From Hydrolagus colliei (lineage: Eukaryota), in NCBI GenBank assembly GCA_035084275.1, contig CM068769.1, positions 1,550,001 through 1,614,000 of the forward strand: a DNA stretch of 64,000 nucleotides, read 5' to 3'. The position numbers and the translations under genes are program-made. This document shows, in pieces, positions 1-64,000 of this stretch; within the stretch, counting starts at the first letter, position 1; every line of letters starts with the position of its first letter. The notes below the pieces were generated by a model, which saw only the letters and a program-made list of their open reading frames with translations, searched no databases and was not told the origin of the DNA.

Positions 1-269
1 TGGAGTAAAGAAACTTGCCTCATGTTTCCCACTACTTCGCATTGAAACCCGGCCCTCCGGCTTGACAGTTCAATGCTGTAGTAAGGGAGAGAGGGGAATA
101 CGGATAGCGGAAAGACAGCTCACAAGATACATGGAGAAGGAGATTGATATCAATGGAAAGAGAGAGTGACACACATACATAGAGAAATAGGTACTCACAG
201 TCACATATAGAGCGAGAGAGATAGACACAGATGAACAGATGAAGAGACAGCGAGATGTAAACAGGTAAA

Positions 270-680
270 AATGTTGACGTACAATGTGCAATAAACACGG
301 TCAGAGAAAATGTAGCACGCAGTTTGGGACAGCAGAGGACACGTGCCGCTGGACTCTGGATCCTCAGCAGACTGGGGAGGGAGTCATTGGGAAGACCGTC
401 CAACAGTGTATTTGCATTCCCAGCCGGAATGTAATGAAGACATGAATGAGGCTATCAGCGGCTTTGAAGTGGTGCTTTATTGGCGGAGTCGCAGAATGTG
501 GGTTAGACGAGGAAATGAAGTGGGTGGCATTGCTTGGATGTGATGGAGGCAAGACACATGAGTGTCGAAAAAGACAACAAGGTATCTGAGTGACATGATG
601 AGGTCAAGTGAGCAACGATGGAAGTTGACACTGTCAGCGACGGATGCATCTTGACGCTGGCGCGAGCCAATCAACAGTCA
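270..680 (-). mobile_element. Degenerate L2-clade LINE ORF2 fragment (second copy ~3010-3440)
   Basis: Minus-strand frames give LRYLVVFFDTHVSCLHHIQAM and HHFKAADSLIHVFITFRL, matching the better L2 copies in the window (IRNLGIIFDQKLSFLPHIRAL; YFTPHAAETLVHGYITSRL). Confidence 0.75.
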
Positions 681-844
681 ATGTATAGAAATAGATAGAT
701 AATAACAGAGAGATGAAGGGATGCACTGAGACAGCGAGAGTCTAACCACGCAGAAAGAAAAAGAGAGATAGACACGGAGAGAAATGGACACAAAGAGGCA
801 CAATTACATAGATATACGGTGAAAGAAAGAGAAAGATGCAAACA

Positions 845-1140
845 CAGAGATAATAATATTAAATCTTGCTTTTCATGTAGCGCTTTTTGCGTCTACCAGA
901 AGTCTCAAAGTGCATCACAGAATAGAGTGACTATAAGTGAATTGACTGTGTATTTGTGAGCTAAACGGAGCAAGTCAGTGTCACACAAGCAGTGATGGAT
1001 TGAAATTAACAATTGTTGGCAGGCATTATTAATAGGCGTGTAGAGTAAGGAAACCTGCCCAAGATTTCACCCTAAACTGCCAGGAATTGAACACAGCTCT
1101 CTTGCTATTAAGTCGAGTGCTCTAACCACTGAGCTACGGT
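845..1140 (-). mobile_element. tRNA-derived SINE with L2-type tail (duplicate ~3600-3905)
   Basis: The minus strand has the A box GTAGCTCAGTGGTTAGAGCAC, the B-box-like GTGTTCAATTCC, the family linker, and the tail TGAAAAGCAAGATTTAATATTATTAT. Confidence 0.75.
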
Positions 1141-4100
1141 AGAAGGGGAGGTACAGGGGATGGCGATTTCCAAAGTATTGCAGAGACACCGGCAGACACA
1201 CAGAGGTACAGCTTGAGATACTGAGACAGACGGAAGCAGATCGGGAAAGACACACAGAACGCGTACTTAAGGAGCGAAAGTTACGCACATATAAATGAAT
1301 AGAGGGCGAGAGAGCCGCACACTGTCAGAGAGAGGGAGTTACAGCAGATAGTGCGAGACACATTTTGAAAGACAGCACCTCCCTCGGGACAGGATCAGAA
1401 TGGCTACCATGTTAGCTGCAGAGAGAGTGAAGGTAAAATGACCAGTTATAATAATCAATTTCTACAGTTCATTTTCTGCTGGTAAAGTAATATTTTCTGC
1501 TGCGCTTTCTGTTGGTTACTTTTCGCTTCTCTCGCATGAAGTCACTATTTTTGCGACATCAAAGTGCGATGGAGAGAAGTCTGGCTCGCTGCCCATCGCC
1601 AGGAGTCACATTCACACGCACATACAGAGGCAGAAAAAGATGCACAGACAGCGGGAAATGCACTGACATGAAGACAGGGAAAAAGAGCAAGAAACAAAGA
1701 TGGAACACACAGGACGATGTAGAGAAAAGTAAATTCAGGCAGAAATGCAGAAGTACAGTTTTCTGTATATCGGCAGAAAGATCTCTACCCGTTCTGAGGG
1801 ACAGAGACCGTCACAGACAAAGGGGGAATGGGAGATACAGAGATACAACTACACAGAGAGTTAAACACAGACACAATGTGTTTGGTACAGAGATACAGCG
1901 AGACAGATAGATGCACTCAGACTGACAGATAGAGGGTTATTCAAAGACGGAGGGAGAGAATCACTGATACAAAGAGAAATGCACAGAGACAGATTCAGAT
2001 AGATATATATGCACACAGGCAGCGAGAGCGACACATCGCCTAAATACACGTACACAAACATACAGATGAATTAGACAGATATGCACACAGACAGAGATAA
2101 AATTACATACAAGGTGAGAATGATTCACCGACAAATAGAGACAATTCCACACACAGGGTATGGTAGTAAATATTTGAAGCAGATGCAGATGTAGATCGAT
2201 ACATAGATAGACACACGCACGCAACTAGAGAAAGGGAACCGAGAGGGGGGGGGAGGGCAGAGAGAAACAGAGGAACAGCCAAGTGCAGAGAGATACACAA
2301 ATACAAAGAAGTACAGAATGAGACAGGGAGACAGATATAGGTCTTGTGGGTCAGTCTAGATGGAGACACATGTAAAAACGTTTCACCTGCACAGCAGTAA
2401 ACAAACCAAACTAAGACTTCCATGAATCTAAATTTTACATGTAAATCCCATAGATAGATTGTTGGAAAATAATGCAGAGAAAAGCTATCTCTACATATGC
2501 CTACTGATCTGTTTGTCCATGCGTAGCTCTTCCTCTCTCCCCCCCTCTCTCTCTCCACAGGCGGTGGTGTTCACGTCCGTATTTCAATATATAGCTCTAT
2601 TTCTGTATCACTGCAAATATCCCTCTCACTGCCTGTGGGCAATATGCTTTACTTGCATATTCTTATGGATGGGGATATCATTCCTCAACGACTCAAGCCC
2701 CCCATCTGACCAAACTAAATCTATATAAACAGTTATGTGTGGAGTAAAGAAACTTGCCTTATGTTTCCCACTACTTCATAATGAAACCCGGTCCTCCGGC
2801 TTGTCAGTTCAATGCTGCAGTAAGGGAGAGAGGAGAATACGGATAGCGGAAAGACAGCTCACAAGATACGTTGAGAAGAGGATTGATATCAATGGAAAGA
2901 GAGACAGACACACATACATAGAGAAATAGGTACTCACAGTCACATATAGAACGAGAGAGATAGACACAGATCAATAGATGAAGAGACAGCGAGATGTAAA
3001 CAGGTAAAAATGTTGACGTACAATGTGCAATAAACACTGACAGAGATGCTCTCTGACCGTGTTTATTGCACATTGTACGTCAAAATAGCACGCAGTTTGG
3101 GACAGTGCCGCAGGACTCTGTATCCTCACCAGCGTGGGGAGGGAGTAATTGGGAAGACCGTCCAACACAGTATTTGCATTGCCGAGCCGGAATGTAATGC
3201 AGACATGAATGAGTCTTTCAGCGGCTTTCAAGTGGTGCGTTATTGGCGGAGTCAGGCAATGTGGGTTAGACGAGGAAATTAAATGGGTGGCATTGCTTGG
3301 ATGTGATGCAGGCAAGACACATGAGTGTCGAACAAGACAACAATGTATCTGAGTGGCTTGATGAGGTCAAGTGAGCAACGATGGAGGTTGACACTGCCAG
3401 CGACGGATGCACCAAGACGCTGGCGAGAGCCAGTCAACAGTGAATGTATAGAAATAGCTAGAGAATAACAGAGGGATGAAGGGATGCACTGAGACAGCGA
3501 GAGTGCTAACCACGTAGAAAGAAACAGAGAGATAGACATGGAGAGAAATGGACACAAAGAGGCACAATTACATAGATATACAGAGAAAGAAAGAGAAAGA
3601 TGCAAACAAACAGAGATAATAATATTAATTCTTGCTTTTCAGGTAGCGCTTTTTGCGTCTTCCAGAAGTCTCAAAGTGCATCACAGAATAGAGTGAGTAT
3701 AACTGAATTGACTGTCTATTTGTGAGCGAAACGGAGCAAGTCAGTGTCACACAAGCAGTGATGGATTGAAATCAACAATTTTTGACAGGCATTATTAATA
3801 GGCTAGTAAAATAAGGAAACCTGCCCAAGAATTCACCCTAACCTGCCAGGAATTGAACACAGATCTCTTGCTATTAATCCAGTGCTCTAACCACTGAGCT
3901 ACGGTAGAAGGGGAGGTACAGTGGATGGCGATTTTCAAAGTTTTGCAGAGACAGCGGCAGACACACAGAGGCACAGCTTGAGATACTGAGACAGACGGAA
4001 GCAGATCGGGAAAGACACACACACAACGCGTACTTAAGGAGAAAAATTACGCACGTATAAATGAATAGAGGGCGAGAGAGCCGCACACTGTCAGACAGAG

Positions 4101-5999
4101 GGAGTTACAGACAGCGGAGGAAGAAAGTGCATGATATATGCAGACATACGGTGATACACGAGCAAAGAGACTGAGAGGTAAACACACAACAAGGGAATGA
4201 TACACACAGACACAGAGAAGAAATACATACCAACAGAGAGATTCACACACACAAAGTGAAAGCAACACACACTTTGTTTAGATGTGCAGAGATACAGATA
4301 CAACATTAGATACGTAGAAATATGTACACGCTGACGGTGCATCAGGGACAAACAGAAAGAGAGAAAAAGAGAAGCAGAGACGTGCTCTCAGAGAGTCAGA
4401 GTGCTACACACAGTGTGAGACAGGGGGTTAACGGGATAGCAAGAGATAAGCAGAGAAATTGAGAGAAAGGGATGGAGATATACATAAACAGCATGAGTAA
4501 AAATAACAGATTATATGTATGTAGCGCCTTTCGCACCGAGTAGCTAACACAGAGAGAGACAAATACAGAATCAGATCCAGCACACTGCGAGAAAAAGAAA
4601 CAGAGAGAGCGCGCAACAGCTATAGAAACTCAAACAGGTGTAAACCCAGCCACACAGGGAGAAAAAGTAAGACAAATGAGTAGGATACAGAAACAAAGGC
4701 ATTCAGATAGATTCAGAATCATGCACAGCCAGAGGGATCCGGAAAGTCACGGAGACACAAAGAGACAGAGAGAGCACAAATATACATGACAAGAATCCTG
4801 GTATTTTTAAGTAGCACTCTTCGAGTCTTGTAGGCTTCTCATGCGCTCGACCGAATCTACACTGACGTGAATTGACTGTAGATTTGTGCAGGAAATACAG
4901 CAGCCAATGGCGCATAAATTTGTTATCCATTGTAGTGATCAATGTGATATTATTTTTTATTTCTTCGGGGATTAATAACAGGTGTATGACGTAAGGTAAC
5001 TTGTAAGGATGCTATAACACTGCCAGGAAATGAACTTCAGTCTATCGACTCAACAAATTATTTCGCTCTTAATTTATCAATCAAACAATGAATCAAAACT
5101 TAAATCTACATAGCGTCGTTCACGTCGAAAGGACGTCCAAGGCGCTGTAGTGTCAGGAGTGGACTAGGGCAGTGGGGAGACGCCGTGGCAGGATGAAGAA
5201 GAGTAGGAAAATTGACTATATTTCTGGGATAAAAGCGGAAGATAGATTGCGCAGAGCAGTGTCGCACAATCAGCCATGGCAGTTGGGTCAGGGGAGAAAG
5301 CGAGGGAAAGATGGCAAGGGGAGGTGGCGGGGGAGTCAGGGTAGGGGGAAGGAGAGCAGGAAAGCCGACGTTTTGTGGGCGAAACCCCACCCCATCGCAG
5401 CAGACAAATTGTGCTCAGCAGCGTCCCACAAACGGTCACTGAAATTGGGACAGGGAGGGAATGTGGAAATGAGGGTATAGGGGGAGAGGGATGCAACGGG
5501 GCAGATTGAAGGGAAGATAGGGTGGGGTAAAGTAAGAGAGGAAGAGGGGGAAGCAACGAAGTTAAGTGGAAACTAAAACGGGTTAAAATACACAATTGCC
5601 TGATTCAGAGGGACAGTGGTAAACCGGTCGAGCTGCAAGCTTTAATGCATATTAAGAAAGAAATTAACTTTGGTAAAACACTTGCCGGGAAAACTAAATG
5701 CAGCGAGAATCGGGTGGTAAATGTCTTCTATTCTGTGAACAATCGGAGTTGTCATCTTCAAATCGGAAATTATTGCGTCTTCTCTCGGCAGAGGCAGCTG
5801 CTGACGGCTGAAAGATGATGCTAGAAAGTCTCAAACGGATTCTTATATAAATCAACAGTGATCGCTTTGTTGAGCAATGTTACCACGGGGTCGTCGATGA
5901 ATTTGAGCCGCATGCAAAACCTGTGTAATGTCATTTCCCTCAAGGATTTAATTTTTTTCGGGCAGCCCATTGTTTCATCATTGCTGAATCATTGTGAAG

Positions 6000-6322
6000 T
6001 CCCTTTAGCTCAGAGGTTAGAGCACTCGCCTTACAAGCGTGAAACATGTGTTCGAATCCAGGCAAGTCGAGGTGAAACCTTGAGTAAATGTCCTTGCTCC
6101 ACAAGGCTGAAATTAATCCTCCCAATAAAAACACAACAATAAAAATTGGTCTTGTCAACCCACGACTGTTTGTGGGGGGGACGCTGTTGTGCGCAATTAG
6201 CTGCCGCGTTTTGCCTATAAATATGCAGTCACTTCACTTTACAGTATATATTTCGAAGCACTTTGATATGTTGATAAGGTGGGAAACGCGGTACAGCAAA
6301 TGCAAGGTTTATTATTATTATC
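6000..6322 (+). mobile_element. Deu-domain tRNA-SINE, representative near-complete copy; >20 related copies or fragments in the window (e.g. 23483-23765+, 26990-27235+, 34195-34400+, 44550-44870+, 47055-47380+, 56020-56330+, 56500-56885-)
   Basis: Head TTAGCTCAGAGGTTAGAGCACTCGCCTTACAAGCG...GTTCGAATCC; core CTGTTGTGCGCAATTAGCTGCCGCGTTT resembling the DeuSINE central domain as I recall it; L2-like tail ...AAATGCAAG followed by (TTA)n. Confidence 0.8.
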
Positions 6323-7408
6323 ATCTCCAGTTACGCACTTACTTCCCCAGAGTGTAAATTAAAGCAACTTCGCTCCATAGCGACCAGCTCCCATCTTCAT
6401 TTATCACAGAGAGTGTGGAGAAGTGCATGGGAGGAACCAAGGTTTTGTTATCCCAGTGTGCGTCCTGAGGTTCCTGTTGAAATGTAACCAACCAAAGCTG
6501 AAATGCTTCTCACCGAAAATAATAATCCCTACATTTCCAACAAGACATACATACGTTCCACACATCTGGACATGAATTGCGGTATCAGCCACAAAGCTGT
6601 TTACCAAACTGAGTGATAGCACTCTCACCGGATAGTTGGAAGGTTTTGGGTTCAACAAGGACAACAGCAACAACTTCGGTTTTCTATTTTGCCATCCACG
6701 GCTTTACAGAGTCTCAGAGCGTTTCACAATAACGGAACACGGGGGGGCAAGCCAAGGGCAGGGGGGGAAAGGTGACCAAAGGCGCGTTGGAAGACAAAGG
6801 TGTTTATCTGAGACTGGAAACTGGGAAGAGAGGGGAAGAGGCGAGGGGAGTGAGGAAGGGAGTTACAGATCCTCGTGATGTACCGGGTGATGGTGCAGCG
6901 CAGCATTCGGGAGTAGAGGAGGAGACAAACATCCCTTCTTTTTGCTCCATGATTTGATGTACAGAGCTTGAGCAGCAATCTGTGTCCCTTAGCAGCAAAT
7001 CAACCCCAGCTTAGGCTTTGCTGTACAAACATATGTTCACAAACACCATTCCATGTTACACTCTCCAGCCGGTAACCAATGAATATCTGTCCTCATCGTG
7101 CTGGGAGCACCTTTGCAGCACCACCTGTGATTTGCCAGGGTTCCAGTTCAATGCCACAGATCGGTAGATCAAGTTCGTATTGGTTTACGCACAGTTAAAC
7201 AGACACGACCTCTTCGATGCTGAGAAAACACCAGTGCAGAATTGAACACACCCTTTCTGCAACCATTTCCTTTTATTTGAATAACTAAACGATCACTAAA
7301 TCACTAATTGGTTGACCCAATCTTTGCAAATGTGTTGAGAAGATCTCCCTGTTGCTCAGAACTTAATTTTATAAGACAGAGGTGGCATTAGTCTCAGATA
7401 AACACCTT

Positions 7409-7693
7409 TGTCTTCAAGGCGCAGTAGAGGGGAGCTGAGAAGATTTTTTTTCACTCAGCGAGTTGTTCGAATCTGGAATGCATTGCCTGAAAAGGTGGTG
7501 GAGGCTGATTCGATAACAACTTTTAAAAGGGAATTAGATCTTTATTTAGGGAGAACGGGTCTATTAGGCTATGGGGAGCGGGCAGGGCAATGGGATTGAA
7601 TCGCTCTTTTCAAAGAGCCGGCACAGACTAGATGGGCCGAATGGCCTCCTTTTGTGCCGTAAAATTCTATGATTCTATGATTCTATGATTCTA
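7409..7693 (+). mobile_element. 5'-truncated CR1 LINE 3' end
   Basis: FFTQRVVRIWNALPEKVVEADSI...GQWD* followed by the (TTCTATGA)n tail. Confidence 0.9.
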
Positions 7694-8620
7694 CCCTCCA
7701 GAAAGTCCGATCCCTTTCCAAAAAAGCCCTCTATCTATGACCTCATCCTGAATGAGAACATTGATAGTCTTGGCCTTACGGAAACCTGACGTTCCCCAAT
7801 GACCCCGTGTCTCTAGTTGAGGCCTTCCTCCTGGCTACACCTTCTACCACAACCCTCGCCCCTACCAACGCGGTGTCGGAGTGGCCGTCATCTCCATCTC
7901 CTCCCTTGGTCTCTCCCCCTATTCTGGCTGTTTCCACTACTTCGAACACTCCACGCTCTACCATCCTTCTCTTTCTTTCATAATCCCTCTTTATCGTCCT
8001 CCCGAACCCCCTCGCTCTTTCCTCCGCGATATCACAACTCTCGTCTCCTCCCTGTTACTCTGCTCTGAACATATGTTCATCATGGGCGACTTCAGCCTTC
8101 ACCTAAACTCCCCCTGCACCACCTCTTCCCACTTCACTGCTCTCGTAACCTCCCTAAACCTAACCCTCCATATTGACTCTCTGACCCACAACCGTGGCCT
8201 CGCTCTCCAACTCATTAGCACACACGGCCTTGACATTTCCGAACTCAGCATCTCAGATAAGTCCATCTCGGACCACGTTTTTATCTCATTCTCCTCTCCC
8301 ATCTCCCTCTCCTCCACCAAACATTCAACTGTACTTTTCCGCCATTGGTAACGTCTCGCCCTGAGACCCTCACAGAGTTCCTCACATCATCCTAACTTCG
8401 GCGGCCGGGCCTTCAGCCACTACGCCCCGAGGGACTGGAAATCCTTTCCTGACTCATTTCACATCGCCCGCTCTCTTCCCAGTTTCAAGTAACACCTGAA
8501 GACCTTTCTCTTCGATTGCGCTTTTCGTCACCTTTTTGCCACTTCCCTTGGCTTGGTCTCGGAATCTGCTATTGTGAAGCGCTCTGAGACGCCGTCCGGC
8601 GTAGAGGGAGCTACATAAAT
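7694..8620 (+). mobile_element. L2 LINE endonuclease fragment plus 3'-end fragment
   Basis: APE-type motifs (LGLTET*, FIMGDFSLHLN, ISDKSISDHVFI) with stops and frameshifts, followed by an L2 3' end and a (GTT)n tail. Confidence 0.8.
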
Positions 8621-8870
8621 CGAAGTTGTTGTTGTTGTTGTCAGAGAATCTGTGTGTGTGTGTGTGTGTGTCTGTGTGCAAGGACGTAGGTGTGTGACGT
8701 TGTGTATTTGCGATGTGACCATTTGTGTGTTTGGTGTTTATACATTTGTGTGACATGCTGTATGTCTATGTGAAAGAGAGTGTATGTTTCTGTGATCATG
8801 TGTGTGATTGTGCGTGTTTGCGTCCCTAAGGTTTGTTGTGCATGTGTGTGCATGTGCAAAAAGCTTTGTT

Positions 8871-9465
8871 GTCACCCAGTTGTACCTTTCTGCCTCATCC
8901 CTCAACCCCCAGACGATCGATGTTCTGACAGCATGTCTGTCCGACATCGAGTCGTGGACGAGGGACAACTTTTTGCAATTGAACGTGAATAAGACCGAGG
9001 CCCTACTGATTGGCTCAAGCCAGCGCCTCCGCACATCGGGCGCTGCTAGCCTCAATGTCCAAGGTTGCACTCTCCACCTCACAAAGCCAATCAGGAACCT
9101 CGGCATCATATTCGATCAAAAACTTTCCTTCCTCCCTCACATCCGCGCCTTGACCGGCACCGCCTATTTCCAGCTGCGCAACATTGACAGGCTCCGTAAT
9201 TATCTTACCCCCGCGCTGCCGAAACACTCGTGCATGCATACATCACCTCACGGATGGACTACGGAAATTCTCTCCTAGTCGGCCTCCCTTGTTTCTCCAT
9301 TCATAGGCTGCAGGCCATCCAAAACTCTGCAGCCAGTGTTCTATCCCGCACCCGCCTCCGCGACCACATAAACCCCACCCTCGCCCGGCTCCACTGGCTC
9401 CCCATCCTCCAGAGGATCGAGTTTAAAATCCTCGTCCTCACCTACAAGGCCTTACACGGCCTTGT
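8871..9465 (+). mobile_element. L2 LINE ORF2 C-terminal fragment
   Basis: WTRDNFLQLNVNKTEALLIG...IRNLGIIFDQKL and ITSRMDYGNSLLVGLP...WLPILQRIEFKIL, frameshifted. Confidence 0.9.
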
Positions 9466-10235
9466 AAAATAATAATAAAAAATCTTATTTATCAAAAGTA
9501 TAAAATGTAAGATTTATTAGTTTTAGTTTCACTCTGTCCTAACATGAACCACTCAATCACTACTTCTGCTTGTGGTTGGACATCAGACACGAGTTTCCTC
9601 TGAGACACAGCAGCAGAGTCAACAAATTGTCAAACAGGTCAACAGTCATTCCAGGCCTCTGAGCTGAAACTAAACTATTTCTCTCCTATTAGCAGGTTAT
9701 TGTAAAGTGGGGCAGGCTGACAGCAGGCTGATTCTAGCATGGCTTGTGTGATCGCATGGTTACAGTGGCTGTGTTCGATGCAGCCACAGTGGCAGTCAAT
9801 CACTTCAATGGACTTCCCGGCGTGAGAGGCGCTCTGCACACGTCATTGTGTTGTTGTTGATGTTGGGTTCGATACCAGGACAGTGCAACACATTGTGCAG
9901 CTATCCATACTCCACAGGCCTAAGTTTAAAATACATCTATTAGGAAACCTGTTCTATTACAATAGCGGTGAGCTATTCCTTGGGTATTTTTACTTTTATA
10001 AGAACGAAATATTACATTGCAACATTCGCATTATTTTCGAAGTCTTCATAAGAGTGGATTCCAAATACAGTGAGAACTGTGTTTGGAATACACACAGGGC
10101 GAATCCTTCGGCAAATTTCTTAATCCACACGCCCAATAATAATCCGTCCCATACCAAAAAATCTATCACCAATAATAAATCGGTCATTTACATCCATTAC
10201 TCTGTTTGGGGACGTTGCTGCGCGCAATTAGCTGC

Positions 10236-11008
10236 CGGACAACGGGCGCTGCCAGCCTCAATATCCAAGGCTGTACTCTCCACCGCACAAAGCCAGTCAG
10301 GAACCTCGGCATCACGTTCGACCAAAAATTCTCCTTCCTCCCCCACATCCGTGCCTTGACCGGCGTCGCTTACTTCCACCTGCGCAACATTGAAAGGTTC
10401 CGCGATTATTTCACCCCCCACGCTGCCGAAACACTCGTGCACGGATACATCACCTCAAGACTGGACTACGGAAACTCTCTCCTCGTCGGCCAACCCAGCT
10501 CCTCCATTCACAGGCTGCAGGTCATCCAAAACTCTGCAGCCAGTGTAATATCCCGCACCCGCCTCCGCGACCATATAACCCCCACCCTCGCCCGTCTCTA
10601 CTGGCTCCCCATCCTCCAGAGGATCGAGTTCAACATCCTCGTCTTCACCTTCAAGGCCTTACATGACCTTGCCCCGCAGTATTTAAACGAATTATTCTCC
10701 CCCTACAAGCCCACCCGCACTCTCCGTTCAGCAGGACTTGGCTTGCTCCAAGCCCCCCTGCCGAACCTCCCCACCATCGGAGGCCGGGCCTTCAGTTTTT
10801 CTGCTCCGACCCTATGGAATTCCATCCCCCAATCCCTCCGTCTCGTTTCTTCCCTTTCCTCTTTCAAGGACGGTTTGAAGACTTTCCTCTTCGACCGTGC
10901 CTTTTGTTCCACCCCGAATTCTTCGACCTCCCCTACTTGTTTCACCCCTTCCCGTACACTCTCCTCCCTGTTCGTGTTACACGCCTCCTTTGAAGCGCCT
11001 TGGGACGT
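10236..11008 (+). mobile_element. L2 LINE 3' fragment nested inside a Deu-SINE
   Basis: ORF 10206-11012 encodes ITSRLDYGNSLL...HWLP-type...GGRAFSFSAPTLWNSIP. The SINE core (...GCGCAATTAGCTGCCG) ends at ~10235 and the SINE continuation (ATACACAGTCAAATCAC...AATGCAAG) resumes at ~11010. Confidence 0.85.
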
Positions 11009-11104
11009 ATAATACACAGTCAAATCACTTGACAATGTATTCTGTGAAGCGCTTTGAATCGCTTAGAGTAGACGTCAAAAGCGATATAGCGAATGCAAGT
11101 ATTA

Positions 11105-12835
11105 ACAACAACAACAACAACATCAATTTACATTTAAAGAGCGCCTTTCACGTTGGGAGGACGTCCCAAGGCGCTACAGTTTTTGATCGCACATGATGCC
11201 GAGGTTCCTGATTGGCTTTGTGAGGTGGAGAGTGCAACCTTGGATATTGAGGCTGGCAGAGCCCGATGTGCGCAGGAGCTGGCTTGAGCCAATCATGAGG
11301 GCCTCGGTCGTATTCACGTTCAATTGCAAAAAGTTGTCCCTCGTCCACGACTCGATGTCGGACAGATATGCGGTCAGAACATCGATCGTCTGGGAGTTGA
11401 GGGTTGAGGCAGAAAGGCACAGATGGGTGTCGTCGGCATACATGTGGAAATTTACCCCATGTCTGCGGATAACGTCACCCAGAGGGAGCGTGAAAAGCGT
11501 GAAAAGGAGGGGACCGACGACAGAGGCCTGAGGGACGCCGTGGGAAACAGTGCGGGGGTTTGAAGAAAAACCATTGGAAGAAACAAAATGTAAACGGTGG
11601 TTCAAATAAGAATGGAACCAGTCAAGTACTGTGCCTTGAAGGTTGAGGTGGGAGGAAAGACGTTGAAGGAGGATGGTGTGATCGACTGTGTCGAACGCAG
11701 CAGACAGGTCACGGAGGACGAGGAGGCAGAGGGAGCCCTGATCACAGGCGGTTAGGATGTCATTTGTGACCTTAACCAGGGTAGTTTCTGTGCTGTGGAT
11801 AGGGCCAAACCCTGATTGGAGGGGTTCAAGTAGTGAGTGATTTGAAAGGAAAGAGCGGGGCTGGGATGCAACCAATCTTTCAAGGACCTTGGATAGAAAC
11901 GGGAGGTTGGAGATGGGTCGATAACTTGATGGTTGCGACGCATCAAGGGAGGGTTTCTTCAGGATAGGGGTGATGGTGGCTGTTTTAAGGGAGGTAGGGA
12001 CGGTGCCTGAGGATAGGGCAAGGGTAATGGTGTCAGAAATGAGCGGGGCTAACAAATGGAGCTGAGTGCGTAGGAGGGGAGTGGGGATGGGTTCCAGTGA
12101 ACACGTGGTTGGATTCATGGAGGTGATTGTTTTTGTGACTGAAAGCGGGGTGGTGGTGTTGAAAGTGTGAAGTGGGGGGTGAGTACGGGTTGAGGTGGCT
12201 GATGAGGGCGCGGAGGTGGAGGAGTGGTGGGTGGAGGAAACCGCAGAGCGGATTTTCTCAATTTTGGACTCGAGGAAATGCAGCATCTCCTCACAACGAA
12301 CGTTTGAGGAGAGGATCTGCGAGGTGAGGCGAGTGGGGGGGGGGGGGGGGGGGGGGGGGGAGCTTGTTGGTGGTGGCGAAGAGGAGGCGGTGGTTGTCCT
12401 TCGCTTCCAGGATTATCCTGGAATAGAAGGCTGATTTGGCGGTGGCTAGGGCGGAGCGGTAAAATTTGATGCGGTCCAGCCAGATTTGCTGGTGGACCTT
12501 GAGGCCAGATTTGAGCCAGGTGCGTTCAACTGCTCTCACTTGGCTTTTGAGGGAAAGTAGGTGAGTTGTGTACCACGGTGATGATCGAGAATGCGAGACG
12601 GTTTTGGAGGTGAGGGGGGCCAGGGTGTCGAGGGTAGTGGAGAGGGTGTTGTGCAGGGCGGTGGAGGCGGAGGATGGGTCTGTACAAAAAGAATGCCACT
12701 GTGGGAAGAGGTCGGAGGTTTCTAGGGCAGAGGTGAAAGTTTGAACGGGAATCTTCTTCCAGGGCCGGTAGAAGATGGTGGTGGGTTTGGAAGTGGAATA
12801 ATAATCGCTGATTATTATCATTACTGTTGTTATTA
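11105..12835 (-). mobile_element. L2 LINE with reverse transcriptase domain; ORF2 C-terminus deleted
   Basis: ORF 11174-12286 has YRPISNLPFLSKVLE, DLSAAFDTVDH, GVPQASVVGPLLF and YADDT. After DQKL the sequence jumps straight to the L2 tail and (GTT)n. Confidence 0.93.
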
Positions 12836-13038
12836 TCCACATGTCTTAGTTCTAACAAACAATCTTCTATCGGTTGATTAATCAACACATAAAATACAGA
12901 GCTAGTGATGCATTTCTTTTTCTTTAATTGACTTGATATGAAGTAACTAAAGTGTAAGCTGTGGGGACAGTTAGCTGATGGTTTGTTAGATAGTGTCTCA
13001 CTGCTCTTTACTGATTCCAAGCGTTTGGTTGTGATGAG

Positions 13039-13077
13039 GGTTATTGTACGAGGCTTCCTATGATGTGGATCACTGTG
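13039..13077 (-). other. 23-RSS of the supporting TCR V
   Basis: Minus strand CACAGTG (13077-13071), 23-bp spacer, ACAATAACC (13047-13039). Confidence 0.93.
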
Positions 13078-13311
13078 GTGCAGACTGACTACGCAGTGAT
13101 ACATAGCGGAGTCTGGTAGCTGCAGGCTGCCGATGGTTAAATGGCTAAATTGTTTTGGCAGTGTCAAGAGAAGCAGAACTATGATCTCTAGTGGGGTTTC
13201 CTCGCTCTGCTGAAAGGCGTCTGTGGAGAAGGTATATCGGTGCCTCACCAGGGAACTGACAATACCAGGAGACAATGAGATTCTGTCCACAGAATCCTGA
13301 GTATTGGCATT
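13078..13311 (-). pseudogene. TCR V segment resembling the leaderless supporting V-delta of NAR-TCR; frameshifted, FR1 not visible
   Basis: Reads CQYSGFCGQNLIVSWYCQFPGEAPIYLLH...SLDTAKTI, then a +1 shift (~13147), then SHLTIGSLQLPDSAMYHCVVSL. It has an extra Cys in CDR1, a 23-RSS, and lies directly downstream of the NAR-like V-D-J. Confidence 0.85.
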
Positions 13312-13315
13312 TCCT

Positions 13316-13584
13316 CCCGTGTTTGCTCCCGTGTTTGCTCCCGTGATTCCTCCCGTGTTTCTTTCCGTGTTTCTTTCCGTGTGTCTTTCCTTGTTTCTTT
13401 CCTTGTTTCTTTCCTTGTTTCTTTCCTTGTTTCTTTCCTTGTTTCTTTCCTTGTTTCTTTCCTTGTTTCTTTCCTTGTTTCTTTCTTTCTTTCTTTCTTT
13501 CGTTCTTTCGTTCTTTCTTTCGTTCTTTCGTTCTTTCGGTCTTTCGTTCTTTCTTTTTATCTTTCGTTCTTTCTTTTTATCTTT
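13316..13584. repeat. Graded 12-bp/4-bp pyrimidine-rich micro/minisatellite abutting Cys23 of the supporting V
   Basis: Units drift from CCCGTGTTTGCT to TCCTTGTTTCTT to (CTTT)/(CGTT) before running into the gap. Confidence 0.9.
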
Positions 13585-13911
13585 NNNNNNNNNNNNNNNN
13601 NNNNNNNNNNNNNNNNNNNNNNNNNNNNNNNNNNNNNNNNNNNNNNNNNNNNNNNNNNNNNNNNNNNNNNNNNNNNNNNNNNNNNNNNNNNNNNNNNNNN
13701 NNNNNNNNNNNNNNNNNNNNNNNNNNNNNNNNNNNNCNNNNNNNNNNNNNNNNNNNNNNNNNNNNNNNNNNNNNNNNNNNNNNNNNNNNNNNNNNNNNNN
13801 NNNNNNNNNNNNNNNNNNNNNNNNNNNNNNNNNNNNNNNNNNNNNNNNNNNNNNNNNNNNNNNNNNNNNNNNNNNNNNNNNNNNNNNNNNNNNNNNNNNN
13901 NNNNNNNNNNN
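13585..13911. other. Assembly gap (N run)
   Basis: N characters, with one isolated c. Confidence 1.
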
Positions 13912-14576
13912 TCCAATCTATCACTCCCACTTTCCCCTTCATCTCTCTCTAATTTACCTTAGATGCTTCCTACACGTGTACTTGCTTACATTTTGGCAAA
14001 ATACCGTGTTTTCGTATGAATGAATAGTTAGTTGCTTGTTTCCGTAGAATATGATATAGTTCAGTTGGAACAGTCAACTTCCATACAGAGGGGAAATTGG
14101 TGAACATTTCAAGTTATCGACCTCGCTTCAGACAAGCCTTGGTTTGAATAGAACAATTTAAAGCATGTTTCATAATGGAGACATTTCATTGAGAGTTGAA
14201 TTCTCGATGGAATCGAGGCAGGGAGTGTATATAATATGCCACTGGAACTCACATATCCTGTGTCAATCATTTGTCTGAATTTACAGTTAAATTATGTGTC
14301 TCGGCATATTCCTTTGTAAACCATCTCCAGAAAAAGTGCAATGGCATAAAACCAAAAATGGAGTAGATGTAGTTCATCAAAGGAAAAAGCCTCTTAGCGG
14401 GAACTGTCTATTCTTTTAAAGTCACAAGCATATCTTTTATTTTTCAAAATAAGGTTAAGGGGAATGTTGGCCTGACACATTTGAAAATAACTAGGCAATT
14501 TGTGAAAATTAAGCAGTGCATTTTAGAAATTCAAGTAACCAATGTTTCGTTTTATTTCGGTAGAATTTATTCTCAC

Positions 14577-14634
14577 TTTCTTTTTGTTACTGTGACTTTG
14601 GTTCCTGACCCATCTTATGTAAATTCCTTCCAGG
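14577..14634 (-). pseudogene. NAR-TCR-type J segment (defective)
   Basis: TGG AAG GAA TTT ACA TAA GAT GGG TCA GGA ACC AAA GTC ACA GTA ACA = WKEFT*DGSGTKVTVT. Donor GTGAGA at 14576-14571 falls in phase 2 as written. Putative RSS on the plus strand: GACAGAG (14635-41), 23 bp, GCGCAAACT (14665-73), with the CAC broken. Confidence 0.8.
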
Positions 14635-14990
14635 GACAGAGTAACACAGCTCTCGTAATACAAGGCGCAAACTATATTCTATCTGATTATGATTGAATAC
14701 TGCCACGAAGTAAAAATAAATGATAACAAGTTAGTTGTTAGTTTCTACATTTCTACCAATTTGTCATCACAATACACGCATCGTGTCCAAATTTGGTTTA
14801 ATTTCAATGTAATTTCCACCGATCACGAACAAATTGCCTCGCCCAGAAAACATATATCAATAAATAATTCTAGAATTATCTGCTTCAAATGGCTAATTCA
14901 GAAAGCAAACTTCTGACAAATACAGCGCAAGAAAACATGGCACAGCAATTAGTGTTCATGTGCAATGTAATTCCATATAAACAGCCGCAC

Positions 14991-15063
14991 GCTATTTGTG
15001 CTGATGGATTCCAATGTGGCTTTCCAAATAGACAGCACCGTATTTGCTGTCAACACAAATATA
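14991..15063 (-). other. D segment (15019-15035, CTGTCTATTTGGAAAGC) flanked by two 12-RSS
   Basis: 3' RSS on the minus strand: CACATTG, 12 bp, ACAAATAGC (15018-14991). 5' RSS read on the plus strand: CACCGTA, 12 bp, ACAAATATA (15036-15063). It sits between the NAR-like V and the J. Confidence 0.75.
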
Positions 15064-15388
15064 GTATTTTGCAAAAACAGTGTAACACTATCTGGTCAAG
15101 TACAATTTACCAATAAATAATATCACGTGTACAAATATTTTGAAGATATTCCTATTCAGATTTGATATGTCGTCTATTAGATATACATAAACTGCGATAT
15201 ATGCCAATTGCACTCACATTCAACGTCTTTTAACACTACCTACATTTTCCTAAGTGTTCACCAGTAATGCTTGTTAGTCGAAGAGAGTGCTAGTAAACAC
15301 CATTCACAACTCAACACAATGGAAAATGTGCATTGAATTCATTGATAAAGTCACATTGACTGTGTGTTGTCTTTGAAATGACGAAGAG

Positions 15389-15426
15389 GCTTTTTGTATT
15401 GTTGGAAGCCTAGATGCAGCATTGTG
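15389..15426 (-). other. 22-bp-spacer (23-class) RSS of the NAR-like V
   Basis: Minus strand CACAATG, 22 bp, ACAAAAAGC. Confidence 0.85.
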
Positions 15427-16132
15427 TTGTCCCACAGATATTGAGATGTATATATGTAGGTAGCGCTGTCTGCTACTTGCAAATCATTAATTTCCAGCGT
15501 GGATGTGTTTGTTCCCACTTTGATAACATCAAACCGTCTTTCGCGAGGGATGGACATCCAATCTCCTCCATTTGGAAACTGCCTTTGAAATGCCAAGCTA
15601 ATGGAGCTGTAGTACCCACGATTCCCTTCTGCAAAGACGCAGTTGATGGTCAAAGAATCACATTCTTCTTTGGTAATAGAAGTTAGTGTCTGTGTTAGGG
15701 TCTGACTGAAAACATCTGAAACATACACAACCTGACATCAGGTTAATACAGGCAGAACCCTGACCTATACCATTAGCAGCAAATCCTGATGCTTGGCATG
15801 AGTTGAATTGATTTCAATTAATACAATTATGATATAATTATACTATCATGTTTAATTAATAAAACACAAGCAGAACAGATGAATCGATAGCAATCGGCTG
15901 CTTCTTTTCGCCCGCAAAATAAAAAACAGTACGGTCAGTTCGTCATGCTATATACACTGTGAAGCGCTTTAAGACGTTTCATCGATGTGACAAGCCTCTG
16001 TATCAAAGCAAGCAATAATGTAAATTATTGTAAGGCATAAGGGTAACGATGGTTTTAACTCGTGCCGTGTAATTGGAACAAAAACTCACGTTGTAAGAAG
16101 TGGAAGGCGATGGAGACAGAGATGAGATGCAT
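15427..16132 (-). pseudogene. IgNAR-related V of a NAR-TCR cassette: leader exon 16132-16090, V exon 15715-15427; open frame but Cys104 lost
   Basis: Leader MHLISVSIAFHFLQ with GTGAGT donor (43 nt, phase 1); acceptor TTTCAG. V reads (H)VFSQTLTQTLTSITKEECDSLTINCVFAEGNRGYYSSISLAFQRQFPNGGDWMSIPRERRFDVIKVGTNTSTLEINDLQVADSATYIYTSQYLWD. VNAR-like features are ITKE..SLTINC, a short CDR2-less middle and LEINDL; there is an extra FR1 Cys. No canonical Trp, and YxC reads YIY. Confidence 0.88.
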
Positions 16133-18544
16133 TCTTTGCTCCCTGGACAACTGAATGACTGTGTGTAACACAGGGATGTTCTGCATCAGCTTTAGAGACT
16201 AAATTATACTTGTATAGACTCTTTCCCGTCAGGAGAATCACATTAGCGTGTGACGTGATGGCTGGTGTTAGCGGAATTGAGGGTTGGAGGAGGGCGGGGC
16301 GAGAAACGATTTAAGGAAAGTGAGTGACAAACTGTGTAAGTGAGCAGTTGGCAGAAGGGGATGATTTGGGGGTGACTGTTGAACAAAATGGGCAATTGGC
16401 GAGGGCAGTGATAGGAAAGTATGTGAAGAGACTTCCAGAGGGTAAACGGCGGCGTGATGTAGAGAGGGCATCTGTTGTGAGTTGGTAAAGACAAATTAGC
16501 AACGGCAACAACAAAATTAGATTGATCGAGCGCTCTTCACGTCGGGAAGAGGTCACAATGCGCTGTACATCGAGATCGGGACCAGAGAACTAGGGAAAAA
16601 GTATCAGTGTACTTGTTGGCGGAAGAAGAGTAGGAATGAGGGGGAGTGAGGAGGGGGAGTTGGAGAGAGTTGGGACGGGAGGGAGAGAGTCATGTGGCTT
16701 ATGAGAGAGTTGGAAGAATTGGGAGAGATATGGGAAGTGAGGGAGAGAGTTGGCAGCGGAGGCATAGAGTTTGCAAGAAGAGAGATTTGGAAATCAGGGA
16801 GAGAATTGAGACGATGAGAGAGTTGGAGGGAGAAGACGAAAGTTGGGAGCGGATGAAGAGTGTTGGGCGGGATGGGAGAGAGTTGTGAGTGGGAGGGAAA
16901 TAATTGGGAGGGGAGAGAGCAGGGATGGGAGGGAATTGAGAAGGGAGGTAGAGAATTGTAGAGCAGGGAGAGAGTAGGGCATGGAGGCAGAGAGTTGGGA
17001 GGGGAGAGGAATATATTTGGGAGGGGAGGGGGATTGTTTGCAGGGGCGCGCAAAAGAGTTGAGAGGGCAGATGATGTGTGAGGAGGTGAAACTAGGGTAA
17101 AGGCATTGTGTGTGCGTACAGTGGCTGGAGTCGTATGTGGGAGAGAGAGTAATGGAGGGCTGCAGTGGGACACAGTGAAAGAAGATTTGGCAGCTAATGG
17201 ATCAATTGAAACGTTTCAAAACTTCTCAGCTTCTGTACCAAGTTAGAGCGTTTGTAGCATAAATATTTATATTAAATATCGGCCAATCCATCTCTCTGCC
17301 TAAGTCTCTGTCTTCCAAATGGAGGGCAGGTGTGGAGAAAATTATTTACTGATTTACCTAGCTGCAATTAGGAACTCGCTTACTTGTCGTTTGTCCAGTG
17401 GCTTTGGACGGTAAAAAGCGTCTTCAAAATAAGATGAATAATTGTGTGATCGCTGATTCCACGATTGAGTGTTGGACTTCGCTGTTCATAATAGTCTGCA
17501 AATTTTGTCCACCAAACACACAACAAGAACTTATATTTATATAGCGCCCTTCAAGCCGGATGGCGTCTCAGAGCGCTTCAGAATAAAGGTATAAATCAGG
17601 GACAGCGGGAGAATGGTGACCGAATGTAACACATTCAATACTCTTGTAACCTGTCAAGCGCTTGCAGCCCTCTCGATCAAGTAATCAGCTGGTATATAAA
17701 ATGTCAGCATTAGGACTATCATGTTGTTTATCCTAACAAAGTGTAATCCACTTTGCAACTGGCATTTGTATTAAGTATGGAGATGGTGGAGGGGATGTGA
17801 GCAGCAGACGATTTTTTGTGGACATAGACGTTTGACATCATTTTTGGTTTCATGATGAAGAGTGAGGAGAATGCAGTTTGTGGCTTTGTGTGTGAAAATG
17901 GTGATATTATCGATCATTCTGGAGACAATTTATTGATGATAATCATAATAATCATTGGATGTCATATTGTGATTTATCACGTACTCGAGACGCCTCCAAG
18001 CGCTTCCCAGAATGTGCGGTAGAACGGAGTGACGTTGTGTTTGATGGTGAAACATTACGCAATGATGCACTGCAGCATCTCACAGACAGCATTATATGGA
18101 ATGATCAAGTTCTTGGATAATATATATTGATTGTATTTTTTGAGCAAATTATTAATTCATTTATATTCATTGAAATATTTATTTATTTTTGTTAAATTCT
18201 CACTTAATTATTCATAATTGTTGTTGTATTTTGGTTCACATATACTTATTATTTATTATTTCATGTATTTTTTCACGTCTGTCTTTAATTATATTTTTGT
18301 TTATTAAACATGACTTTGTTTCAGTGTTTATTCGCCTGATTCGTTTGTTCGCTTGTTTACTTTTCCAACGATAATTTCCATTGGAACATGACTCGCCAAT
18401 CGACACACACCGGGTTCCTATTTACTGTTTAGTAAAGAAAGGCACGTGTCATAAAGAAACTTTCTCTAGGTTTCGTATGGCCTGTGAACCAAAAGCAGGA
18501 CCTCTCGCCATCAAATTAGAGCATTCCACATTATTTGATAGATG

Positions 18545-18558
18545 GCGGCATCTAGTGG
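18545..18558 (-). promoter_or_regulatory. CTCF-like motif (one core mismatch)
   Basis: Minus strand CCACTAGATGCCGC compared with the core consensus CCASYAGRKGGCRS. Confidence 0.4.
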
Positions 18559-19694
18559 TGGTTCAGGAGAATGACAGCGAATGGTTTGAGTTGATTAAGG
18601 AAACATGCTAGTTGGCTTTCAGTTAACCGAGTAACCATTGAATGCGGGATAAGTCGTACAACATTAATATTAATATTGCGCTCACACCAACACTCTCCTC
18701 CACAACCACACCTTCCATATTGACTGATTCGCCGGAGCAACTCTCCGCCTCCCACGCCCTCCCATCCCGTGTCTCTCCCACGAATCCCCCCTCCCCCACA
18801 AAGCTCTCATCTCTCCATAGCTCTCGCCTCTCCACACAACTGCCACACTTCTAATAGCGCAACCCACACTTCCCCCAACCCCCCCCCCCCCCCCCCCCCA
18901 CCCTCTACACACTCTTCAATCACGCAGAGAGGTTCAAACAATGAATCTGTGGCACCAATGAAGACTCAAATTTGCTCTCCGCCGAAAGGACGGAAAATAA
19001 ACTCAAGTTGTTTTATTTGTTCTTGTCGTTAAAGGCGCAATATATCACAACCTATTTTGCTGTGAAGTAACTTAACTGTGTATGCATTGGGGAGAGTGAC
19101 AGGCAGATAGCACTGTTCAAGTGCGGATGGGTCCCAGATACTCTTGTGAATGGAACCAACCACTAGAACACAGTACACCTCTTGCAGCTTCCTTCACTAT
19201 GTAAAGTAGTCAAGGGGCGCTGGGCCATGAGGGATTTTGGATTCCAGACAAAAGTTGGCTTTTCAGTTGGGGTGGAGTGCTGGGATGGTGCGGATGGAAT
19301 GGTGACTAACTCCACGGTCAAAGGGGAGAATTATAGCATGATAATCTCATTTTTCTGGAAAATTTCACATCGGGCAGAGTTCCCAGTTTGCTGGACAGTT
19401 AGCGTTTCGCACCAGAGTTTGGGCTCGGAATCGGGAAGGTTGAATGGCAGTGGGAGTTGCAGGTTGACGAGAAGCACAATCGATATAGAGTGACTGGAGA
19501 TGGGTCTTGAAGTGGAAGAGAGAGAGGTCGAGACAAACGGACGGCAATATAGAGCTCCATGGATTGGGGTCGGAGAATCAGCCGACCATCATTGATTTCT
19601 TTAGTTTATTGGATCATTTAATCGATTCCCCGCGAGGGCTTCAGCCCTGACCAAGATTGCGCACACTTTCCAACAAGTTGTACGAAATGAAAGC

Positions 19695-20048
19695 AGTTTC
19701 TGTTCCAGCCCTGTAGTGTAATCAACCACTGTGGTGAGACTGAAGGCACGGTGATACACTGCGCACTCAGATACCAGCAGCTCAGTGATGGAAAAACTGG
19801 TGAAAGAACTAGATTCCTGCAGCTGAGCAGCGAAACGTTTTCCAAATCCTGTTCGTTTCACTAGATCGCCATCACCAGAATATATCTCCTGACTGTAAAC
19901 TCTGGGTGTTTGTCTGGGTATTGTCTGTACCAGAAGAGACAGTAATTGCTTGCAGTAGTGGTGTAGGTACACACAATATTGACAGCTTCTCCTTCTTTCG
20001 TAACCACCGTGGCAGATTTCTGACTGACATAATCAGCGTCACAGAATT
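19695..20048 (-). pseudogene. TCR alpha/delta V pseudogene, family A (V exon 20048-19734; 23-RSS 19733-19695)
   Basis: (E)FCDADYVSQK...VCTYTTTASNYCLFWYRQYPDKHPEFTVRRY, 2-nt frameshift near 19880, then SGDGDLVKRTGFGKRF...SECAVYHRAFSL (Cys104 is Arg). RSS CACAGTG, 23 bp, ACAGAAACT. No convincing leader found. Confidence 0.92.
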
Positions 20049-20459
20049 CTGGAATAAACCAGGAAAAGCACGGAGAAATATTATTCACCAAATTCAGTTT
20101 ATTTGTCAGCAGTGGAACACTAGTTAGCAATGCGTTTTACACAGCGTGTTATAGCATTGTTGAGACTCATTAATGTGTTGTCCAGAATATGCAATCAAGT
20201 GATAAACTGTAGATTTGGTCGCCAGAACATGTCAGCCAGTTTTGCACAACAATGCCTCACTAAGACTTGTGGGATGAGTTACTAAACTATTACTGAAACT
20301 TACATAAGGCATTATTACAGTCGCAATATATATCTGCCTGTCTGGTAAACAAAGGTTAAAATCGAGAAATAAATTTTATTTTGAATATCAAGGCATGGGT
20401 TCAACCCGGTGATAAATGCACTGCATTCCTACATTCAAGATCCTGAATGTAGGATCTTG

Positions 20460-21170
20460 AATGATCCTCACATTTAAAGCCCTCCACAACCTCGCACCAA
20501 CCCTGCATGTTTTACCTCCTATCCCCTTACTAACCTGAACTCCCCCTCAATCCGCTCAGCAGGCTCTGGCATGCTCCACCTACTCCAACCAAGGGACTGT
20601 TTCCTCTGGTAGGAGAATCTATAACCAGGTGTCAGTGTCTTAGAATTAAGGGTCAGCCTTTTAGAGCAGATTTGAGGAAACATTTCTTCACTTAGAGGTT
20701 AGTGAATTGATGGAAGGCTGTAGATGCTCAGTCCTTGAACATTTGCAAGGCTGAGACTGATAGATTTTTGAAAAATTGAGGGATTGGGGGAAATAGGGAT
20801 AGGGCAGTTAATCAGATTTAGGTGAGAAGATCAGCCATGATCTTATTGAATGACGGAGTAGGCTCGAGGGGTTGAATGGCTTACTCCTGCTCCTAATTCT
20901 TATGTTCTTATGTTCAAACCTATCCGCACTACCGTTGACGGCCGAATCTTCAGCCACTTTGCCCGCAAAATCTGGACCTCTGTCCTGCAGTCCTCCACGT
21001 TGCCCACGCTCCGGCCTCCTTGAAGTCTAGCCTCAAGACTCTCCACTTCGACAGCAACTGATAAGCCTCCCCTTCCAGCCCACCTCCCAGTCCTCAACAT
21101 GGGTTTGAAACTGTAACTGTCCAGCGCCTTGAGACACCCTGCTGACGGTAAAGGAGCTATAAAAGTGCAA
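20460..21170 (+). mobile_element. L2 3' fragment interrupted by a CR1 3' end of a second subfamily (~20590-20915)
   Basis: L2-like FKALHNLAP... and GRIFSHFA... pieces flank a CR1 3' UTR ending in (TTCTTATG)n. Confidence 0.7.
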
Positions 21171-21603
21171 TTTTGGTATGGTTGCTGTTGTTTGTTGCAC
21201 AGTTTCCATAATGCGGGTTAAACGGCTGTTTCATTGTGGAAGACGGTTGAGCTAAAGGTGAAGCTTTGGAGGGGTCTGCAGCACACTACTGCAAGTCTTA
21301 CTTGTTACACTATTGACTATTGGTCCATCGAAATAATAAATGGAAAGAAACATGATATTTGCAAACTGATATGAGTGAATTGCATCTGGATGTGTAGCGT
21401 TAAACTCGCTCACTAATTGCTGTCTGCGTTTATTGAACGTATAATAATGTGAGGGATTAGCTGACAAGCTGATAGAAGGGGAATGTGGTTTCCTCTGAGT
21501 CTGTCTGCTGAAGTGTCTGCTCACCGCTGGGCTTCAAAGATTATGTTTCAAACACTGACCAAGATTCCGCACACGCTTCAAACACAATGTATAAAATGAA
21601 GAC

Positions 21604-22412
21604 AGTTTTTGTACGAGCCCTGCAGTGTAGTCAACCAGAGTGGTGCGTCTAAAGGCACAGAAATACACTGCGCTGTCAGATTTCAGCAGCTCAGAGATGG
21701 ATAACCTGATGGAATAACTAGATTTCTGTAGGTGCGCAGAGAAACGGTTTTCAAATCCTGTGCCTTTGACTGGATCATTAGACCAAGATTTACACAGGAC
21801 TATAAATTCTGGGTGGTTGTCTGGGTACTGTCTGTACCAGTAGAGAAGGTAACTGCTAGCAGTCGTGGAGTATGTGCAAACCAAATCGACAATATCTCCT
21901 TCTTGCTTAATCTCGGTAGCTTTCTGGTTGACAGAATCGGCGTCACAGAGTTCTGCAATAAAGCAAGGAAATAACAGCTAAACATTCATAGAATCATAGA
22001 ATCTTATGGCACAATGGGAGGCCATTCGGGCAATCGAGTCTGTGCCGGCTGTTTGAAGAGAGCAATTCTATCCCACTCCCCAGCTCTCTCTCTCGATAAC
22101 TGTCCTCCAAAAATAAACGTCTACATCTCTTATAAAATATGCATCAGCCTCTCCCACCGTTTCAGGCAATGCATTCAAGATCACAACAACGGGATGAATG
22201 AAAAAAGGTTTCCTCAACTTCCCTCTAATTCTTTAGAAACTATTAGAGCATCTCGATTGCGGAATGATTTCTCTGTCCACTCAGCTACATGTCTCCCTCC
22301 AACAATTGTTGTTGAAATGGAGCTGACAATCAGCAGCGACACTGAATTAGCTCAAGACGACCTCACCTGCTGTAAAGGTTCCCAGCACTAGACAGAAAAC
22401 AAACAGCCTCAT
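21604..22412 (-). CDS. Intact TCR alpha/delta V segment, family A (leader 22412-22367; V exon 21952-21643; 23-RSS 21642-21604)
   Basis: MRLFVFCLVLGTFTA/ELCDADSVNQKATEIKQEGDIVDLVCTYSTTASSYLLYWYRQYPDNHPEFIVLCKSW...SISELLKSDSAVYFCAFRR. Cys23, Trp41 and Cys104 present. RSS CACTCTG, 23 bp, ACAAAAACT. Confidence 0.93.
21985..22240 (-). mobile_element. CR1 3' end inserted in the leader intron of the family-A V
   Basis: Plus strand CATAGAATCATAGAATC is the reverse complement of the CR1 tail. It is followed by the reverse-complemented ORF2 end (NALPETVGEA). Confidence 0.8.
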
Positions 22413-22441
22413 TGCTTCTTCTCAGCCTTTGCTGTTGTGTC

Positions 22442-22527
22442 AGTGACATCAGTTTGCTGGGAACCAACCACAATATTCGTCATTGGCAGATCCCACAGTC
22501 CCACGTCACCTCATTGACATCTCACAC
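22442..22527. promoter_or_regulatory. V promoter with TCR decamer (AGTGACATCA, 22442-22451) and paired CRE-like module (22502-22527)
   Basis: Exact match to the TCR V-beta decamer AGTGAYRTCA 30 bp upstream of the ATG. CACGTCACCTCATTGACATCTCACAC recurs upstream of the paralogous pseudogene at 37889-37914. Confidence 0.7.
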
Positions 22528-25500
22528 TTGCTTCAACAATAGGAACCGATTGATTTAACACAGCGCAATACGCAATTGACTGTGTGTATGGATGTGGGGG
22601 TGGGGGGGTGGAGAGTTGGGGGGGGGGGGGGTGGAGGGCAGGGAATCCTCATACACAACTCCTGTTAACTCCATAATTAAACCGCAGCATATGGGATGGT
22701 CATAGTAAAAATACAACAGCGAAAACGTAAATTTATATACCGCTCTCTAATGCAGGATGGCATCTCAGAGCTCTTCTCAATGACAGATACTGCGCCCGTG
22801 CGAGGGACTGGAGGCGAAAAGTAACCAAACGCTCGGTCAAAGAAACATCTTCATCTGATTCCCCAAATTAGTAAGAGAGGGAAGAGGTGAAGCGGTTCCT
22901 GGGACTCGAGGCGAAGCGGCTGACGGCACGGCCGCCGACGGTGGAGCGGATGATTTAGGGGACAAGGACGAAGCCAGAAACGTTGGACTCAAGGCAACAG
23001 TTGCTGTGTTGGGGAGAGAGGTAGGTCAGAGAGGCAGGGGAGGTGGATGCAGAGGAGTGCAGAGACTTGAAAACTGGAGTGAGGATCTTGAAATCGATCC
23101 TCTCCGATACAGAGAGCGAGTGAAGTCTGGCAAGCACTGGGGTAATCTAAAGGAAATGCAAGAATTATTATTTTTACTATTATTACTATTATCATTATTA
23201 CTATTATTAATCCCACACACAAGTGCCGTTTGTGTTGACGATCGAGATAATGCAGGGAGACTGGAGAGGGGCTGGCCAAAACAGAATATTCTGCATATTT
23301 CTGACTTCCACTTCAAATTTCGCAAAGCAGTGTCTCACAAACAGTCCTTGAATCTGTGACCTAATTAATAATTCGCTACTCTACACATTGGCTTTCTTTT
23401 ACAGTTTAGTTTACCTAATTTTGAATGTAATATTACCACCGCCACAGGAATGTGCTCTGCCAATCGATTAACAAATGTTGAGCCTGTAGCTCAATGGTAA
23501 GAGCATTAGCCTTGCAAGTGAGAGACCTGTGTTCTTTTCAGGTTGGGCAAAAGCATGTGCATTATTGTACACACGTGAGAAAAATCCATTATAAAAAATG
23601 ATCATTTCAATCCACGACTGTTTGGGGGACACTGCTTTGTGAAATGGGCTACAGAATTTCTCCCACAAATATACAGTCACTTAACAGTCTATACTGTAAA
23701 GTGCTTTATGACAACTCGATGTCGTGAAAAGCGCTACAGAAAATGCAAGAATTACTGTTATTTTCATTGTTAAATTGATTCCTCCTTGGTGCTAGTTAAA
23801 CAGAGGTTTCTGCAGGAATTAAACTGACTCGTGGTTTGACCCACCCAGGAACCATATCCAGCTCTGCTCGCTTTCGAGGCTTGTGTTGTTATTATTTAGC
23901 TATAGAACTCCAGGGTATTTGCTGTACAACGCAGTAACGCGGCTTCATATTGATGTGAATGTTGCTATAAAGGTTTGTTGTATTGTATGATTATATAGCG
24001 CCATCTAGCTTCATTTCAGGCAAGTGTCAGTTGATGGGTTGTGTGATGATGATCTGATTTTGATTTACCCATATATCCAATGGGACAATTAGTACATCAT
24101 CAATATTCTTCTCGACATCTCCCTGTTGAACAAGTCCTTGCAAAAGCTTTCCACCACTTCGAGTTATACACACATATATCTCCCATCACAGGACATCCAC
24201 AACCGCCCCGCCCCACACTCGCACCCGCAACACACCCGCCACCCCCCACCAAGAGAAGCACCCATCTCCCCAGCTCATACCCTAACTCCCTCCCTCTCCA
24301 AACCCTCCAATACTACTTACCATCAGTGGACAGGCATTCACTCTCTCTCCTACCGCTCTCTTGAATTACATCCCAGAGTCATTTCGCTACCCTTTCTCGC
24401 TTGACAAACTACGCCCGGTCTGAACACCCTCCTCTTCGATCTTGCCTGCTGCTGCCCTCCCAACTCCCTCACATCCCACGCGAACTTTCTTTCCTACCCT
24501 TCCAAATTTCTCCCCTCCCCTTCCAACTCTCTGCCCCTCTCCTGCCAAATCTAGACTTTTCCTCTCCCAAATCTCTACCCATCCATTCCCAACACTCTCC
24601 GTCGATGCCAACAATCTACCTCCCGCCCAAATCTCTCCCTCTCCTCCCAACACTCTCCCCATCTTCCACAATCTCTCATTCCCCTTCCAAATCTCTCCCT
24701 TCCCTGCCAGCTGTCCACCACCGCATTTGGATGTACTCCCATCGTCAAATGCGCTTAATCAATTTAATTTTGTCTTTGTCGTTGCTTTATTCTAATAACA
24801 ACAGCAGTGCATGACAATGATAATAACATTATTGCTTCCGTTAGTTGGAGCGCCATATCACGTATTTCATTTGAACCACAATATAATATAGTATACTTGT
24901 GATTCACTACATTTTGTCTAGCAATGCGGCAACGAACAGACTACATTAGTGTTCCACAAGTAGTCTTGGATATGGTGACTTATGCTTTTGTAAGGGAATG
25001 ACAAATCTTGCATTTGATATAACGCTTTTCACGTCTAATCGACGACTCAAAGCGCTTCACAGAATATACAGTCAGGTGAATTGACGACATCTTTGTGGGC
25101 GACACGCGGCAGCCGCTTGTGCACAGTAGTGTCGCACAATTAGTCGTGGGTTGAAATGAACAATTTAATTATTGTGGTTGTTAACTAGTTATTAAGTCTA
25201 CCTGAAAAGAAATGCACAGTTTCACTACCAACAGGCGGCCAATTTATTCCTTGTTAAACAGAGTCATTTGGAAGATGGAAACATGCCGAAAGTTTCTCCT
25301 TGACGGTTATCAAAATAGGTGTCCTCTCTACGGAATCTTTGTTCCACAAATATACAGTCAAATCGTTTTATGGTGTGTAATATGGGAAGTGATTCAAGTC
25401 GACGGTAAGATGTGAAACGCGCTACATCAAATGAAAGCATTATTCTTACATTATTATAACTTTGTCTCACATTCCATTCTACACAGATGGAGCTTGACTT

Positions 25501-26256
25501 GTTCAGTTCAAGCTATATCAGTATTTGTTTCCGTTTAAATTATGTTTCACTCACAAAACATTAAACTCAACACAATATGTCGTTGCGTATAATCAACATC
25601 CATTGGGATTACTGGCTCGAAATTATTTTGCCAAAAAGCAAATCCATTGAGAAAGTGAGACATCTCAATAAAGCTGCACATGACACAGTGTGATATCTAA
25701 AAGAGGGACATCTAGAAGTTCTGGACAAGATATAGTGTGATGTGTGCTGACAGTTTCTGTCTGTCAACTCGCTGTTAACTCACTTTACAGTATATTCACT
25801 GACACACGTTGTGACGTCCAGCAACATCAACAACAAAATTACAGTTGTACGGCGTCTTTGACATCAGGAGAATGTCCCACGACGCTGCCTAGTTACTGCT
25901 ACGGACCCGAGCTGAGGAGAGGTGGGGATGTGGGGAGGTGGGGGATTGTGGCGGAGGAGTTCCGATGGATCCATCGAAGAGGAGAGTCCTGGGGCGAGAC
26001 TCGAGGAAGGCCAGGTAGATATGATAATGCGTTCATAACCGAAATTAAAGATGGTTATTGCTAATCTTTCTTCCACTCTTCTCCTATACATTGTATCACT
26101 TGTTCGCATGTGGTTGGAAATGGAGTCACGTGTTTTCTCTGAGACTCACAGCAACAAATGTAGGATACGTCAAATAGGGCTACCGTCAGGAATGCCATCT
26201 GTGATGTGATTAAACCCATTAACTCCCTTTGCAGGTTTATGTTCGGTGGTGTAGAG

Positions 26257-26603
26257 TGTTTTTGTACGAGTCTCAGGCTGGTTCGCATCATTGTGTGGAC
26301 AGAGAGCACAGTAATACACAGCGCTGTCAGACAGTTCCAGCTGGGAGATAGTTAAACTGCTGAGTTTTGTCGTGGTCTGGAGTTCCATAGAGAATCTTTT
26401 ATCAATCAAATCTGCTCTGTATGCACTCCCACTGGAATGCTTCATGAGTATATACTGAGGTTGATTTCCCAACAGTTCTCGATACCATTGCAAATAATAG
26501 CTGCTGAGAGATGTTTCCTACTGACATTCCATGGTTACACTTTCTCCTTCTTTCTCGGTCACTGGAGCCGCCTTCTGTGTCACAGAGTCCCCTTGGGCCA
26601 GGC
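26257..26603 (-). pseudogene. TCR alpha/delta V with a single nonsense codon (V exon 26603-26296; 23-RSS 26295-26257)
   Basis: (G)LAQGDSVTQKAAPVTEKEGESVTMECQ*ETSLSSYYLQWYRELLG...LTISQLELSDSAVYYCALC. RSS CACAATG, 23 bp, ACAAAAACA. Only a frameshifted leader-like stretch is seen (~27319-27352). Confidence 0.92.
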
Positions 26604-26623
26604 CTGAAATATAGAAACACGCA

Positions 26624-26692
26624 GACCTGTAGATCAAGCGTTCGCGCTCGCTTCGCAAGCGAGAAGACCTGGGTTCGATTCCCGGGCAGGAC
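26624..26692 (+). mobile_element. tRNA-like SINE head / tRNA pseudogene (Ala-CGC-like arm), not a functional tRNA
   Basis: Perfect anticodon stem CTCGC-TTCGCAA-GCGAG and T arm CTGGG-TTCGATT-CCCGG. The D arm is truncated and the acceptor stem mismatched. Confidence 0.65.
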
Positions 26693-28775
26693 ACAATAAA
26701 TCTTCAGGCAAGTGTCCTAACAAGCATGCGTTTGTTTGCGTAGCACCAACTTGAAACCCAGTTGTTTGTCGATTGGCGGATTGGGTTTACCAAGTGTAAT
26801 GATCCGTTTGAAAATACAGAAATTATTTAGTCATTCAATCAAAGACTGTTTGTGCGACACTTCTGTGAGATCATGGCATTCCCGTTTCTTCCACAGATTA
26901 CATTACTCTTTACACAATATTCTTTGAAGTGATTCTAGTATCTCTAACCGATGCTTGACCCAATGCGTCGATTGTTAATGTTGTTATGAACCCTTTGGCA
27001 AGTTTTCTTAATCCACACGCCTACTAATAATCCCTCAACAAATAGGCCGTAATTAAATTGGTCATTTCAATCCACGACTGTTTGTGGGACACTGCTTGCA
27101 CAATTGGCTGCCGCGTTTCGCCCACATATATACAGTAAATTCACTTTGCAGTTTATTCTGCGAATCGCTTTGGGACGTTGATAAGATGTGAAAAGCGATT
27201 CGTCAAATGCAAAGATTAGTATTATTAATAGTATTATCATAATGTAGAGTATATATACACATAAACAAATCAACGGGTTTGAAAATTGATTAAAATGACC
27301 ACTGTTACACCATATTACCTATTAAAATGGCAACCAGAGGCAGACGCCCATTGACTCTCCATATTGTCATCACTCACTGCAAAATTACGATGTTATGTGT
27401 GAAGGTATTGTTGTTGATCTGCGACATACAGCTCTGAGACAGGTGACGCTTGATGGTGATGACCTCACTTCCTAATCCTGTGTCGTGGACATCAACTGAT
27501 CAGTGTGATAGCGATGTCAATAAGTCACAGATCATCGTCTGGGTAAAGAGATGGGGGAGCGTATCTTAATTGAGTTAATTCAGTTTGGCGACAGACATAG
27601 CGGCGACACTGAACATTATTCATATATCTGATATTTGATATTACTTCCTGTTTTAAAGATGAGGCAACTTTAAGCGCTCCACACAAAATACTGTCAGGTT
27701 TAATGACTTTAGAAATTATTTGTGTGTTGTCATATGTTATATTGAACGACTAACAGTTGACGCACTTATGCTCGACGACATGTGGACTGGATACCAATGG
27801 ATCTGGGCTGGAATCAGAGCAAAAACCCGTAGAGTCGCGAAACGCGGCAGCCAAATTGCGCACATTCGTGTCCCACAAACAGTCATGGCAGTGGGATTAC
27901 GGCAAAATGGGGGCAACAATGGCAAGGGGAGGGGTCGGGGTAGGGAGAATGAGTGCAAGACCCGAAATCTTGACTCGATTGTCTTTACTCCATAGTTGAT
28001 GCCTGGTCTGCTGATTGTTCACAGCCATTTCTGTTTTTGTTTCAGATTTCCAGCCTCTGCAATATTTTGCGTGTTTATTCAGGCGGAATCTATTGATGGA
28101 AGTTCAGCTAGTTGGTCACACATATTGTGTAGCTATTACTGAATATAATCGGCTACGACTTAAGCGCTCGAGACACCGTCTGGCATGAAGGACGCTATGT
28201 AGATTCAAGTTGTTGTTGTTGATCTCTTCGTTCATGTCAATTGTGGTCAGCCTCAACTGGGATCCTGGACGTATGTGGAAAACCATGAAATTGCTTGAGC
28301 ATATCCAAACCAGATAGAGCATTCAATTTATACCATCATTACTGAACGATTACTCGACAGTTATTAAGAGGCATGGGTTTGCCTCAGAGCAACGCAAATG
28401 TTGGACAAGTTGATTTACTCCTCTGTTTTTGCCTCTGTTTAATCAGCAATAAAGTGGAACCATGTTGTTAGTCGATTGGCCGATCACTAGTTACGGATTA
28501 ATAACCACTCAATATAGAACAATGATGGAAGCACTGAATCCATAGTTGCTCATAGTACACTGCTATGCTCATTTGGCTGCTGCGTTTCGCTCAAAAAAGT
28601 TGCAGTCAATTCATATTATTGTGTATTCCGTGTTCCGTTTTGGTGGGTGCCGAAGACGTTATCAGTCGCTATTCTAAACACAAGGATTATTATTGTTGTC
28701 ATCAATTCTGCGAGACGTCTCAAACGACTTCGCAAAATACAATGTAATGCGCATCGACAATATCAGTTTTAAACC

Positions 28776-30312
28776 CTAGGTTACTAAGTGAGGCACGGGA
28801 GCAAATAGCAGGGACTCTGGCCACGATCTTTCAATCTTCGTTGGACACAGAGGTCGTGCCAGATGCCAGGAGGTTAGCTAATGTTACTCTCTTGTACAAA
28901 AAGGGGCAGAAGGACAAGCCTGATAACTACAGACCAGTCAGTCTAACGTCGGTAGTGGACAAACTTCTAGAGTCCATAATCAGGGACAAGGTAGATCTTC
29001 ACTCAGAAAGATATAGGCTAATAAAGGACAGTCAACATGGAGTTGTTAAAGGCAAATCTTGCCTTGCAAATCTGATAGAATTTTTTGATGAGGTAACGGA
29101 ATGTGTCGATAATGGTGGCGCAGTTGATGTAGTTTACATGGACTTTCAAAAGGCATTTGACAAAGTGCCACATGAGACACATATTATGAAATTAAAGGCC
29201 CATGGCGTAAAAGGGACAGTGGCAGCGTGGATCCACAACTGGCTGCGAGACAGAAAGCAAAGAGTTGTAGTGAGCGGCTGTTTTTCAGATTGGAGGGAAG
29301 TGAGCAGTGGTGTGCCACAGGGATCAGTTTTGCGACCATTGCTGTTTGTAATCTACATCAATGATCTGGACATGGGTGTACGGAGTACAGTTTCCAAGTT
29401 TGCAGATTACACTAAGTTAGGGAGAATAGTAAATAGTGAGGAGGATAGTAGCCATCTGCAAGAGGATATAGACAAATTGGTAAAGTGGGCAGACACATGG
29501 CAGATGACGTTTAATGCAGAGAAGTGTGAGGTGATGCATTTTGGGAGAAGAAATGAAGGGAGGTAATATAGGCTAGATAGTACAATTTCAAATGGTGTGA
29601 AGGAAAAGAGAGACCTGGGGATTTGTGTCAGTGACTCGTTGAAGGTGGCAGGACAGGTAGACAAGGCTGTTAAGAAGGCATATGGGATACTAGGCTATAT
29701 AAATAGGGGTATAGAGTACAAAAGTCACGAAATACTGACTAACCTCTATAAGACTTTGGTGAGGCCGCAGCTGGAATACTGTGTTCAATTCTGGTCACCA
29801 CACGACAGAAAGGGTACAACGAAGATTTACTAGGATGGTGCCAGGATTGAGGGACTTCAGCTATGAGGAGAGGCTGGATAGGCTAGGGTTATTCTCTCTG
29901 GAGCAGTGAAGATTGAGGGGAGACCTAATAGAGGTTTATAAGATCATGAGGGGTTTCGACAGGGCAAATGGAGAAAAACTATTTCCACTCGTGGGTGAAT
30001 CTGTGACTCGTGGTCACAGATTTAAAATAGTTTCAAGGCGAAGTAGAGGGGAGCTGAGGAGAAATTTATTCACTCAGAGAGTTGTTCGAATCTGGAATGC
30101 ATTGCCTGAAAAGGTGGTGGAGTCTGATTCGATAACAACTTTTAAAAGGGAATTCGATATTTTTTTAGCGAGAACAGATCTATTAGGCTGTGGGGAGCGG
30201 GCAGGGCAGTGGGATTGAATCGCTCTTTGCAAAGAGCCGGCACAAACTAGATGGGCCGAATGGCCTCCTTTTGTGCCGTAAAATTCTATGAATTTATGAA
30301 ACTATGAATCTA
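28776..30312 (+). mobile_element. CR1 LINE copy A (5'-truncated, RT domain, stops)
   Basis: ORF 28841-29566 has NYRPVSLTS, YMDFQKAFDKV, GVPQGSVL and KFADYTK; the element ends in a CR1 tail. Confidence 0.95.
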
Positions 30313-30351
30313 TAATGTGGTGTGAAGTCAGAAAATCTACATGGTGCATTG

Positions 30352-30365
30352 TCGCCCTCTAGTGG
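30352..30365 (-). promoter_or_regulatory. Strong CTCF-like motif (identical duplicate at 31521-31534)
   Basis: Minus strand TGG-CCACTAGAGGGCGA-CA, matching the core consensus plus the upstream TGG. Confidence 0.7.
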
Positions 30366-30412
30366 CCAGTATATGAAAATTCAACTCTATCATAATATTT
30401 GATGCAAAACTT

Positions 30413-31481
30413 GTTGTAGTGAGCGGCTGTTTTTCAGATTGGAGGGAACTGAGCAGTGGTGTGCCACAGGGATCGGTTTTGGGACCATTGCTGTTTGTAA
30501 TCTACATCAATGATCTGGACTTGGGTGTACGGAGTACAGTTTCCAAGTTTGCAGATGATACTAAGTTAGGGAGAATAGTAAACAGTGAGGAGGATAGTAG
30601 CCGTCTGCAAGAGGATATAGACAAATTGGTAAAGTGGGCAGACACATGGCAGATGAAGTTTAATGCAGAGAAGTGTGAGGTGATGCATTTTGGGAGAAGA
30701 AATGAAGGGAGGCAATATAGGCTCGATAGTACAATTTTAAATGGTGTAAAGGAACAGAGATACCTGGGGATTTGTGCTAGTGACTCGTTGAAGGTGGCAG
30801 GACAGGTAGACAAGGCTGCTAAGAATGCATATGTGATACTAGGCTTTATAAATAGAGGTATAGAGTACAAAAGTCAGGAAGTGCTGACTAACCTCTATAA
30901 GACTTTGGTGAGGCCTCAGCTGGAATACTGTGTTCAATTCTGGTCACCACACTACAGAAAGGATGTGAAGGCATTGGAAAGGGTACAACGAAGATTTACT
31001 AGGATGGTGCAAGGATTGAGGGACTTCAGCTATGAGGAGAGTCTAGTTAGGCTAGGGTTATTCTCTCTGGAGCAGAGAAGATTGAGGGGAGACCTCATAG
31101 CGGTTTATAAGATCATGAGGGGTTTCGACAGGGCAAATAGTGAAAATCTATTTCCACTCGTGGGTGAATCTGTGACTCGTGGTCACAGATTTAAAATAGT
31201 TTCAAGGCGAAGTAGAGGGGAGCTGAGGAGAAATGTATTCACTCAGAGAGTTGTTCGAATCTGGAATGCATTGCCTGAAAAGGTGGTGGAGGCTGATTCG
31301 ATAACAACTTTTAAAAGGGAATTCGATATTTTTTTAGCGAGAACAGATCTATTAGGCTGTGGGGAGCGGGCAGGGCAGTGGGATTGAATCGCTCTTTGCA
31401 AAGAGCCGGCACAAACTAGATGGGCCGAATGGCCTCCTTTTGTGCCGTAAAATTCTATGAATTTATGAAACTATGAATCTA
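30413..31481 (+). mobile_element. CR1 LINE copy B (chimera of copies C and A)
   Basis: 322-aa ORF 30419-31387 (GVPQGSVLGPLLF, KFADDTK, YKTLVRPQLEYCVQFWSP). The 5' part matches copy C and the 3' part matches copy A. Confidence 0.95.
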
Positions 31482-31581
31482 TAATGTGGTGTGAAGTCAG
31501 AAAATCTACATGGTGCATTGTCGCCCTCTAGTGGCCAGTATATGAAAATTCAACTCTATCATAATATTTGATGCAAAACTT

Positions 31582-32650
31582 GTTGTAGTGAGCGGCTGTT
31601 TTTCAGATTGGAGGGAACTGAGCAGTGGTGTGCCACAGGGATCGGTTTTGGGACCATTGCTGTTTGCAATCTACATCAATGATCTGGACTTGGGTGTACG
31701 GAGTACAGTTTCCAAGTTTGCAGATGATACTAAGTTAGGGAGAATAGTAAACAGTGAGGAGGATAGTAGCCATCTGCAAGAGGATATAGACAAATTGGTA
31801 AAGTGGGCAGACACATGGCAGATGAAGTTTAATGCAGAGAAGTGTGAGGTGATGCATTTTGGGAGAAGAAATGAAGGGAGGCAATATAGGCTCGATAGTA
31901 CAATTTTAAATGGTGTAAAGGAACAGAGATACCTGGGGATTTGTGCTAGTGACTCGTTGAAGGTGGCAGGACAGGTAGACAAGGCTGCTAAGAAGGCATA
32001 TGTGATACTAGGCTTTATAAATAGGGGTATAGAGTACAAAAGTCAGGAAGTGCTGACTAACCTCTATAAGACTTTGGTGAGGCCTCAGCTGGAATACTGT
32101 GTTCAATTCTGGTCACCACACTACAGAAAGGATGTGAAGGCATTGGAAAGGGTACAACGAAGATTTACTAGGATGGTGCAAGGATTGAGGGACTTCAGCT
32201 ATGAGGAGAGTCTAGTTAGGCTAGGGTTATTCTCTCTGGAGCAGAGAAGATTGAGGGGAGACCTCATAGCGGTTTATAAGATCATGAGGGGTTTCGACAG
32301 GGCAAATAGTGAAAATCTATTTCCACTCGTCGGTGAATCTGTGACTCGTGGTCACAGATTTAAAATTGTTTCAAGGCGCAGAAGAGGGGAGCTGAGGAGA
32401 ATTTTTTTCACTCAGCGAGTTGTTCGAATCTGGAATGCATTGCCTGAAAAGGTGGTGGAGGCTGATTCGATAACAACTTTTAAAAGGGAATTAGATCTTT
32501 ATTTAGGGAGAACGGGTCTATTAGGCTATGGGGAGCGGGCAGGGCAGTGGGATTGAATCGCTCTTTTCAAAGAGCCGGCATAGACTAGATGGGCCGAATG
32601 GCCTCCTTTTGTGCCGTAATATTCTATGATTCTATGATTCTATGATTCTA
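31582..32650 (+). mobile_element. CR1 LINE copy C
   Basis: 322-aa ORF 31588-32556 with a (TTCTATGA)n tail; same 5' breakpoint as copy B (offset 1169). Confidence 0.95.
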
Positions 32651-33547
32651 ACTTGAAATAATGCAATCATTGAAACAATAATATTGTGTAGTTGCCCGTG
32701 TCTTATGCCAGGTCAGAATAAGTAAAGTAGTAGCCTGTATATTTGTTGGACGAAAGTCGGCAGCCAATTGTGTAGACTACTGACAAGCAAAGTGTAAGGG
32801 ATGGAGTGAGCATTTATTATTTTTTATTTTGTGGCGAATTCTCTACTCTGGAAATACTAGTCGACGTAGAAATGGTTTCCGGCTTCCAGCTAGACACACC
32901 GAACAATGAGGTGTAAGACAATTGGGTCAACGTTTCTTCTAATCAGAGACGCAAGTCTCGGTCCCATCATTGAGGTGAAAGGGGCAGAGTTCGCCTTCAG
33001 ATTGGAGAGAGCGAAGAGGTTGACGTAGATTTAATGTTTCAGAGCACACAAATTGGGAGAAAGTATAGCACGGAGGACTTTGAAACTGATAATGAGGATT
33101 TCGAATTCTGGGGAATGGGTAAGCAAAAGAGAGAGCGAGTTTCCAATGCTAGTTTTATGGAAATTGATGTGTGGAAAAACATCAGCTGTTGAGTGCTGAA
33201 TGAATCACATTTTGTGCACGAAAGAGTTCGGAAGGCCGACACCCATTGAGTTAACAGAGCTGTAAATTGAAGTGATGAACACGTGGGCGTAATGTAAGAA
33301 ATCTAAAATAATTATTCGTTTTATTATATTAGCAAACCCCAATCAATTAATAGCAACTGGACATGCAGCGAATAATTATTGTCTGCATTTATCGTGCAGG
33401 TAATGAATATATGACGTGATTCAGGGAGGTGAATGTGGACTCATCTGTGGCTTCCTTTGGCTATCTGCAGCTCACAGGGCACGAAGACTTTATCAAGCAT
33501 CCACTTGGTATTCAACCAGCGGATCAACCCATGTAAAATGCGTAGGC

Positions 33548-34170
33548 AGTTTCTGTGAGAATTGCTACGACATCTGTCACTGTGGTGAGTTTACAACAAC
33601 ATCAAAAACAACGTTACATTTGTAAAGCGACTTTCACGTCAGGAGGACGTCCCCAGGCGCTTGACAGTAATTGGTTCAGATCCCAACTGAGGAAAGGTTG
33701 AGTGGGGGGTGGAGATGCCGATGGGTTCTTCGAAGAGGAGAGTCTTCAGGCGGATTCTTGAAGGACGTCAGGGAGGGGGCGACGGTTGTGCCTGCGAAAT
33801 GGAGTTCCAGTGTTTGGATGGCAGAGTGGCTGACGGCCAATGCTTGTGCGGATGGGGCATGGGTGGTGGAGCAGATCAGAGCCAGCTGAGTGGATGCGTC
33901 GGGCAGTTTGGTAGTGGGATAACAGGTCAGGGATGTAGGGTGCGGCGAGATTTTAGCGGACTTTAAATGCCACAGTGTTTCGCAGCAGTGGATCAGAGAT
34001 AACCAAAGTAAGTGTTGGAAGTATCAGAGATGTATAACTGAGCACAGAAACAATTTCGAAATCCCATGGCATTAACTTGATTGTTTCCCCGCAGAATATC
34101 CACGAATTGTAAATTCCTGCAGCTTTTCTCGCTACCAAAAGAGATTTTAATAGCTAACAGGAGTAGAATA
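33548..34170 (-). pseudogene. Heavily decayed family-A V split by an L2 3' fragment (V remnant 34170-33968; L2 ~33967-33590; RSS 33584-33548)
   Basis: Three frames give YSTPVSY*NLFW*R..QEFTIRGYS, NQVNAMGFRNCFCAQL and LTLVISDPLL, colinear with the family-A Vs. The orphan RSS (CACAGTG, 21 bp, ACAGAAACT) is preceded by CTCAC exactly as in the 19.7-kb paralogue. Confidence 0.7.
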
Positions 34171-34761
34171 AAAAATATTAGTAGTAACACCAAATATTAT
34201 CCTCTCCAGAAAGAAACGCAATAATAAAATTGGTCATTTAAATCCGTGACAGTCTGTGGGACGCTGCTGTGCAAAACTGGCTGCTGCGTTTCACCCACAA
34301 ATTTAGTCATCAAACTACACAATACTTTATTTGAAGCGCGTTTTGACGTTACAGAAGACGTGAAAACGGCTATGACAAATGGAAGAAATATTACTACAAT
34401 GTCTGCGTTAACAGTCATGGCACGGCTAACGAAAATTATTTTCCAGAGCGTATGTTTATGGGAGTTGACTCGATAGTCTTGTTGTACAACATGCGAGCAT
34501 TGTCTCAAAAACGAAGATTCTTGGTGCAATTATTAACTCGGAAAAAAAGCAGCAAAGTTTTCTTATTCTGTATTATTCACCTACAAAATGTACATTCACG
34601 TCACTTTAAGTAGATACTTTGCAGCCCTTTGGGACGTTTCTGTAAGTCATAGGCGGTATATTAAATACAAGTATAATTACCGTTTTATAAATGCGGATTA
34701 CTTTTCTCTTTCTTTTGACACAACGTCGCCTCTTGTGGTTTCACTGCATTGGTACAGTTGA

Positions 34762-35938
34762 CTTATTTGTACGATGCCCCCATGCCATGCCTACAAGGCG
34801 GAAAGCTTGGCGCAGTAATACAGGGCACTGTCATCGATCAGGACGGTGTCAATTCTCAGTTCAAAATATTCTCTTATTCTATGGACGGTGGAGTGAAACC
34901 AAGCTGGAAAGTCAGGATTCCTGTCATCCTTCCCTGCAATGGGAGACAGTATGTAGACGGGAGCGTTCCTTGATGCGTGTCTGTACCAGAAGAGGCTATC
35001 GGGATCATTTATTTTCTTCAAGGTGCAGGATATTGTAACGTCTTCTCCCTCTCGTATCAACAGATCAGCAATGGAGTGTTTCCCCGTGTTCTGCAGGCTG
35101 TTACCTGTGGCGAAATTGAACAGCCTAGTTGAGCCGCAATCTTGTATTAGTTGATATCCTGCATTATATTGCTCAGAGCTCTAGTTTCTCAAGCCAGTGG
35201 ACCTGGGTTCATTTCTCTGGCATGGATAACCATAGCTAAATTACCATGCAACATTTGCCTCAAGCAGTAAGTAGAAATTATTTGTGTCAAGCAGTAAGTA
35301 GAAGTTTTTTGTCAGATTGTCTTCCTGGAGCAATTATAACTTCAGCAATCAATCAATTGCTGCCCCGCCCACAATAAAATAGATACTAACGCAGTTACTA
35401 AATCCAAGGTTATTCTTGTAAAACTGCTCTACACAGTTGGCTGTTGTGGTTCAACCCTGAGTTATACAGCCAATCCATTTCTTCAATGTAATACACTTGA
35501 AGACATTTGAGACGTCTTGAATAGGTTGAACGTCTTGACCCTGGCTCTACACTCTGGAACACCATCCCTCAATCCCTTGGCCTCGCTTCCTACCTTTCTT
35601 CCTTCAATGCCGGTCTCAAGAACTTCCTCTTCGACCTTGCCTTCTGCTCCCATCCTAGCTCTTTACCCTTTCCTACTCTCTTTCTCCCTACCCGACACTT
35701 GCCCCACCCCCACTCGGTTCCCGACTTAACGTTTCAGCACCAAGGGACGTCCTGCCGACCTCAATGGCGCAATTTTCATATAATGTTGTTGTTTTTCTTG
35801 TGATAAAGAACGATACGATATGCAACGATTATTAACATGATACTTTTGTAAAAAGAATAAATAAGATATTACAAAATCTATTTTTTGAAATGTCTTACCG
35901 CAAAGCAAAGCGAGCGTTATTGAAAGCATAGTCCACAT
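34762..35938 (-). CDS. TCR alpha/delta V, open reading frame but degenerate RSS (leader 35938-35899; V exon 35104-34801)
   Basis: MWTMLSITLALLC/GNSLQNTGKHSIADLLIREGEDVTISC...LFWYRH...DDSALYYCAKL. At RSS spacing: CGCCTTG, 23 bp, ACAAATAAG (no CAC). Confidence 0.85.
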
Positions 35939-36099
35939 CTCCCACAGAATCATTGTGATCCTTTGTCTGACATTAACTCTCTAGCTCACGGCTGTTCATT
36001 CTGAATGTTGATGAAATGGAGAGACTTGCAGACATTGCTCCTCCCACACGGAGCCTCGCTTACCCAATCACTGCTCCGACCATGCAAAGTCACGCCCAG

Positions 36100-36600
36100 A
36101 AAGTCATTGTACCAAACACACAGTGCTCCGCCCACTCAGACACTTCCCCGCCCACACAGCGCCCCGCCCATCAGTCACTGCCAAGCATACACAGAGCCCC
36201 GCCCTCTCAGACACTGCCCCGCGAACAAAGCTCCCCGTCCACTCAGTCCCTGCCCCACCTACACAGAATCCAGCATACACAGCAACTTCACCGCTCATAC
36301 AGAGTCCCGCCCACTCAGTCACAGCCCCGCCTACACAGAGCCCCGCTCACTGAGTCGCTACCCCGCCTACACAGAGTCCAGCCTACTAAGCAACTTCCCC
36401 TCCCACACAAAGCCCCGCCCACCTAAAACCTCGCCCACCCTCTCACTGCCAGATGCAGAGAAAGCCCCTCCCACCCAGAGCCACACCCACAGTCTCTGCG
36501 CTAAAATCACGTAGCGCCGCCCACCCAGACAGGGCCACGCCCTCACATAGCCCCGCCCACACAGACAAGGGCACCCCCTCACAGACCTCCGGCAACAGAC
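36100..36600. repeat. GC-rich ~30-33-bp minisatellite with repeated CCCCGCCC (GC box)
   Basis: Units such as CCCGCCTACACAGAGCCCCGCCCACTCAGTCACAG, giving the Pro/Thr-rich ORFs 36005-36514. It is followed by a degenerate L2 fragment to ~36895. Confidence 0.8.
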
Positions 36601-36900
36601 TCGGTTCCTCACAGGGCTTGCCCAATAAATTGCTGCCACGCCCACAATACGTTGAGCGCCTTCTGTTGTTTCCTCAGACCTGACTAACACCAATTGCAGG
36701 TTTTTTGCGAAACCTCCTTATTGACACGTCCTCTCCTCTCCGCTGCCCCGGGTTCTCTTCGTTTTCCTTGCCCTCTCTCCCCGCATCTCTGGCAGAGCAG
36801 CCTCTCCCTCGCAACACGCTACAGTTCCTACGATGCGTGGCTGACATGAAATGCAGGCTCACATTCCTTAGCTCCTCAGATGTTGCCTGATTATTATTAT

Positions 36901-37798
36901 TACTAAACTGGTGGAAGTGTTGGTTTTGTGTATCTGAGCAGAGAATCGATTGCCAAACCCCAATACTTTGATTAGATTACCAATCCCAGCAGAGAATATC
37001 CGAACTATAAACCCCGGTTGGCTGTTTGGGTAATGTATGTACCAGTAAAGATAATAACTGTTTCCAGTGTTGGAATAGGGAATCTCTAAAGTTGCGGAGT
37101 CTCCTTCTTTCTAAACCATCGCAGCCGCTTTGTGACCGACAGTGTCGTCAGCCGAGAGTTCTGTAATAGAAAACGAAGAGTAGGGCAATATATTATCCAC
37201 TACTTGAATGAATTATTTTTCCATAGTTTGGAAAACTGACCCCACTTGAACGGTCCTATGAATAAATCATTGATTAAAAATGAAATAATTATTAATGTTG
37301 AATTATATGTAGCGTATTTTTACGAATTTGTATCGTCTGAATTTGCAGCACAGAATATGCTGTCTAGTGAATTCCAATGTATTATTGAGTAGGAAACAAG
37401 GCAGCCAATTTTTTACAGCAATCAACCGTGGATTGAGTATTCAATTATTTTTCAAATTTGTTGAAGGGTTGATTGCTCTAGGAAATCACAGCTGCCAATG
37501 GACTCAAAGTATTCGAGTGGACAATTTATTATTAATAATCTTTTTATACAGCGAATAAAGGAACCGTATTCCTACTTACCGCTGGTAATCTTGCCTACAG
37601 TAACCCCGCCCGCCCCCCTACCCAAAAATCAAAATCAGTTTCTCTCGCTTGTGAGACGAGGACATTTATCACTCGACTACATTTGTCCATTAATTGTTCA
37701 AGTTTAGTTGGCAATCCGGTAGGAACAGTATCTCAGCCAAACAGGACCTCATCTGAAATAAAGGTTGCCAGCATTAGACAGACAGCAAACATCCCCAT
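36901..37798 (-). pseudogene. Family-A V pseudogene missed by the ORF track (leader 37798-37753; V exon 37160-~36901, 3'-truncated)
   Basis: Leader MGMFAVCLMLATFIS with the donor mutated to ATGAGG. V reads ELSADDTVGHKAAAMV*KEGDSATLEIPYSNTGNSYYLYWYIHYPNSQPGFIV...GFGNRFSAQIHKTNTSTSL. Cys23 is lost, and the YYC and RSS are absent at an L2/(TTA)n junction. Confidence 0.85.
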
Positions 37799-39063
37799 TG
37801 TTGGTCTCCAGCCTCTGTGGTTATGTCTGAGGCCTCAGCTGGATGATATCGCACTATGCCTTGTCGACATTGGTAGAGCCCATCCACTCACGTCATCTCA
37901 TTGACGTCTCACACACTTTACACACGAACAATGACCTAATGCTTTCACACAGCGCCAGCGCCTGGAGAGGCGAATCCTTCCACTCTGATCCAAATTACAA
38001 TGCAAACCAAAGCCTCAACGTGAAGGCTGGCCATGTTAATAATATCATCACAATCCTTCTAGTTCTTATAGCGCCATTTTTTTTGTGGTCCAGACATCAC
38101 AAAATGCAGTGGAGTCAATTAACTCTATGTTGTGAGCGAATTGCCAGACAATTGATGCCCAGCAGGGTCTGGTGAACAATCATAGATCCAGCGTTGTCAA
38201 ACAAATGGCCACATTATCGCCATTGTTTTTCGTGAAGGAATTACTTCATGTGGAAATGGGTGTGCACCTAACGCTAGATAAACAAACTTCTGTAGGGGAA
38301 GCAAACTTGCCCCACAATTTCCCCTTCTGGAAATCGAACCCAGGATACTCAATTGCGGGTCAAGTGCTTTTTTAAGCTACCATTGTGAAAGAGTTTTTGC
38401 TTTGCTTGTTTCCCTCATGGGATCATCGAGCTGATTGTTTGACTGTTAGATCATAAGTCAACGTGATGTTCACATCGTGTCTTTGTCTCCTATCCAAAAG
38501 GAAAGCGCTGCTGCCAACTCTGTAGAGATACAAATACCAATCCATTGGACACTATTCGTTTGCGTAGTAGTTTCTCACTGTTACCCAGGCTGTTGTGGTT
38601 GTACAGTATTGTACAGCGTTAAAGGAACACTAGCATATTGTCGACAACAGAATCGAATACACTTTTTTTGTACCGAAGTGAGATCCATCAAATGGCAGCT
38701 GCTGTTTGGGAGACAAAATGAGTAATAAAAAGGGAGAGATAAATTATTTTTTGAAAGCAATAGATTAGTCCTGCTTGAGCAATAGAGGTCAAGTTGTGAT
38801 TGGATCAGATTATGAGCAAGAATGGTGATTGCCAGAGCATTGAACTGTTTCTTCAAGTCGTGGATCTACGTGTCCATGTCAGAAACAAGTGTGAATATTT
38901 TTGAATATTGTGCCAGTGAACTGATATGCCAAGCGACCACCAAAGTATGTTCCTTGCTGTTAATACAGAGGCGTGTGTATTAACGAACGGATGTTTTGTG
39001 CTGCCATGACTGAACCCAGATGCTCTCACTTGTAAGGCACTGAAATTCAGGCCTCAGTCTGTG

Positions 39064-39795
39064 AGTTTGTGTATGGCAGAAACGCTGATCTGTGCCTTTG
39101 TGGGGCTCAGTGCACAGTAATACACAGCAGAGTCTGAAAGTCTCACTTGGGATATACTTAGTGGCACGGTGCTCTCCGCTTTATCCACCTTCGTTGACAA
39201 ACGTTCTTCTGGGAATTCTGGATGACGATGGTCTTTGCTGCTGGAGTGTATCTGAACGATATATCCTGGAATTTGTTTGGGATTGAGACGATACCATATC
39301 AGGTAAGGATTGCTGTCGCTTGTCGTGAAATTACACTGCAGATGCACATCTTCGCCTTCGTCCATTGCCACAGTTGATTGGGGCTGTGTTACACTATCTC
39401 CTCCACACTGCCCTGGAAACCAGACACACTTGAACGTTCAGCAAAATAAGAACAATAATAAAATTTGAACATGTGGATGTGGCATCTCACTTCTTCTAGA
39501 CCACTCAAACTCGCGGTTCAGTAAAAACAACAATGAGTGTGGGGTAACTAAACTCGCCTCACGTATCACCTTGTTTGACCCGTGAACCGAACTCACATAA
39601 TCACGCTTGTGAGGCGAATACTCTAATTTTTTACGTACAGGACTCGACAAATCCATGAGTAATGACACGTATTGGTTACTTTGTACTAGAAAAGATTGGG
39701 TGGATAATATATCTTGTCAGCAACATTATATAATCCGTGTGTGTCTTACCTGACAAGGTAATGAAGACTGATACTATGTATATATAAATTGCCAT
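39064..39795 (-). CDS. Intact TCR alpha/delta V, family B (leader 39795-39750; V exon 39412-39103; 23-RSS 39102-39064)
   Basis: MAIYIYIVSVFITLS/GQCGGDSVTQ...QCNFTTSDSNPYLIWYRL...SDSAVYYCALS. RSS CACAAAG, 23 bp, ACACAAACT. Confidence 0.93.
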
Positions 39796-39971
39796 ATGTA
39801 TTTAATGCCCGGAGTGATAAGAGAGTGATGATGCTGTAGTTGGAAATGTTGGTCGGGAAGCAGTGAGATGCTGTGAGGAGGGCTAAACAGTAAATGACTT
39901 ACACACGTTGCCATACACTGTGAGGGAGCAGGTCTGCGGTTTATGTGTAACAAGATTTTCTATGTCATTGA

Positions 39972-40014
39972 GCGTCATTTGCTCTGCTCTGCCATCTCGC
40001 TCCTCCATTGGTTC
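39972..40014 (-). promoter_or_regulatory. Family-B promoter module: CRE half site plus an invariant 24-mer with CCAAT (copies at 49693-49735 and 55881-55923)
   Basis: GCGTCAT...GCCATCTCGCTCCTCCATTGGTTC is identical in all three paralogues, about 170-220 bp upstream of the ATG. Confidence 0.65.
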
Positions 40015-41835
40015 TTCTCCAACCTTGACATGCCTTTGATCAACCAGGTGTCTGACACATGCACCAACTTACACCAATAATCTTGTTACAATTCGTCCAA
40101 ACACATATATGATATTAACGCAACTGTACTACCTGCGGATTCCTATAGCTTAGTGATATCAACACTCACCCCACAAGCAACGTGTCTGTGTTAGATTCTT
40201 GAAGGGCGAATTCTTAGATAAGTATCCTAACTCTACCCACACAATTCTGTTTGCACAGCAATCAGTAGCAGTTCGATTATTTCTCGATTGATCTGATTGT
40301 GTTTCAATGTTAATAATCATTCATAAAATAAGCTATTGAATACAACACTGTTTGTGTGACATTCCTGTGCACAATTGGTAGCCTGGTTTCGCCTGCAAAT
40401 CGCCGAGTCACAATATTTTACAATGTAGTATGAAGCGATTCATGATGTCTCAAGTTGGACATGGTATTCGGTGGAATACACAGGGTTAGGTAGTGAAGTA
40501 ATCTGTGCTGGTTTCACCTTCCCTGGGGCAGCTGGCAATTTGGTAAAGAGGTGAAACAATCCTTTGGGCGGGAGTTGGGTGGTGGTGGTGTGTTCAAAGC
40601 CAACGGGGAGGAGCCATGTGGCGTCAACAGTTTCTCAGATGTCTCTGCCCCAGTTAGTTGAACTTTGCCTTCCTGCCCCGTTTCCGCTCCAAGCTTCTGG
40701 TTTTGGGCAATAAACACATTTTCCTAGCATAACTTGTGCGTGCAAGATAGTTTCTGTGCATTTTAATTCGCTGAATACAGCTTCATATATTAACATCACC
40801 ATTTGCAAAGCGTGGCTCTGAAGCATTGGGAAAGCCATCCAGATATTTGTGAGTATTCAGATCAAACTGTGTTCTGTGTTTATGACTGTCTTTGCTCAAG
40901 CAGCTTAAGAGCCTCTAAGTGTTTGATTTGATATAATAGAAGGCCATCCACCAATCGATTATCAACCAGAATTAAACTTGCTTCTCGGCAGAGAAACCAC
41001 AATAATGCTAATCCTTGCTTTTTATATATTTATTTTGACATCATATTAACGTCCCAAAGCGCTTCTTAGTGTATACCGTGAAGTGAAATGAACACAGAAG
41101 TTACCGGGAAGCGCAGTAGGTTAGGATCATCAATGGAGAAAGGAAAATGAGTCTACCTTTGGGGTCGACGACCCTTCGGCTGAATTTCGCAGTTCTTTCT
41201 GTTTGTATACAGTAAAGTGAATTGACTGCATATTCGTGGGCGAAACCCGGCAGCTGATTGAACACAGAAGTGTCCCTCGAAGCGTCGTGGGTTGAAAATG
41301 ACCAATATATTCTGGTTTATTTGTCAGCCGGATTATGATTGGGCAATTAGGACAAGGAAGTTTGCCCCAGCTTTCTCCCTGGTCAGCCTAGTCTCACGCT
41401 TGTAAGGTGAGTGTTCTAACGCATAGCTCAACGAGTAGTTGGAACTAATCACTCTTCCAGATGCTACTAAATCTCTGCTGGTTGTACAGTGATGTGGAAT
41501 TACTGTGTATGTTTCCTGCTGAATGTAGCAGCCACAGTTACACAGCAGTGTCCCACAAACAGTCATCGACTGAAGAGGAACACTTCTTAAAATCAATAAT
41601 TATTCACATGAAAGCGATCCGCCATTCGACGAAAAACTGTATTCCTACTTAATGCTATGTAAATATATGTATGTGTTTGTACGTGTGTGTGTGTGTGTAT
41701 GTGTGTTTGTGTTTGTGTGTGTGTGGGGGGGGTGTAATGTAGCACGTCTATTATGTCGCCATGTGGCGAATGGAACTCAGGTCGGCTTGTTTACGAGGCG
41801 AGTGATCTGAATGTTGAGCTACAGTAACCTCAGCA

Positions 41836-42331
41836 TGTTTTTGTACAGGATCCTCTGAGACACGCAGCACTGTGCTCTCTGCTGCACAGAAGTACGTGGC
41901 GGTATCTGTCACTCGCGCGTCTCTCATTGTCAGTGTGCTGTTCTTCTCTTTTGTATCAGCCAAAGCACTTATCCTCTCCTCCACCTTGAACTCTCTGCTT
42001 CCCTTCACCAGCAAATGGATGGAGCCGTTTTCATACTGTTTGAACCATTGGAAGGCTGGGTTTACCAGAGTCGTGTTGCAATCGATGGATACATTTTCGT
42101 TTTCATTTCCTGTCAGTACCTGAGGACTCTGTGACACTTCTCTTTCAGCCAAGACACCTGGGGAATTGACATGGACATTCTTGGAAACAAATTCGGAAAA
42201 TATCTGGAACAAAACTTGTCATTATTATGGAGTAAAACAAGGATGTGTTTATCCAAACTTGCACTCAACTTACAGAAGAGCGAAATCATGAAATTAAAAG
42301 TAATATGTGTTGCTTGGTAACTTGGCTTCAT
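41836..42331 (-). CDS. Intact TCR alpha/delta V, family C (leader 42331-42274; V exon 42157-41875; 23-RSS 41874-41836)
   Basis: MKPSYQATHITFNFMISLF/CVLAEREVSQSPQ...IDCNTTLVNPAFQWFKQ...TDTATYFCAAES. RSS CACAGTG, 23 bp, ACAAAAACA. Confidence 0.94.
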
Positions 42332-43388
42332 TCTCAATCCTTGTCGTTTCATGTCAGAATCTCCGGGTGAAAAGCAAGGAGACACCAGCTAACTGCTGAT
42401 AAACGTTCATGAATGTTTGTCGAGTGCCGCTAACTGTGTAGTATATAACTATACTCTCGGTGACGCCACGACTGACATCTCATTTCCTGTATGTTTGCTT
42501 GTTTGACATTCATTCCCCAATCGACTACAAGCAGCGTTCGTTCAGTCCAGAAGATAGGAAGTGACTGCACTTTTCAATATAGTCTTGCAATCGCTTTGAA
42601 TCAGTTGACTTACGTAATCTGTGGCTGCATCTCATGCAGCAACAGATTCAGCCACAAATATATACAGTCAATACACTTTATAGTGTAATCTATGAAGCGC
42701 TATGGGACGCTGATAATATGTGGAAAGCGCTATATCAAATGCAAGGATTATTATATTATATATTAAAGAAGCAAACATAGCTATAACTGTTCGTAATATT
42801 ATTTTAGGATCTAATTGGAATGTATTATCGGAAGAACTGTCCATAGATGCATTTATTTAGCGATAAAAGTTACTTCCATGCATTATTATGTCAAGTCATT
42901 GAAGCGTCTCATAGGTCTGCATAGATTTTACTCTCGAGGGCAGAGACAGAATATTTGGCAAACTCAGCATTTAGTTTGTGTAACACAATGTCCCACGATC
43001 ACATGTGAAGTGACGGTACAATTGTGCTGGAACAATGTCTGCCACGGCACCAGTAGAAACTCTGTTCATCCTGGAGCAAAGCCATCAAATCATTATTGCC
43101 TCTTGTTTCAAGCCACGTGAAAATCCCTTTCATGTCTCCTTGGATTGACAGCTTCTCCGAGACTGCAGCCACCGCCAGGAAAAGCGACCCACTAACTGCC
43201 TAACAGACAGGTTACAATGTACTTCTGTAACCTGCTGTAAACGTGTATTTGTATGCCGAGTATGGGACCATGCATAAGGTTTTGGGATGCGGACTGCACA
43301 ACATCCCCTCTGTTGTACTCGTGTAATCACATAAAATTACTGAAAGCGCCAAGTTCAATGTGTGAGAGGAACTCATGAGTATCTAGTG

Positions 43389-44344
43389 AGTTGTTGTACG
43401 AGCAATCTGCCCTTCTGTAACAGTGTGGGCTCCACGGCACAGAGATACACGGCGGTGTCACTCACAACCATCCTGAGAATCTGCAAGTTAATTAGTTTCT
43501 TCCCCTTGTTCACCTCGGCAGTGAAACGGTCAGCAATTCCAACAGCTTTGTCTACCTTTCCCGAGGCATATATCTTGAGGAAATACTGAAGAGCTCCATC
43601 GGGATATTGCCTGTAGCAGAAGATAGTGTCTATTCTTGAAACGTTCATTCTTATTGTCACGTTTTGTCCTTCAAGTTCTGTTATCTCAGGGTGGGTTTGG
43701 TATATGACACCACTCCCATTGGCAACTGGAAAAACAATACATGTCTAATTAAAAATATGAGTTAAAATTCTCTTTGCTATGTATATTATGGAGAGCTTTT
43801 ACACGTCTAAAATGTCTATATGAAACGCAAGAGTTGCTGTTATTACTGTAACTTTGCTGGGGAACGGTAAACGATCACTAGTGTTTTGGTGCTGATAGAT
43901 TTTCTGTCTGTGTTTGTAAATGTTGGAACTGCTTATACTTGCGAAGTTGTTCCATTCAACTTTTGAACTTGATTTTCTGTAGCTCGTGAAATAAATCATT
44001 AAAAGCTACTTCCAAATTGAAAATACACATGTCTTGGGGTTGTGTGTTTGCATTACCTCGTCTTGTCGCCGTCTCCAATCGCTTCAACGATGTGAAGCGA
44101 ATTTAACGTATGTTCTGTTGGAGGAAACTTGGCATTCAACTGTGGGTAGCCGTATCCCAAAGTCATTCGTGGATTGATCGATCAAACTAATATTATGTAA
44201 AAACTCTTTTTAGAAAGCGATTCATTAATTAAATAACAACAACGAAAACATTAAACCCATGTGCGCAGCATGCATTGGTCATGTCCAAACATACTTACTG
44301 TTTAGAGTGAGAATTACTATCAGTAACTGCCAGTGGGCTCCCAT
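43389..44344 (-). CDS. Atypical V ORF: Cys23 replaced by Met, Trp41 replaced by Cys (leader 44344-44299; V exon 43725-43428; 23-RSS 43427-43389)
   Basis: MGAHWQLLIVILTLN/IANGSGVIYQTHPEITELEGQNVTIRMNVSRIDTIFCYRQYPDG...SDTAVYLCAVEP. RSS CACACTG, 23 bp, ACAACAACT. Confidence 0.85.
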
Positions 44345-45818
44345 GCTGGCTGCTGAGGTGTGGACAGATAATAGAGTTTCTTCCTGTATAAATGGCTGCT
44401 TTGCTGCTTCAGTTTAATGTTGTGAGGCAGCGGTGGGTCTGACGCGTGAAGTGGGCTACTATCTACATGTGTAGGCGTTGCCCACTAACTAGTGGATCTT
44501 GAACTTGATCCAAAGCAACTTGGGACTTCCTCCCGACGTGCGACCTCTGCTGCACAGTGGTTAGAGCTCTCTGCTTACAAGCGTGAGACATGTGGCTGAA
44601 TCTAGGCACATCAGGGCGAAACTTTGGGCCAGTCTCCTAACTCCACACACACACACACCTAATAATATTCCGTTCAAAAATACACAATAATAAAAATGGG
44701 TCTTTTCAAGCCACGACTGTTTGTGAGGATGATGCTTGCTTTGTGCAATTGTCTACTGTGGTTTGCGCACAAATACACAGTCACTTGCTTGGCAGTATAT
44801 TGTGTGAAATGCTTTGAGACGTCGAGAAAATGTGAAAAGCGCTAAATCAAATGTAAATATTATTAATTTTAAATATGTAATGTTTTTTTTCGCTGCTGTA
44901 CCGGTGATTGGAAGCTGATGTATCTCGGAAAAGAATGGAGAGTGGACTTGCAGTTAGCATACAAACAAACTGATATAGATGAACGCAACTCACAAGGGAG
45001 CCGACTTGTGTTTGATTCCCAGGCAGGGCAATACTTTGGGCAAATGTTCTTAATCTACACACGCAACTGCGTGTCGCTGACAATGAGTCGGATCGCGTAA
45101 ATTAGTATATTGGTGGATCGCGTTGATGTCGTCATCAACCCTTCAAAGTTAATTAATAATAATAATAATAATAATGATTTTTTATTTCCTTCCCTGTCTG
45201 TTTTGGGGAACATGTTGCGTCCGCGGTGTTTCCCGCACAAAATATACAGTTACTAATTGATGCAGCAGATCGTGTGTTGTACTATCAATTGTCTGGCTGA
45301 TGTGATAATACACTATATCGAAATCACAAATTATAATTTTTGATAACTCAAAAAAGTGTAATCTGTAAGCACTTTGAGATTTATGGAAGATTTGAAACTG
45401 TATTCCCCTTTGTTGCGAATACATCTAAGCAAATAAGCTGTGAACTATGATTTCTAACATGAGAAAAATAGGCCAGTATTAAAAGTGTTCCCAAATGAAA
45501 CCAGTAAAGAAAAACAGATTGCTGTTATCGAAATCTAACACCTTGATCAAACCAGTAAGATCCACGGAAGGGCGGCTGCTTGTTTGTGAGAAGTACAACA
45601 AAAAATATGGATACATTGTTCATTAGTCAACCGAAGCCTTGCGTTAATCAGGCTTTAGACAAACCTTTGTACATTTCAGCTGAGCCAGCTATAGTGTATA
45701 GCAGGGAAACAGTGTCAACTGTAACAGGAAGAACCTGCTGTGGCTGCAAAGCAAATTGTTACAGAAAGCAACGTGGGAAGTTATGTCAGTTGCTGCTGAT
45801 GTTATAGGTGTGTTTATA

Positions 45819-45832
45819 TCGCCATCTGTTGG
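45819..45832 (-). promoter_or_regulatory. CTCF-like motif in duplicated block 45580-46040
   Basis: Minus strand CCAACAGATGGCGA. Confidence 0.55.
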
Positions 45833-46624
45833 TTGGTTGCAGCTAGAACACGTGTACTGCAGATACAAATGATTGCAAATTGATTTCGACCCACCATATC
45901 TTTCCTGTTCGTATCCTATCCTTTGGATACTTACACCTTATTCCCATTTCCCTGCTCGTTTCTCTTATTGCCTATGCCTCAATGGGACATTCGACTCCAA
46001 CCTCATTCACACTCTCGTATTGGGACGTGTCTCTGCTGGTACGTGGCACAGACTATTTAGTTTTTTTCCTTGTACTTCTCTTGTATTTGGTAATGTTACA
46101 TTTCGTAACGTTGACGTTAAGAATTTACATTGCTGAATCATAAACTTTATATGGATATACATTTATATTACTTTTGTACAGCGACTCCCACATTGATGTC
46201 TCAAGGTGCTGTATTCCTTAGAGGAAAAGTGACAACTAATCTGGGTACTTGTTAAATATAACCCTCTCTTTTCACTGTCCCATAGAACAACATTTATGGT
46301 GGTTGAAGGTGTGGTTTGCTGAAGAGTTGATTTAGTTTGTTCTAACTGCACACCCAGAAATGGGTTCAGCTGTTTTTTAGGCCGGATAAGTCGAGTGTTC
46401 TAACTACTGAGCTACAGGAGCTAATTATAGTCGCATGAAAAGTGATTTCACACTTACAGCAAGTTAATCAGAGATGTGTGGATTAAGGAAACTTGCCTAA
46501 CTACAAACACTTGTAATTAGATAACGCCTTGTACGCATCTTAGAAAGATTCTCCCTCAATAGGAATCGAACCCAGTTCATACCGAGTTGAGTGCTACAAC
46601 CAATATGGCACATAAAGCCACAAG

Positions 46625-47801
46625 GTTTTTTGTACGGGTGTCTCGGGGATGCCTTCGCTGTGGGCCTCAGTGCACAAACATAGGCAGCGCTGTCGCTGAG
46701 CTGGAGGTTGTTGATCTTGAACTGGAAATGTTTTTTAGAGGAATCCATCAGGGCAGAGAAGCGTTCCTGACTGATATTCTTCCCGTAGGAATGCCTTTGG
46801 ATGAGGAAAGCGGGCCCTTCACTGCGGCGCTGGCGGTAAAGCAGCACTGAGATGCTGTCACTAGTCGTGGAGACATTACAGCTGATAGTCAGTGAGGCGC
46901 CTTCGAAACGCCAGTCTGCTTTCGGGCTCTGCCTCACCCAATCTCCATCACTGATTCCTACAGGAAACAATTGTGTAATTCAGTGTTGAAACGATCAACA
47001 CTAAGTTAGAAAACAAACGCTATTGTGGGCCACATTTCATAGAGTATATGTAGTTCCTGTAGCTCAGAGGTTGGAGCACTCGCCTTACAAACGTGAGACC
47101 TTTGTTCATATGCAGGCAGATCAGGAAAAGACTTTGGGCGAGTTTCCTTACTCCACATGCGCGACTAATAATAATCCCTCCGAAAAAACAAAATATTGTG
47201 ATGAAAACTGGTCATTTTCAACGCACGGCTGTTTGTGGGAACGCTGCTGTGTGCAATTGGCTGCCACGTTTCGCCAACAACTATACAGTCAATTCACTTT
47301 AATGTATAATCTGTGAAGCGAATCGAGACGCAGATAAGATGTGAAAAGCGCTATATCAAATCAACAGTTATAATTACTGTATACTATGACACACTTTGAG
47401 ACGCTTTGAGAATGTCTTCACACACGGGGATATTTTGTTCTACAAGATGAATGTCTGTAAGAATTTGTCAGTCATTTGCAAATTAAATTGCACCGTCCTT
47501 CAAATGGAAACCTCTAATAATATTCATCCTTAAAACTTATATAGCGCTTTGTACGTTTTCTAGACGTCATTAAGCACTTCAGAGAATATACTTAAAAGTG
47601 AATTAACTGCAGATTTGTGGGTGAAACGTGACAGCGAATTGTGCACAGCAATGTTAAAGTAACCAGGGTGAAAGGAGACTCTGTTTAGAGAGGACCCGTT
47701 GTACTAGCATTGACTTGGATGGCTGTCGGTAATCATATCTAGATTAACTAACCATGTAGTGAGAATGCGATGGCTGCGGAGAGCAAATATCCCAACTGCA
47801 T
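46625..47801 (-). CDS. V ORF lacking Trp41 (leader 47801-47753; V exon 46957-46663; RSS 46662-46625)
   Basis: MQLGYLLSAAIAFSLH/GISDGDWVRQSP...ISCNVSTTSDSISVLLYRQ...SDSAAYVCALRP. RSS CACAGCG, 22 bp, ACAAAAAAC. Confidence 0.87.
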
Positions 47802-48516
47802 TGCGTTCAGACACCACAATCAGCGTTTATGTCTCTGCTGCTCTTGACACCGTGTGACACTGAGGCCATTAATAAAGCTGAGAACACTTTGTGATGTTGT
47901 CTCTTATCTGTGCGTCACTATCTCGTACCTCGAGCTGCTGTGGGCGTGTAGGACTGCTCCAATCAGATTCAGGCTTAAACTTGTACATTTGATCCTGAGT
48001 ATACACACCCACAAATTACACAATCAATTCACTTTACAGTATAGTCATTGAGAAATATTAATGGTAAGGCGATTGATCAGATGGAAGGATCATTATAATA
48101 AAGACTTATTTCCTCATTCAAACGCTATCGCCTTCAGTCTTCATTACAAACTTGAAACTTTAGATGATCTTATATTTATTGTCATACCAATATATCCGAC
48201 CCACCTTTATATCTCAACAAATACATGTACAAGTTGCATAAATACAAGCAACATTGACTCAAACCTCAGTGTTTCTTTGAATTCAGTTAGTAATTCATTC
48301 TTAATACTAAACTTATTTTGAAGGAAATATATCTACTGTAGATGAATTCATTCACGATTCACCAAAAAGGGGGATGCTACTGACTCCTTTCTAAATAGAG
48401 GTATACACATACTAAGAAAACTTGTCCAAAGTTTCGCGCAGCACGTAGTCGAACCCAGGTACTCTCGCTTCCGAAGCGACTTGCTCTCACTTCTGAGCTA
48501 GAGGACACGGCATGAT

Positions 48517-49515
48517 AGTTTTTGTAGGGCGGTAACGCTGTTCTGTGTCTCCGTGGAGCTCAGTGCACAGTAATACAGCACGGAGTCTGTGACTCTCACT
48601 TGGGATATATTTAACGGGACGGTTCTCGCCGCTTTATCCACTGTTGTTGAGAAACGCTCTTTTGTAAAGTCTGCGTATTTATGCTTGTTCCTAGTTGATG
48701 TGCTGAGGGTGTATTCTGGGGGTTTGTAGGGGTATTGTCGATACCAAAACAAATATGGATCGTCGCTGATTGTCATTGTATAATTGCACTGCAGATACAC
48801 ATTCTCCCCTTCATTCACTGTCACAGTCGCTGGGAGCTGTGTCGCCGAGTCTCCTCCACAATGCCCTGGGAAACACAAACATATCAGCGTTTAATGCAAT
48901 AATAACGTAAACATACTTGTTTTTGATACAGCATCGTATAGAGTGATCGTGCCATCTCCAAGCGTTTCACTGACTATATATTGACTCCATTTTGTGGGTG
49001 AAAGCGGCAGGCAGTTGAGTGCATCTTCCAGCACAAACGGTCATGGAATAATAATGATAATCCTTGCATTTAGTATAGCGCTTTTCACTTCTTGGAGTCG
49101 TCTCAAAGCGTTTCCCAGTGTATACTGTGAAGTGTATTGACTAAATTTCTTCAGCAGCTGCATTTATCAAGAGATCAATAGCGTAGTAAAGTGATCGGCC
49201 AATCGACTAATAGATCGGGTACCTAATCACTACTCGGTAAGCAGATATATATGTGGGTCTGTGGAAAATGTACATTTGTAGTTTCGCCCAATCCCACCGA
49301 GAATCGAACTCAGATCCTTCAGCATGCGAGGCGAGTGTTCTAACCACTAGCTGTGGGAAACCACTTATCCACAAGTGGTACAGTATGTTGCTTATTCCAT
49401 GCAATAAAACTTTGGCTTTGAAGAACATGTAAATGAATTGCATCCATATGGATTAGGTGTTTTGCTTACCTGCGAAGTTAATGATGGCGGCTGCCACATA
49501 TATGTACATTGTCAT
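48517..49515 (-). CDS. Intact TCR alpha/delta V, family B (leader 49515-49470; V exon 48865-48556; 23-RSS 48555-48517)
   Basis: MTMYIYVAAAIINFA/GHCGGDSATQ...QCNYTMTISDDPYLFWYRQ...TDSVLYYCALS. RSS CACGGAG, 23 bp, ACAAAAACT. Confidence 0.93.
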
Positions 49516-50142
49516 CTGTGTTAATGGCACCCTGTGTTGAGGAAGCGCTGGTGGTTTAGTGGGAGAATGTTGGCTGGGAAACATTAAGATACCATGAGGA
49601 GGACTGAACAGGCAATGACATAAACAGGTTGCCATACACTGTGAGTGAGCTGGTCTGTGGTTTATGTACAACCTTTGTTTCTCTGTCACTGGGCGTCATC
49701 TTCTCTGCTCTGCCATCTCGCTCCTCCATTGGTTCTCTTCTAACACTGACATGCCATTGATAAAATGGATGGCAGACACCTGCAGCAAGATAGATCGATA
49801 GATGCATTACATGTCGTCCAAACACATACATGAGTTCCACACATCTGTACAATCTCTGGACTCATAGTTTAATGGTATCAACACTCGCCTTACAAGCACT
49901 TTACCTGCGTTTGATGGCTGCCAGAGCGAAACGTTGGTCAAGTTTACTTACTCCACACTCCGACCGAGGTTTACCGAGAGTAAGTAGGATTACGGTTGAT
50001 AATCGCTTAAAGAGCAGCTTTCCAGGGAAACAATCTCTCCCACCATAGGGAACTCGATCCGCGTCTGTTTATAGGACAATGCTGTGCCGAACTGAATGCC
50101 TCGTTTCGCCAGCAAAACGAAACGTAAGTACATTTTACGTTG

Positions 50143-50753
50143 NNNNNNNNNNNNNNNNNNNNNNNNNNNNNNNNNNNNNNNNNNNNNNNNNNNNNNNNNN
50201 NNNNNNNNNNNNNNNNNNNNNNNNNNNNNNNNNNNNNNNNNNNNNNNNNNNNNNNNNNNNNNNNNNNNNNNNNNNNNNNNNNNNNNNNNNNNNNNNNNNN
50301 NNNNNNNNNNNNNNNNNNNNNNNNNNNNNNNNNNNNNNNNNNNNNNNNNNNNNNNNNNNNNNNNNNNNNNNNNNNNNNNNNNNNNNNNNNNNNNNNNNNN
50401 NNNNNNNNNNNNNNNNNNNNNNNNNNNNNNNNNNNNNNNNNNNNNNNNNNNNNNNNNNNNNNNNNNNNNNNNNNNNNNNNNNNNNNNNNNNNNNNNNNNN
50501 NNNNNNNNNNNNNNNNNNNNNNNNNNNNNNNNNNNNNNNNNNNNNNNNNNNNNNNNNNNNNNNNNNNNNNNNNNNNNNNNNNNNNNNNNNNNNNNNNNNN
50601 NNNNNNNNNNNNNNNNNNNNNNNNNNNNNNNNNNNNNNNNNNNNNNNNNNNNNNNNNNNNNNNNNNNNNNNNNNNNNNNNNNNNNNNNNNNNNNNNNNNN
50701 NNNNNNNNNNNNNNNNNNNNNNNNNNNNNNNNNNNNNNNNNNNNNNNNNNNNN
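50143..50753. other. Assembly gap (N run)
   Basis: N characters; further gaps occur inside the 59-64 kb satellite. Confidence 1.
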
Positions 50754-51158
50754 CAAAATATATAGGAGGAGGTGCTCAGAGGAACTCCCACAGCGTGTGT
50801 GTATGGGGTTAGATGATTCCTTTATTTGTGTTGATCCCGGTCCTCACATCAAAACACTCAAGAATCTCGCACCATCCTACATTCGTGACTTCCTATCCCT
50901 CCTATCTCTTTACCAACCTGCCCGCCCCCTTCGTTCGGCTGGATCTGACCTGCTCTACGTCCCCCGATCGACCCTCCCAACCAATCGCGGGCGAACCTTC
51001 AACCACTCTGCCCCCAACATCTGGAAATCCATCCCGAATTCATTCCGCCACAGTTTTTACTGAGAAGTGAATCGACTGTATGCGCTACTGTATAAACGTG
51101 GCAAGCCTCTTCCTCTATTTTGCAACCCTAGTACTCTAAGCATTGGACTGCAGTCACC

Positions 51159-51988
51159 TGGGCAGACACATGGCAGATGAAGTTTAATGCAGAGAAGTGT
51201 GAGGTGCTGCATTTTGGGAGAAGAAATGAAGGGAGGCAATATAGGCTAGATAGTACAATTTTAAATGATGTGAAGGAACAGAGAGACCTGGGGATTTGTG
51301 TTAGTGTCTCGTTGAAGGTGGCAGGACAGGTAGACAAGGCTGTTAAGAAGGCATATGGGATACTAGGCTTTATCAATAGGGGTATAGAGTACACAAGTCA
51401 GGAAGTGCTGACTAACCTCTATAAGACTTTGGTGAGTCCTCAGCTGGAATACTGTGTTCAATTCTGGTCACCACACTACAGAAAGGATGTGAAGGCATTG
51501 GAAAGGGTACAACGAAGATTTACTAGGATGGTGCCAGGATTGAGGGACTTCAGCTATGAGGAGAGGCTAGATAGGCTAGGGTTGTTCTCTCTGGAGCAGA
51601 GAAGATTGAGGGAAGACCGAATTGAGGTTTATAAGATCATGAGGGTTTCGACAGGGCAAATAGAGAAAAACTATTTCCACTCGTGGGCGAATCTCACAGA
51701 TTTAAAATAGTTTCAAGGCGAAGTAGAGGGGAGCTGAGGAGAAATCTTTTCACTCAGCGTGTTGTTCGAATCTGGAATGCATTGCCTGAAAAGGTGGTGG
51801 AGGCTGATTCGATAACAACTTTTAAAAGGGAATTAGATCTTTATTTAGCGAGAACAGGTCTATTAGGCTATGGGGAGCGGGCAGGGCAGTGGGATTGAAT
51901 CGCTCTTTTCAAAGAGCCGGCACAGACTAGATGGGCCAAATGGCCTCCTTTTGTGCCGTAGAATTCTATGAATCTATGAATCTATGAA
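51159..51988 (+). mobile_element. 5'-truncated CR1 LINE ending ~11 nt from a V RSS nonamer
   Basis: ORFs 51177-51710 and 51683-51898 (LEYCVQFWSP, RIWNALPE), with a tail repeat to ~51988. Confidence 0.93.
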
Positions 51989-51999
51989 AAACCTTAGCA

Positions 52000-52482
52000 T
52001 GTTTTTATACAGGTCCTTCGTAAACACACATCACTGTGCTCTCCGCACATAAGTAAGTGGCGGAGTCAGACACTCGCACGTCTTGGATCGATAACGTGCT
52101 GTTTTTCCCAACAGTCAAAGCATTTATCCTCTCCTTCTGCTTCATCTCTCTCGATCCCAACACCAAGTAAGTGATGGAGCCGTTTCCATGCAGATTGTAC
52201 CATTGAAACCCTGGGCTGGACACTGTGGTGCTGCACTCCATAATTACATTCCGATTTCCATTCTCTGTCAGAGCCTGAGGTCTATGTGACACCTCACTTT
52301 CAGCCAAGACACCTGGGGACATAGAATATTCTTGGATAGTATTTCATCAAATGTCTGCAATAAAATTTATAATTATGTACCAGGAAAACCAGGATGCGTG
52401 TGTCCAATCTGATACTCTACTTACACAAGATTGTTGCAATTAAATAAAAAATTACATATGGTGCATTAAAATCCTGCTTCAT
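52000..52482 (-). CDS. Intact TCR alpha/delta V, family C (leader 52482-52425; V exon 52312-52039; 23-RSS 52038-52000)
   Basis: MKQDFNAPYVIFYLIATIL/CVLAESEVSHRPQ...MECSTTVSSPGFQWYNL...SDSATYLCAES (one codon shorter than its paralogues). RSS CACAGTG, 23 bp, ATAAAAACA. Confidence 0.92.
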
Positions 52483-53422
52483 TCTCATGTCTTTTCTATT
52501 CACGTCAAAATGTCTTATTGATGTACAGTGGGAAATCAGCTACAGGCTGATAAATGTTAGCAATTTTTTGTGGAACGCAGTTAGCCATGCAGCTTATAAC
52601 TAGATTCTCAGTGACACCTTCACACACTTCTCACTTCCTGTATGTTTGCTTCTGCCGAATTCATTCGCCAATTGGCTAGACACTTGCTGCTGGTTAGCGG
52701 AGGTTTGCATGTGTGTGAAGTTAGCAAACGTGACTTATGTTTCTCCCACCCTAATTGGTTCCCAATCAGGCGAGATTTGGGGCAAATATACATACTCGAT
52801 ACACACACACCTCATTTTAGTTTAGAATAAGGAGGAAACCGCAGCTTAGTCCATTGGTGGTTCACTTTGCTGGGGATAATATTCCCCATCTCCAAAATGT
52901 TCTACATCAAAGGCAAGCAACACTAAAATAATCATTAATATTGACAGTATAATTACTAGCATTATGATTAAGATCGCTGTCCGGTCATCTATGTAATTAT
53001 TTGGACGCCTTGAAGCATGTAAACAATATAATTCTTCTGCACCTAAGTTTAATTAATTGTTCTCAGTTTTATCGTGTTCCCAATCTACACTGAAACAATC
53101 TGCCTTACTGTAGTTACCAAAATCTAATGCAATTGTTAACAAAGTGAGATCCGCTAGAATGCGGATGCTTATGTTGGAGAAAGACAATAACATGCATATA
53201 TGACATCCCCATTACCTTTTCGAGCAAACTAAGCCTTGCGATTGTCATGGTTACGAATTAGACAAACCTTTGAACATTTCAGCAGAAGCAGCAATAATAC
53301 GCAGGATTTAACAAATGTGGACTGTAATAGGAAGCACCTGTTATAGCTGTCAAGGTAGATTGACACAGAATGGAACGTGGCAAGCTATGTCAATTGCAGA
53401 TGGTGTTATATGTGTGTTTTGT

Positions 53423-53436
53423 CTGCCATCTGCTGG
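53423..53436 (-). promoter_or_regulatory. CTCF-like motif in duplicated block 53200-53640
   Basis: Minus strand CCAGCAGATGGCAG, a full match to CCASYAGRKGGCRS. Confidence 0.65.
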
Positions 53437-54849
53437 TGGACTGTAGCTACTGCACGAGTATAATTTAAAAGCAAGAGTTTTTTTGGGCGCCCTACATAAC
53501 GTTCCTGGTACTATTGTCTCCAATGGAAATTTATAGCTTAGTTCCATTTACTTGCTTTTTCCTCGTGTTGCCTGTGCTTTAATGGGACACTCGAATTCAT
53601 TCTCATTCACAGTCTCTTACTATGACATATCCCTGATAATTGTTTCTCCACATTAATTCTATTCCTTGCTCTGATCCTGTAAACGTTGATTATATTCTGC
53701 TTCACCTTGAGCTGGCATTCACCGTTTACATGACAGCACAACAATAGTTACCTGTGTGTGGCACTATTCATTTCGCGATGATGCAGTGTATTTACTACTA
53801 CATCAACAAAAGAATCACATTTGGGACGTCCTCCCGACGTGACAGGCGCTATGTAAGTACAATTTTGTTGCTGCTGTTCACGTCGGATGGACGTCCGAAG
53901 CCGCTGACCAGTCCGCTCGAGAACTGAGCAATGGAGAGGGCAGCGTCGTGGGGAGGGTCGTGAGAGAGGTGACACTGGAGGGCGAGAGTTAGCAGCGAAT
54001 GGACAGAGTGAGTAGGGCAGGAGAAGGCAAGGTCGAAGAGTAGCGTCTTGAGACCGACATTAAAGGAGGCTATGGAGGTAGGGAGATAGTCAGTCGAAGG
54101 GACTGTAGGAAGGAGATCCAGAGAGCAGCGAATGAAAATCCGTCCACCGATAATAGGGCGGGTCAGGCGGGGGACAACGAGCAGATCGCATCCCACTGAA
54201 CGGAGGGGGAGTGGAGGTTAATATTAGGACAGCAGATCGGAGAGTTGGTGGTGGGTATGGGTGGCGAGCGGTTGGATCGCGGGGCTGGCAAGGCCGTGAA
54301 TGGCCTTAAAGGTGTGGAGGAGGATTTTGAATTCGAAAACTTCATGAGAATTGACAAACAATCTGCATTTTTATTTTTGTGACATAAATAATAAACTTTG
54401 TCCTCAATTCCTATTGCCTCATGGACCAACACAATCATGTCTTCCGTGTATGTTCTTTTTCGATCCATTGATTGAACCTTTTGTATCTGCACATCCAGAC
54501 CTGGTGTCACCGCTAAGCAACAGATGTCAAGCTGTTCATCGAATTGTTCATCGAACAGCCCAACAAACCAGGACCTTTGAAGTTATGTCAGTGACAATAA
54601 TATGATTTTGTTTTATACCCAATTAATGCTAGCGTTTGACTGAGCACCATATCACATCTTTTACAGTAAATTTTTACCAATGGAAAAGGAATGTACAAAT
54701 CAACTAAAAAACAGGTTTGAATTTAATACTGGGTAAACGGTGCAGATTAAGAAAACTTCAACAAAGATTCGTTCTGCATGGAATTGAACCCAGTTTCCTC
54801 GCTGGAGATATGAGTGCTCTAAAAACTGAGCTATATGATTACACTTGGC

Positions 54850-55733
54850 AGTTTTTGTAGGGCGGAAGCTCTGATCTGTGTCTCTGTGGGGCTCATTGCA
54901 CAGTAATACACCGCCGAGTCATTAACTCTCACTTCAGTTATATTTATCGGGACAGTTCTTCCCACTTTATCCACCATCGTTGAGAATCGTTTGTTGGTAA
55001 AGTCGGCATATTGTGGTCTATTGCTAGTGGACGTCGAAAGGATATATTCTGGAGCTGTGTTTGGATAATGGCGGTACCAGAACAAATAAGGAACGCTTGT
55101 GCTTGTAGCTGTATAATTACATCTCAGATACACATCCTCCCCTTCCTTCATTGTCATGGTAGATTGGAGCTGCGTCACAGAGTCTCCTCCACAATGTCCT
55201 GGAAATCATACACATGTCAGCGTTCAGTAGAATAACACCAATAATAAGAATAATGTAGGCATATGACAAAACTACATCTTGCGTCTTCATGTTAATTAAA
55301 CGTTTACTAATGAATATAGTTTAACGCATACTGTCTGTTTACTTTATGGTCGAAACGTAGTAGAGATTTGTACACAAAAGTGTTCCACAAACAGTCGTGG
55401 ATTGAGTAACTGTATTATCATTAGCAGTATCACATATTGATAGATAATTACCCCCCAATAAAGCAAACGGCCAACGGACCATCTTTGAAATTACTTCCCA
55501 GTAATCACAGCAATGCGTGATGAGTGACAAAAGTTGCGTAATGTTTCGCCCTGTTCCGGCCTTGGAAGGATCCCAGGTACTCTCGATTGTGACAGCTCTA
55601 TAAAGCTTGTTGTGTATTCATTATGTTAAGCAATAAACACTAGGCTGGATAATAAGTGCAGTTGACTGACTATACAATGAGTGTATGGCTTACCTGACAA
55701 GGCAATGATGGCTGCTGCCACATATATATACAT
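54850..55733 (-). CDS. Intact TCR alpha/delta V, family B (leader 55733-55694; V exon 55198-54889; 23-RSS 54888-54850)
   Basis: MYIYVAAAIIALS/GHCGGDSVTQ...RCNYTATSTSVPYLFWYRH...NDSAVYYCAMS. RSS CACAGAG, 23 bp, ACAAAAACT. Confidence 0.93.
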
Positions 55734-56886
55734 TGCCGTGTATGTGCAAAGGGCGCTGATAGTTTAGTTGGAGAATGTAGGCCGGGAAGCGGTAATATAC
55801 CATGAGGAGAGCTGAACACTAAATGACAAAGTGGGAGCAGGTCTGAGGTTTATGTACAAACCTTGTGTCTCTGCCAATGTGCGTCATCTTATCTGCTCGG
55901 CCATCTCGCTCCTCCATTGGTTCTCTGCCATCCCTGACATATCTTTGATCCACCGGGTGTCTGACACGTAGCAATATGGTTACTAGTCAACCAGTGAGTA
56001 CGAGACACTTTAACTCCATGCTTCAACTCGGTGTTCAGAGCACTAGCTTTTCAAGTGTGTGTTCGAGTCCACGCAGATCAGGGCGAAAGCTTGGACACGT
56101 TTCATTGCACCACAAACACGCCTAGTACTAATCCGTGCAACAACACCCACCACAATAATAGAATTGGTGATTTCAATGCACGATTGTTTGTGGGAATGGC
56201 AGCCGCGTTTCGCCCACAAATATACAGTCAGTTCATTTTACAGTGTACTCTGTGAAGCGCTTTCAGACTTCGATAAGATGTGAAAAGCGCTGTATCAAGT
56301 GCAATAATTCTTCTTATTATTATTAATTGATGTTTCCTTTCCAGGGGCATCATACTCTTGTTAAATAAGTAACTCAAAACACGTCTGTCTGTGGGACAAT
56401 GCTGTTGTGTACGATTGGTTGACAATCGAGTGATAATGTTTCTTGAATGGATTACCATCCTGCAAAAGGCGACATGCTAATTTACTATTAAATGGGTCCC
56501 TACTCACACTTCGGCAAACAGACAACAATATTAATAATCTATGCGTTCGATATAGTGCCTTACCACGTCATCGAGACGTCGAGGAGCGCTTCCCTGGTTG
56601 CAATGTGCTTTGCGTTTTACTTTATATGTTATCGGATAAATGCGGCACATACCTGCGCAAAGCAGTGTCTCGCAAAAAGTCGTAGATTGAAGTGATCATT
56701 CTAATTTGGAATTATGACACGCGGAATAGCCATCCACTATTAGAATAATGAACTGATTCCTATTCACTCCTATGTACTCAGAAGCGTGTGGTGCTAGAAA
56801 ACAATGACCGAGTTTTCTGCCTGCGAGGATACGAACCAGCGATTTCATCGTTTGGGAAACGAGTGCTTTAATCATTGAGCTAAGCA

Positions 56887-57388
56887 TGTTTTTGTACAGG
56901 CTCCTCTCAGACACGCAGCACTGTGCTCTCTGCTGCACAGAAGTAAGTGGCCGTGTCTGTCACTCGCACGTCTCTGATTGTCAGTGTGCTGTTCTTCTCT
57001 TTTGTATCAGCCAAAGCACTTATCCTCTGCTCCGCCTTTACCTCTCTTTTTCCCAACACCAATAACCCTATGGAGCCGTTTCCATTCTGTTTGTACCATT
57101 GGAAGTAGCGGACGTCTACATTGGTCCTGCATTCTATAAATACAATTCCAGTTTCGTTCTCTGCGATGGATAGAGGTCTCTGTGTCACTTCGCTTTCAGC
57201 CAAAACACCTGGGAAATACAAATGAAGAATCTAGGAGAGAAATTTGGGGAAAACAAACACCACCATCGACACATTTTATGATTTCGCAGTAAAGCAAAGA
57301 TGTGATTCTCCCAATCAATAGTTTACTTACATAGCTGTGTTGTCATTAAATTTACAAAAATGTATATTGGATTGAAATTCGGCTTCAT
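56887..57388 (-). CDS. Intact TCR alpha/delta V, family C (leader 57388-57331; V exon 57208-56926; 23-RSS 56925-56887)
   Basis: MKPNFNPIYIFVNLMTTQL/CVLAESEVTQRP...IECRTNVDVRYFQWYKQ...TDTATYFCAAES. RSS CACAGTG, 23 bp, ACAAAAACA. Confidence 0.94.
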
Positions 57389-58084
57389 TCTCTGGTTGAA
57401 ACGTTACGAGTGTTCGGCACGGTTGACTCGAGTCTTTAGCTGTGCAGATGGTAATTATATTCTCGATCACGACTTCACCCACAGCTCACTTCCGGCATAT
57501 TTGCTTGTGGTAAATTGTGCATTCATTAGTAGACTTTCATCAGTGCTCATGCTTACTGCTGGGTAAACAGTGCCATGTGTGTGGATGAAAGTAACCGTGC
57601 CCAGTCTTTCTGCTTAGTCGAGCAGGGAATATACGTCCAAATATGCACTTACCAATGCCAATCGCTGGGTGAGCGTCACGACAGTTGGAACTCAAAACAT
57701 TCCTATTGCTATAACCACTCCATTCGTCAGGGTTTTGGCTTGCTGGATTAATAGGAGCAGAGTGGAATTACTCCACTTTAATCGTGACTTGTCTGCTCTT
57801 CTAGGTCCTACTGATGAACCAGCCTGGTCTACCCTGGCATCCGCAGTTTCGTGAAATACTGCGAAGTTGTCTACCTAAAGAACATGTCTACCACTGCAAT
57901 TGGACTAGAGACCGTCACAGATAGTTGGATAGATTCTGATATTCCGTTACAAAATTCAAGATAATCTGCCGTGAGAACTGCTTCCCTCCCACAAGTAGGA
58001 TAAGTGATTTTACTCAGAACATTGTGGACATTTACATAGTACAAGGGCACCCTCTTTCGGCAGTAAAGCGCTACTGCGGATTTT

Positions 58085-59340
58085 CATTTTTAATTGAGTA
58101 ACAACAACAACAACAACAAATTATATTTATAAAGCGCATTTCACGTCGGGGGGACGTCCCAAGGCGCTGCACAGGAGGCGTGTGATCCGAGCTGGGAGGG
58201 GATTGTACGGGTATGTGTGAAACACGTAGGGGATGTCGAAAACGTCTGTGTGGAACAAAAGGCAAGGTCGAAGAGGAAAGACTTCAAACCGGCCTTGAAA
58301 GAGGAAAGTGAAGAAACGAGACGGAGTGATTGAGGGATGGAATTCCATAAGGTGGGAGCAGAAAAACTGAAGGCCCGGCCTCCGATGGTGGGGCGGTTCG
58401 GGCGGGGGGCTTGGAGCAGGTCAAGCCCTGCTGAACGGAGGGTCCGGGTGGGCTTGTAGGGGGAGAGTAGATTGGTTAAGTAGGGCGGGGCAAGGCAATG
58501 TAAGGCATTGAAGGTGAGGACGAGGATCTTGAATTCGATCCTCTGAAGGATGGGGAGACAGTGGAGACGGGCGAGGGTGGCGGTTATGTGGTCGCGGCGG
58601 CGGGTGCGGGATAATACATGGGCTGTAGAATTTTGGATGACCTGCAGCCTGTGAATGGAGGAACTGGGGAGGCCGACGAGGAGAGAGCCCTGACGGACGC
58701 CGTGAGAAACTGTGCGGGGGTTTGAGGAAAAACCATTGGAAGAAAGAAAGTGTAAACGGTGGGTCAAATAAGAATGGTACCAGTCAAGGACTGTGCCTTG
58801 AAGGTTGAGGTGGGAGGAAGGACGTTGGAGGAGGATGGTGTGATCGACTGTGTCGAACGCAGCAGATAGGTCAAGGAGGACGAGGAGGTCACAGGCGGTT
58901 AGGATACCATTTGTAACGTTAACCAGAGCAGTTTATGTGCTGTGAATAGGGCGGAAACCTGATTGCAGGGGTTCAAGGATTGAATGAATTGAAAGGAAAG
59001 AGAGGAGCTGGGAGACAAACACTCTTTCAAGGACCTTGGATAAAAACGGGAGGTTGGAGATGGGTCGATAGCTTGATGGATGCGACGCATCAAGGGAGGG
59101 TTTCTTCAGGATAGGGGTGATGGTGGCTGTTTTAAGGGAGGTAGGGACAGTGCCTGAGGAGAGGAAAAGGTTGATGATGTCAGAAATGAACGGGGCCAAA
59201 AGGTGGAGCTGGGTGTGGAGGAGGGGGGTGGGGATAGGTTCCAATGAGCACGTGGTGGGTTTCATGGAGGTGATTATTTGCGTGATTGAAGACGGGGTAG
59301 TGGGGTAGAAAGTATGAAATGGAGGGTGGGTGGGTGTTGC
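58085..59340 (-). mobile_element. L2 LINE with internal deletion of the RT core
   Basis: YRPISNLPFLSKVLE and DTVDH-region frames. ORF 58141-58767 joins HGVRQGS directly to LLVGLPSSSIHRLQ. L2 tail with (GTT)n. Confidence 0.9.
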
Positions 59341-59384
59341 ACGGAGGCAATTCTATACATGTGTGTCCCTCTCGCCGCCATTTT

Positions 59385-62300
59385 AAAAACACACACACAC
59401 AGAGATTGGGAGAGTGACACACACGCACAGAGATTGGGAGAGAGAGAGGCACACACACACACAGACTGGGAGAGAGACACACATGCACACACAGACTGGG
59501 AGACAGACACACACACACAGAATGGGATAGAGGGACACACACACACAGACTGGGAGAGAGAGACACACACACAGAGAGAGACTGGGAGAGAGAGAGACAC
59601 ACACAGACTGGGGGAGAGAGACACACACACACAGACTGAAAGAGAGAGACGCACTCACACAGAGTAGGAGAGCCTGTGGGAAAGAGAGAGACACACACAC
59701 AGAGAGAGACTGGGAGAGAGAGAGCAACACACACACAGTCTGAGAGAGAGAGAGAGAGAGAGAGACACACAGAGTGGGAGAGAGACAAACACACACACAG
59801 ATTGGGAGAGAGACACACACACAGACTGGGAGGGAGAAAGAGACACACACACACAGACTGGCAGAGAGACACACACAGACTGAGAGAGAAAGACACACAC
59901 ACACACATAGAGCCTGGGAGAGAGAGACACACACTGACTGGGAGGGAGAAAGAGACACACACACACAGACTGGCAGAGAGACACACACAGACTGAGAGAG
60001 AAAGACACACACACACATAGAGACTGGGAGAGAGAGACACACACTGACTGGGAGAGAGAGACACACGCAGGGAATGGGAGAGAGAGAGCGAGAGACACAC
60101 ACAGAGACTGGGAGAGAGCGAGACACGCACACATGCACACACACAGACTGGGAGAGAGAGACACACACACATACTGGGAGAGAAAAAGTGAGACANNNNN
60201 NNNNNNNNNNNNNNNNNNNNNNNNNNNNNNNNNNNNNNNNNNNNNNNNNNNNNNNNNNNNNNNNNNNNNNNNNNNNNNNNNNNNNNNNNNNNNNNNNNNN
60301 NNNNNNNNNNNNNNNNNNNNNNNNNNNNNNNNNNNNNNNCACACAGAGACTGGGAGAGAGAGACAGACACATACACACACAGATTGGGAGAGAGAGACAC
60401 AAACACACACAGACTGAGAGAGAGACACACACACAGCGACTGGGAGAGAGAGAGACACACACAGACTGGGAGAGAGAGACACACACACACACAGACTGGG
60501 AGAGAGAGACATACACACACACAGAATGGCAGAGAGAGAGACACACACACACACACAGACTGCGAGAGAGAGAGACACACACACACAGACTGAGAGAGAG
60601 ACACACACACAGAGACTGGGAGAGAGACACACACACAGAGACTGGGAGAGACACACACACACACAGACTGGGAGTGAGATACACACACAGATTGGGAGAG
60701 ACTGGGAGAGAGAGAGACACACACACACAGACTGGGATAGAGAGACACACACACGCAGAATGGGAGAGAGACAAACACACACANNNNNNNNNNNNNNNNN
60801 NNNNNNNNNNNNNNNNNNNNNNNNNNNNNNNNNNNNNNNNNNNNNNNNNNNNNNNNNNNNNNNNNNNNNNNNNNNNNNNNNNNNNNNNNNNNNNNNNNNN
60901 NNNNNNNNNNNNNNNNNNNNNNNNNNNNNNNNNNNNNNNNNNNNNNNNNNNNNNNNNNNNNNNNNNNNCACAGACACACAGACTGTGAGGGAGAGAGACA
61001 CACACACATAGAGACTGGTAAAGAGAGAGAGAGACACACACACACATAGAATGGGAGAGAGAGACACACACACACACAGACTGAGGGAGAGAGACACCCA
61101 CACACACAGACTGGGAGAGAGACACACAGAGACACACAGACTGCGAGACAGAGACACACAGACTGGGAGAGAGAGAGACAGACTGGGAGAGAGAGACACA
61201 CACACACAGACTGGGAGAGAGAGATACACACACACAGACTGGGAGAGATAGACACGCATACACACAGACTGGGAGAGAGAAATACACACACATACACAGA
61301 CTGTGAGAGTGAGACACACATATAGACTGGGGGGGAGAGAGACACACACAGATTGGGAGAGAGAGACACTCACACACAGACTGAGAGAGAGACACACACA
61401 CACACACACACACAGACTGGGAGAAACTCTGGGAGACACACACACACACACACACTGACTGGGAGAGAGAGAGGCACACACACACAGACTGAGAGATAGA
61501 GAGACACACACACACACAGACTGGGAGAGAGACACACACACACAGACTGGAAAGGAGAGAGAGAGACACACGCACACAGAGATTGGGAGAGAGACACACA
61601 CATAGAGATTGGGAGAGAGAGACACACACACACAGAGACTGGGAGAGAGAGACACACACACACACACACACTGGGAGAGAGAGAGACACACACACACTAA
61701 CTCTGAGAGAGAGAGAGACATACACACAGACTGAGAGACACACACACACACATACACACAGATTGGGAGAGAGAGACACACACACACAGAGACTGAGAGA
61801 GACACACACATACTGGAAGAGAGAGAGATACGCACACACACATACTGGGAGTGAGAGAGACACACACAGAGATTGGGAGAGAGAGACACCCACACACACA
61901 GAGAGACTGGGAGAGGGAGAGACACACACACACACAGACTGAATTACACACANNNNNNNNNNNNNNNNNNNNNNNNNNNNNNNNNNNNNNNNNNNNNNNN
62001 NNNNNNNNNNNNNNNNNNNNNNNNNNNNNNNNNNNNNNNNNNNNNNNNNNNNNNNNNNNNNNNNNNNNNNNNNNNNNNNNNNNNNNNNNNNNNNNNNNNN
62101 NNNNNNNNNNNNNNNNNNNNNNNNNNNNNNNNNNNNNNNNNNNNNGACACACACACAAACACATATAGATTGGGAGAGCGACACACACACAGAGATTGGT
62201 AGAGAGACACACACACACACACATATTGGGAGAGAGAGACACACACACACACACAGAGACTGGGAGAGAGAGACACACACATACACAGACTGAGATAAAT

Positions 62301-64000
62301 ACATATACACACAGACTGAGAGAGACACACACATACTGGAAGAGACAGAGATACGCAAACACACATACTGGGAGAGAGAGAGACACACACAGAGATTGGG
62401 AGAGAGAGACACCCACACACACACAGAGACTAGGAGAGAGAGAGACACACACAAACACACAAAGATTGGGAGAGAGAGAGTCACACACACACAGATACTG
62501 AGAGAGACACACGCACACACAAACTGGGAGAGAGAGACACGCACGCACACACAGAATGGGAGAGAGAGAGACACACACACACAGAGAGAGACTGGGAGGG
62601 AGACACACACACACACGCAGACTGGGGGAGAGAGAGACACACACACACACAGAGAGATTGGGAGAGAGAGACACACACACAGATTGGGAGAGAGAGACAC
62701 ACACATACAGAGACTGAGAGAGAGAGAGTCACACACACACACACACATACTGGAAGAGAGAGAGACACGCACACACACAGACTGAGAGACACACGCACAC
62801 ACACACAAAGATTGGGAGAGAGAGAGTCACAAACACACGGATACTGAGAGAGAGAGACACATACACACAGAGACTGGGAGAGAGAGACACACACATAAAC
62901 TGGGAGACACACACACACACGGACTGGGAGAGAGACACACACACAGACTGGGAGAGACTGGGAGAGAGAGACACACACACACACAGACTGGGAGAGAGAC
63001 ACACACACACAGAGACTGGGAGAGAGAGAGACACACACACACACAGACTGGGAGAGACTGGGTGAGAGAGACACACACACAGACTGGGAGAGAGACACAC
63101 ACACACAGCGACTGGGAGAGAGAGACACACACACACACAGACTGAGAGAGACACACACACACACATAGACTGATAGAGAGACACACACACACATACTGGA
63201 AGTGAGAGAGAGACACACACACAGACTGGGAGAGAGACACACACACACACACACAGAGACTGAGAGACACACACACACAAAGATTGGGAGAGAGAGAGAC
63301 ACACACACACACACACAGACTGAGAGACACACACACACAAAGATTGGGAGAGAGAGAGTCACACACACACAGATACTGAGAGAGACACACGCACACACAA
63401 ACTGTGAGAGAGAGGGACACGCACGCACACACAGAATGGGAGAGAGAGAGACACACACACACAGAGACTGGGAGAGAGAGACACACAAACACACGCAGAC
63501 TGGGAGAGAGAGACACACACACACACACACACAGGGAGAGCGACACACACACAGAGAGATTGGGAGAGAGAGAGACACACACACACACACACAGAGATTG
63601 GGAGAGAGAGACACACACATACACACAGAGACTGGATGAGAGAGAGAGACACACGTACACAGACTGAGAGAAAGACACATACACACAGACTGAGAGAGAC
63701 ACACACACACATACACGCAGATTGGGAGAGAGAGACACGCACACACAGATACTGAGAGAGAGAGACACACACACACACACATACTGGAAGAGAGAGAGAC
63801 ACGCACACACACAGACTGAGAGACACACGCACACACACACAAAGATTGGGAGAGAGAGAGTCACACACACACGGATACTGAGAGAGAGAGACACACACAC
63901 ACAGAGACTGGGAGAGAGAGACACACACATCAACTGGGAGACACACGCAAACACAGACTGGGAGAGAGACACACACACAGACTGGGAGAGAGAGAGACAC
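59385..64000. repeat. Complex GA/CA satellite, ~24-32-bp unit GACTGGGAGAGAGAGACACACACACA, with several N gaps
   Basis: Continuous degenerate tandem array; the source of all V/C/S/L-rich and E/R/T/H-rich ORFs here. Confidence 0.97.

Follow-up and report, generated by a model that had tools for sequence, protein, structure and literature searches.

Within the 64-kb window, that is, the whole stretch of DNA that was analyzed, the minus strand carries a single cassette that comprises a leader exon, a NAR-type V with a 22-nt RSS spacer, a 17-nt D placed between two 12-RSSs, a J with a splice donor and, further downstream, a second V of the supporting type with a 23-RSS (Table 1). An earlier note on this DNA had listed these elements, and all of them were found at the minus-strand places given there. 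Upstream of the cassette, the same strand carries ordinary V segments with 23-RSSs, and an ordinary V of this array is 70% identical to Callorhinchus milii proteins.

The window was searched by tblastn with NAR-TcR proteins of chimaeras and sharks. Matches fell exactly at the V, the J and the supporting V of the cassette. No further NAR V was found in the 64 kb with these queries, and only a single supporting-type V was present over the same length. No C-delta, D-delta or J-delta was seen in the window, and C-delta gave no match in the 13 kb that extend downstream of the cassette to the window end.

Table 1. Elements of the cassette, in window coordinates and in minus-strand order.
Feature	Position	Strand	Sequence and remarks
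Leader exon of NAR-TcR V	16132-16090	minus	MHLISVSIAFHFLQ + 1 nt; donor GTGAGT from 16089
Leader intron	16089-15716	minus	acceptor 15716/15715
NAR-TcR V exon	15715-15427	minus	(H)VFSQTLTQTLTSITKEECDSLTINCVFAEGN..AFQRQ..DSATYIYTSQYLWD
NAR V RSS	15426-15389	minus	CACAATG (15426-15420), 22-nt spacer, ACAAAAAGC (15397-15389)
D element with 12-RSSs	14991-15063	minus	D CTGTCTATTTGGAAAGC, 15035-15019, 17 nt
J RSS (decayed 23-RSS)	14673-14635	minus	nonamer AGTTTGCGC (14673-14665); CTCTGTC at heptamer position
NAR-TcR J	about 14634-14577	minus	..EFT*DGSGTKVTVTKRK; donor GTGAGA from 14576 (GT 14576-14575)
J-to-supporting-V interval	13310-14576	minus	unique 14576-13912; assembly gap 13585-13911; compound microsatellite 13584-13310
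Supporting TCR-delta V, 5'-truncated	13309-13078	minus	CQYSGFCGQNLIVSWYCQFPGEAPIYLLHRRLSAERGNPTRDHSSASLDTAKTI / +1 frameshift near 13150-13147 / SHLTIGSLQLPDSAMYHCVVSL
Supporting V RSS	13077-13039	minus	CACAGTG, 23-nt spacer, ACAATAACC

The upstream V belongs to the NAR-TcR family

The frame of the NAR V exon is open, and splicing of the leader to position 15715 preserves it (phase 1). The leader is similar to MSLLGVSISFLFLQ, the leader of the Callorhinchus protein P0006. A leader of its own, a Cys within the a-b loop and a WYRK motif devoid of Trp are the published hallmarks of NAR-TcRV (PMC1845163). In line with this, the window V has the a-b loop Cys (KEECDSLTINC) and reads AFQRQ instead of WYRK, without Trp. 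The missing Trp is one of the hallmarks and not a sign of decay. As to the canonical Cys residues, Cys23 is kept and position 104 is occupied by Tyr (TAT, 15452-15450), a substitution that counts against function, not against descent.

The 29 best matches of the NAR V in the PDB are all shark VNARs, with E values from 3e-8 to 5e-4 and identities of about 35-40%. In a HMMER search of 1.8 billion representatives, the best matches were NAR-TcR gene models from Callorhinchus, sharks and a sawfish, the closest representative being a Callorhinchus sequence with 50% identity. In a maximum-likelihood tree, the window V branched within the NAR clade (98/93), next to NAR-TcR Vs of Callorhinchus and separate from the IgNAR clade (98/97). 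PDB, HMMER and tree thus agree with the proposal that the exon at 15.4-15.7 kb is of the NAR type and not an ordinary TCR V or IgH V. A word-index protein search with the NAR V returned zero candidates, so that the exhaustive HMMER search was needed, and the Pfam V-set match was sub-threshold (17 bits against a cut-off of 26) and cannot type the domain.

The spacer of the V RSS is 22 nt long in five of six loci, these being the window and the five intact cassettes fetched, four of which have this length. Judged from these sequences, a 22-nt spacer is normal for NAR-TcR V. As a separate observation, existing gene models of the NAR-TcR family are chimeras of several V exons that read through RSSs (e.g. 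P0001).

D and J segments

The D is bordered on its 5' side by an RSS reading TATATTTGT-12-TACGGTG and on its 3' side by one reading CACATTG-12-ACAAATAGC, and in both heptamers the CAC adjoining the coding end is kept. The D together with its RSSs lines up in register with its bamboo-shark counterpart, with 54% identity versus 37-38% in the flanking spacers. The D likewise measures 16-17 nt in four shark cassettes, whose 3' nonamer,.CAAATA.C, is similar to that of the window.

The window J has both the DGxGT..VTV motif and a splice donor, and it is 76% identical to residues 94-114 of Callorhinchus P0006 (tblastn). The DGxGT motif is common to four of the five intact cassettes, the sawfish J reading YGAGT. 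P0006 itself reads ..ADGSPTKVTVTKRK|SYTVSQSPP.., that is, a NAR J (TKRK) spliced directly onto a supporting V. In the window, an in-frame TAA (14617-14615) stands one codon ahead of the J motif; it could in principle be removed by trimming at joining, for which about 20 nt would be needed.

Besides the motif and the donor, the earlier note had claimed a 23-spaced RSS remnant at the J. Motif and donor stand as described. The remnant holds for the nonamer and the spacing, which are retained and align with bamboo-shark AGTTATTGT-23-CACTGTG, and not for the heptamer, which has decayed and is without CAC. No heptamer with a coding-proximal CAC was found at a spacing of 21-24 nt from the nonamer. 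The RSSs of the V and the D are present and stand in register with those of shark cassettes. An alternative J heptamer, AGCTGTG with a 13-nt spacing, was rejected, since a J RSS of that kind would conflict with the D under the 12/23 rule and since the alignment does not match it with the shark heptamer.

The supporting V and the interval upstream of it

The downstream V is read in two frames that are 70-73% identical to Callorhinchus P0001 (tblastn). In the maximum-likelihood tree it joins the Callorhinchus supporting V-deltas (98/94); the frames were joined at the frameshift for the tree only, and the searches used the separate pieces. It keeps the CDR1 Cys (CQYSGFCGQ), which is a hallmark of the supporting V (PMC1845163), and its WYRQ motif reads WYCQ (TGT, 13261-13259). 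Tree, identity and CDR1 Cys therefore bear out the suggested supporting V-delta type. When the supporting V piece or an ordinary V of the array was compared with the PDB, multi-domain scFv constructs prevailed among the matches; these matches fail to tell TCR V from Ig V and carry no weight here.

The assembly gap separates the J donor from the supporting V, both of its flanks are purine-rich low-complexity sequence, and no exon can be read across it. On the low-coordinate side of the gap the microsatellite directly abuts the supporting V at its Cys23 codon. The sequenced part contains neither FR1 nor the splice acceptor, their place being taken by microsatellite and gap, and tblastn returned nothing that resembles a leader or an FR1 in the sequenced J-to-supporting-V interval, in agreement with the remark that no leader exon is visible there. 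Because at least 275 nt of sequenced simple repeat precede Cys23, the contents of the gap cannot restore a continuous V exon. To call the cassette complete was thus too strong, as its supporting V is without FR1 and acceptor.

Layout and spacing compared with intact cassettes

The comparison set consisted of five intact cassettes (L001-L005) from Chiloscyllium, Pristis, Mustelus and two further sharks, L002 being the sawfish locus. Their layout is a V with a 22- or 23-RSS, then, in the four sharks, a D of 16-17 nt with a 12-RSS on either side, and a J preceded by a 23-RSS; for the sawfish D, the 3' side only was found. The J donor is followed by an intron of 1.9-2.8 kb and then by an acceptor at FR1. 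In the four shark loci (L001, L003-L005), the acceptor was located by script directly at FR1, with no leader, and in the sawfish locus it was read by eye in the printed sequence.

From the V end to the D end, the intact cassettes measure 397-409 nt and the window 408 nt, a comparison that covers the holocephalan pseudogene, four sharks and the sawfish. From the D end to the DG motif, the respective figures are 393-406 nt and 405 nt, for the same loci without the sawfish. The DNA between the segments is no more alike than background (37-38%). The tblastn matches at the V, the J and the supporting V, the D in register and a spacing as in five species show that the layout is more than chance.

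It is conceivable, though rather doubtful, that the geometry of the NAR V-D-J unit is under constraint; the rarity of indels in slowly evolving genomes would be an alternative cause of the constant spacing. If spacing matters for ordered RAG joining in a cluster-type unit, the spacing of this dead copy has outlasted its coding function.

A probably decayed cassette

In an intact NAR-TcR gene, RAG unites the NAR V (22/23-RSS) with the D, which is flanked by two 12-RSSs, and the D with the J (23-RSS). A leaderless supporting V-delta (23-RSS) located downstream is joined, in a separate event, with D-delta, J-delta and C-delta. Transcription begins at the NAR leader, and splicing connects the donor of the NAR J with the acceptor that the supporting V has at FR1. 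This yields a delta chain of three domains with an unpaired NAR domain on top; a Cys in the a-b loop of the NAR V and another in CDR1 of the supporting V have been proposed to link the two V domains. The window copy would have followed the same double-rearrangement scheme, with a putatively leaderless supporting V, before it decayed to a pseudogene.

Six lesions can be read directly from the sequence, as befits the description of a fossilised copy. In the V-D-J part, Tyr takes the place of the second canonical Cys in the NAR V, a TAA precedes the J motif and the J heptamer has decayed. In the supporting V, FR1 and the acceptor are replaced by microsatellite, the Arg of WYRQ is changed to Cys and FR3 carries a +1 frameshift. 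We infer that the copy was formerly functional as NAR-TcR and is now unable to yield protein. The analysis shows how the copy is built, to which family each part belongs and which lesions it carries. Together, these parts very probably represent a germline NAR-TcR cassette of the holocephalan TCR alpha/delta locus that is now a pseudogene. What the earlier note had observed is in this way confirmed, and its NAR-TcR reading is supported.

Six independent defects of different kinds (two invariant-residue substitutions, a stop, a decayed heptamer, a frameshift and a microsatellite), and in particular a sequenced microsatellite of at least 275 nt exactly where FR1 should meet Cys23, make it unlikely that the cassette is functional, with lesions that are draft assembly or sequencing errors and with FR1 and acceptor hidden in the gap. 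This is so even though the NAR V frame is open, with intact splice sites and a good RSS, and the RSS of the supporting V is near-consensus. Moreover, the +1 frameshift falls in a TTT run, where a sequencing error is possible, and the assembly is of draft quality, with six N gaps.

The contigs of the J and the supporting V are linked by scaffolding alone, and their adjacency is thus putative. The leader, V, D and J on the one hand and the 5'-truncated V on the other could accordingly stem from two places, for example two cassettes, and have been joined across the gap. The join is indeed an N gap with low-complexity flanks, and the J-to-V distance of about 1.2-1.3 kb is below the 1.9-2.8 kb of other species. 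Such an artefact is nonetheless quite improbable, given that order, strand and type of both halves are exactly cassette-like and that the 64 kb hold a single NAR V and a single supporting-type V; even then, each half would remain a part of NAR-TcR.

A V-D-J spacing of about 400 nt also resembles the Ig clusters of cartilaginous fish. Even so, and although the V is VNAR-like by sequence, we give hardly any credence to an IgNAR-type V-D-J cluster remnant beside an unrelated ordinary V-delta pseudogene, because the V shows the hallmarks of NAR-TcR and branches outside the IgNAR clade, the D is single where IgNAR has three, the J resembles those of NAR-TcR and what follows it is a supporting-type V that has the CDR1 Cys rather than C exons, and a survey of the elephant shark found no IgNAR (PMC1845163).

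As a decayed NAR-TcR cassette, the window copy adds one pseudogene to a family that is already on record from chimaeras and sharks. Annotation can profit from it, as gene finders miss D, J and leader segments, and it provides a small data point on the birth-and-death turnover of NAR-TcR cassettes, here at the downstream end of a V array. Knowledge of how NAR-TcR works is unchanged.

Comparison with known systems

In cartilaginous fish, NAR-TcR is the TCR delta that rearranges doubly (Criscitiello, Saltis and Flajnik 2006, cited through PMC1845163 and PMC12227049), and NAR-TcR genes of the elephant shark have been reported as well (Venkatesh et al. 2007; PMC1845163). The window cassette resembles this system in its leader and NAR V, with the a-b loop Cys and without the Trp of WYRK, and in a D and J of its own. 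After the J comes a splice donor and no C exon, and the supporting V-delta has a CDR1 Cys and a 23-RSS. Apart from the decayed J heptamer, the RSS spacer scheme and the V-D-J distances likewise match those of five elasmobranch cassettes. The difference from an intact NAR-TcR is that the window copy has decayed, and the window does not show a link to D-delta, J-delta and C-delta.

With IgNAR, the cassette shares the family of the V domain, the VNARs of the PDB being its best solved relatives. It differs from IgNAR in having one D versus three, in lacking the Trp of WYRK and in the presence of the a-b loop Cys. IgNAR clusters differ further in that the window J is followed by a V and not by constant exons, with the V outside the IgNAR clade.

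TCR mu of marsupials and monotremes also has three domains, its unpaired N-terminal V being placed on a supporting V (PMC3457774), and is in this respect the same kind of product as NAR-TcR. It is regarded as convergent, with VH-related V domains and a C region of its own, and is found in mammals only (PMC3457774).

Organization of the cassette

From the sequence alone, an earlier note had described a complete but fossilised, doubly rearranging NAR-TCR cassette at the 3' end of a TCR V array. All the elements it listed (leader, V, RSSs, D, J and a second V) can be read from the sequence where it placed them.

Positions of cassette parts, flanking features and compared spacings (window positions unless a locus is named)
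Feature	Position	Strand	Details
Array heptamers	56925, 54888, 52038, 48555, 46662, 41874, 39102, 26295, 21642, 19733	minus	
Leader exon, 43 nt	16132-16090	minus	MHLISVSIAFHFLQ + 1 nt, donor GTGAGT
Leader intron, 374 nt		minus	between leader exon and V exon
NAR-type V exon	15715-15427	minus	in frame with leader
RSS of NAR V		minus	CACAATG, 22-nt spacer, ACAAAAAGC
D, 17 nt	15035-15019	minus	12-spacer RSS on each side
J	~14634-14577	minus	..EFT*DGSGTKVTVTKRK, donor GTGAGA
Unique sequence, ~660 nt		minus	between J and assembly gap
Assembly gap	13585-13911		between unique sequence and microsatellite
Compound microsatellite, 275 nt	13584-13310	minus	between gap and supporting V
Supporting V, TCR-type	first base 13309	minus	starts at Cys23 codon
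RSS of supporting V	13077-13039	minus	CACAGTG-23-ACAATAACC
LINE ORF, 370 aa	11174-12286	minus	
LINE ORF, 183 aa	12291-12842	minus	
Related LINE fragments	8808-9278, 10206-11012	plus	
Spacing, window	15427-14612	minus	
Spacing, L001	6481-7295		
Spacing, L002	5440-5846		
Spacing, L003	3489-4281		
Spacing, L004	2480-3285		
Spacing, L005	15730-16522		

Both D heptamers keep the CAC adjoining the coding end. Upstream of J a nonamer is recognisable, and a search for a usable heptamer at 21-24 nt spacing found none.

The assembly gap is flanked on both sides by low-complexity, purine-rich DNA, which probably caused the break in the assembly. None of the exons listed here extends into it. A lone called G at 13737, separating N runs 13585-13736 and 13738-13911, is probably a masking or gap-writing artefact. 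The microsatellite on the low side of the gap consists of actual sequenced bases and sits where FR1 of the supporting V, the TCR-delta-type V onto which the NAR J is spliced, should meet Cys23. This exon is therefore interrupted, whatever the gap contains. Using tblastn with FR1-bearing homologues, neither FR1 nor a leader was found in the sequenced part.

Affinities of the V and J segments

Searched against all PDB chains, the window NAR V retrieves shark VNARs as its best 29 matches (E 3e-8 to 5e-4), with Ig light chains and TCR chains appearing later, only above E 2e-3. When 1.8 billion representatives were searched exhaustively with HMMER, 22 proteins matched; those examined are gene models from Callorhinchus milii, Cetorhinus, Heterodontus, Pristis, Chiloscyllium and Mustelus with an NAR-type V followed by V-delta and, in some, C. 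The closest matches are all from Callorhinchus (identity up to 50-52%). Maximum-likelihood phylogeny puts the window NAR V within the NAR clade (98/93), with the NAR-TcR Vs of Callorhinchus as neighbours; the IgNAR clade (98/97) does not include it, and the window's ordinary Vs are far removed from it. The comparison with IgNAR, NAR-TCR and TCR V sets that the earlier note proposed for this exon thus agrees with its reading.

According to PMC1845163, three traits are diagnostic of NAR-TcR Vs: they have a leader, their a-b loop contains a Cys, and the WYRK Trp is missing. The window NAR V shows every one of them (leader, KEECDSLTINC, AFQRQ). Because the missing Trp is itself diagnostic, it is a family trait and not decay; the 22-nt V RSS spacer is likewise normal for the family.

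Identity is 76% between the window J (DGSGTKVTVTKRK, followed by its donor) and that of P0006, a Callorhinchus gene-model protein in which the NAR J is spliced directly onto the supporting V (..ADGSPTKVTVTKRK joined to SYTVSQSPPEQ..). The translation of the window supporting V (CQYSGFCGQNLIVSWYCQFPGEAPIYLLHRR..SASLDTAKTI / SHLTIGSLQLPDSAMYHCVVSL) shows, in two frames, 70-73% identity to the supporting V of P0001 (XP_007909367.1), a second Callorhinchus model. In the tree it joins the supporting Vs of Callorhinchus (98/94), and it keeps the CDR1 Cys that marks such Vs (PMC1845163). All proteins nearest to the window segments are from Callorhinchus milii, yet identity is only 50-73%.

The public P0001 model is chimeric: two NAR Vs are fused in it with supporting Vs and one ordinary V, and translation continues through an RSS (..LHHSDTHHRKPRTITLITTK, matching at 19/20 residues what the window's own RSS flank gives when read through). 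For the NAR-TcR family, automatic annotation is unreliable.

Comparison with intact cassettes

Five intact loci were compared: L001 (Chiloscyllium plagiosum), L002 (the sawfish Pristis pectinata), L004 (Mustelus asterias), and L003 and L005 from two further sharks. All five have a V RSS spacer of 22 or 23 nt (22 nt in four), a 23-spacer RSS before J and an intron of 1.9-2.8 kb before the supporting V. Each of the four shark loci carries a D of 16-17 nt with a 12-RSS on each side, a DGxGT motif in J, and a supporting V that has no leader, bears a 23-RSS and has its acceptor directly at FR1. In the sawfish locus the D could be recognised from its 3' side only, YGAGT stands in J, and the acceptor was identified by eye.

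From V end to D end the intact cassettes measure 397-409 nt and the window 408 nt; from D end to the DG motif the values are 393-406 and 405 nt. Both distances are near-constant in the chimaera and four sharks, and in the sawfish for V to D only. This near-constancy, over a divergence of more than 400 million years, is the one point that merits closer attention.

A chance constellation of RSS-like motifs is excluded by alignment in register with the bamboo shark, since the D with its RSSs (54% identity) and the J with its RSS (57%) exceed the spacers between segments, which at 37-38% are no more similar than background.

State of the copy

Six defects were found. In the NAR V, the second canonical Cys is replaced by Tyr (TAT, 15452-15450). 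In J, an in-frame TAA (14617-14615), removable only by trimming of ~20 nt, lies one codon ahead of the DG motif, and the heptamer position reads CTCTGTC, lacking the essential CAC. In the supporting V, the microsatellite replaces FR1 and the acceptor, the WYRQ Arg has become Cys (TGT, 13261-13259), and FR3 is frameshifted by one additional T near 13150-13147. The RSSs of NAR V, D and supporting V still look usable. Taken alone, the frameshift could be a homopolymer error of the draft assembly; because the six defects combine, however, a pseudogene is the best reading, and a highly probable one.

The string ACATAAGAT, immediately 5' of the J motif (14620-14612), also occurs in the sawfish J (L002, ~6250-6262), where its reading frame is different (..I H K I Y G A G..). 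The TAA may therefore derive from a small indel between ACATAAGAT and the J motif, not from point changes.

Genomic context

Upstream, the same strand carries an array in which the ordinary V segments have leaders and 23-RSSs. Between 57200 and 19700 (minus strand) lie at least 12 ordinary TCR alpha/delta-type Vs of several subfamilies, most with leader and 23-RSS. Some appear to be dead: the one that ends at 19733 can be read only by combining two frames, the one that ends at 26295 is interrupted by a stop in frame (ECQ*ETS), and two V-like exons, with ends near 43430 and 34806, are without a canonical heptamer.

The downstream 12.8-1 kb of the window contains LINE reverse-transcriptase debris, and no V, D, J or C-delta was found there. 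The cassette thus does lie at the 3' end of the V array as far as the window reaches. LINE remains span 8800-12850 on both strands immediately downstream of the cassette, the insertion beginning ~200 nt past the supporting-V RSS.

In Mustelus asterias, a single gene model (L004, 2001-28672) unites NAR cassette, supporting V and C-delta in ~27 kb, so this cassette is close to the D-J-C end of its locus, a position that fits that of the window cassette at the downstream end of the V array.

Relation to known systems

The NAR-TCR reading is upheld by the affinities of V, J and supporting V and by the anatomy; the word "complete" is not, as the supporting V begins at Cys23, with microsatellite in place of FR1 and acceptor. 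Membership of IgNAR is ruled out by the single D, the V instead of C exons after J, the missing Trp and a tree position apart from the IgNAR clade. With TCR mu there is only a functional analogy. The anatomy is that of NAR-TcR, described from nurse shark in 2006 and elephant shark in 2007 (PMC1845163; also PMC12227049, PMC5931798, PMC3457774, PMC6795676), and the window cassette is a member of this known kind that is very probably dead and probably unannotated.
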